Assembly (NCBI GenBank): GCA_965261975.1
Contig: CBDHEC010000055.1
Coordinates: 1 to 37,654 of the forward strand
From: Alphaproteobacteria bacterium
GTDB lineage: Bacteria; Pseudomonadota; Alphaproteobacteria; UBA6615
Length of the DNA stretch: 37,654 nucleotides
Direction of reading: 5' to 3'
The translations under genes and the position numbers were made by a program. A model generated the notes under the pieces. That model searched no databases. It was not told where the DNA came from and saw nothing but the letters and a program-made list of their open reading frames with translations. Positions 1 through 37,654 of this stretch are shown here, piece by piece (the stretch's first letter is position 1; the number at the start of each line of letters is the position of its first letter).

Positions 1-5
1 GGCAT

Positions 6-566
6 TCACGGCCTTATTCCATGGCTTGCAGGCTCCCTGTTGATGATGATCGCGGGCGGACCGGTGGCGGCCAGGACGATGAACAACTGGTAGCCCCAGA
101 ACACGAACCAGGGTGCCAGGTCGCCCGCCAAGCGGGCGCGGCTGGTACGCTGCACCACGTAGAAAGACGACATGATCAGGACATTGCCGCCAAAGGCGAA
201 AATCACAGCCGATGTATGGAGGGGACGCAGGCGACCGAAGTTCAGCCAGGCAATATCGAAGTTGAGAACGGGAAAGGCGAGCTGCAGCGCCAACACCAGG
301 CCAACGAGAAATCCAACGAGCCCCCAGAATGTGGAGGCCACTGCGCCGGCACGGACGACACCGTCATTATAGTTGATCGTATCCGGCCCGCCGTCGGGAC
401 TGACCTTCGGGTCGTAGATCCTGTTGATCAGAAAGAACACCGCGAGAATGGCTGCGCCGGCGAAGAGCATCGCGTGTATCCGCATACCCTCGTCTGCCGC
501 GCCCCCTGCAACGCCCAACCCCAGCATCGCTGCCAGCCCGAGCCCAAAGAGTGCTAGTCCGTTCAT
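6..566 (-). pseudogene. ccoN: cbb3-type cytochrome c oxidase subunit I, N-terminal ~170 aa only (truncated at ~nt 60)
   Basis: Carries the CcoN motifs FGRLRPLHTSAVIFAFGGN, YVVQRT and FVFWGYQLFIVLAATG. The homology stops after ATG(ly) and the frame ends 17 unrelated codons later. ATG at 566 has a GGGGA RBS. Confidence 0.9.
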
Positions 567-653
567 TGTGTCGTCCCCAGATACGTTCAACGTCAAACCA
601 GCTCACAAAAGCTGCATTCACCCTGCTTGTTGCAGGTGCGAACACGCGTCGCG

Positions 654-667
654 TTGACCTGGATCAA
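654..667. promoter_or_regulatory. FNR/FixK box upstream of ccoN
   Basis: TTGAC-CTGG-ATCAA versus consensus TTGAT-N4-ATCAA, ~90 nt upstream of the ccoN ATG; ccoNOQP is a classic FNR/FixK target. Confidence 0.85.
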
Positions 668-792
668 TCGGTCCGAAAAGGTTGGCTCGGTCGCGTCGCC
701 GGGCGCGCAATATGTGACCGCCGTCGACGCTTTCTCGATCTTTCGAACTCGTGTAGAGATCGGCTTCCACTCGCAATCGGAAAAACCTTCCC

Positions 793-1428
793 GTGAAAGC
801 CGTCATCATTCCCGTCACCGCGTTCCAGCAGAACTGTTCCGTCCTGTGGTGTACCGAAACCAACAAGGCGGCGGTGGTCGATCCTGGCGGCGAGGTCGAG
901 CGCATCAACGCCGCGATCGAGGAACAGGGAGTCGAGGTCGAGAAAATACTTCTGACCCACGGCCATATCGATCACGCGGGTGCAGCCGCCGACCTGTCCG
1001 AACAGCTCGGCGTTCCCATTGAGGGGCCCCATATCGAGGACAAGTTCTGGATTGAACAGCTCGCCGAACAGGGCGCGCGGTTCGGCGTCGAGGCCGGCCG
1101 GCCTTTCACGCCGTCACGCTGGCTCGATCAGGGCGACAGCGTGACCGTCGGCAATCTGACCTTTGAGGTGCGTTTCTGCCCTGGGCATACGCCGGGTCAC
1201 ATCATCTTCTTCGAACCGGTCTCGCGCATTGCCTTCGTCGGCGACGTGCTGTTTCAGGGTTCCATCGGCCGGACGGACTTCCCCGGCGGCGACCACGACA
1301 CGCTGATCGCGTCCATCCGCGAGCAGCTCTGGCCGCTCGGCGACGACGTGACCTTTGTGCCCGGCCACGGCGGCGCATCGACCCTCGGCCACGAACGGGA
1401 GACCAACCCGTTCGTGCGCGACGCCTGA
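793..1428 (+). CDS. MBL-fold metallo-hydrolase, YcbL/GloC (glyoxalase II-like) family
   Basis: Motifs FQQNCS, THGHIDH, PGHTPGH, GDVLF, GRTDFPGG and PGHG; GTG start. Confidence 0.9.
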   Translation: MKAVIIPVTAFQQNCSVLWCTETNKAAVVDPGGEVERINAAIEEQGVEVEKILLTHGHIDHAGAAADLSEQLGVPIEGPHIEDKFWIEQLAEQGARFGVEAGRPFTPSRWLDQGDSVTVGNLTFEVRFCPGHTPGHIIFFEPVSRIAFVGDVLFQGSIGRTDFPGGDHDTLIASIREQLWPLGDDVTFVPGHGGASTLGHERETNPFVRDA

Positions 1429-1434
1429 CCGCGG

Positions 1435-2367
1435 TTAGCGGTTCTGGGTTATCGGCTCTGTCCGAGGCGTGAAGAAGTCCGGCAAATCGCTCTCCTTCAA
1501 GCCCTCATACAGGCAATGCTTCTTCGGGTGCGCCTCATACTGCTCATCGGGTGACGCATCCATCGCCGGCGTGGTCGGGATGCAGCCCTCGCAATAGGCC
1601 TTGATCGTGCGCAGGGGCGGCTCACCCTTGATCGATTCATAGAGTTCGACCGCCGCGTCGATCTTGTCTTTTTCCGCCTCGGCGACCAGCACGATCGAGC
1701 CCTCGGAGCCCATCGCCCCGCCGCCGCCCACATGGGTGATGTCTTCGATGCCGAACAGGATCTGCAGGGCCTGGACTTCGGTGATCACAGTCCCGTTGGT
1801 CACCGGCATCATCCCTGTACGCTGGCCGGCATGGTAGTAGAACGTGTCCTGCCCCATATGCCGGGCGGCTTCCGTCACCGACGGGATCAACTTCTCAAGG
1901 CCGATCGGGATGATCAGGTGCCCGCCACGCGCGGCCATGATTCCCATCGCGAACCCGATCGTGCCGCAGCCCGGATGGGCGCAAAACACACCCGCGTTGA
2001 ATTCGGTATCGACGGCGTTGCCGCCCTTGATGAAGACGCTCGTGTCGTCGAAATTCCTGAGCATCTCGTCCATGCGCGGCGCCGGCGGTGTGAGTTCCCC
2101 CTTCACCAGATGGATGATCGGCGGTTTTTCTTCAGGCTGGGTCTGGCACAGCACATTGTTGATCACCTGGCCCGAGAGATAGAATTGCTTGTTCGGCACC
2201 TCGCCCATCACCTCTTCCGCGACGAAAACATTCGTCGAGCCATGAGCGATAATCATCTCGCCATTCTTGTGGGCGTTTTGCACCACCGGCATGGCAGCGA
2301 CGGCCTTGCCGATAATTCGGCGCCCTTCCCAGGGAGTGAATACAAACGACGCGCGAACTTTGCTCAT
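1435..2367 (-). CDS. Conserved hypothetical protein, probable RpiA/CoA-transferase-like alpha/beta fold with Cys-containing C-terminal tail
   Basis: Protein-like 310-aa ORF with GSTN, IKGGNAVD, IPIGLEKLIPS and GGGGAMGSEGS motifs; tail CEGC...HC. Start placed at MSKV (2367). Confidence 0.65.
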   Translation of the reverse strand: MSKVRASFVFTPWEGRRIIGKAVAAMPVVQNAHKNGEMIIAHGSTNVFVAEEVMGEVPNKQFYLSGQVINNVLCQTQPEEKPPIIHLVKGELTPPAPRMDEMLRNFDDTSVFIKGGNAVDTEFNAGVFCAHPGCGTIGFAMGIMAARGGHLIIPIGLEKLIPSVTEAARHMGQDTFYYHAGQRTGMMPVTNGTVITEVQALQILFGIEDITHVGGGGAMGSEGSIVLVAEAEKDKIDAAVELYESIKGEPPLRTIKAYCEGCIPTTPAMDASPDEQYEAHPKKHCLYEGLKESDLPDFFTPRTEPITQNR

Positions 2368-2544
2368 TTCGAAATTCCTGCAGGCGGGTGATGCGGCCGA
2401 TTTTGGCCATCCAACGAACGTGGATATTATCACGTTTTGGCCGCGGCAATCTGCGCCAAACACTTCCCTCCCATTCCCCGAGCGCGTAACGTCGCCGTCT
2501 CATCACCACCGGGGACTTCGCGTCTCCTGCACGGAGAATTTCAA

Positions 2545-3453
2545 ATGAAAATCGGTCTTTGCGGCACCGGCAATATGGGGGCTGCCATGGGCGCCCGGCT
2601 CATGGACAAGAAACACAAGCTCAAGGTCTGGAACCGGACCACGCGCCGAACCAAGCCGCTGGTGGACGCGGGTGCTGCCCGTGTAGAGACCCCGGCGGCG
2701 CTGTTCGCCGACAATGACGTCGTGATCAACATCACCATCGACGACAAGGCCGTGAAGGCTGTCTACGAGGGCCGGGATGGAATCCTCTCGGCGAAACTGA
2801 AGGGCAAGCTGATCATCGAGATGAGCACACTCCTTCCCGAGACGACACGGCGGCTGGCAGAACAGGTGAAGTCGGCCGGCGGGGTGTTTCTGGAATGCCC
2901 GGTCGGCGGTTCCGTCGTGCCCGCACGCACCGGAAACCTTCTCGGCATGGCCGGCGGCACGCCCGCGGCTTACAAGCGCGCTGCGCCGATCCTCAACCAA
3001 TTGTGCCGGCGCCTGGACCGCGTCGGTCCCGTGGGCGCGGGCAACACGATGAAGCTCGCCATCAACCTGCCGCTGCTAGCCTATTGGGAGGCGCTGGGCG
3101 AGGCGATCTCCCTGACCGAGACCGCCGGCATCAAGCGCACGCTTGCCGCGGACATCCTGGCCGATTCCAGCGGCGCGGCGAAGGTCGCCCCGGCACGTCT
3201 GCCCTGGATCATGGACGCGATCGGCGGAAAGTTTCCCAAGTCGACCGGCTTCCAGATGAGCGGCGGCGCCAAGGATGCGACCCAGATGGTTGCCCTGGCC
3301 CGGGCCAACGGGTTCGAAGTGCCGGTCATCGACGCCACCCGCAAGTCCTACAAGCAGGCCGCCAAGGGCGTATGGGCCGGGCGAGACTTCGCACTCCTCT
3401 CGGCCTGGCGCGCGATCCAGAGCAAGAAGCGCAGCCCAAAAAAAGGGCGTTGA
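2545..3453 (+). CDS. NAD(P)-dependent beta-hydroxyacid dehydrogenase (3-hydroxyisobutyrate DH / MmsB family)
   Basis: Rossmann motif GLCGTGNMG, ECPVGGS, catalytic Lys in MKLAIN; GGAG RBS before ATG 2545. Confidence 0.9.
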   Translation: MKIGLCGTGNMGAAMGARLMDKKHKLKVWNRTTRRTKPLVDAGAARVETPAALFADNDVVINITIDDKAVKAVYEGRDGILSAKLKGKLIIEMSTLLPETTRRLAEQVKSAGGVFLECPVGGSVVPARTGNLLGMAGGTPAAYKRAAPILNQLCRRLDRVGPVGAGNTMKLAINLPLLAYWEALGEAISLTETAGIKRTLAADILADSSGAAKVAPARLPWIMDAIGGKFPKSTGFQMSGGAKDATQMVALARANGFEVPVIDATRKSYKQAAKGVWAGRDFALLSAWRAIQSKKRSPKKGR

Positions 3454-3507
3454 TCGACGGCTGTTTCGACATACCTCTTGTCAGATACAGCAACTGAAGG
3501 CCCCGGT

Positions 3508-4392
3508 ATGACCGACCCCGCATCGAACGTGATCGAGCATGTCATCAAGCCACGCGCGCGTGATCTCGGCGGGTTTACCGTCGCGCGCGTGCTGCCCCAT
3601 GCCAAACGGCGCACGGTCGGCCCGTTCATCTTCTTCGACCAGATGGGCCCGGCGGAATTTCCACCCGGCGAAGGTATCGACGTGCGCCCACACCCGCATA
3701 TCGGTCTGGCGACAGTTACCTATCTGTTCGACGGCGAGATCATGCATCGTGACGATCTCGGCTATGCGCAGCCGATCCGCCCCGGCGACGTGAACTGGAT
3801 GACCGCCGGACGCGGGATCGTGCATTCCGAGCGGACCCGCGATGAAATCCGTGCGCAACACACGACCATGTTCGGCATTCAGACCTGGATTGCCTTGCCG
3901 AAAGATCAGGAAGAGAGCGAACCGGCCTTCTTTCACCATCCGGCCGCGACCCTGCCGGAGATTTCGCGCGCCGGGGTCGAGATGCGCCTGATCGCCGGAA
4001 CCGCCTATGGCGAGACCTCGCCGGTCGTGACCGCATCGCCGATGTTCTATCTCGATGTCCACATGGATGCCGGCAGCAGCCTGGCCGTCACCGACGAACA
4101 TGAAGAGCGCGCCGTTTATGTGGTCGACGGTCGTGTCGCGATCGACGGCGACATCCACGAAGCCGGTGAAATGCTGGTGCTCGCGCCGAACGCCGACGTG
4201 TCGGTGGATGCCACGGAAGAAGCCCGCGTGATGCTGCTCGGCGGCGCACCCATCGACGGCAAGCGGCACCTCTGGTGGAATTTCGTCTCGAGTTCGAAAG
4301 AACGCATCGAGCAAGCCAAGGCGGATTGGGCGGCAGGCCCCTTTGGCAAGATTGCGGGCGATGATGAATTCATCCCCCTGCCCGAGATATAG
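3508..4392 (+). CDS. Pirin family protein
   Basis: Motifs GPFIFFDQMG, HPHIGLATVTY, WMTAGRGIVHSE and WWNFVSS. Confidence 0.95.
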   Translation: MTDPASNVIEHVIKPRARDLGGFTVARVLPHAKRRTVGPFIFFDQMGPAEFPPGEGIDVRPHPHIGLATVTYLFDGEIMHRDDLGYAQPIRPGDVNWMTAGRGIVHSERTRDEIRAQHTTMFGIQTWIALPKDQEESEPAFFHHPAATLPEISRAGVEMRLIAGTAYGETSPVVTASPMFYLDVHMDAGSSLAVTDEHEERAVYVVDGRVAIDGDIHEAGEMLVLAPNADVSVDATEEARVMLLGGAPIDGKRHLWWNFVSSSKERIEQAKADWAAGPFGKIAGDDEFIPLPEI

Positions 4393-4396
4393 ACGA

Positions 4397-5353
4397 ATGT
4401 CCGCGCGCGCCATCGTCATCACCATGGGTGACCCCGCCGGGGTCGGCCCCGAAGTGATCTGCAAGGCGCTGGCCGAACTGCCGGCGTCGGACCGGGCCGA
4501 CATTGCCGTGATCGGGGCACGGGCAATCCTCGAACGCGCCGACGCCCTGTGCGGGACCGGCCTTTCCTTCGGCGACGACGGCATCGACCTGATCGACGTT
4601 CCGACTGACGGCGTCGCGGACGCGCCCGCCGGCGAGATATCCGCCGCCGGGGGCGAAGCCGCATATACCTATATCCTCCGCGCCGCCGAGATGGCCAAGG
4701 CGGGCGACGCCGGCTGCATCGTGACCGCCCCGATCAACAAGGCATCCCTGAATGCCGCCGGGCATCACTATGACGGGCACACCGGCCTGCTCAGCCATCT
4801 GGCGGGCGGCATCAAGCCCTTCATGCTGCTGTCGTCACCCACCCTGTCGACGATCCATGTGTCGGCCCATGTCTCCATGGCCGACGCCATTCGCCGCTGC
4901 ACGAAGGACAACGTCCTCGATGTGATCCGCGCCGGCGACGGCCACTTCAAGCGGTTGGGCATCGCCAACCCGCGCATCGCCGTGGCGGGACTCAACCCCC
5001 ATTGCGGCGAGGACGGCCTGTTTGGCGAGGAAGACGACCGCGAAGTCGCGCCCGCTGTCGAGGCCGCACGGGCCGAAGGCATCGACGCGACCGGCCCCCT
5101 GTCGGGCGACACGGTCTTCGCACGCGCAAACCAAGGTGAGTTCGACCTGGTGGTCGCCCAGTATCACGACCAGGGTCACGCGACGGTCAAGCTCATCGCC
5201 TTCGACACGGCGATCAACGTGACGGTCGGGCTGCCCTTCGATCGTTGCTCCGTCGATCACGGTACAGCGTTCGACATCGCCTGGACCGGCAAGGCCGACC
5301 ACACGAACATGCTGGCGGCGATTGAATATGCGAGGAAGCTGGAGAAGTCGTAG
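4397..5353 (+). CDS. pdxA: 4-hydroxythreonine-4-phosphate dehydrogenase family (PdxA/PdxA2)
   Basis: Motifs TMGDPAGVGPE, APINK, GHT, GLNPH, YHDQG and SVDHGTAFDIAWTG. Confidence 0.9.
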   Translation: MSARAIVITMGDPAGVGPEVICKALAELPASDRADIAVIGARAILERADALCGTGLSFGDDGIDLIDVPTDGVADAPAGEISAAGGEAAYTYILRAAEMAKAGDAGCIVTAPINKASLNAAGHHYDGHTGLLSHLAGGIKPFMLLSSPTLSTIHVSAHVSMADAIRRCTKDNVLDVIRAGDGHFKRLGIANPRIAVAGLNPHCGEDGLFGEEDDREVAPAVEAARAEGIDATGPLSGDTVFARANQGEFDLVVAQYHDQGHATVKLIAFDTAINVTVGLPFDRCSVDHGTAFDIAWTGKADHTNMLAAIEYARKLEKS

Positions 5354-5402
5354 TTCGGGATTTACAGTGATTCAACGATCGCTCAGCTACGGCGGAGAAC
5401 CA

Positions 5403-6539
5403 ATGCGTCTCAAGTTCCTATTCATCGCCTTGTTCGGGCTTTCGGCCTGTGAGGCCACGGGGCCCGAACAGCATGGTACCAACGACATCAGCCGGTCGGA
5501 CAGAGCGGCATATGAACTGGCGGCGGCTGGGTGTCGAACGGCAACCACACCTGAACAGCGGATAAACGTATGCAGCGCCGTTATCGAAGCGGCCCCACGA
5601 ATCGAGACAGACTCGCAAGTGCGACGCAAAGTTCTCGCTCTCGCCCAAATGGGTCGGGGCTTGGCCTACTATCGGAAAGGGTTAACTAAACTGGCACTCG
5701 ACGACTTACAGGAGACTATTCAACTCACTCCGGAGGAGGCCAACGGCTATGTTCTGAGATCGGCGATCTATGAGAGACAGCGCAACTTCGCCGCAATGAT
5801 TCGCGATCTCGATCGGGCCGTCGAGATCGCACCAGATTCTGCGGAAATACTGGCAGTCCGTGCAGTTGGTCGAAGCAACCTGATATTCCCGCCCGCGCGC
5901 AAGTCCGGACCGCTGACGACAAACCGGGAAAAAGCAATCTACGAAAAGATGCTTGCCGACATTTCCCGGTCTCGCGACCTCGACCCCAACAATCCCCTTC
6001 CTGTAAGGGTTCTCGCTGATTCGCTCCTAAAACAAGGTGACCTCAACGCCGCTATCGCCACTTACAGCGAAGTGCTCGAAATCGACAGCAACCATGTCAA
6101 AGCAGTCAGTGGGCGTGCAGCTGCATATTTTCTGCGCGGTGATCACGCGGACGCAGCCCAAGACTATGAGCGCGCGATCAACCTGGCACCAAACAACCCC
6201 GACAACTACATGAAACTCGGCTGGATATACGCCGCCTCGCCCCATGACCACGTACGGGAGGGAACGCGCGCAATCGAAATGGCTTTGCAGGCAGATCGTC
6301 TGTCAAAGGGAAACAAGTCGTTCGCCTACACCTACCTGCTTCCGGCAGCCTTCGCCGAGGCGGGCCGCTTCGACGAGGCCGCGCGCGAAATGGAGCGCGT
6401 TATCTTGCAATATCGATCCTCGGTTGTTGAAGGCGACGATATCAGCGTTCTGCGCTCGCTCGGTTTGTCCATCGGAGCTCGAGCGCTCCTTGAACAGTTT
6501 CGGTCCGATAAACCGTTTCGGATTGAGCCGGCCAGCTAG
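5403..6539 (+). CDS. TPR-repeat lipoprotein
   Basis: Lipobox LSA-C after a hydrophobic stretch; repeated TPR-like units (RGLAYY...ALDDLQETIQLTP, AIATYSEVLEIDSN, AAQDYERAINLAPN); GGAG RBS. Confidence 0.8.
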   Translation: MRLKFLFIALFGLSACEATGPEQHGTNDISRSDRAAYELAAAGCRTATTPEQRINVCSAVIEAAPRIETDSQVRRKVLALAQMGRGLAYYRKGLTKLALDDLQETIQLTPEEANGYVLRSAIYERQRNFAAMIRDLDRAVEIAPDSAEILAVRAVGRSNLIFPPARKSGPLTTNREKAIYEKMLADISRSRDLDPNNPLPVRVLADSLLKQGDLNAAIATYSEVLEIDSNHVKAVSGRAAAYFLRGDHADAAQDYERAINLAPNNPDNYMKLGWIYAASPHDHVREGTRAIEMALQADRLSKGNKSFAYTYLLPAAFAEAGRFDEAAREMERVILQYRSSVVEGDDISVLRSLGLSIGARALLEQFRSDKPFRIEPAS

Positions 6540-6568
6540 TCTAGGCGTCGCCCCAACCTTACACCCCG

Positions 6569-7837
6569 TCACCCCCCGATAATCCCCGCCGGGCCCTTCT
6601 GGGCATCGGACAGGCCGCTCGGCGCACCGACACGTTCGGGCAACTCGAACCCACCCTGCATCTGCTCCACATAGGGGCCGACGCCGCCATGTTCGGGTAC
6701 GAGGATTTCGCGCTGGTGATCGTCGGCGATCTTCCCGGCGAACACGTCGTTGATCCAGTCCGCGAGATAGCCATAGAAGTCGATCCCGCCGAAGTTCGGG
6801 CGGTTGCGCGGGTTGTGGAAGTCGTTCTCGATCACCCACAGCTCCTTGGGCGCCGGCACCTTCTCGTAGATCGGCAGCACGGTCTCCAGCGGCGCCAGCG
6901 GGTCATACTCGCCGGTCACCTGAAGCGCCGGGCAGGTCACGTCGCCGGCCACGTCATCGAGTACCATCTTCGCGGCGAATTCATCGAACTCGTCCTCGTC
7001 ATGAATGCCCGCCATATACATGAACACCTGCTTGAAGCGCGGCGAGGCCTGCTCGAAGATCGCGGTCTTGGGTCCGTAGCAAGCGGCCGCCGTGGCAACG
7101 GCCTTCACCCGCTTGTCGAGTGCCGCCATGCGCATGCCCCAGTAAGACCCCATGGAGAAACCCGACACGGCGATCCGGTCGGGATCGACCTCGGGGCGCT
7201 CGCACAGATAATCGATGGCCGCCGATCCGGCACGCTCGTAGTTATCGAGCGTGACCCGGATCTTGCGGATGTTGCTCGTCCCCTGCCCCGGCCCGTCGAG
7301 GTGCAGGCAGTTCAGACCGCGCTCCACGAAGGGATGGCGCAGCGGGTCGACGAAGGCTTCCTTCGTCATGTCCATGCCCGGACAGAACACGACGGTCGGT
7401 GCCTTCTCCGCGCCGGGCACCATGTGGAGTACGCCCTGGATGAAGTTCCCCTCGAACGGGATTTCGACCCGCTCGATCGGGTGGGTCGAATGTTCCATCA
7501 CCTTGCCGAAGCATTTGAGCAGCATGTCATGCAGGTAAATCTTCTCGGGATTATCGTCCTCGAAGATCGTGTGCTGGGCCTCGCGGTAATGCTCGCTGGC
7601 GACCCAATAAAGCTCGGCAGCGGTTTTGGTGTGACCGGCCTTCTCGGCCTCTTCCGCGATCGCGACGACATGGCGGGCATGCTTGTCGACGACCCGGTGA
7701 ATCTGCGCGTACGACTTCACCTCCGGCGGCACGACCCGGTTGTCATAGGCAAAGTTCTGGACCCTGCCCGTGGTCTTGATGATCCAGTCGAGCATCCATT
7801 GCTGGTTATCGCGACGGCGTTCGGTTCGTTTCGACAT
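6569..7837 (-). CDS. Alpha/beta hydrolase, 2,6-dihydroxypseudooxynicotine hydrolase / FrsA-like family
   Basis: Motifs PGMDMTKE and DGPGQG, nucleophile elbow GFSMG, GEYDPL, and His in NDFH. Confidence 0.8.
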   Translation of the reverse strand: MSKRTERRRDNQQWMLDWIIKTTGRVQNFAYDNRVVPPEVKSYAQIHRVVDKHARHVVAIAEEAEKAGHTKTAAELYWVASEHYREAQHTIFEDDNPEKIYLHDMLLKCFGKVMEHSTHPIERVEIPFEGNFIQGVLHMVPGAEKAPTVVFCPGMDMTKEAFVDPLRHPFVERGLNCLHLDGPGQGTSNIRKIRVTLDNYERAGSAAIDYLCERPEVDPDRIAVSGFSMGSYWGMRMAALDKRVKAVATAAACYGPKTAIFEQASPRFKQVFMYMAGIHDEDEFDEFAAKMVLDDVAGDVTCPALQVTGEYDPLAPLETVLPIYEKVPAPKELWVIENDFHNPRNRPNFGGIDFYGYLADWINDVFAGKIADDHQREILVPEHGGVGPYVEQMQGGFELPERVGAPSGLSDAQKGPAGIIGG

Positions 7838-7978
7838 CTGGCTTCCCCCATTTGTTTTGCCCGCCAACGGCTCTTGTGCGGCGGTTTCTCGCGTGCCTCA
7901 ATGCTTCCGTGGTGCGGACCTTTAAAGCCCAATGCCACGGCGCATCGTTCCCGCCATCCAATCCGGTTTCGTCACTGA

Positions 7979-9176
7979 ATGTCCAGCCCCCGCAACATAA
8001 AACTGGTCCTCATACTGGCCCTAGTTTCAGGGCTCGGGCCGATCACGATTCACGTCATCCTGCCGGTCCTGCCGACGATCCAGCAGGTGTTCACGGCAAG
8101 CAGCGCCGTCACCCAGCTGACCCTGACGCTCGGTGTCCTTGCAATGGCGATCTCTACCATCGGCTACGGACCCGCGGCTGACAGGTTCGGACGCAAGCCC
8201 GTTCTCCTCGTCGGACTTCTGCTCTTCATCACGGGCAGCGGGATCTGCGTCTGGTCGCCGAACATCGAGACACTGATTTTCGGGCGCGTGGTGCAGGCCG
8301 TCGGCGGAGCGGCGGGCATGGTGGTTGCCCGCGCCACGATCCGCGACATGTTCAGCCGCGAGGATTCGGCACGCATGATCGGCCAGGTCATGTCGATTGT
8401 GGTGATATCGCCCATTATCTCTCCCGTGATCGGCGGTTTCATCGTGCAGTTCGCCGGCTGGCAATATGTGTTCATCCTGACAGCCGTCATGGGGCTGGTG
8501 ACGCTTACCTTCGCCGTGCCAAACATCCGCGAAACCCGCGTCGCAAACGCGCAGACGAGCAGCCTCGCGCAGACATTTCGTGCATTTCCATCATTGCTCC
8601 GTGACCCGGCCTTCCTCGCCTATGCCGGCTATGCCGGGTGTGGCATGGGCGTGTTCATGGTGGTCGCCGGCGGTGTGCCCTTCCTGATGGCCGACCTGTT
8701 CCAGCGCTCCCCGACCGCCTTCGGCCTGTTCTTCATGACCATGAGCGGCAGCTTCCTGGTGGGCACGGTTATCAGCTCGCGCATCACCTTGCGGGTCGGG
8801 CTCGACCGTATGGTCCGCATCGGCAGCACCGGATCGATGATTGCTGCATTGCTTGTCCCCGCTCTCTTCCTCGCTGGCATCCAAACACCTTGGGCCATTT
8901 TCCTGCCCGGGATCGTCATGGGCGTGTTCCACGGACTGGCGATGCCGAACGCGCAGGCCGGCGCGGTCAGCGTCAACCCGCAGGTCGCGGGTTCCGCTTC
9001 CCGGCCTCACGATGTTTCTTCAGATGACCATCGGCGCCGCATTCGGGCAGGCAGCGGGCATGCTGCCCCATGATTCAGCGCTCCCTGTCGCTATTATGAT
9101 CGCGCTCGCCGGACTGGGGGGCTTCCTCGCCTATAATGGGACCTTGTTTTTCGCGCGCAGGAAGAACACCCCATGA
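7979..9176 (+). CDS. Bcr/CflA family MFS drug transporter, apparent +1 frameshift at 9000-9002
   Basis: MFS motif GPAADRFGRKPVLL. Removing one C from CCC at 9000-9002 restores GSASGLTMFLQMTIG and runs to TGA 9176, which overlaps the next ATG. Confidence 0.85.
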
Positions 9177-9859
9177 AGACGTTTCTCATCGCCCTCCTCG
9201 GCCTTCTGGTGTTCGCCATACCGGCCAACGCGCAAATTCCGCCGGGCGCGGACGAACTTGCCGCCTATGACGGACTTTTCCGGGCTGCCGCGGATGGTGA
9301 CGTGGACGCCATCAACCGCCTCGTTGCCGCGGGCGCGAAACTGAACGCCCGAGACGGCCGCAAGCGCACGCCGCTGATGGTTGCCGCGCATCAGGGCCAG
9401 TACGACGCCGCACGCGCGTTGATCGCGGCCGGCGCGAATGTCGACGCATTCGATACCGACCGATACGACGTGGTCACGATCGCCGCCGTCGCCGACGACC
9501 CTCAAATGCTGCGCATCGCTATCGCCGGCGGTGCCAACACCACCCTGGTCACAAGCATCTATGACGGCACCGCGCTTATCGCCGCGGCCCATCTGGGCCA
9601 TGACGAGATTGTGCGCACCCTGATTCACTTCGGCGCCCCGCTCGACCACATCAATAACCTGGACTGGACCGCCCTGATCGAAGCCATTGTTCTTGGCGAT
9701 GGTGGACCGCGTTATGTTGCGACAGTCGGGGCGCTGGTCGATGCCGGTGCCGATGTAAATATCGCCGACGGGCGCGGCGTCCGGCCGCTCAGCCTCGCCC
9801 GCCAACGCGGCTATACCGAGATCGTCGAAATTCTGGAGGCGGCAGATGCCCGGCCATGA
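9173..9859 (+). CDS. Secreted ankyrin-repeat protein
   Basis: Signal peptide ending ANA-Q; ankyrin units TPLMVAA, TALIAAAHLG, TALIEAI and GADVN. Confidence 0.9.
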   Translation: MKTFLIALLGLLVFAIPANAQIPPGADELAAYDGLFRAAADGDVDAINRLVAAGAKLNARDGRKRTPLMVAAHQGQYDAARALIAAGANVDAFDTDRYDVVTIAAVADDPQMLRIAIAGGANTTLVTSIYDGTALIAAAHLGHDEIVRTLIHFGAPLDHINNLDWTALIEAIVLGDGGPRYVATVGALVDAGADVNIADGRGVRPLSLARQRGYTEIVEILEAADARP

Positions 9860-9895
9860 TACCTCCCGGGCACGCACTCACAAAAGGACTGCACA

Positions 9896-10501
9896 ATGAG
9901 CACCGACCTGGAAGACCGGCTTGCCATCCGCGCCCTCGTTGAAAACTGGGTGGTGTGGCGCGACGCCGGCATGTGGGACCGTTTCCGCTCGGTCTGGCAT
10001 GACGACGGGGTGATGGTCGCCACCTGGACACAAGGCACCGCGGACGAGTTCATTGCCATGAGCCGCGCCGGTTTCGAGAACGGCATCAACGTTCACCATT
10101 TCCTAGGCGGGAATTCCATCGACCTTTCGGGCGACCGGGCCATCTCCATGACCAAGATGACCATCGCGCAACGCGCGGAGGTTCATGATGTGCTGGTCGA
10201 CGTCGTGTGCACCGGTCGTTTCTACGATTTTTTCGAACGCCGCGACGGGCGATGGGGTCTCGTCCTGCGCCAACCGATCTACGAGAAAGACCGGATGGAC
10301 CCGGTCGACCCGGCAGCCGGATTGGAACTTGAGAATGACGTTCTCGATTCCTATCCCGAGGGTTACCGGCACCTGGCCTATCTTCAATCGCGCAACGGCA
10401 TGGATGTGAAAAGAGACCTGCCGGGCGTGCGCGGCCCCGAGGTCGAGGCCTTGTACGAAAGAGGCCAGGCGTGGCTCGAAGGTGCGGACTCGCCGTTTTG
10501 A
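9896..10501 (+). CDS. NTF2/SnoaL-like protein (SnoaL_4 type)
   Basis: Pattern EDRLAIRALVENW..WRD, HHFLG, GRFYDFFERRDGRW. Confidence 0.8.
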   Translation: MSTDLEDRLAIRALVENWVVWRDAGMWDRFRSVWHDDGVMVATWTQGTADEFIAMSRAGFENGINVHHFLGGNSIDLSGDRAISMTKMTIAQRAEVHDVLVDVVCTGRFYDFFERRDGRWGLVLRQPIYEKDRMDPVDPAAGLELENDVLDSYPEGYRHLAYLQSRNGMDVKRDLPGVRGPEVEALYERGQAWLEGADSPF

Positions 10502-10540
10502 ACAACACCCATTAGTCTGTCGGTGTTTTCTGGGAGGAAC

Positions 10541-12862
10541 ATGAATATGCAGTTCGGTATTGGCCAATCGGTCCGTCGCAAAGAAGATCCAAAATTCCTG
10601 ACCGGCCGTGGTCGCTATGTCTCCGACATGGTGTTGGCCCGGCAATCCTATGCCGTTTTTGTCTATTCACCGCATGCCCATGCGGACATCAAATCCATCG
10701 ATACATCCGAAGCCGAATCTGCTCCCGGCGTCATCGCCGTTCTGACCGGCGCCGACTATGCGGGCGACGGCATGGGCCCGACCGGCGGCGTCATGCCCGA
10801 AGACATGGGTGGACCACCGGGACACCGGACCATGCATATGCCGCTTGCGGTCGATCGGGTGCGGTTCGTGGGCGAGCGCGTCGCCGTGGTGATCGCAGAG
10901 ACCGAAGCGCAGGCGCGTGACGCGAGCGACCTCATCATCATCGACTATGCCGAGTTGCCGGCTGTCGTCATGGCCGCCGACGCGGTCAAGGACGGGGCAG
11001 CACTGGTCCATGACGAAGCAGAGAATAACGTCAGCTTCACCCTTCGCCTCGGCAATGGCGACGCGACCGACGCGGCCATCAAGGGCGCGCACCATGTCAC
11101 CCGCATCAAGCTCCACAACAATCGCCTCGACGCGATGACCATGGAACCGCGTGGCTGCCTGGGTGAGTACGATACGAGCAACGGCCGCCTCACCTTCTAT
11201 ACGAGCACCCAGAATGTGCATGGTATCCGCCAGGGTCTGGCCGCCCAGAACCTGAATGTGCCCGAAAGCATGATCCGTGTGGTCGCCAAGGACGTCGGCG
11301 GCGGGTTCGGCATGAAGGGTCATGTCTATCCCGAGGAAGCGATTGTCGCCTGGGCCTGCAAGCGTGTTGAACGACCGGTGAAATGGATCGCGACGCGAAG
11401 TGAATCGCTGATGGGTGATGATCACGGGCGCGACCAGACGGTCGAGGCTGAGCTGGCGCTCGACGAGAACGGCAAGTTCGTGGCGCTGCGCTGGCACGCG
11501 CTTCACAATGTCGGCGCCTATATCGAAGGTGCCGGCGCGATCCCTGTGCTGTTCGCCGTCAAGCTGGCGCCGACGGTCTACAACATTCCCAATGTGGACG
11601 TGATCAACAAGGCGGTCTTCTCCAACACCTCGCCCACCGTGCCCTATCGCGGCGCCGGCAGGCCCGAGGCGGTCTACATCATGGAGCGGATTATCGATGC
11701 GGCCGCGCGCGAGACCGGCATCGACCGGGCGGAGCTGCGCCGGATCAATTTCATCACGCCGGATGAAATGCCCCACTCGACCCTCACCGGCTGGACATAC
11801 GACACCGGCGACTATGCGACCGCGCTCGACAAGGCACGCGGGATCGCGGACTGGGACGGCTACGAGGCGCGCAAAGCCGAAACCGAGGCGAAGGGCCTGA
11901 AACGCGGGCTGGGTGTCGTCTACTATGTGGACAACACCGGCATCTTCAACGAGCGCATGGAAATCCGCTTCGACCCGAGCGGCACCGTTACGGTTGTTTC
12001 GGGGGTGCTGTCGCACGGCCAGGGGCACGAGACGTCTTTCTCTCAGATGCTCGCGGAGTGGTTGAGCATTCCCATCGAAGACGTGCGTCTGGCCCAGGCG
12101 GACACAGATGAAGTCGCCATCGGCCGCGGCACTTATGCCTCGCGCTCGATGATGGTTGGCGGGAGCGCGCTGCGCGCAGCGGCGGACGAGGTCATCGAAC
12201 GCGGCAAGAAGTTCGCAGCGCACTTCATGGAATCCGACGCCGCCGATATCGAATTCAGCGAAGGCAAGTTCACGATCGCCGGCACCGACAAGGAAATGCC
12301 CCTCAAGCAGGTGGCGCAGATGTCGTTCATGCCGGTCCACGTTCCCAGCGAACTCGGGGTCGGACTGCAGGGCGCGGGCGCCTTCGCGGCCGAAGTCCCC
12401 AGCTTCCCGAACGGCTGCCATATTGCTGAGGTCGAGATCGACCCCGACACGGGTGCGGTCCGCATCGATCGCTACACGGTCGTTGACGATATCGGCACGG
12501 TGATCAATCCCCTGCTCGCTCAGGCGCAGATCCATGGCGGCGTGGTCCAGGGTGTCGGTCAGGCGCTGCTGGAGGATGTCGCTTATGACCCCGACAGCGG
12601 CCAGCTCATCGCCGGATCGTTGATGGACTATGGTGTGCCGCGCGCGGACCTGATGCCCGAAATCAATGTCGATTTCAGCCCCGTGTTCAGCAAGTCGAAC
12701 CCGCTCGGTGCCAAGGGTGTCGGCGAAGGCGGCACGGTTGCCGGCACGCCGACGATCGTCAACGCTATTCTCGACGGACTGGCTGAATACAACGTGCGGG
12801 AAATCGACACCCCGGTGACACCGCAGCGGGTGTGGCAGGCGATTCAAAACTCCGGCGGTTAA
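10541..12862 (+). CDS. Xanthine dehydrogenase family molybdopterin-binding subunit (CoxL form II-like)
   Basis: Motifs RKEDPKFLTGRG, VGGGFG, PYRGAGRPE, HGQGHET, FPNGCH and GAKGVGEGG; GGAGG RBS. Confidence 0.92.
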   Translation: MNMQFGIGQSVRRKEDPKFLTGRGRYVSDMVLARQSYAVFVYSPHAHADIKSIDTSEAESAPGVIAVLTGADYAGDGMGPTGGVMPEDMGGPPGHRTMHMPLAVDRVRFVGERVAVVIAETEAQARDASDLIIIDYAELPAVVMAADAVKDGAALVHDEAENNVSFTLRLGNGDATDAAIKGAHHVTRIKLHNNRLDAMTMEPRGCLGEYDTSNGRLTFYTSTQNVHGIRQGLAAQNLNVPESMIRVVAKDVGGGFGMKGHVYPEEAIVAWACKRVERPVKWIATRSESLMGDDHGRDQTVEAELALDENGKFVALRWHALHNVGAYIEGAGAIPVLFAVKLAPTVYNIPNVDVINKAVFSNTSPTVPYRGAGRPEAVYIMERIIDAAARETGIDRAELRRINFITPDEMPHSTLTGWTYDTGDYATALDKARGIADWDGYEARKAETEAKGLKRGLGVVYYVDNTGIFNERMEIRFDPSGTVTVVSGVLSHGQGHETSFSQMLAEWLSIPIEDVRLAQADTDEVAIGRGTYASRSMMVGGSALRAAADEVIERGKKFAAHFMESDAADIEFSEGKFTIAGTDKEMPLKQVAQMSFMPVHVPSELGVGLQGAGAFAAEVPSFPNGCHIAEVEIDPDTGAVRIDRYTVVDDIGTVINPLLAQAQIHGGVVQGVGQALLEDVAYDPDSGQLIAGSLMDYGVPRADLMPEINVDFSPVFSKSNPLGAKGVGEGGTVAGTPTIVNAILDGLAEYNVREIDTPVTPQRVWQAIQNSGG

Positions 12863-13003
12863 GCAACCTCGCGCGATTGATGCGCTGCGGACACATGATA
12901 CGTGCCTGGCGAAAACATCAGGCGCGCCCAGGTTTTCTATGAGCGCCTGAAAGCCTTATCCACGCTGGGTTTCAGGCTCACGCCATAGTGAACGGAACAT
13001 CCG

Positions 13004-13085
13004 GGCAGAATCATGGCCTCCTGCCCTGAACCGGCCATGAAAAGGCAGAATCATGGCCTCCTGCCCTGAACCGGCCATGAAAAGG
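13004..13085. repeat. Perfect 40-bp tandem duplication with internal hairpin
   Basis: GGCAGAATCATGGCCTCCTGCCCTGAACCGGCCATGAAAA twice (13004-13043 and 13044-13083, plus GG); each copy has an 8-bp stem TCATGGCC/GGCCATGA. Confidence 0.95.
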
Positions 13086-13105
13086 TTGATATTGACGATC
13101 AACCT
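13083..13105. promoter_or_regulatory. Palindromic putative operator upstream of the ABC operon
   Basis: AGGTTGAT-N7-ATCAACCT in an AT-rich promoter region, 60 nt before the SBP start. Confidence 0.5.
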
Positions 13106-13164
13106 CAAGATAGTACCGACATAATAAGTGACTTAATAAAACCAAGCTCATCAGGGAGGGTACC

Positions 13165-14184
13165 TTGTTCAAATCATTGAAATATCTTGCCATCGCAGCA
13201 GCGGCGTTGCCGTTTGTGGCGCTCGGCAATCCTGCCTCCGCGCAGGATCTGGTCGTCGGCGCTGCCGGCAACCCGGGCGGCCTGGCCGTCTTCGTGGCCC
13301 AGGAAAAGGGTTTGTTTGCCAAGAACGGCGTGGACGTGAAGGTCGAAATCCGCAACACGGGTTCCGAGCTCTCCAAGGGTCTGCGCGCGGGCGAGTTTGA
13401 TTTCGCTCCGGCCGCTTTCACCAACCTGCCGGCCGCTCTCGAGCGTGGCCTCGATGTGCGTGGCATCGTTGGTTACGTCGGTGCAGCGTTCGAGAAGCCG
13501 ACCGCCGACGCGGTCGTCGCGCTCGTCGCCTCGGGCAATTCGGGCATCAAGTCCGTTGCGGACCTCAAGGGAAAGAAAGTCGGCGTGACCTTCGGCTCGA
13601 CGGGCGATCTGTGGCTGATCGAAGCCATGAAGCAGGCCGGCCTGACGACCAACGACGTTGACCGTATCAACACCCGCCCGCCGGGACTCGTCTCCGTGCT
13701 CGACACGGGCGGCGTGGATGCGATTGCTGCATGGGAGCCGTTCGTGACCCAGACCCTGAACAAGGTCTCGGGCTCCACGCTGGTGAAGCGCGGCGGCGAT
13801 CTGGTCTGCTTCTGTGCTTACCTGCACGGCAACCCCGATCGGGTCTACAAGGACGAAAAGGCCACCCAGGCCTTCGTCGATGCGATCTCTGAAGCCGCTG
13901 CGTATGTTCGCAACCCGGCCAACCGCGATGAAGTTGCCGATATTGCAACGCGTTTCGTGAACAACTCGAAAGAAGAGATCCTCGCGGGCCTCGACTTCTG
14001 GCAGTACGACCCCCGTATCGGTGAAAACACCGCGAAGGCGTTCGAAGGATCGGTCAAGCGACTGATTTCCCAGAAGAAGATGAAGAAGCCGTTCCCGGCC
14101 TCCGACTATCTGGATTCCAAGTTCGTCGAGTCGACGATGAAGCGGCATCCGGAATGGTTCGCCGATCTGGGTGGCGCAAGCTAA
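13165..14184 (+). CDS. NitT/TauT-family ABC transporter substrate-binding protein
   Basis: TTG start after GGAGG; signal peptide ending ASA-Q; motifs VAQEKGLF, DLKGKKVG and DAIAAWEPF. Confidence 0.9.
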   Translation: MFKSLKYLAIAAAALPFVALGNPASAQDLVVGAAGNPGGLAVFVAQEKGLFAKNGVDVKVEIRNTGSELSKGLRAGEFDFAPAAFTNLPAALERGLDVRGIVGYVGAAFEKPTADAVVALVASGNSGIKSVADLKGKKVGVTFGSTGDLWLIEAMKQAGLTTNDVDRINTRPPGLVSVLDTGGVDAIAAWEPFVTQTLNKVSGSTLVKRGGDLVCFCAYLHGNPDRVYKDEKATQAFVDAISEAAAYVRNPANRDEVADIATRFVNNSKEEILAGLDFWQYDPRIGENTAKAFEGSVKRLISQKKMKKPFPASDYLDSKFVESTMKRHPEWFADLGGAS

Positions 14185-14223
14185 CCCGTTCGGATTGTTG
14201 GAAATACATCACTTTTGATGACA

Positions 14224-14255
14224 TGACGGGCGCGGATTGGTTTCCGCGCCCGTCA
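14224..14255 (+). terminator. Intra-operon stem-loop after the SBP gene (mRNA stabiliser/attenuator)
   Basis: 13-bp stem TGACGGGCGCGGA / TCCGCGCCCGTCA with a 6-nt loop and no U-tract. Confidence 0.65.
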
Positions 14256-14271
14256 AACCTTCAGGAATATC

Positions 14272-15069
14272 ATGACGACCGAAGCAAAACTCATCGTTCA
14301 GGGGCTCGCACACCACTACCCCGACGAATACACCGGTGAATCCGTTCACGCGCTGCAGGACATCAACCTGCAGATCCACGAGAACGAGTTTGTCGCAATC
14401 GTTGGCCCCAGCGGATGCGGGAAGACGACCTTCCTGAACATCATTGCCGGCCTGCTCCCCTATCGAGAAGGTCGCGCCATGGTCGATGGCGTGGAGATCA
14501 AGGGCCCGGGCCCCGATCGCGGCGTTGTTTTCCAGGAGCATGCAATCCTGCCCTGGCGGACCGTCAACCGGAACATCGGGCATGGCCTAGAATTGCGCCG
14601 TGTCCCGAAAGAAGAGCGCGAACGTCGCGTGCAGGAGTATGTTGACCTGGTCGGCCTGTCGGGCTTCGAGGACCGCTACCCACATGAATTGTCCGGCGGC
14701 ATGAAACAGCGCGTCGCCGTGGCGCGCACATTGTGCGCCGACCCCGTGATCATGCTGATGGATGAGCCCTTCGCCGCCGTCGATGCGCAAACACGCATCA
14801 CGCTGCAGGACGAGCTGAACCGCGTCGTCATGGCCACGAAGAAAACCATTCTCTTCATCACCCATTCGGTCGAGGAAGCCGCCTTCCTCGGGGATCGCTG
14901 CATCGTGTTCTCGCGCCGCCCGGGCATGGTGAAGTCGGAAATCAAGATCGATATCCCGCGCGAGGAACGGCTGTGGAAGGACATGGTCAACAACCAGAAG
15001 TTCACCGATGCGCGCGATGAAATCCTGAGCCTCGTCCGCTCAGAGGTCACCAGCGATGACGACGGTTGA
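14272..15069 (+). CDS. NitT/TauT-family ABC transporter ATP-binding protein
   Basis: Walker A GPSGCGKT, signature LSGGMKQR, Walker B LMDEPF, H-loop ITHS. Confidence 0.95.
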
Positions 15070-15871
15070 TGCGGCGCCGGTCCGGCGCAAATCACTCAAG
15101 AAGACGATCACCGACAGCCGGGCGATACAGCTTGTTATCCTGCTGGTCGGCGTCCTTATTCTCTGGACGATCATTTCCTCGGTCATTGACCGTCCGGACC
15201 GCTACCTGCCCTCGCCCCTCACGACGCTCTTTTCGTCGGTTGACCTGCTGCAGAAAGGCGTGTTGGTCAGCTTCTATTCCGACACGGTGACCCGGCTGGT
15301 AATCGGCAGCATTCTGGGGATCGCGCTCGGCATTCCCTTTGGCCTGCTCCTCGGGTTGAACCGCACCATCGCGGATATGTTCTACCCGCTGATGAACTTC
15401 TTCCAGTCGGTATCCGGCATCGCCATTTTCCCGGTGATCGTCATCTGGTTCGGGAACAGCAACACGACCGTGATGATCGTGATCCTCTACACTGCCTTCT
15501 TCCCGATCGCGTTCAATGTCCTGTCGGGGGTTCGCTCGGTGCCGATGCGCTATATCAGCGCTGCGCGCACGCTCGGCGCGTCTCGGTTCCAGATCGTCAA
15601 GGACGTACTCCTGCCAGGCGCCATGCCGTCCGTTGCCATCGGCTCGCGCCTGTCAATCGGTTTTGCGTGGCGCGCTGTGATCGCCGGCGAAATGCTCGCC
15701 GGACAGGCCGGCCTCGGCAACATGATCTTCGCCGGCCAGGAACTCGACAACACGGCTCAGATTCTGCTCGGCATGATGCTGATCGGGCTCACCTGGATCA
15801 TGTTGGACCACTATCTGCTGCGTCCGCTTGAATCCGATACCATCGAACGCTGGGGGCTCGTGCAACGATGA
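15056..15871 (+). CDS. NitT/TauT-family ABC permease
   Basis: Hydrophobic helices, EAA-like loop [17 protein letters not shown]. Confidence 0.92.
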
Positions 15872-16728
15872 CCGCCATTACCGAATTTTCAGTTGCCGTA
15901 CAGCGCCGATTTGGCCGACAGCGGCTGCGCAAGTTCTTCCTCGGGCTGATCCCGTTCGCTGCCCTGATCATCCTGTGGCACATGAACACGATCTTTGTCT
16001 GGTTCGATCCGGTTGAAATCCCGCCCATCGAAGAAGTCTGGGGGGCGATCTTCTGGCTGCAAAGCGACTGCCCGGGAATCCTGGCGGCCATCGAGGGCCA
16101 TAACAGCTGTCAGCTGACGAACAACATCTCGTCGTCGATCGCCCGCGTGATCCTGGCGATGGTTGTGGGCGTGCCTCTTGGCATTGCCTTCGGCATCCTG
16201 GCCGGCATGAACCGCGTTGTTTCGGCCTATCTCGAGCCGATCGGCGTGTTCATGAACTCCGTCTCCGGGATCGCCTGGATCCCGCTGGCCATCGTCTGGT
16301 TCGGCGTTGGCTGGGAGACCACCCTCTTCATCATGCTGAACACGATCTTCTGGTTGTTGTTCTTCAACACGATGATGGGCGTACGTGCGGTCCCGAAGGT
16401 CTTGATCCAGGGCGTTCAGACCCTGGGCGGGTCGCGGCTCGACGCAATCCTGCAGGTCTACCTGCCGGGTGCGATGACCTCGATTATCACCGGGTTGCGC
16501 ATGTCCATGGGTTTCGGTTGGCGCGCGCTGATCGCGGCCGAGATGATCGGTGGTGACAGCGGCCTCGGGTTCATGATCTTCGTTTCGGCACAGGAATTCA
16601 AAACCGAGGAAGTCTTCCTCGGCGTGATCCTGATCTCAATTATTTTCCTCGCCACCGACCGGTGGATCCTTGTTCCACTCGAGAAGTGGACCATTGAGCG
16701 TTGGGGACTGGTCTGGAAGCCTACTTGA
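15868..16728 (+). CDS. NitT/TauT-family ABC permease (second)
   Basis: ATGA overlap with the previous gene; GIAWIPLAIVWFG and WRALIAAEM. Confidence 0.92.
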   Translation: MTAITEFSVAVQRRFGRQRLRKFFLGLIPFAALIILWHMNTIFVWFDPVEIPPIEEVWGAIFWLQSDCPGILAAIEGHNSCQLTNNISSSIARVILAMVVGVPLGIAFGILAGMNRVVSAYLEPIGVFMNSVSGIAWIPLAIVWFGVGWETTLFIMLNTIFWLLFFNTMMGVRAVPKVLIQGVQTLGGSRLDAILQVYLPGAMTSIITGLRMSMGFGWRALIAAEMIGGDSGLGFMIFVSAQEFKTEEVFLGVILISIIFLATDRWILVPLEKWTIERWGLVWKPT

Positions 16729-16729
16729 T

Positions 16730-17110
16730 ATGACATCACAGGAAATGGATGAAGTCCGCCCGGTACGCCGGCGACGGGCTTGGTACAAACGACGTGACAT
16801 CCTGTTCATTCTCGCGGTCGCGATCGTCTGGATCGGCTGGCAGAGTTACGGGCGCGTGACCGGACCGTCACGCATCACGGATGCATTGGCGGCTGAGCTC
16901 GACGCTGGCAATGAATCGCTCAGTCTGCATGTCACCGCAAAGTTCCCGCCGGAACGTTTCCATTCAAACGTCTACAACGATGTCGGCGTGCAACGCGGCA
17001 CCAACGGCGCGACCACCCTGCTGGTGCGCGTCCAGCCCGCGGGGGTTCGTTGGTTGTCCCGGCAGTACTGGATCGAAGAGATCGATCTCGCCCCGCCGAG
17101 CAATCGCTGA
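16730..17110 (+). CDS. Hypothetical single-TM membrane-anchored protein, last gene of the ABC operon
   Basis: ATG 1 nt after the permease stop; Arg-rich N-terminus, one TM helix, ~85-aa soluble domain. Confidence 0.7.
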   Translation: MTSQEMDEVRPVRRRRAWYKRRDILFILAVAIVWIGWQSYGRVTGPSRITDALAAELDAGNESLSLHVTAKFPPERFHSNVYNDVGVQRGTNGATTLLVRVQPAGVRWLSRQYWIEEIDLAPPSNR

Positions 17111-17192
17111 CCCGGTATTCTTGCCAATCGGCTGCCTAACCCTCTAAAACCCGGCTCGTACCCATTCCCGACGAGTCAGCGGCCCCATACCC

Positions 17193-18083
17193 ATGAATAA
17201 AGACAGCGCAACAGACGCGCCCCAGCATTTCGACCGGCGCTATATCCTGAAGCTGTCGTGCCCGGACCAACGCGGCATCGTGGCAGCAGTCGCGAGCTTC
17301 CTGTCCGAGCAGGATTGCAACATTCTGGAATCGGCGCAGTTCGACGACGAGATGTCCGGTCAGTTCTTCATGCGAACCGTTTTCGGTGCGGGCGCCGCGA
17401 CTCCGAGCATCGACAACCTCTCGGCAGCGTTCGGCCCCATTGCATCACGCTTTGCGATGGAATGCTCGATCCATGACCAACAGGTGAAACCCAGGGCGCT
17501 CATTCTGGTATCCAAACCCGGACATTGCCTGAACGATCTGCTCTATCGAACCAGCTCCGGCTCTTTGGGGCTCGAAGTCGCGGGGATCATCTCGAATCAC
17601 GCCGACCAAAAACCCCTCGCCGATTTCTATAACCTTGACTATCACCACCTCCCCGTCTCGCCCGAGACCAAGGCGGAACAGGAAGTGAAAATTCGTGCCC
17701 TGGTCGACGAAACCGATGCGGACCTGGTCATCCTCGCGCGCTATATGCAGATTCTCACCCCCGAGATGTGTGCTTTTCTGAGCGGCCGCTGCATCAACAT
17801 TCACCACTCGTTCCTGCCGGGCTTCAAAGGGGCCAAGCCCTATCATCAGGCGCATGCGCGCGGGGTGAAGATTATTGGGGCCACTGCGCACTATGTGACA
17901 CCCGATCTGGACGAAGGACCGATCATCGAGCAGGAAACCAGCCGCGTGAGCCATGCTCACACGCCTGAAGACATGGAACGGATCGGCCGCGACCTGGAAA
18001 GCGTCGTACTCGCGCGTGCCGTGCGCTACCACATCGAGCAGCGGGTGCTGCTGCGCGGCGACCGAACAGTCGTCTTTTCCTAG
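17193..18083 (+). CDS. purU: Formyltetrahydrofolate deformylase
   Basis: ACT domain SCPDQRGIVAAV, HCLNDLLYR, LARYMQIL, INIHHSFLP, GATAHYVT and LDEGPIIEQ. Confidence 0.97.
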   Translation: MNKDSATDAPQHFDRRYILKLSCPDQRGIVAAVASFLSEQDCNILESAQFDDEMSGQFFMRTVFGAGAATPSIDNLSAAFGPIASRFAMECSIHDQQVKPRALILVSKPGHCLNDLLYRTSSGSLGLEVAGIISNHADQKPLADFYNLDYHHLPVSPETKAEQEVKIRALVDETDADLVILARYMQILTPEMCAFLSGRCINIHHSFLPGFKGAKPYHQAHARGVKIIGATAHYVTPDLDEGPIIEQETSRVSHAHTPEDMERIGRDLESVVLARAVRYHIEQRVLLRGDRTVVFS

Positions 18084-18093
18084 GAACCCGCGG

Positions 18094-18925
18094 CTAGCGT
18101 TCCCGGAAAGCCTCCGAACGGGTCTTCAGGACCGGCTGTATCAGATATTCCAACACGCGCTTCTCGCCCGTGTGAATATCGATCGTGGCTTGCATGCCCG
18201 GAATAATCGGCAGAGACCCGTCCACACCCAAGGCACTCTCCGTGGTCTCGACGACAACACGGAAATAATGCTGCCCGCTTCGATCGGTGTCGGCGTCCGC
18301 TGCGATACTGACAACACGTCCCTCAAGTCCGCCGTAGCGCACGAAGTCATAGGTGCTGACTTTCGCGACGGCACGCTGTCCCACCTCCACATGCCCGATA
18401 TCGCGCGGACCCAGCCGGGCCTCGATCAACAGGCGTTCGCGCGACGGGACGATCTGCATGATCGCGTCCCCCGGGCCGACGACCCCGCCAATCGTGTGAT
18501 AGGCCAGGTTTTGCACCACGCCTTCGATGGGGCTGGCGATCACCGCACGTGAACGTTGTTCGGTCGCCTTAACGAGGCGCTCGCGCTCGCGCGCAACTTC
18601 GAGCTCGACCAGCGTAATCTGCTCCGAAATCGCGCGCCGAAACTCAAGCGTGATTTCCCGAACACCCTCTTCCGCTTCGGCCAGTGCGGCCTTTGATCGC
18701 GGCAGGTTGGAGCGCAGGCGGTCAATCTCGCCTTTCAACTCTTCCAACTCTCGCTCTCTTTCGAGATGTTCCATGCGCGGTGTGAGCTCTTCTTGCAGAA
18801 GCGACTGGGACAAACGGAAACGTTCTTCGACCAACGGCAGGCTCGCGGCGAAGGCCCGTCGGCGGGCCTCAAGTTCGGCCACCTCGAGGGCACGCTGTTC
18901 GACACGCCCCTGCGCTCGCGCGAGG
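18094..18925 (-). pseudogene. HlyD-family type I secretion membrane-fusion protein, C-terminal part only
   Basis: Coiled coil followed by IASPIEGVV, GGVVGPG, YDFVRYGGLEG, PGMQATIDIHTG and AFRER. The N-terminal TM and lipoyl half are absent; the upstream frame is the antisense of the next gene. Confidence 0.85.
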
Positions 18926-19413
18926 ATGACCCCCTGATCCTGGCGGAGCATTTCCTGCAGGAATATTCGACGGAAGAGCGCAAGGAATTTGACGGCTTCT
19001 CCCGCGAGGCCGCTGCCGCGATCGTCAGTTATGACTGGCCGGGCAATGTGCGCGAACTGCAAAACGTCGTCCGCAATATGGTCGTGATGAATCCCGGCGG
19101 CGAAGTTGCAGCCGCGATGCTGCCGCCGCAGATTGCGAGCCTGGCGCCCGGCGGTGTTGGCCCCGAGGGCGCGGCGGCGCCGATGGCCACATCGGGGCTC
19201 GGCAGCGACCTGTCGGATACGATGTCCCCTGCCAACGCGCCGGATGACATTCGACCCCTGGAAGATACCGAACGCGACGCGATCGAACGGGCGATCGAAT
19301 TGTGTGACGGCAATGTGCGGATGGCGGCGACGTATCTCGAAGTCTCGCCCGCCACGCTTTACCGCAAGCGGGCCAAATGGGACGAATCCGAGCCGGCGGC
19401 CGACACAGACTAG
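18907..19413 (+). pseudogene. LuxO-like sigma54-dependent enhancer-binding protein, C-terminal part only (end of AAA+ plus HTH)
   Basis: PLRSRED, YDWPGNVRELQNVVRNMVVMN, IRPL..TE..AIERAI..CDGN...AA.YLEVSPATLYRK closely follow the Vibrio LuxO C-terminus as recalled. Receiver, Walker A and GAFTGA are missing. Confidence 0.85.
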
Positions 19414-19446
19414 GCCTCCGGCTCGCATTCTGGCCGCGATATCGCG

Positions 19447-19479
19447 TTTCACAATGCGATTTCGTGTCTCAAACTGAGA
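19447..19479. promoter_or_regulatory. Tandem 5-3-5 palindromes, candidate enhancer (UAS) sites
   Basis: TTTCA-CAA-TGCGA (19447-19459) and TCTCA-AAC-TGAGA (19467-19479), 20 bp centre to centre. Confidence 0.45.
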
Positions 19480-19591
19480 CCGCGAAGACGCGGCAGCGCG
19501 CCCCCCGAAGAGGTCTGTTTGTTGCGCGGATCGAGATTGATAAATCATATTATGTATCTGATTTAATTACTATTTTTTCAAATTCGATGCC

Positions 19592-19666
19592 GAAACAATA
19601 AAGGCGGCGACCAGATTGGACGCCGCCTTATTGGGGGAGGAGGACACAAACACACTCAAGTGTCCT
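19592..19666 (-). ncRNA. Sigma54-dependent ~75-nt small RNA with an anti-Shine-Dalgarno core
   Basis: Begins at the predicted sigma54 TSS. 5' hairpin AGGACAC/GTGTCCT, then UCCUCCUCCCCC, then terminator CAATAAGGCGGCG/CGCCGCCTTTATTG-TTT. Confidence 0.75.
19593..19633. terminator. Rho-independent terminator, probably bidirectional
   Basis: Stem AAGGCGGCG / CGCCGCCTT flanked by A/T tracts on both sides. Confidence 0.8.
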
Positions 19667-19677
19667 ACCCCTAACGA

Positions 19678-19694
19678 TGCAACCGGCGTGCCAG
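19678..19694 (-). promoter_or_regulatory. Sigma54 (-24/-12) promoter of the sRNA
   Basis: Minus strand CTGGCACGCCGGTTGCA matches consensus TGGCACG-N4-TTGCW with GG-N10-GC spacing. Confidence 0.88.
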
Positions 19695-19704
19695 TTGCAC
19701 GCAT

Positions 19705-19917
19705 TTATTGGCTTTTCAGCTGAAAATCGATCCGGCCGGCCAGTGTTTCGGCCTCTTCCGCGACTTCGAGCATGTGTTGCGCCTCGGAACGAAGGTTCTT
19801 GGCTTCCTTTCGCAGCATTGTGATCCAGCTGCGCATGGCCTCGCGGTCCGCATCAGAGTGGCCAACATCATTGGCAACATCGTGATTCCGGCCACGGATG
19901 AGAGATAGATTGTTCAT
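19705..19917 (-). CDS. Hypothetical 70-aa protein with predicted C-terminal coiled coil
   Basis: MNNLSLIRG...REAMRSWITMLRKEAKNLRSEAQHMLEVAEEAETLAGRIDFQLKSQ; ATG lies at the predicted TSS of a sigma54 promoter. Confidence 0.65.
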   Translation of the reverse strand: MNNLSLIRGRNHDVANDVGHSDADREAMRSWITMLRKEAKNLRSEAQHMLEVAEEAETLAGRIDFQLKSQ

Positions 19918-19928
19918 ACCCCCTTTAG

Positions 19929-19945
19929 AGCAATCTGCATGCCAA
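19929..19945 (-). promoter_or_regulatory. Sigma54 (-24/-12) promoter of the 70-aa ORF
   Basis: Minus strand TTGGCATGCAGATTGCT with GG-N10-GC spacing. Confidence 0.8.
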
Positions 19946-20051
19946 CTATTCCCCGTGCGATGGCTGTTGTGGTTAAGACCGTGCATCGCGAGAATAGTCC
20001 CGCTTCGATCGTCGGAGCGCCCTTCCGACCTGACACTGAGGCACGCCTTCA

Positions 20052-22271
20052 ATGCACCTGCTGAAGAACGGAAATCGGCCGTTTCACCTGGGGTCATTTC
20101 CTCTCGAAACGCTGCCTCGCGACGATAGTCTTGGGACCCTGGAAATTTCGCGGCCGCCCGCGCCGCCGGCCGACGATCGCCCGGCATCGCCGCTACTCGG
20201 AGAGGTCACCCGCAATTTCCGCGATATGTTTGCGCAATTCTCCGTCGGCGACGTTGCGCCCGAAACCGCACCCGATACAGACGATGTGGAACGCTGCACG
20301 GTGGACATTATGGGGGCGGCCTATTTCCTGGACGCAAGCCAGGCCGGTATCTGCCTGATCCCCCAGAGTGCTTGGCGTACCGGCGCGACGCCCCTGTCCC
20401 ACAGCCACGCAATCGTCATCATGGTCGAACATAGCCGCGTGCCCGACGACGAGCCGCTCTCGGCACAGTGGACCAAATCCGCAGTGGTCGAGACCGCCGA
20501 AATGCGGGCCACCGAGATTGCCGTCAACATCGCGGGCCATATCCGGCTGATGGGCTATGACGCGCGCGCCGACGTTCCCGGTGACCGGATGCTCGATGAA
20601 GAACGCCTCGCCGTGCTGGCCGGTATCGCCATCCGTAACGACGACGACAGCCTCGCGAACCCCTATATCGAGAATTTCACATTCGCCGTCATCACGACCG
20701 ATTATCAGCTCGAATGCGACCGCCCCCTGGCCGCCAAGGCAATGAACGCCAAGGGCCTGCGCTACTGGTGGGGCATCAACGACGCCCAGTCCGGTCGCGA
20801 ACGAAACCGCCGGGCCGGGCGCCCGTCACATGCCAGCCGCTACCCGATGGAAACGGTCAAACGCATTGACCGGCCCACGACACTCATTCTCGATGACGAA
20901 GTCCCGCGGGTGCCGAAGCGGGCGGCGTTCTTCGAACGCGCACTCCAGGGTGATCTCGGCGACAAGGCACAACGCGAACGCGCCCGGTTTGCCACCAAAC
21001 ATCCGCTCGCCCGCTCGATGGTGTCTTTGATCCGAGCCATGGTCCCGCACCAGGACGGCATCCCGACGACCGCACCGGACATGTCGAAATATTCCGATCC
21101 GGCCCAGAACAGCAAGGCCCTGAAGTCCCTGTCCTACTTCCTCGGGGCCGACCTGACCGGCATTTGCGAGATTCCCCGTTATGCCTGGTACTCTCACAAG
21201 GACGACGGCACCGAAATCGAGATGTATCACAAATACGCGGTCGTGATGCTCATCGACCAGGGCTTCGACACGATGGAAGGCGCGAGCGGCGACGACTGGA
21301 TTTCCGGCAGCCAGTCAATGCGCGGCTACCAGCGCGGGGCGGAAATTGCCGGCGTGATGTCCCACATGCTCGGCCAGCTGGGATTTTCTGCACGCGCGCA
21401 GACCAATGCCGACAGCGATGTGCTACAAATTCCCCTGGTCCTGCTCGCCGGACTGGGCGAGATGAGCCGGATCGGTGAGCTGGTGTTGAATCCGTTTGTC
21501 GGGCCACGTTTCAAATCCGTCGTCCTGACGACCGACATGCCTCTCGAAGCCGATAAGCCGATTGATTTTGGCCTCCAGACCTTCTGCAACAACTGCCTCA
21601 AATGCGCCCGCGAATGCCCCTGCGACGCCATACCCTTCGGCGACAAGGTGATGTTCAACGGCTACGAGATATGGAAACCGGATGCCGAACGCTGCGCGCG
21701 CTACCGTGTTACCAATCCGCACGGATCGGCCTGCGGGCGGTGCATGAAAACCTGCCCCATCAACAAGGTGGTCGATACCGATGGCGCGTTACTTACCCGC
21801 CTGGCGAGCTGGATGGGGGTCAACGCCCTTTTCCTGAAACCGGTCATGGTCCCGATTGCCACATGGCTGGACGATGCGCTCGGCAATGGCCGGCGGAACC
21901 TTAAAAAGAAATGGTGGTTCGATCACGAAGTCGTCGGCGACCGCACGGTTGCACCCAAGGGGGTGAACCAGCGCGAGATCGACCCGTCGCGAAAAGTCGA
22001 TCCGGCCAAGCAGCGCATGGCCTACTACCACGCCAACATGATGCCGCCACCCGATACCCCCGAACCCGTCCCCGTCGACCGCAAGGCGGCCATGGCGGCC
22101 GGCGCCCTGCTGGAGACACCGGACGAGGCGAAAGCGCGCGCCGCGGCGGGCAAACCGGCGCCGGCGCATTACACCCCTACACCGCCCATGGGGGCTGGGC
22201 CGGCAAAAAAACTGGCCGAGAACCCGTACGCGGCCGATTTCAAGGACGTAAAGGCAGCCGACGCCGACTGA
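20052..22271 (+). CDS. rdhA: Cobalamin-dependent catabolic reductive dehalogenase (NpRdhA/BhbA-like), no fused reductase
   Basis: Duplicated B12-fold halves (AAYFLDASQAGIC / SYFLGADLTGIC), TMEGASGDDWIS, AGLGEMSRIG, LNPFVGPRFKS; two 4Fe-4S motifs CNNCLKCARECP and C..CGRCMKTCP; no Tat signal. Confidence 0.92.
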   Translation: MHLLKNGNRPFHLGSFPLETLPRDDSLGTLEISRPPAPPADDRPASPLLGEVTRNFRDMFAQFSVGDVAPETAPDTDDVERCTVDIMGAAYFLDASQAGICLIPQSAWRTGATPLSHSHAIVIMVEHSRVPDDEPLSAQWTKSAVVETAEMRATEIAVNIAGHIRLMGYDARADVPGDRMLDEERLAVLAGIAIRNDDDSLANPYIENFTFAVITTDYQLECDRPLAAKAMNAKGLRYWWGINDAQSGRERNRRAGRPSHASRYPMETVKRIDRPTTLILDDEVPRVPKRAAFFERALQGDLGDKAQRERARFATKHPLARSMVSLIRAMVPHQDGIPTTAPDMSKYSDPAQNSKALKSLSYFLGADLTGICEIPRYAWYSHKDDGTEIEMYHKYAVVMLIDQGFDTMEGASGDDWISGSQSMRGYQRGAEIAGVMSHMLGQLGFSARAQTNADSDVLQIPLVLLAGLGEMSRIGELVLNPFVGPRFKSVVLTTDMPLEADKPIDFGLQTFCNNCLKCARECPCDAIPFGDKVMFNGYEIWKPDAERCARYRVTNPHGSACGRCMKTCPINKVVDTDGALLTRLASWMGVNALFLKPVMVPIATWLDDALGNGRRNLKKKWWFDHEVVGDRTVAPKGVNQREIDPSRKVDPAKQRMAYYHANMMPPPDTPEPVPVDRKAAMAAGALLETPDEAKARAAAGKPAPAHYTPTPPMGAGPAKKLAENPYAADFKDVKAADAD

Positions 22272-22310
22272 CCGGCACCTCACATTTCAAATTCATGTAT
22301 GGAGACAAGA

Positions 22311-23036
22311 ATGGCCAACTTCGTTTTGGTTCACGGTGCCTGGCACGGCGGCTGGTGCTGGTCGCGCATCACACCGCATCTGCGCGCCGACGGACATGAC
22401 GTGTACACCCCCACGATGACCGGGTTCGGCGAACGCTCGCACCTGCTGACACCGGATATCGGGCTCGAGACCAACGTCACCGACATCGCCAACGTCCTCG
22501 AATGGGAATCGCTCGAGAATGTCATCCTCGTGGGAGCGAGCTATGCCGGCATGGTGACGACCAGCGTTGCCGATCGCATGCCCGAGCGGATCGCTGCCCT
22601 GGTCTATATCAACGCCTTCATCGCAGCCGACGGCGTGTCCCAGAACGACATGCTTCCCGACTGGCGGCGCGAAATGATCGAAAAAGAAGTGGCCGCGGAC
22701 CCGGACGCATGGCGCATGCCTCCCCCCGCACCCGACCTCATCGGCGTGGACGACCCGGACGACGCCGCCTGGATCGCCGAGAAAATGACGATCCAGTCCG
22801 CCAAGACGTTCCACGACAGGGCCACAATCACCGGCGCATTGGATGCGATCACAAACCGCACCTATATCCGTGCAACCGGCTACCCCAACACGACATTCGA
22901 CGCGAACGTCGCGGCATTTGACGAACATCCGGGCTGGCGCGCCGAGATTCTCGACACCAGCCACGATGCCATGATCACGGCCGTCGATGATGTGGTCCGT
23001 ATCCTTAGGGAAGTCGCTGCCAGCGTGGCGAACTGA
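22311..23036 (+). CDS. Alpha/beta hydrolase (esterase, Abhydrolase_6 / SABP2-like)
   Basis: FVLVHGAWHGGWCW, nucleophile GASYAG, His in SHDAM. Confidence 0.9.
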   Translation: MANFVLVHGAWHGGWCWSRITPHLRADGHDVYTPTMTGFGERSHLLTPDIGLETNVTDIANVLEWESLENVILVGASYAGMVTTSVADRMPERIAALVYINAFIAADGVSQNDMLPDWRREMIEKEVAADPDAWRMPPPAPDLIGVDDPDDAAWIAEKMTIQSAKTFHDRATITGALDAITNRTYIRATGYPNTTFDANVAAFDEHPGWRAEILDTSHDAMITAVDDVVRILREVAASVAN

Positions 23037-23045
23037 AGTCCCCGC

Positions 23046-23077
23046 AACAAAAAGAGCCGCCCCCTGAGGGGCGGCTC
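23046..23077 (-). terminator. Rho-independent terminator
   Basis: Stem GAGCCGCCCC / GGGGCGGCTC with a 4-nt loop, followed on the minus strand by TTTTTGTT. Confidence 0.85.
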
Positions 23078-23134
23078 CGTGAGCGGGCATTGTGCCAGCC
23101 CATGGTCTTTGAAAGACCTGTGTCTCTATCCGGC

Positions 23135-23206
23135 CTAGAGAGGTTGCTCCATAGTCCGAACCCGACACGTTGGGTTGAACATAATGCCTATCATCTCACT
23201 CGACAT
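23135..23206 (-). CDS. Candidate 23-aa peptide MSSEMIGIMFNPTCRVRTMEQPL
   Basis: GAAAGGAGGTGATCC-G-ATG; AGGAGG sits 7 nt from the ATG; TAG at 23135. Confidence 0.5.
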   Translation of the reverse strand: MSSEMIGIMFNPTCRVRTMEQPL

Positions 23207-23300
23207 CGGATCACCTCCTTTCAATTGTTGAACGGTATCGAAACCCTAGCATCGGATTCCGCGTCGCCTGCAACTGGAAAATGAGCCGTTGGCGAAGACG

Positions 23301-24527
23301 TTACCCCGCCGCCATCGCGCGGTACTTTTCTGGAATCTCCAGGTCGAAGACCCGCGCCGCGTTGTAGCCGAGAATATTCCGCTTGGCCTGCTCGTCGAGG
23401 AAGGGCAGATCCCAGATTGTCGCCGGCAGGTCAAAGTCCCAATGGGGCCAGTCAGAGGCAAATAACATCTGGGTCTCCGCGTTCATGGCGTCCATCGAAG
23501 CCGCCAACAGCGTCTCGTTTGTCCGCTCCAACGGCTGGGTCGTGAAGAACATGTCACGGATATATTCGCTCGGCAGCTTCTTGAGCAGCGGCGCTTCCGA
23601 CGTCCGCATCATGTATTCATGATCGAGCCGCTGCATGATGAACGGCAGCCAGGCCACGCCGCTTTCGATCCACATCACCTTCAGTTTCGGGAACCGCTCG
23701 GGCAGGCCGTTGATCACCCAGTTCGTAAGGTGCACGAGGTTGCACAGTACGAAGGAGATCGCGTGCATCGAGATGAACCGGTTGAGCTGGGAGGTGTATT
23801 CGTCCTGCCAGTTCAGGTGGGTGTGGAAACCCAACACCTGGCCGGCCTCCTCGAGCATGCCGTACAGCCGCATATACTCGTTTGCATGAACCGGCTTGTG
23901 CCGCGATGAGGTCACCAGGAACCCCGCGACACCGGGTTTGCCCAGAAAACGTTTGACCGTTTGTTCCGCTTCGACCGGGTTGTTGAACGGCAGATACATC
24001 ATCGCCTTGATCCGCGGGTCTTCCGGCAACACCCGCTCGACGAGCCAGCGGTTGTAGGCCGTCGCCAGGTGAATCTCCATCTCCCGGACCGGATGCATCC
24101 CGAGGAACAGCATCGCGTTGGGAAACATCACCTGATAGTCGAGTCCCATCTGGTCGATACAGCGCCGCGCCAGCACGGTTTCGCGGGAGAGTTCACTCTC
24201 CGTCACCTCTTCCTTCAACCCCTGACCGTGGGGAATCCGGCCCCAGACATTCTGCCATTGCAGTCCGTCGGTGCCGTTCAGGAACGCACCACGTTTTGTC
24301 CCGTCGCCGAAGGCCGACGCCGCCTCGCGAACCACCGGGTCCTCCACATAGTCCATGATCTCGGGCCAGTTGCCGCCGTCGCTGATATGCGAATCGATAT
24401 CGACAATGAACACGTCATCGAGCTGGCGTTCCTCGGCTTGCTTGCGGGCATTGGCCAGCAACTCCCGGCTGTCCGTCCAGTCGTCGATCTCGGGATAGGT
24501 CCGTTTGAAATCGTCATCCATTGCCAT
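23301..24527 (-). CDS. Amidohydrolase_2-fold protein, AibH/PtmU3-like dimetal oxygenase candidate
   Basis: DIDSH, GFHTH, GLPERFPKLKVMWIESG and FASDWPHWD; translationally coupled to the upstream small ORF. Confidence 0.85.
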   Translation of the reverse strand: MAMDDDFKRTYPEIDDWTDSRELLANARKQAEERQLDDVFIVDIDSHISDGGNWPEIMDYVEDPVVREAASAFGDGTKRGAFLNGTDGLQWQNVWGRIPHGQGLKEEVTESELSRETVLARRCIDQMGLDYQVMFPNAMLFLGMHPVREMEIHLATAYNRWLVERVLPEDPRIKAMMYLPFNNPVEAEQTVKRFLGKPGVAGFLVTSSRHKPVHANEYMRLYGMLEEAGQVLGFHTHLNWQDEYTSQLNRFISMHAISFVLCNLVHLTNWVINGLPERFPKLKVMWIESGVAWLPFIMQRLDHEYMMRTSEAPLLKKLPSEYIRDMFFTTQPLERTNETLLAASMDAMNAETQMLFASDWPHWDFDLPATIWDLPFLDEQAKRNILGYNAARVFDLEIPEKYRAMAAG

Positions 24528-24840
24528 CACTACCCTCCCCGGCGGGCTGCGCCCGCCCGGACCACATTGCCAGGTCAAAAAGGTTCAAATCTGCTGCGCG
24601 CAGCAGCGCGGTCACGGTGACGGCCACATCCGTTGCCGTCAGAATACTGCCCTCCGCGAGCGGCGAGAAACTCCGCCCCTCGACATCGGTCTTGCGGGCA
24701 TAAAGTCGTGTCGCGGTCGTGAGGAGTTGCTGAACGCTCGCATCGGAAATATCAGCCGTCTCGCCGGCCACGAGACGCCGATCGCCTTCCCGCATGGCCG
24801 CCTCCGCCAGGTCTGCAAAATCGCTCTCAGATGGTGACAT
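24514..24840 (-). CDS. Hypothetical 108-aa helical protein between the Rieske and amidohydrolase genes
   Basis: Overlaps both neighbours; conserved-looking LTATDVAVTVTALLRAADLNLFDLAMW segment. Confidence 0.75.
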   Translation of the reverse strand: MSPSESDFADLAEAAMREGDRRLVAGETADISDASVQQLLTTATRLYARKTDVEGRSFSPLAEGSILTATDVAVTVTALLRAADLNLFDLAMWSGRAQPAGEGSDGNG

Positions 24841-25192
24841 AGACCGCTCCGTCGCGAATCGTGACCGGGAAGCCACGCAGGTGCGAATCAGGGTTACCCG
24901 GATGAACCCCGGTCCGGATGTTGAACTCATACCCGTGCCACGGGCAGATGATGTGCACATCCGCCTCGACGAACTCATATCCGTGGGCGCATTTCTCGTC
25001 GTCGAGCACCTCGTTGACGCGGTTCATGACCCGTCCCTGGCACACCGGCCCACCGGCATGGGGGCAATTGCTCTCCCACGCAAAGAACTCATCGCCGAGG
25101 CGAAATACGCCGATCTCAAGGGCGTCCTCCACCACGATCCTTCGGTCGCGATCCGATAGTTCGTCCACTTTCGCCACATAAAGTTCAGGCAC
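24827..25192 (-). CDS. Rieske [2Fe-2S] ferredoxin
   Basis: CPHAGG and CPWHG motifs; GTG start with GGAGG RBS. Confidence 0.93.
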   Translation of the reverse strand: MPELYVAKVDELSDRDRRIVVEDALEIGVFRLGDEFFAWESNCPHAGGPVCQGRVMNRVNEVLDDEKCAHGYEFVEADVHIICPWHGYEFNIRTGVHPGNPDSHLRGFPVTIRDGAVYVTI

Positions 25193-25230
25193 CGGTGCCC
25201 TCCGGGTTTACGATATTCACTATAGGAAAA

Positions 25231-25259
25231 TAACTAGCGCCGCTTCCCAGCCCGGTCAA
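25231..25259 (-). promoter_or_regulatory. Sigma70-like promoter of the Rieske operon
   Basis: Minus strand TTGACC-N17-TAGTTA. Confidence 0.5.
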
Positions 25260-25333
25260 TGACAGCGCACCGGTGGCAAGCGAACCGAAGCGGGGCTATC
25301 TTGGGCCCATCCAAGCTATTGTGTGTGCCAGAC

Positions 25334-26404
25334 ATGACCAAACTTTCCAGCGTCGAAATCTCGCTTCTCGAGATCAAGTTCGACAAGCCACGCGGCGGTT
25401 CGGGTGTGCGTCAGGTGGACATCATCGTGGCGGACATCACCGACAGCGACGGCGCGTCGGGGCTGGGATTCAGCTATGTCATCGGCGGGGGTGCTGCAAT
25501 TCCGGCAAGGATCGCGAGCGACCTTGCTGAGCGCTTTCTCGACGATACCGAATTCGAACACCCGGAGGTGCATTGGCGAGGGATCGAGGCGAGTTTCAAT
25601 CGGACGGGCGGCGGGCCAAATCTGATCGCACTGGCCGCGCTCGATGTCGGGCTTTGGGACTTGCATGCCAATCGCGCCGGAAAATCGCTCTCCGTGGCGA
25701 TGGGGGGCGATGGCGGGCCCGTCCCGATTTACGGCAGCGGTGGTTTTTCCCCGGCGATGGGACCGGCCGAGGCGGCAGATATCGCGGTCGCGCACCGTGA
25801 TGCCGGCTTTCGGGGCGTTAAGCCGAGGGTCAACGCCCAGCCGACGGATGCGAGCGTGATGGAGGCCGTACGCGCGGCCGTCGGCGACGAAATTTCCGTC
25901 ATGGTCGACGCAAATGAAAAGGGTGACCTGATGCGGGCTTCCCGCCTGCTCGCCGCGGCGGCGGACACCGGCATGCTGTTCGTCGAGGAACCGCTGCCCG
26001 CCCGAGACCTGCTCGGCTACCGGACGCTCGCCGCCAACGCCCCGGTCGCCATCGCGGCCGGCGAGCATCTCCAGGGGCAGGACCGTTTCTCCGCATTGAT
26101 GGCGGACCAGGTCGTCTCGACCATCCAGCCCGACCTCGCCATGGCCGGGGGCCTCACCCCCTGTCTCGATGTGGCGCGAAGCGCCGGCCCGTTCGGGGTT
26201 ATCGTCGCGCCCCATTTCCTGCCCGGGCTCTTCGCCCATTTCTCCGGGCTGGCGACCGCCGGACTGTGGGTCGAGGATTTCCCCCTGCTGGAGGAGGCCT
26301 TCGAGGGATGGCCCGAGATGACCGCGAACGGCGAGATGGCGGCGCGAGACACAGCCGGGCACGGCCTCTGTCTGACGGATGCGGCGCGCAAATCCCGCGT
26401 TTGA
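25334..26404 (+). CDS. Mandelate racemase / muconate lactonizing enzyme (enolase superfamily)
   Basis: DVGLWDL, KPR, metal ligands VDANE / EEP / GEH, and His in PHF. Confidence 0.9.
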   Translation: MTKLSSVEISLLEIKFDKPRGGSGVRQVDIIVADITDSDGASGLGFSYVIGGGAAIPARIASDLAERFLDDTEFEHPEVHWRGIEASFNRTGGGPNLIALAALDVGLWDLHANRAGKSLSVAMGGDGGPVPIYGSGGFSPAMGPAEAADIAVAHRDAGFRGVKPRVNAQPTDASVMEAVRAAVGDEISVMVDANEKGDLMRASRLLAAAADTGMLFVEEPLPARDLLGYRTLAANAPVAIAAGEHLQGQDRFSALMADQVVSTIQPDLAMAGGLTPCLDVARSAGPFGVIVAPHFLPGLFAHFSGLATAGLWVEDFPLLEEAFEGWPEMTANGEMAARDTAGHGLCLTDAARKSRV

Positions 26405-26476
26405 GCACCTGAACAGCAGTCCGGTGATCCGAAACGGCACGCGCGGCGTATTCGTTGGAGCACGCCGGAGAGTTTG

Positions 26477-26884
26477 ATGATAACGAAGTATCTCGCCACC
26501 TATGCAGCGACCCTCGTCCTTTTCCTGATCATTGATGGAATCTGGCTCGGCGTCGTCGCACGCAGTTTCTATGTCCAGCAGATCGGAAACATGCTGCGCC
26601 CGGCGCCAAATTTCGGCGTCGCCGGGTTGTTCTACGCGCTGTACGTGGTTGGCATCCTGGTTTTCGTGGTCTTCCCTGCCCTGAACCACGGCACGTGGGT
26701 CACCGCAGCACTCTATGGCGCGCTGTTTGGCCTGATTGCCTATGCCACCTATGACCTGACGAATTTGGCCACCCTTGAGGGGTGGCCGGTCGTGATGTCT
26801 GTCGTGGACATGGTCTGGGGTGCGGCGCTGACGGCAACCGTCGCGACCGGGGGCTATTTCGCCGCCCGCATGATCTTCAACTGA
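26477..26884 (+). CDS. DUF2177 family membrane protein
   Basis: IDGIWLG, YATYDLTNLATL and VDMVWG. Confidence 0.85.
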   Translation: MITKYLATYAATLVLFLIIDGIWLGVVARSFYVQQIGNMLRPAPNFGVAGLFYALYVVGILVFVVFPALNHGTWVTAALYGALFGLIAYATYDLTNLATLEGWPVVMSVVDMVWGAALTATVATGGYFAARMIFN

Positions 26885-26908
26885 CCATCGCGGGCGGCGT
26901 AAAGGGCA

Positions 26909-27790
26909 TTATCCCAGGTTCATCTGGTAGCTGTGCGGCACCCAGACATAACCGTCACCATGTCGCTCCATGTAGCCGACCGAGGGGAACGGCATGTGGA
27001 AGCCGATCGCGAGCATCTCGTCATCGGCCACTGTAGCCAGCACGCGCTTGCGTGACTCGACCGCCTTTATCGGGTCGTCATCCATTCCGAAATGCCATTC
27101 CGGATTCGCCGTGGAAATCGCGAAATGCGCCACGGTATCGGACATGATCATCAGCTGCTGGCCGTTGCTCTCGATGTGATAGGCCATGTGCCCGGCCGAG
27201 TGACCAAACGCATCGACCGCCGTGACGCCGCCGACGATATCGTCACCCGGTTTCACGAACCGTGCCTGATCCTCGAGCGGCAGGCAGATGTTGTTGAACA
27301 TCTCCAGCGTCGGCGGGCGGTTGTCGGGAATGTTCTCACCCTTCTTCCAGTAGGCAAACTCGGTCTCGCCGAACACGATCTCCGCGTTCGGGAAGGTCGG
27401 ATTACCGCCGGCCGTCAGGTTACCGATATGGTCGGGGTGACAATGGGTGACGACCACGTAATCGACATCGGCCAGATCGTATCCGGCGTCGGCCAGTCGC
27501 CCGTTATAGTGGCCCTGGCTCGGGTTCTTGTCGCCGAAACCCGGATCGAAGGCGATCAGCTTATCGCCGGTGTCCACCAGGGTCGGGATGAACTGGTGCT
27601 CCAACTGCGGGAACGGCAGCTTGTGTGCCTTCGCAACCGCCTCGACCTCCTCGGCCATCGCGTTCAGCGCGTAGACGGGGTGCAAGTCGTCCCGGAGGAG
27701 AGATCCCTCCAGGATATTTGTAATCGTGAAATCACCGAGCTTGAACTGATAGACGGTCGGGCGCGTCATGTTGGGCTTGTTTGCAACCAC
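26909..27790 (-). CDS. MBL-fold metallo-hydrolase (methyl-parathion hydrolase / lactonase-like)
   Basis: THCHPDHIG, GHSAGH and GFHMPFP; GTG at 27790 after GGAGGAGG. Confidence 0.88.
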   Translation of the reverse strand: MVANKPNMTRPTVYQFKLGDFTITNILEGSLLRDDLHPVYALNAMAEEVEAVAKAHKLPFPQLEHQFIPTLVDTGDKLIAFDPGFGDKNPSQGHYNGRLADAGYDLADVDYVVVTHCHPDHIGNLTAGGNPTFPNAEIVFGETEFAYWKKGENIPDNRPPTLEMFNNICLPLEDQARFVKPGDDIVGGVTAVDAFGHSAGHMAYHIESNGQQLMIMSDTVAHFAISTANPEWHFGMDDDPIKAVESRKRVLATVADDEMLAIGFHMPFPSVGYMERHGDGYVWVPHSYQMNLG

Positions 27791-27931
27791 TTTCGATCCT
27801 CCTCCGAAACCATGAAATCGCTGTATACCACCCCCGAGCAGGCCCCCGAAAGACGCTGTTGGCGTAAATCCATTGACATGCGGGCACACCCAACATGAAC
27901 CTGTCGGAACTTATGAAATGGAGAACGGCAC

Positions 27932-28813
27932 ATGTCCGTCCCTGAACCGATAGAATCTGTTCCTCTCGCAGACGCTCTGGGCGCCGAGATTCGCGGCGTG
28001 GACTTGTCCGCGCCCCTGGACGATACGACGATTATGGCGATCCGCCAGGCTTGGCTCGACCATCAGGTTCTCGTGTTCCGCAGCCAGCGTCTCACGGACG
28101 CGCAACTTACGGCATTCAGCCGTCATTTCGGCAACCTGGACAAGGTACCCGGCTGGGAGCCTTTTTCACCGGCGGGGCACCCCGAAGTGCTGATCATCTC
28201 GAACGTCCAGGAAGACGGCACCAGGATCGGCGTTCTCGGAGATGGCGAGGCTTCCTGGCACACAGACATGTCCTATCTGGACCAGCCACCCCCGGGCAGC
28301 CTCCTGTATAGCCTCGAAGTACCCGACAGCGGCGGCGACACCTGTTTCCTGAGCATGTATGCCGCGCTCGACGCCCTGCCGCCGGATTTACGCGCGGCGA
28401 TCGATGGCAAGCTGCTGAACCATGATTCCAGCCACGACAGCGCGGGCAACCTGCGTTCGAACCACGTCCCCTTCGAGGATGTGAGCGTCGCGCCGGGTGC
28501 GCAGCACCCGATCGTGCGCGCGCATCCCGAAACAGGGCGCCCCGCCCTGTTTCTTGGACGGCGCCTGCATGCCTGGGTTGTCGGAGAGGATGTCGCGACC
28601 AGCGAATTACTTCTCGACCGGATCTGGGAGCATTGCACCCGCGAGGACCTTACCTACCGCCACCGCTGGCAAGCCGGTGATCTGCTGATGTGGGACAATC
28701 GCTGCACGATGCACCGCCGCGATCCCTTCGACGCGAAAGCGCGACGGGTCATGCACCGCACGCAGCTCATGGGAGACGCACCCGTCGAAGCCGCCGCGGC
28801 CCGGGCCGGCTGA
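27932..28813 (+). CDS. TauD/TfdA family Fe(II)/2-oxoglutarate dioxygenase
   Basis: LGAEIRGVDL, WHTD, GGDT, HPETGR and WDNRCTMHRR. Confidence 0.95.
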   Translation: MSVPEPIESVPLADALGAEIRGVDLSAPLDDTTIMAIRQAWLDHQVLVFRSQRLTDAQLTAFSRHFGNLDKVPGWEPFSPAGHPEVLIISNVQEDGTRIGVLGDGEASWHTDMSYLDQPPPGSLLYSLEVPDSGGDTCFLSMYAALDALPPDLRAAIDGKLLNHDSSHDSAGNLRSNHVPFEDVSVAPGAQHPIVRAHPETGRPALFLGRRLHAWVVGEDVATSELLLDRIWEHCTREDLTYRHRWQAGDLLMWDNRCTMHRRDPFDAKARRVMHRTQLMGDAPVEAAAARAG

Positions 28814-28818
28814 CAGAG

Positions 28819-29871
28819 CTAGGCCTTGCGCCGCTTGTCGGGGTGCAGACTCTTCCCGAGGATATGCTCGCCCTGGCCGATCACGTGGGTGCTTGAACCG
28901 ACGATGAACGGATCCGGCTCGCCAACGACAGCGCGGTCCTTGTTGGGATAATTCAGCGATGACAGGAAATGGCTCATGCAGTTCAGCCGCGCGCGTTTCT
29001 TGTCGTCCGACTTGATAATCGTCCAGGGCGCATCGGCGGTGTCCGTATAGAAGAACATCGCCTCTTTCGCCTCCGTATAGTCGTCCCACTTGTCCAATGA
29101 CTGGCGGTCGATCGGCGACAATTTCCAGCTCTTCAGCGGATCGGTCTCGCGTGACTTGAACCGTCGCAACTGCTCCCCCTGGGTCACGGAGAACCAGTAT
29201 TTGTAGAGCAGAATTCCGCTGCGGGTGAACATCCGCTCAAGATCGGGCGTCTGGCGCATGAATTCCAGATACTCGTTCGGCGAACAGAAGCCCATGACGC
29301 GATCCACGCCCGCGCGGTTGTACCAGGAGCGATCGAACAGCACGATTTCGCCGGCGCTGGGCAGATGCTCGATGTAGCGCTGGAAGAACCATTGCGAGCG
29401 CTCGCGGTCCGTCGGCTTGTTCAGCGCCACAACCCGCGCGGCACGCGGATTGAGGTGTTCCATAAACCGCTTGATCGTACCGCCCTTGCCAGCTGCATCC
29501 CGGCCCTCGAACAGCACAACGATCCGCTGACCGCTTTCCTTGACCCAGTCCTGTACCTTGAGAAGTTCGACCTGCAGCTCGGCCTTCTTCTTCTCATAGT
29601 CGCGGCGTTTCATTTTCTTCCGGTAGGGATACTCGCCTGTTTCGAATAGCCGACGCACTTCGTCGCGATCGAGATTCTTGGCAGTCAGGTTACGTACCGT
29701 CGAGGCCGGATGTGGCTCCTGCTCAGACTGGCCAGCCGTCGCGCCGAATGTCGGCAACGCACCGGAAACCGGTCGCAGTGCCACGGGCCTTTCCTCTTGC
29801 CCGCCCCCCACCACGGGTCCGGCGCTTATCCCTTTTTTCCGGGCTTTCCCGGTGCTTTGGCTTTCCACCAT
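28819..29871 (-). CDS. ppk2: Polyphosphate kinase 2 (class I)
   Basis: FEGRDAAGKGG, FDRSWYNRAGV, WKLSPID and DDKKRARLN. Confidence 0.96.
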   Translation of the reverse strand: MVESQSTGKARKKGISAGPVVGGGQEERPVALRPVSGALPTFGATAGQSEQEPHPASTVRNLTAKNLDRDEVRRLFETGEYPYRKKMKRRDYEKKKAELQVELLKVQDWVKESGQRIVVLFEGRDAAGKGGTIKRFMEHLNPRAARVVALNKPTDRERSQWFFQRYIEHLPSAGEIVLFDRSWYNRAGVDRVMGFCSPNEYLEFMRQTPDLERMFTRSGILLYKYWFSVTQGEQLRRFKSRETDPLKSWKLSPIDRQSLDKWDDYTEAKEAMFFYTDTADAPWTIIKSDDKKRARLNCMSHFLSSLNYPNKDRAVVGEPDPFIVGSSTHVIGQGEHILGKSLHPDKRRKA

Positions 29872-29932
29872 CTTCTCCAGACATTCGGTTCTCACATGTC
29901 TTTTCAGACTACCAATTCGGTCAAATCGGCAT

Positions 29933-29946
29933 GTGATCCAAATCAA
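29933..29946. promoter_or_regulatory. FNR/FixK-like box upstream of ppk2
   Basis: Minus strand TTGAT-TTGG-ATCAC, one mismatch to TTGAT-N4-ATCAA. Confidence 0.65.
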
Positions 29947-29969
29947 TTTTCAGAGGCAAGAAAGCAGCG

Positions 29970-30407
29970 CTAAGGCGTAATCAACGCCCCCAGGAGGGCG
30001 GCCCGAATATCGTCGGGAAGAGGCTTCGAACTGGATGTTTCTGGATCGAAATGCACGGTCACGATCTCGGCGGTCGCCACGCAGATGCCATTCTGAAACA
30101 CGCCCTGCCCCAATCCGTAGGAAGACCCACCGACACGGGTGACCACCGCACCGATCTCCACGGTGCCTGGATAATGGGCAGGCGCTCGGTAGCTCACCGA
30201 GAATTTCACGACCGCAAAGCCCGTCAGCTTGTCGCCGTCCGTACTTGAGAGCCGTTCCTGGCGAAAGTGCACCCGGCCATCCTCGAAGAACTGGTTTATG
30301 GCGCCGTTGTTGACGTGCAGGTTCGGGTCGAGGTCCCCATAGCGGACCGTGTCGGTTGTCCAGACGGCGAATATCTCGCGATCGGTCAGGTCGATATCTT
30401 CACTCAC
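29970..30407 (-). CDS. Acyl-CoA thioesterase (hotdog fold, 4HBT family)
   Basis: VRYGDLDPNLHVNN motif; GTG overlaps the upstream stop (GTGA). Confidence 0.88.
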   Translation of the reverse strand: MSEDIDLTDREIFAVWTTDTVRYGDLDPNLHVNNGAINQFFEDGRVHFRQERLSSTDGDKLTGFAVVKFSVSYRAPAHYPGTVEIGAVVTRVGGSSYGLGQGVFQNGICVATAEIVTVHFDPETSSSKPLPDDIRAALLGALITP

Positions 30408-31258
30408 GCGTCGGCGCTCCGTCGCAGCAAGGCTATATAAATCAGGGCGGTGGCGAACATGATAAGGCTGTATGTCGCTGCGGGAACGACGGCGAGACCG
30501 CCACCGAACAGCAGCGTGGCAACCGCGATCGCCAATGTCCCGTTCTGCAATCCGCATTCGATCGAAATCGCGATCCGTTGCTTCATGCCAGACGCGAACA
30601 TCCGAGCAATCAGATAGGCCAGCACCATCATCACCACGTTCAGCACCAGCGTCACCAGCCCCGCTTGCGCGAAATACTCAACGATGTTGGCCCGCTCCTG
30701 GAGTATCGCGCCGGCCAACACCAGCACGAACAGCACCGCCGAGACCTGGCGTGCGATCGGCTCAATCTTGATCGCCGCACCTTCGGCAAACCGCCGTACA
30801 GCAAGCCCCAGAACCACCGGAACAGTCACGATCACAAACACGCTGATCGCCGTTTTGGTGACCGACACGTCGCCTGCCTCGCCGCCGATCAACTGCCCAT
30901 AGGCGAAGACGACGACGATCGGGATCGTCATCACGCTCAGCAGGCTGATAACGGCGGTCAGCGAGATCGAAAGCGCCACATCGCCGCGGGCAAACGCCGT
31001 CAGAATGTTCGAGGTCACCCCGCCGGGTGCAGCGGCAATGATCATCACGCCCAGCGCCAGTTCCGGCGGCAAGGACCAGACGCTGACAAGCGCAAAGGCG
31101 GCAAGCGGCAGCAGGATAATCTGGGAAAGCGCACCGACAATGAAGTCCCGCGGCTGCCTGGCGACGCGTGCAAAATCATCGAGGGTTAGCCCGAGCCCCA
31201 GCGCGAACATGATAAACGCCAGCGCGAGCGGCAGTATGACATCCGTGACAACGCCCAT
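30404..31258 (-). CDS. Bile acid:sodium symporter family protein
   Basis: IMFALGLGL, PGGVTSN, GDVALS and IECGLQNG. Confidence 0.93.
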   Translation of the reverse strand: MGVVTDVILPLALAFIMFALGLGLTLDDFARVARQPRDFIVGALSQIILLPLAAFALVSVWSLPPELALGVMIIAAAPGGVTSNILTAFARGDVALSISLTAVISLLSVMTIPIVVVFAYGQLIGGEAGDVSVTKTAISVFVIVTVPVVLGLAVRRFAEGAAIKIEPIARQVSAVLFVLVLAGAILQERANIVEYFAQAGLVTLVLNVVMMVLAYLIARMFASGMKQRIAISIECGLQNGTLAIAVATLLFGGGLAVVPAATYSLIMFATALIYIALLRRSADA

Positions 31259-31331
31259 GATTCCCCCCATCCATCGACAATATCTACGGCCCAGTTACCG
31301 CCGCCGCCGGTGATTTGGCAAGAAAAGGCCC

Positions 31332-31661
31332 CTACCGATCGTTCAAAGCCGGCACCCGCTGCAGGAAAGGCTCGATGATCACCGTCTCGAACACGCCGCC
31401 CAACGTATAGGGGTCGTTCGCGTGGAAGGCCTCCGCCGCCGCGCGGTCGGGCACATCGAGGATCAGCACATTGCCGGTCACCTGTTTGATGCCCTCTTCC
31501 CCATAGACGAAGTTATCGACGTCGGTCCCGTCCTCGACAAGGCCGCCGCCGAACGTAATTACGGACATAAACGCCTTCTGGTATTCGGCATGGGCCGCGA
31601 GCAGTTCGGCGCGTTTGTCGCCCATTTTCGGCTTGTCGCGCCGCGCGATGGCAAACAGCAT
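31332..31661 (-). CDS. YciI family protein
   Basis: R....AH near the N-terminus and NDPYTLGGVF. Confidence 0.8.
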   Translation of the reverse strand: MLFAIARRDKPKMGDKRAELLAAHAEYQKAFMSVITFGGGLVEDGTDVDNFVYGEEGIKQVTGNVLILDVPDRAAAEAFHANDPYTLGGVFETVIIEPFLQRVPALNDR

Positions 31662-31669
31662 TCCGCGCC

Positions 31670-32635
31670 CTAACCCGCCACGACGGTGTTGGAGAGTTTG
31701 CCGATACCTTCGACCTCTACCTCAACCACATCCCCCGGCTTCATGAATACCGGCGGCTTGCGGCCGACACCCACGCCCGGTGGCGAACCGGTGGTCACGA
31801 TGTCGCCGGGGCTGAAGCGGTAGAATTTCGAGTAGTAGCTGATGATCTGGGGCAGATTGAAAATCAGGTCATCGGTGTTCGACGACTGCATGACCTCGCC
31901 GTTCAATGTCACCGTCAGTTGAAGGTCGTGGGGATCGGCGATCTCGTCCTTGGTGACGATAACCGGCCCACAGGGGCAGAAGGTCGGGAGCTGCTTGCCC
32001 AGGATGTTGTGGTCCCAGGCGGCAATTGCCTCGAACGGTTTTGTGACCGTGAAGATAGGGCCCACCCAGTCGCGCGCGGAGACATCGTTGGCGATCGTAT
32101 AGCCGGCGACGTAATCCATCGCCTCGTCCTCGGAGACGTTGTGACAGGGTTTGCCGAACACGAATGTCATCTCACCTTCATAATCGATCATGTCGGGGCA
32201 TTGCGGCGGCGCGACGATCTCACCACGGTGCCCTGTCAGCGCCGGGTGGGTCATCGTGAACCCAGTGGGACGCGGCGGCACCGGCGTGCCCTCCATTTCC
32301 TCCAGATGCGCACGGTAGTTCATGCCGATGGACAAGATGATGGTCGGATCGGGCACGGGCGGCAGGAACGACGCATCGTCCCAGGCCTGCAGGACGCCCG
32401 TATCGCGCAATCCGGCCTGCTCGTCGGCCGACATGCCAGCCACAGCGTCGAGGCAGGCCTGTGCTGCGCCGAGCGCGGCATCGCCGCCGGCGAGAAGTTC
32501 GCGCATCTCCGCCGGTACCGCCTTCGCCGCGTCCAGTGTGCTGCGCAGCGCGACCAGGTCGAGCAGCTCATTGTCAGCCGTGACGGCGGCGACGTGGGCG
32601 TGATCGGTGCCTCTTTCGATTGTGGCCAGCTTCAT
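31670..32635 (-). CDS. Fumarylacetoacetate hydrolase family protein
   Basis: GMNYRAH, DYEGE, GYTIANDVSARD and TGSPPGVG. Confidence 0.93.
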   Translation of the reverse strand: MKLATIERGTDHAHVAAVTADNELLDLVALRSTLDAAKAVPAEMRELLAGGDAALGAAQACLDAVAGMSADEQAGLRDTGVLQAWDDASFLPPVPDPTIILSIGMNYRAHLEEMEGTPVPPRPTGFTMTHPALTGHRGEIVAPPQCPDMIDYEGEMTFVFGKPCHNVSEDEAMDYVAGYTIANDVSARDWVGPIFTVTKPFEAIAAWDHNILGKQLPTFCPCGPVIVTKDEIADPHDLQLTVTLNGEVMQSSNTDDLIFNLPQIISYYSKFYRFSPGDIVTTGSPPGVGVGRKPPVFMKPGDVVEVEVEGIGKLSNTVVAG

Positions 32636-32768
32636 GACATCCCCCCCAATGTTATATTCGCGCGCCGAAAATTCCCTTCACGGCATTCGCCATCCAATTT
32701 ACGGTTCATTCTGGCGGAATTCCACATCAAGCCGACCGCCGCTTACGGGGATTATGGGGAGGCACGCA

Positions 32769-33266
32769 ATGTCGGCCACGGATACAGACCTCACGGAAGG
32801 TCCACTCGATATCAGGTTTTCATCCCACGCGACGATCGACACGCTCGATTCCGAGAAAAGCCGCAAATTCTATGAGGATTTCCTGGGGTTCGAAGTCATC
32901 CGCACCAGTCCGATCTCGCTGCTGCTGCGCCTCGGCGGAAGCCACACGATCGCCTGCGTCGAGGTGAAGGACAAGGAGCCGATGGGGATGCTCAATCACA
33001 ACGGCCTCGACGTGCCGACCAAGGCGGATGTCGATGCGGCTCACGCCAAGGCAGAAGCCCAGCAGGAGAAGTGGGGCATCAAGAAGATCACCCGCCCGCT
33101 GGACCAGCACGGCACCTATTGCTTCTTCATGCTGGATGCCGACGAGAACTGGTGGGAGATCCTGACCAATCCCGAGGGCGGCTATTCCTGGATGTTCGAA
33201 CGCGGCGAACAGGAAGGCCGCGGCCACCTGGACAAAGACTTCGAACGACCCGAGGAAACCCTCTAG
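32769..33266 (+). CDS. VOC (glyoxalase/extradiol dioxygenase-like) family protein
   Basis: SH....D...SRKFYEDFLGFE, NHNGLDV and LDADENWWE; GGGGAGG RBS. Confidence 0.85.
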   Translation: MSATDTDLTEGPLDIRFSSHATIDTLDSEKSRKFYEDFLGFEVIRTSPISLLLRLGGSHTIACVEVKDKEPMGMLNHNGLDVPTKADVDAAHAKAEAQQEKWGIKKITRPLDQHGTYCFFMLDADENWWEILTNPEGGYSWMFERGEQEGRGHLDKDFERPEETL

Positions 33267-34187
33267 CCCTTAAGCAGATCGAACATCGTATCGCCGAACC
33301 GCGCCCCGCGCATCCTCGTAGAGCGGCGCGACGGCCTCGCGGAACGCCTTGCGTTCCGCGTCGGTGAGCTCGACGGTCTCACAACCTTCGTCATCAATCG
33401 CCTGCTGAGAGATATCCTCTTCGGCCACAGCCAGCTCACGCTGATACGCAGTCGCCGCCTGCACCGCATCCCTCACGGCATTGCGGAAATCTTCCGGCCA
33501 CCCGTCGACGCTCTCGCGATGCCCATAAACGCCGCGTGAAAGGTAGAAGTGACCGCTCAGCGTGTGATGCGGGTGATATTTGTGCACGCCGTAGGTGACC
33601 GTGTTGGCGAGCGGGTTCTCCTGGGCATCGAGGGTGCCGTCGACGACCTGTTCGATCGCCTCGGTCAGGTCCATCATCAGGGGCTCCGCCCCCAGAAGCT
33701 CGAACGTCCGCACATGCATGTCGCTCGGCAGCATACGGATCTTCATGTCGGCGAGGTCCGCCGGCTGATGGATCGGTCGCAACTTGTTCGAGATATGCCG
33801 GAAGCCATTCTCGAAATAGCCGAGCATACGGAAGTTGTAGCCGGCCTCGATGCGTTCATCGAGGTAGCGCCCCAGCGATCCGTCGAACGCCGCGCGGGCT
33901 TCGTCCAGATCCGCAAACAGGAACGGCAAATCGACGAACTCCAGTTCCGGTACCTTGCCGGTGAGATAGCTTGTCGACTGGTACGACATCGTCAGGATGC
34001 CGCATTCGGTCAGCCACATGATTTCGTCGGCCCGGTAGCCGAAGTCCATGATATTCCAGATATATTTGACATCCACGCCATCGCCGAACTGTTCTTCAAG
34101 GCGGTCACCGATGAATTTCAGCGCCCGGCTGTGGGTGGTGGTCGGCGGCCCGTAGCCGCCCATGCGAATCTGGATTGGTTCCGACAT
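33263..34187 (-). CDS. DctP-family TRAP substrate-binding protein lacking a signal peptide; probable +1 frameshift near the C-terminus
   Basis: ENGFRHI, DLADMKIRM and DAQENP. Removing one base of CCCC at 33304-33307 gives DARARFGDTMFDLLKG*, ending at 33263. Confidence 0.85.
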
Positions 34188-34231
34188 CTCGTTGCCCCTG
34201 TCGTAAGTGCTTTTGACGCAGGCAATCTAGA

Positions 34232-36176
34232 CTAAACCGCTGAGCTAGACACCCGGGAACGCGTTGAAAATCGCCAGCCCACGAGCGCCACGGCCACGGC
34301 CGCGGCCGGACCATGAATAAACGGGTCGACCAGCAGCACGCCGAACGAAAGTACAGCCCTGAGCACGCGTTCGGCTGCACCCAGCCTCTGGAACTCGTGA
34401 CCGGAAAATGCGGTTGCTATCAGCCAGATGGCCAGCGGCAGCCGGGCGATGATCCAGACAAACTCACCCCAGTGGAATTCGTCGACAAGGATAAACGACG
34501 GGTAGTAGATCCAGACGAAGGGGGATGACGAAACCGATAATGGCCACGCGCACCGCCTGGAATCCGGTCGTGAGCGGATTCGCCCCTGCAATCGGCGCGG
34601 CGGTGTAGGCCGCAATCGCCACCGGCGGGGTCACATTCGACAGGATCGCGAACAACAACACGAACAAATGCGCCGCCAGGACGGACACGCCGAGTTCCGC
34701 AACCGCGGGTGCCAGGAAGATCGCAACCAGAAAATAGGCGGGCAATGTCGGTAGTCCCATGCCCAGGATCAATGACGAGATCATCGCCAGGCCCAGCGCC
34801 AGGAACAGGGATCCGTCTCCCAGGTTGGCGATGACGGTCGCGAACCGGAAGCCGACACCTGTTGTGTTGACGACGCTCATGAAGATGCCGATCGCACCGA
34901 CAATCACCAGGATCGTCGCCGATGCCTTGCCTCCCGAGATCAGGGACCGGCCGACGGCGCGCGCAAATTCGGTCGTCGTCTCCAGGGGTTTTCGATAGAG
35001 ATCCCGCTCCAGAATGAGACCCGTGGGAATCGCCACCAGAATGCCGACGAACCCGGCCATCGCGGCAGATCGTCCCGACACCAGGATGACGACAATGACG
35101 ATCAGGGGGCCGAAGAAACGCAAGGACTGGAGCCAGTCCGCGCGGGTCAGGACCGGGCGGTCGGCCTCGGGCAACGCCCCAATCCCAAGGCGTGCGGCTT
35201 CGGTGTAAACCGCCGCGAAGAGACTGATGTAGAAAAACAACGCCGGGAAAATCGCGGCGATCGCCACGGTCAGATAGGGCACACCGGCGAGGTCTGCGAG
35301 GATGAAGGCGACCGCCCCCATCACCGGCGGTGTGAACTGCCCGCCCGACGAGGCTGATGCCTCAACCCCGCCCGCGAAAGAAGGCTTGAACCCCTGCTTT
35401 TTGATCAGGGGGATCGTGAAAACTCCGGTCGAGGCGACATTCGCCACGGGGCTGCCGTTGATGGTGCCAAACATGGCGCTGCCCAGGATCGCGGCATGCG
35501 CCGGGCCGCCACGCAGGCGCGCCGTGGCCGCGGTTGCCATCTTCAAAAGGATGGCACCACCACCGGTGCCTTCGAGCACGGCGCCGAAGATCAGAAACAC
35601 GAGTACGATACGGCTAACCACATCCAGCGGCAGGTTGAAGATGCCTTCACCCGGCCGCCACCAGATCAGCTCGAGTGTTTCCTCGAGCGGAAAACCGGAA
35701 TGGCGCAGCAGGCCCGGCAAATTCGCGCCGAACAGCATGTAGAGAACGGACAGCACGATGATGGCCGGCAGGATCAATCCAAACCGCCGGCGGGTCAGCT
35801 CGACGGCCACCAGCCCCGCGAATACCGCCAGCCAGCGGTCATAGTCGGTAAAGAAGATGATGGAGTCCGACATTTCCTCGGCAACCGCCAGGAATCGGAC
35901 CATCGCCAGCGTGAAGGCGGCGACAAGTACGACGTCGATAAGCCACAACACCGCCCGTACAACACCCGGCGCCGTCGCGTGCCGGCGTGCGAGCGGCTCC
36001 ATCAGAAACACGATACCGGCACCGGCCGCAAAGAAGGAACTGCGCTGGAGGTTCTCTTCCAGGAGCGCGACCCCGGCGACATACATGGCGTAGAAGCACA
36101 GCATGAACGCGGCGACGCGCGCCACGGAATCCATGCCGTTAACGATCAAACGCTCAAATGCGGTCAGATTGGCCAT
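34232..36176 (-). CDS. TRAP-TAXI fused 4TM/12TM permease, apparent +1 frameshift at 34520-34524
   Basis: GGPAHAA, EASASSGGQFTPPVMGAVAF, LGMGLPT and NVTPPVA. Removing one base of the G5 run restores FVIPFVWIYYP and runs to 34232. Confidence 0.88.
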
Positions 36177-36197
36177 GCTGTGCCCCGAATATGCCGA

Positions 36198-36239
36198 CGG
36201 CCGGAACCTGATCGGGCCTCAAGCCCCTTGTTCCGGCCG
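36198..36239 (-). terminator. Intra-operon stem-loop after the TAXI SBP gene
   Basis: 10-bp stem CGGCCGGAAC / GTTCCGGCCG. Confidence 0.55.
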
Positions 36240-36272
36240 CCAACTGCATATTTGACGTGGGTTTGCTTCGCG

Positions 36273-37319
36273 CTACTGCGGGACGCGCTTGCCACCCACA
36301 AAGGCGTCGGGAATATCGAGCCCCTTTTCCTTGTAGTAGCGCAATGCGCCCGGATGGATACCGTTCGGAATGGGGAACAGCGCCTCGTCGAGCGACACCG
36401 CGGAACTCATCCAGGGTGCCAACGCGTGGGCTTCCTCGATGTTGTCCCAGAATGCCTTGGTCATCGCGTAGACGACATCGGCATCCATATCCGCACGAAC
36501 GGCCAGTGCCACCTTCGGGTTCACCAGCTTCACGGCGCTGGTGTTCATCTGATTGGCGCCGTAGGCGTCCGGCGGGAGATCGATCAGCGAGTTCATCGGG
36601 TTCGACAACAGCCGCTTGGTTCCCGGATCTTCCATCATCCGCGCCTCATCAACGCCGATCACACGAATCTTGGACGTCAGCGCAAGCTGCTGGATGCGGG
36701 GATCCGGATTGATGCCCGGAAGCATCATCACGTCATATTTGCGATCCTGGAACGCCTGGATCGCCGGGCCCCAGTTCAGCTTGACCAGCTCGAAGTCCTT
36801 GCCCGGCTCATAACCGGTCTGGCCCTTCACGGTGATCAGGTTCTGCTGCGTGGCCGTGCCACCCGGCGGCCCGAGGAACACCTTTTTGCCCTTGAAGTCG
36901 GCAAAGGTCTGGATCGGGGATTCGTCGAACACGACATAGTGACGCGCGCCGATCGGATGGGCGAACACGATCGACAGCTTCTCGGCCGGGTTGTCGCCTT
37001 CCTTCAAATTCTTGAAGGGGCCCTTATGGGCGCCCATCAGCTGGATCGAGATCATCGAGGTGAGCGAGAAATCCATATCGCCTGCTGCGACCTGCAGCAT
37101 GTGACGGGTCGCCGGCCCCGACGCCGAAAGTTGCACCTCGGTATTCGGCACGTGCCGGTTCACGGCATTGGCCCAGGCCGTGTGAATGATATTCACCGAC
37201 GTACCGGGCGGGAACGTGCCCATCTTGTAGAATGTTTTCTCCTGAGCATCCGCAATGCCCGTGGCCGCCACAATGGCGATCCCGGCAACGGCGAAGCTCC
37301 TGAACAGCGTCTTCAGCAT
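36273..37319 (-). CDS. TAXI-family TRAP solute-binding protein
   Basis: Signal peptide ending ADA-Q, GTFPPG, DFKGKKVFLGPPG, VYAMTKAFW and HPGALRYYKE; GGGAG RBS before ATG 37319. Confidence 0.92.
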   Translation of the reverse strand: MLKTLFRSFAVAGIAIVAATGIADAQEKTFYKMGTFPPGTSVNIIHTAWANAVNRHVPNTEVQLSASGPATRHMLQVAAGDMDFSLTSMISIQLMGAHKGPFKNLKEGDNPAEKLSIVFAHPIGARHYVVFDESPIQTFADFKGKKVFLGPPGGTATQQNLITVKGQTGYEPGKDFELVKLNWGPAIQAFQDRKYDVMMLPGINPDPRIQQLALTSKIRVIGVDEARMMEDPGTKRLLSNPMNSLIDLPPDAYGANQMNTSAVKLVNPKVALAVRADMDADVVYAMTKAFWDNIEEAHALAPWMSSAVSLDEALFPIPNGIHPGALRYYKEKGLDIPDAFVGGKRVPQ

Positions 37320-37575
37320 TTCGGTCTTCTCCCAGTTCGACACCCGGCCTGTGCGGGCGCTTGATGCGGGTTCGTCTTGCGATCTTTCCGTCGTCGCCCG
37401 CGACAAATGCACGGCATAATTTTGAACAACCCGATGGTTCACGTTCGCTGTGCGAACGCCGGAACTCCAAGGCTTTATCCGGGAATTTCTATAGGCGAAA
37501 TCGCCTTGCGGACGTGATCGACAATTCAACGAAGCAACAAGACCCGTTATACTCCAAATCACTCGCGCGCCGTTA

Positions 37576-37654
37576 TTGGCGCACCAAGCGTTGGGCAAGC
37601 TCACCGGCGGTATCGCCCACGACTTCAACAATCTGCTGGCCATTATCCTGGGAC
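37576..37654 (+). pseudogene. Hybrid histidine kinase H-box fragment running off the window end
   Basis: ALGKLTGGIAHDFNNLLAIILG; in-frame TAG at 37492-37494 leaves no room for a sensor domain. Confidence 0.65.

Follow-up and report, generated by a model that had tools for sequence, protein, structure and literature searches.

A probable sigma-54-dependent small RNA gene in the 3'UTR of a conserved 70-codon ORF of an alphaproteobacterium

The minus strand between a 70-codon ORF and the 3' end of a gene on the opposite strand, in a 37,654-nucleotide stretch of DNA from a marine alphaproteobacterium (the window, by which we mean the whole stretch that was analysed), raises the question of whether a gap of ~100 nt encodes a small RNA of its own or is simply the end of the mRNA of the ORF. 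An earlier note, made by reading the sequence, had proposed an unannotated ~75-nt RNA at this place, with a consensus sigma-54 promoter, a 5' stem at the predicted +1, an anti-Shine-Dalgarno (anti-SD) core and an intrinsic terminator. The minus-strand sequence that it quoted is found exactly as quoted, and its interpretation of the region as a small RNA (sRNA) stands in all of the sequence features and agrees with a conserved block described below; the kinship that it raised with the suhB/alpha-r8 and cuckoo/alpha-r14 families does not stand, and part of the core is predicted to be paired. A second sigma-54 promoter, a LuxO-like activator and the truncation of that activator, none of which the note mentioned, can now be added. 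The best explanation, which we regard as probable, is that the locus is a small RNA gene that is sigma-54-dependent, embedded in the 3'UTR of the 70-codon ORF (ORF70) and anti-SD in its action. The features of the locus are collected in Table 1.

Table 1. Features of the small RNA locus and its surroundings in the window, and their identity to the related genome L001.
Feature	Positions	Strand	Identity to L001	Remarks
P1, sigma-54-like promoter TGGCATGCAGATTGC	19930-19944	(-)	copy identical	1 mismatch
Intergenic region upstream of ORF70			79%	
ORF70, 70-aa conserved gene, no known family	19705-19917 (ATG 19917, stop 19707-19705)	(-)	90%	predicted sRNA in its 3'UTR
Promoter-to-terminator block			105/108 columns (97%)	
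P2, sigma-54 promoter core TGGCAC-N5-TTGC, TGGCACGCCGGTTGC	19679-19693	(-)	copy identical, at 6225-6239	perfect consensus match
Predicted ~75-nt sRNA body: 5' hairpin, C-rich linker, terminator, U-rich tail	19592-19667	(-)		fold and conservation
5' hairpin, 7-bp stem AGGACAC/GUGUCCU, 12-nt loop UUGAGUGUGUUU	19641-19666	(-)		19666-19660 pairs with 19647-19641
C-rich core UCCUCCUCCCCC	19633-19644	(-)		predicted single-stranded only at 19640-19634
Intrinsic terminator hairpin, then short UUUC tail	19596-19633	(-)		A-rich 5' flank, U-rich 3' side; bidirectional in shape
Downstream spacer			68%	
Inverted repeat TCGCATTnTG-N17-CAnAATGCGA	19423-19459			just 3' of activator stop; L001 6460-6496
LuxO-like activator, 3' remnant (lid + HTH, residues ~328-499)	18907-19413	(+)		convergent with predicted sRNA; intact 499 aa in L001
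HlyD-family type I secretion adaptor, 5'-truncated	18094-18900	(-)		TIGR01843 positions 154-422 of 422

Along the minus strand the order is P1, ORF70, P2, the RNA element, an AT-rich spacer and the 3' end of the opposite-strand gene. P2, which is the consensus promoter of the earlier note, carries the GG and GC elements of sigma-54 promoters at their conserved spacing and is the sole perfect TGGCAC-N5-TTGC in the window, where 0.08 would be expected from shuffled sequences (8 of 100 shuffles contained one or more). By the numbering convention for sigma-54 promoters the C of the GC element is -12, and true starts vary by 1-2 bases; counted in this way, transcription from P2 is predicted to start at 19667 (U) or 19666 (A). 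No enhancer or activator site could be assigned near P1 or P2, and rpoN is absent from the window.

The 76-nt RNA that would result folds with a minimum free energy of -32.7 kcal/mol (z = -6.0), and none of 200 shuffled sequences folds equally well. As the earlier note had it, a 5' stem begins at the predicted start, in the form of a 7-bp hairpin that opens at +1/+2 (19666). The proposed anti-SD core is present as well, but only 7 of its 12 bases, CCUCCCC, are predicted to be free in the fold of the short RNA (probability of being unpaired ~1.0); of the others, the first four form part of the 5' stem and the last one pairs at the foot of the terminator hairpin. The terminator was also rightly recognized, being a strong hairpin (19633-19596) followed by a U-rich tail, and its reverse strand scores too with a covariance model built from the two copies compared below. 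A simple terminator scan did not list this hairpin because its 11-nt apical region exceeds the loop limit of the scan. Downstream of the RNA, the minus strand holds nothing for which the RNA could be a leader.

Conservation of the element was assessed against one related genome, a Rhodospirillaceae MAG (L001), so that the comparison comprises two sequences in all. L001 was found by a genome scan whose ORF70 alignment comprised 14 proteins out of 17 and omitted three 43-aa fragments, and is the 1 confirmed locus among the at least 583 pattern matches listed. It is collinear with the window over 25196-18907, at 85% identity. Three columns of the promoter-to-terminator block differ, two of them in the terminator loop and the third at the outermost base of the block, which precedes TGGCAC by 5 nt. 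The RNA proper differs nowhere but in the terminator loop, and the stretch 19592-19665 is identical in 72 of 75 alignment columns; identity in the flanks of the block is 68-80%. Conservation begins 5 nt before TGGCAC, resumes past the terminator loop and stops at the end of the U-tract, and the longest perfectly conserved run in the 6,317 aligned columns (6.3 kb) is one of 79 nt, from 19698 to 19620. A longest run in this position is what a discrete transcription unit would predict. The binomial probability of at least 105 identities in 108 columns is 1e-7 at a background identity of 80% and 9e-5 at 86%, and elsewhere in the alignment another run of 100 columns reaches the same level of conservation (99/100, at 23212-23113). 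The stems, that of the 5' hairpin included, are identical in both copies and show zero compensatory changes; covariation lends no support, since there are two sequences only and no substitution in any stem.

A search of 45.8 kb (the window plus L001) with the covariance model from the two copies revealed no paralogue, its matches being the two copies themselves, the opposite-strand terminators and noise of at most 12 bits. Nor did blastn match a 1-kb query to plasmids, and the 44-aa shadow frame that crosses the RNA, used as a protein query, revealed no further copies. Seven plasmid records that blastn returned for the 116-nt element at E <= 10, each covering at most 37% of the query at E >= 1, were judged to be chance matches.

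An explanation that competes with a small RNA gene, and that we consider unlikely, sees in the region nothing more than the 3'UTR and (bidirectional) terminator that end the ORF70 mRNA and the convergent activator gene, in which case the sigma-54-like sequence would be unused and kept as an RNA hairpin or by chance. ORF70 has no other terminator, the hairpin is flanked by A-rich and U-rich sequence and both of its strands score, and the P2 core is part of a palindrome (TGCAAC...GTTGCA) that can fold as an RNA hairpin within the ORF70 3'UTR. Yet the outer part of that palindrome hairpin is not maintained in L001, and a perfect core, already rare on the scale of a whole window, would be rarer still by chance within the ~100-nt gap. 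A plain 3'UTR should moreover drift like the spacer, which is 68% identical, whereas the block is 97% identical. The earlier note had set its small RNA against a hairpin that acts only as the terminator of the 70-aa ORF mRNA; the hairpin is indeed the sole terminator of ORF70, but the two readings are not exclusive, because a small RNA gene at this place would be the 3'UTR and only terminator of ORF70 too.

ORF70 itself is, to judge from its relatives, a real gene. Its homologues in a large protein set form 17 protein clusters at 71-100% identity, with 9 representatives at E <= 0.001 among 1.84 billion, and the codon positions that it shares with L001 (66/71 first, 68/71 second and 57/71 third positions) place the changes mostly in third positions. 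The protein has no Pfam match (E <= 10) and belongs to no NCBIfam family, its Atlas matches (at most 0.81) are uninformative, and its AF2 model consists of one long helix, residues 22-69 (pLDDT 82.9). When one mismatch is allowed, the window contains two sigma-54 cores (P1 and P2) against 2.6 expected, so that P1 has no significance by number alone, and it is where it lies and how it is conserved that speak for it. The ORF70 ATG follows the -12 C of P1 at a distance of 13 nt, a spacing that is the same in L001 although the intervening sequence is not conserved, and P1 lies 250 nt upstream of P2 with the same spacing from -12 to the start. The predicted start is therefore the base before the ATG, which would leave no leader or a leader of 1 nt, and the ORF70 mRNA is probably leaderless. 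An apparent ribosome-binding site (RBS), AAAGGGGG, would by this prediction not be transcribed from P1. Autoregulation of ORF70 by the RNA was considered and rejected, as the apparent RBS precedes the predicted start and has not been kept in L001; if the mRNA is leaderless as predicted, the RNA would therefore not regulate ORF70 through a Shine-Dalgarno sequence.

No terminator intervenes between ORF70 and the RNA hairpin, and the hairpin at 19633-19596 is the only terminator downstream of ORF70; transcripts from P1 should therefore cross P2 and end at the same hairpin, so that the element also serves as the ORF70 3'UTR. In the succession of stop codon (19705-19707), predicted promoter (19679-19693) and terminator (19633-19596), the locus has the layout of a 3'UTR-embedded sRNA with its own promoter, and ORF70 and the RNA might best be annotated as one regulatory unit. 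The fold of the longer transcript differs from that of the short RNA in that a GGGG at 19671-19668 pairs with four C's of the free stretch, by which their probability of being unpaired falls from ~1.0 to 0.01-0.25 and only a 3-nt bulge of the C-stretch stays open. The folding model thus predicts two forms, a long one in which the C-stretch is masked and a short one in which it is open.

A longer transcript would also admit another unlikely explanation, according to which the small RNA is made only by nuclease processing of the P1-initiated ORF70 mRNA, as CcsR1-4 are from ccaF1, and P2 is inactive or merely binds the sigma-54 holoenzyme. Any transcript from P1 must contain both ORF70 and the RNA, and there is a precedent in a ~70-aa gene that is followed by CCUCCUCCC sRNAs processed by RNase E (PMC8034643). 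Against processing as the only source stands the perfect promoter, placed so that its start is the exact base of the 5' hairpin, as well as the masking of the seed in the unprocessed form, which fits two distinct forms and does not require processing.

For the small RNA gene that we prefer, we picture the following course of events. The sigma-54 RNA polymerase, switched on by an enhancer-binding activator, would start at ~19667/19666, and transcription would stop at the hairpin that ends near 19596. The resulting RNA of ~75 nt would consist of a 5' hairpin, the unpaired CCUCCCC and a terminator that runs out in a U-rich tail. Its free C-stretch, together with flanking bases as the stem breathes, would then pair with the G-rich Shine-Dalgarno sequences of target mRNAs and block ribosome binding. 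The RNA gene would be embedded in the 3'UTR of ORF70, which would have its own sigma-54 promoter and the terminator in common; in the longer transcript the C-stretch would be masked by the upstream GGGG, and only the short form, initiated at P2 (or processed), would be active. The activator is most likely to be the LuxO-like response regulator that is encoded convergently in L001 (see below).

Potential targets within the window were sought by a duplex-energy scan of 25,084 windows, in which the best non-self matches are mostly inside genes and nothing stands out. A start region is involved in one of the best 15 duplexes, that of an FAA-hydrolase-family gene (32621-32650, -21.8 kcal/mol). The RBS singled out by the earlier note, GGAGGAGGA before an MBL-fold hydrolase gene, is present on the minus strand at 27797-27805, where an in-frame GTG (27790) follows after 6 nt; it is outside the best 15 duplexes of the whole-window scan, and it can therefore be taken as a generic match, as the note itself had cautioned that such matches are. 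Also unlikely, in our estimation, is a mode of action other than anti-SD pairing, in which the RNA would work in cis, bind a protein or serve as a sponge (for example on ORF70 mRNA stability, or by titrating an RNA-binding protein, possibly ORF70). In favour of such a mode, only 7 seed bases are free, the RNA including its 12-nt loop is invariant, ORF70 is an uncharacterised helical protein that is always encoded upstream and no specific target emerged from the duplex scan. Against it, repeated protein-binding motifs are absent (there is one GGA-type motif, buried in a stem), the ORF70 mRNA is predicted to be leaderless and hence no SD target, and an unpaired C-rich stretch beside a terminator is the usual signature of SD-occluding sRNAs (PMC4615179).

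With regard to known RNA families, the whole window gave 0 Rfam matches at the gathering score, and at E <= 10 (queries of 601 nt and 121 nt) the only matches were weak ones to unrelated families, which either involved the terminator or fell on the wrong strand and which all scored at or below 19.3 bits against gathering scores of 40-533. The affinities to suhB and ar14/cuckoo that the earlier note had left for an Rfam search to decide found no match at either level. Alpha-r14 is in Rfam. Membership in suhB/alpha-r8 (MmgR), cuckoo/alpha-r14 or Qrr was rejected, none of these having a match even at E <= 10, and the RNA is therefore not one of them by its covariance-model results. SuhB/alpha-r8 (MmgR) is an alphaproteobacterial sRNA with C-rich anti-SD-like motifs, and the RNA is like it in host class and in having such a motif and unlike it in giving no match to its Rfam model.

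The cuckoo family is defined by 2-4 hairpins with CCUCCUCCC in each loop (PMC4615179). The exact 9-mer occurs once in the RNA (19643-19635), across the 3' stem arm and the linker, and the one hairpin other than the terminator has a different loop, UUGAGUGUGUUU; since its single CCUCCUCCC lies in stem arm and linker and not in hairpin loops, the RNA is outside this definition. What it has in common with cuckoo/alpha-r14 and CcsR1-4 with CcaF1 (Rhodobacter, Sinorhizobium) is the exact 9-mer and an alphaproteobacterial host. The Rhodobacter ccaF1-CcsR1-4 locus, described as a 71-aa gene with C-rich sRNAs in its 3'UTR and RNase E processing (PMC8034643), is further similar in that the RNA is in the 3'UTR of a ~70-aa gene, with the terminator in common (PMC8034643, PMC4615179). 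The differences are that ORF70 is not a DUF1127 protein, and that sigma-54 promoters and an own promoter for the RNA are predicted here, as opposed to an RpoHI/HII promoter and RNase E processing in the Rhodobacter system.

Embedding of an sRNA in a 3'UTR has parallels in other bacteria. One is GlnZ, a sigma-54-linked 3'UTR sRNA which is released by processing and not made from its own promoter (PMC9731577). The locus is like GlnZ, DapZ and MicL in that the sRNA lies past the stop codon, has the terminator of the mRNA in common and has its promoter between or inside the upstream gene. DapZ and MicL are 3'UTR-embedded sRNAs with their own internal promoters. All three differ from the present case in that they belong to other bacteria and have other sequences, and in that sigma-54 promoters are predicted here for both the mRNA and the sRNA. 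In these respects the RNA looks like a new sRNA family of a known kind, sigma-54-driven and 3'UTR-embedded with a C-rich seed, and if it is expressed, it would give a little-studied lineage of marine Alphaproteobacteria a new family that Rfam does not contain. The predicted promoter, start, seed and terminator have clear limits, which makes the RNA easy to test.

The regulator of such a gene might be suggested by its neighbour. The L001 locus has, convergent with the RNA, a gene (6506-8005, minus in the locus) whose 499-aa product is a REC-AAA+-HTH activator that retains an intact GAFTGA motif. Its best NCBIfam model is Vibrio LuxO, which leads NtrC by ~190 bits (572.7 against 379), at a score below the LuxO equivalog cut-off of 800 bits, so that the protein is LuxO-like and not LuxO by that model; its best PDB match is also LuxO (5ep0, 424 bits, against 307 for the next). 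We regard this activator as the obvious candidate for the regulator of the RNA, to which it is linked by adjacency, because its best match is LuxO and because LuxO together with sigma-54 activates the Qrr sRNAs, among which qrr1 adjoins luxO (PMC11443567). Of that arrangement, the locus has the sigma-54 promoter and, in L001, a neighbour that is LuxO-like, below the cut-off and convergent; in the window this neighbour is truncated.

Qrr sRNAs have four hairpins, and the RNA differs from Qrr1-5 in having two, in its C-rich anti-SD seed, in showing no similarity of sequence or structure, in its alphaproteobacterial host and in its placement, which is convergent with and downstream of the activator gene, not divergent and upstream. 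It is like the Qrr1-5/LuxO system of the Vibrionaceae in its prediction as a short sRNA of Hfq type with a sigma-54 promoter and an intrinsic terminator, and in adjoining (in L001) the gene of a LuxO-like REC-AAA+-HTH activator, as qrr1 adjoins luxO (PMC11443567). LuxO sites (TTGCAW3TGCAA) lie ~90-120 bp upstream of the qrr start (PMC11443567). At up to 2 mismatches, no such site was found upstream of P1 or P2; the window as a whole has 9 matches against 13 expected, which is chance level, and the only one nearby (19447-19459) is downstream. CrcZ/CbrB and GlmY/GlrR are further cases in which the gene of a two-component NtrC-family activator lies beside a sigma-54-dependent sRNA gene. They are unlike the present locus in that those RNAs act by protein sequestration or as decoys, are longer and are gammaproteobacterial. 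In the literature we found no description of this RNA or of a LuxO-linked sRNA in Alphaproteobacteria.

The window retains only a 3' remnant of the activator gene, the frame of which corresponds to residues 328-493 of the L001 protein (138 of 166 identical) and from which the receiver and ATPase domains are gone. The HlyD-family adaptor gene that faces it is likewise without its first ~153 model positions, the N-terminal third. The alignment of the window with L001 ends at 18907, and the two remnants are joined head to head at ~18900-18907; relative to L001, one deletion has removed both 5' halves and whatever lay between them. In the genome of the window, the RNA and ORF70 would accordingly be either orphaned and silent or served by another activator. 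Elsewhere, LuxO-like genes are found in 137 records of plasmids and chromids, all of them less than 60% identical, and two Azospirillum plasmids (L002 and L003; NC_013859.1 and NC_016624.1) encode LuxO-like activators ~49% identical to the L001 protein. The four stretches examined in these two plasmids contain no perfect sigma-54 core, and the downstream stretches contain none with up to one mismatch; a C-rich sRNA is absent from them, and no covariance-model match is better than 9.4 bits. In both plasmids the LuxO-like gene is in an operon with a protein of ~1,270-1,300 aa annotated as a response regulator, next to gltA.

Taken together with the neighbour, the preferred small RNA gene allows a wider reading, which we put forward as tentative and rather doubtful: that a LuxO-family phosphorelay of marine Rhodospirillaceae has its own sigma-54 output sRNA, with a C-rich anti-SD seed and a sequence unrelated to Qrr, that this RNA comes under the same control as a helical protein of 70 aa with a leaderless mRNA, the 3'UTR of which contains the RNA in masked form, and that some strains, the present one among them, have lost the activator by deletion. 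If this were true, the LuxO-sRNA switch would have been invented independently, or would have a deep relative, outside the Gammaproteobacteria. What would set the locus apart from a routine sRNA call is its pairing with a LuxO-like activator, in a type of circuit so far characterised in vibrios, a seed predicted to be masked or unmasked according to which of two sigma-54 promoters makes the transcript, and a natural variant in which the activator is deleted.

Several minor features of the surrounding sequence deserve mention. The interval from the sRNA terminator to the activator gene includes an AT-rich block (19540-19575; ~6350-6385 in L001) that is conserved in part and stands in a context of ~60% GC; in the window it contains a short palindrome, and in L001 a sequence that we take to fit the IHF consensus. 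The inverted repeat at 19423-19459 has 10-nt arms that are conserved and a 17-nt spacer that has diverged in L001, is a candidate terminator or protein-binding dyad and holds the only nearby LuxO-consensus-like match (2 mismatches, chance level). On the other side of ORF70, an inverted repeat GTCGGA-N7-TCCGAC (20011-20029) lies between ORF70 and a divergent gene, 70-85 bp upstream of the P1 -24 element and 23-41 bp upstream of the ATG of the reductive-dehalogenase-like gene; its arms are kept and its spacer is changed in L001, and it is a candidate activator or repressor site. That divergent gene (20052-22271, plus strand), which is syntenic in L001, encodes a protein of 739 aa in which a 4Fe-4S dicluster accompanies a reductive dehalogenase domain (TIGR02486, 173.7 bits). 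Farther along, 23053-23230 on the minus strand is a second highly conserved small unit, which contains the stretch with 99/100 identical columns mentioned above, with a full-length SD sequence AAAGGAGGTGATCC, a 23-codon ORF from 23205 and a strong terminator. This unit overlaps the start of a 291-aa ORF without family (22293-23168), the 5' end of which may be mis-called, and it matches the Caulobacter sRNA CC2171 of Rfam (RF01867) over its full length at a sub-threshold score (37.3 bits, E 1.4e-6, where the gathering score is 75).

Follow-up and report, generated by a model that had tools for sequence, protein, structure and literature searches.

The stretch of DNA analysed here, referred to as the window (37,654 nt), stems from an uncultured marine lineage of the Alphaproteobacteria and carries on its minus strand a small element that is separated by 70 nt from the end of an upstream amidohydrolase gene on that strand (24578..23301, PF04909); on the other side it is adjoined by a convergent alpha/beta hydrolase gene (22299..23036). 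As read from the sequence, the element comprises an extended Shine-Dalgarno (SD) sequence, GAAAGGAGGTGATCC, a single spacer base (G23207), an ATG that opens a 23-codon open reading frame (ORF), and a strong intrinsic terminator. SD, ORF and terminator had been named in the initial annotation of the window and are borne out by the sequence and by a terminator scan (Table 1). Since the 16S rRNA gene of the same assembly ends in ...GGATCACCTCCTTTCT, the complementarity to the 16S tail that had been claimed there extends over 15 of 15 positions, to which G23207 and A23206 add nothing. The 15-mer is unique in the window when up to two mismatches are allowed, window shuffles giving a mean of 0.10 matches, and the 13-mer AAGGAGGTGATCC occurs twice in the 3.03-Mb assembly, namely in the 16S gene and in the element. 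The duplex between element and 16S tail has a predicted energy of -31.8 kcal/mol, in contrast to -9.2 kcal/mol for AGGAGG alone.

The structured small RNA that had been proposed for this segment is supported by a 228-nt stretch folding better than 200 of 200 shuffles (z = -4.2) and by a full-length, sub-threshold match to the Rfam family RF01867. From the leader CAAC to the T run the element measures about 180 nt, as compared to a family median of 179 nt. With respect to the three hairpins originally listed, GGTCTT/AAGACC is found in the consensus fold of 12 relatives, whereas AACCC/GGGTT and CTCTA/TAGAG are absent from it and their bases are paired otherwise; in the same consensus the outer pairs of the GGAG-CAAC-CUCU hairpin covary.

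Table 1. Features of the element in the window (positions as in the 37,654-nt stretch).
Feature	Position	Strand	Basis
Possible promoter, TTGCAG (23273..23268)-N17-GCTAGG (23250..23245)	23245..23273	-	Putative; kept among same-genus loci, by eye
Leader CAACAATT, likely RNA 5' end	23223..23230	-	Rfam CC2171 model begins here (cAAcaAuc)
Extended SD GAAAGGAGGTGATCC	23208..23222	-	15/15 complement of own 16S 3' tail
ATG (23206..23204) and 23-codon ORF MSSEMIGIMFNPTCRVRTMEQPL, stop TAG 23137..23135	23135..23206	-	Sequence; frame kept across family
P1 5' strand: GUGAG 23199..23195 and GGCAUU 23188..23183, codons 3-8	23183..23199	-	MFE and consensus folds, self versus cross duplex test
Internal box UCGGGUU, possible weak partner of GAUCCGA 23212..23206 (P2a counterpart, SD/start masking)	23159..23165	-	Predicted
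GGAG-CAAC-CUCU hairpin; ACCUCU 23144..23139 alternative partner of SD core GGAGGU	23139..23150	-	Consensus fold pairs 81-84 with 89-92
Hairpin GGUCUU/AAGACC	23104..23118	-	Consensus fold pairs 114-118 with 125-129
P1 3' strand: AAUGCC 23091..23086 and CUCAC 23083..23079, just 5' of terminator	23079..23091	-	Corresponds to long-range helix of Rfam model
Intrinsic terminator: 11-bp GC-rich stem 23078..23053 and T run	23046..23078	-	Terminator scan, folds

The feature is confirmed as real and as being of a kind already described, namely the rre small mRNAs and the Rfam family CC2171; the initial interpretation, made in ignorance of this family, is supported in part. A scan of the window at the Rfam gathering thresholds gave no match, whereas at a relaxed threshold RF01867 (Caulobacter sRNA CC2171) matched over model positions 1-159 with 37.3 bits (E ~1e-6; gathering score 75), the 5' 23 nt and the terminator being aligned at high posterior. 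The RF01867 consensus begins with cAAcaAucGAAAGGAGGUGAUCC and continues with a start codon, which makes the long SD a signature of the family and not a peculiarity of the window. Element and model share this 5' consensus, a long-range helix just after the start codon, the terminator and an alignment over the full length; they differ in the central domain, which in the window has a 46-nt insertion as well as a deletion relative to the model. Three other RF01867 matches in the same genome were rejected as copies, two lying in apparent coding sequence and one being the 16S gene end.

When the model was scored on 20 loci, two of which had no match at E 0.01, the highest values were obtained for Caulobacter (120 bits), Phenylobacterium and Methylobacterium (97 each), Brevundimonas (91), Roseiarcus (83), Kaistia (76) and Falsiroseomonas (75.5). 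These were followed by Ancylobacter (65.5), a Stellaceae metagenome-assembled genome (MAG; 65), Roseococcus (62), a Bradyrhizobium rreB-type locus that adjoins a tRNA as in the published case (59; PMC5711450), Sphingomonas (41), a Dinoroseobacter rreR-type locus (40), a Rhodobacteraceae MAG (39), Sphingobium (37), Chelativorans (35), Inquilinus (31) and Henriciella (30). The CC2171, rreB-type and rreR-type loci hence form one continuum of RF01867 bit scores, inside which the 37.3 bits of the window fall, and by sequence comparison the Rfam CC2171 family forms one superfamily with the rre genes. In the literature searched, no paper joining the two names was found.

The rre genes were described by Hahn et al. 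(RNA Biol 2017, PMC5711450) as rreB of the Bradyrhizobiaceae, 165 nt long with a 14-codon ORF and a 17-nt region complementary to the 16S tail that includes the G of the GTG start, and as rreR of the Rhodobacterales with 18 codons. According to the available text of that paper, they have in common with the element and its relatives an extended SD that matches the 16S tail over its full length and reaches as far as the start codon, a very short ORF that begins immediately behind this region, a terminator, a single copy per genome, a restriction to Alphaproteobacteria and a gene context that is not conserved. The rre genes were moreover described as autonomous units of about 165 nt with their own promoter and terminator, of which the terminator is seen in the window; a sigma70-like promoter had been proposed for it, but a scan of the region found none at the scan thresholds, and TTGCAG-N17-GCTAGG was recognised by eye alone. 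By analogy with rreB of B. japonicum, the transcription start site of which was mapped 8 nt upstream of the complementarity region (PMC5711450), the 5' end of the RNA would lie near C23230.

On the other hand, the complementarity spans 15 nt in the window and at least 16-17 nt in the published genes, where it takes in the start codon's first base, so that the rre search criterion as given there would have missed the window's subtype (PMC5711450). In addition, the start codon is AUG instead of GUG, an ATG form being mentioned for Azospirillum, the ORF has 23 codons as compared to 14 in rreB and 18 in rreR, and the SD is predicted to be mostly unpaired, whereas all but 5 nt are predicted to be paired in rreB (PMC5711450). 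The element therefore represents a divergent subtype of the rre/CC2171 small mRNAs, with an AUG start and 15 nt of complementarity, and for the window itself the practical consequence is its annotation as an rre-type small mRNA. All functional data come from one species that is distant from the window's lineage (PMC5711450).

A search for homologues, as proposed in the initial annotation, yielded relatives across the Alphaproteobacteria. Full-length relatives with 75-95% identity were found in 10 of 11 other genomes of the same genus and in two further genera, and genomes more distant than these had a core of 30-40 nt alone in common. The exact SD and start pattern AAGGAGGTGATCCNRTG was present in 64 of 401 evenly drawn genomes of the class, nearly always once, with 0 matches for the reversed control. 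If TC after the start codon is added, the pattern is found in 54 of 114 other same-class genomes (53 of 113 without the unpublished genome G778), in contrast to none of the 286 sampled genomes from other classes of the phylum. About 16-47% of the sampled Alphaproteobacteria thus carry the element, with a single copy in each genome. The leader CAAC lies outside the search pattern, yet it is present in most of the pattern-matched loci.

A scan of named genomes gave at least 115 matches, and among the matches listed are Sphingomonas, Sphingobium, Caulobacter, Brevundimonas, Phenylobacterium, Methylobacterium, Bradyrhizobium, Ancylobacter, Bosea, Roseomonas-like genera, Rhodobacteraceae, Hyphomicrobiaceae, Stellaceae and Kiloniellaceae, as well as a same-genus match labelled as a Rhodospirillaceae MAG. 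The Sphingomonadales, which carry the element here, are not among the orders named in the available text of Hahn et al. (PMC5711450). All matches listed bear alphaproteobacterial names except for two MAGs labelled Phycisphaerales and Parcubacteria. The latter harbours a Caulobacter-type element with the peptide MSHCLSPQ...TWAS...EVRA, and its contig is probably a binning error of alphaproteobacterial origin; the former has the SD pattern, but with a 12-codon ORF and without the usual TC after the start codon. In three other genomes (L037, L056 and L071) the exact pattern precedes ORFs of 48-57 codons with signal-peptide-like hydrophobic N-termini, which may be unrelated genes with very strong SDs or may be derived from rre.

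For the comparison of ORFs and structures, 162 elements with enough flanking sequence were extracted, 161 of them distinct; the three genes whose ORFs have 48-57 codons, although likely unrelated, were retained in all counts, as was the Phycisphaerales match. An in-frame ORF of 18-26 codons is present in 141 of the 161 elements, in contrast to 13/161 and 26/161 for which the first stop of the +1 and +2 frames, respectively, falls into that range. The ORF crosses the internal box (see below) in 76 of 76 cases and ends before the 3' strand of helix P1 in 132 of 138, and in 45 of 53 GTG-type members the box stays in a single reading frame, though its distance from the start codon varies from 26 to 41 nt. 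Taken together, sequence comparison clearly supports the maintenance of a reading frame of limited length.

No such support was obtained for a conserved protein. The peptides of the subfamilies are unrelated (MSHCH..TWI.., MSHGSAMGSVQFVR.., MSSE...EQPL.., MSNGLV.. and MSREVLE..), and in eight of eight groups variability is about the same at codon positions 1, 2 and 3, position 3 being the least variable one in the Sphingomonadales. In tests of selection, which have low power as they concern 14-26 codons that also carry RNA structure, pN/pS was in most groups not below its out-of-frame controls, with 0.74 in frame versus 0.33 and 1.78 out of frame in the window's genus and 0.85-0.97 versus 0.78-1.03 in the MSHC groups, and it leaned towards constraint only in the rreR-type (0.71 versus 0.78-0.85) and MSNGLV groups (0.60 versus 1.05-1.21, n = 4). 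In five rreB-type sequences all changes are non-synonymous and none is synonymous, and the GGAGCAGCCUCU box (GGAGCARCCUCU) recurs in other subfamilies, where it is read in different frames. These comparisons thus indicate no consistent protein-level selection on the peptide.

A functional 23-residue protein, the expression level of which would be set by the extreme SD, hence appears unlikely. It would account for an ORF that is open and length-limited across the class, with indels before the internal box mostly in frame, for the weak translation seen with rreB fusions and for RreB and RreR being regarded as small proteins conserved within their clades (PMC5711450), and the slightly lower pN/pS values of the rreR-type and MSNGLV groups hint in the same direction. 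However, it is hard to reconcile with the lack of peptide similarity between subfamilies, with a codon position 3 that is as conserved as positions 1 and 2, in some groups more so, and with the exclusively non-synonymous changes and the differing frames mentioned above. In addition, synthetic RreB and RreR peptides were found to be unstructured, and a construct meant to raise RreB left growth unaffected (PMC5711450).

With respect to RNA structure, two helices stand out. P1 is formed by codons 3-8 and the bases just 5' of the terminator and is found in the minimum free energy (MFE) folds of most representatives as well as in the consensus fold of the window's subfamily. In the window it consists of GUGAG:CUCAC and GGCAUU:AAUGCC and is followed by the terminal hairpin, as in the RF01867 model, whereas Caulobacter-type members have CAUUGUCA:UGACAAUG and sphingomonads CAUGGUUCAGC:GCUGACCAUG in its place. 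In the 138 of 161 elements with a heuristically found terminator, P1 duplexes within an element had a mean of -11.5 kcal/mol and reached -8 kcal/mol or lower in 80% of cases, as compared to -7.6 kcal/mol and 40% for cross duplexes with the 3' segments of dissimilar members. P1 thus covaries between subfamilies, and in GTG-start members the helix that masks SD and start codon covaries as well.

This second helix, P2, is formed by GAUCC, the spacer base N and the first base of the start codon, which pair with a box Y-N'-GGAUC located 25-41 nt into the ORF. When the box was located by GG[AG]T[CT] alone, i.e. without use of N, N and N' were complementary in 65 of 85 elements (A:T 37/46, G:C 17/22, T:A 9/13, C:G 2/4), the 76 remaining elements having no box in range. 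In 35 aligned GTG-type members the N:N' combinations were AU (22), UA (7), GC (3), CG (1), UG (1) and other (1). The covariation score of these 35 members was reached by none of 500 shuffles, and 89.5% of the cells were paired versus 29-52% in slid controls; since the members were chosen for having the box, this choice alone guarantees pairing for five of the seven P2 positions, but not for N:N' and start:Y'. In the second half of P2, GGAGGU pairs with GCCUCU after a 3-nt bulge (77.5% of the cells paired). As the box pairs with the SD region, it is a look-alike of the 16S tail. In rreB-type loci (L196-L199, L106 and L114) the ORF part UGUCACCUCGCUGGGAUC is invariant, with variation confined to codons 3-4, and UGUCACCUCGCUGGGAUC is itself the 16S-tail look-alike that pairs with the SD.

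In rreB, the complementarity region was predicted to be paired except for its first 5 nt, which were proposed to seed the pairing with the 16S rRNA, followed by melting of the hairpin (PMC5711450). Judged from the covariation described above, P2 carries this prediction from the Bradyrhizobiaceae to much of the class. As P1 and P2 interleave, they would form either a pseudoknot or alternative folds, between which the cost of forcing P2 in the window (+17.7 kcal/mol) does not decide, because the nested model used cannot accommodate both helices at once. In the window's own subfamily the SD-masking helix is predicted to be weak: the box UCGGGUU (23165..23159) offers seven possible pairs, two of them G-U, 14 nt lie between it and ACCUCU (23144..23139), and the sole spacer change among close relatives breaks the P2 pair. 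In this subtype the SD core and the AUG are predicted to be mostly unpaired, and since an open SD is here combined with an AUG start, it may be translated more readily than rreB, for which ATG gave more product than GTG (PMC5711450).

Few cellular RNAs other than this family pair with the 16S tail over its entire length. The family is encoded by a single-copy gene in a large share of the Alphaproteobacteria and has been without a known function since 2008 (CC2171) and 2017 (rre). For rre, function "remains elusive" (PMC5711450); for CC2171, which was detected by Northern blots in Caulobacter and Methylorubrum, no condition affecting it had been identified and its function was given as unknown in the available part of the report (bioRxiv 10.1101/2022.01.24.477521). 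What sequence comparison newly contributes is the RF01867 continuum, the retention of the ORF without selection on the peptide, and the covariation of P1 and of the masking helix of the GTG type. Three results narrow the range of possible functions, namely that there is one superfamily, that length and frame of the ORF are kept without the peptide, and that the masking helix covaries class-wide. It is thus probable that the segment is an rre-type small mRNA gene of about 180 nt within the Rfam CC2171 superfamily, in which ribosome capture and a short ribosome passage, and not the peptide, are under selection.

As the sequence shows, the leader (CAACAAUU) precedes 15 bases complementary to the whole free 3' tail of the 16S rRNA, the AUG comes one spacer base later, and the ORF runs into a compact fold that is closed by P1, with the strong terminator behind it. 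According to the reading given here, the selected activity would be the capture of a ribosome and its short, length-limited passage through the folded core. Passage would open P1 and, in GTG-start relatives, also the helix by which the 16S-tail look-alike masks SD and start codon, and this opening would couple the fate of the RNA, be it decay or processing, to ribosome engagement. The suggestion that the element binds the 30S subunit is supported by published work on its homologue: rreB was found in the ribosome pellet and co-sediments with the 30S subunit, and binding was tight and required the 5' extension of the SD (PMC5711450). Furthermore, rreB is translated only weakly as judged from fusions, its half-life rose from 10 to 37 min upon a change of GUG to UAG, and a soluble product of about 60 nt was seen with an ORF probe only (PMC5711450).

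A more specific version, which is tentative and may well be wrong, would regard the rre/CC2171 RNAs as ribosome-gated switches for which the act of translation, and not the peptide, is the signal. The 16S tail might seed on a free GAAAG(G) toehold and then displace the internal self-copy (C-N-GGAUC...GCCUC) from SD and start codon, whereupon a single ribosome moving through the ORF, which is limited in length but free in sequence, might unzip the interleaved P1 and P2. The RNA would thereby be committed to cleavage, releasing a core fragment that carries the 16S-tail look-alike. A soluble product of about 60 nt was reported in PMC5711450; such a fragment could then act on SDs in trans, or the turnover of the RNA could report the free 30S pool.

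Alternatively, the RNA might titrate free 30S subunits as a decoy, in the manner of a "6S RNA for ribosomes" whose short ORF serves ribosome release only. 6S RNA is a decoy of RNA polymerase that is released by templated synthesis, and by analogy only, an rre RNA could likewise mimic the normal substrate of a core machine and be released or destroyed when used as a template. In line with such a decoy, the complementarity covers the whole 16S tail, and binding of rreB to the 30S subunit is tight and dependent on the SD extension as outlined above (PMC5711450). However, the available text of PMC5711450 offers no evidence of titration, and the same paper speaks against the bulk sequestration implied by the 30S-sequestering RNA of the initial annotation: growth was unaffected when the ribosome-binding form of rreB was overproduced 20-fold, and in the judgement of its authors ribosomes far outnumber the RNA. 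As the gene is in addition present in a single copy per genome, we regard a decoy as quite improbable.

A base-pairing small RNA, or a sponge for anti-SD-type small RNAs such as the CCUCCUCCC candidate at 19.6 kb in the window, is very improbable. Such a partner is suggested by the minus-strand CCUCCUCCCCC box with a terminator hairpin at about 19590..19660, but the best predicted duplex involves the candidate's terminator stem and not its CCUCC box (CCUCCUCCC), and the candidate matched no Rfam family even at E 1. Moreover, the 15 invariant bases have precisely the same limits as the 16S tail, and the start codon follows at a fixed spacing in all members, neither of which a sponge would need.

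Least credible of all is that the segment is only the 3' UTR of the same-strand amidohydrolase gene, as the 70-nt distance and RNA-library contigs of relatives that span the junction of gene and element might suggest, or a type I toxin-like mRNA: neighbours differ between loci (upstream same-strand in 23/46, downstream convergent in 33/45, counts that are indicative only as they derive from crude stop-to-stop ORFs in GC-rich DNA), gene context is not conserved according to Hahn et al. either (PMC5711450), and the peptide is neither hydrophobic nor conserved as a protein, nor was an antisense partner seen. On this evidence the toxin, sponge and pure 3'-UTR readings were rejected. The RNA-library contigs, which come from four libraries of four studies, belong to relatives that are 88-95% alike and cover parts of 23046..23337; they are short and of low depth, and because they give neither ends nor strand, run on upstream into the amidohydrolase gene and may represent DNA, they were not counted as evidence of a discrete transcript.

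Two further ORFs on the minus strand of the window, 24514-24978 (154 codons) and 19705-20187 (160 codons), had no Pfam match; the former overlaps the start of the listed amidohydrolase ORF and may be spurious. The 160-codon ORF and an HlyD-family gene flank the gap in which the candidate small RNA at 19.6 kb is located (19590-19680, minus strand), which consists of GUGUCCUCCUCCCCC with the anti-SD-like box, a hairpin AAGGCGGCG...CGCCGCCUU and a T-rich run. Presumably this box resembles those of alphaproteobacterial small RNAs carrying CCUCCUCCC motifs.
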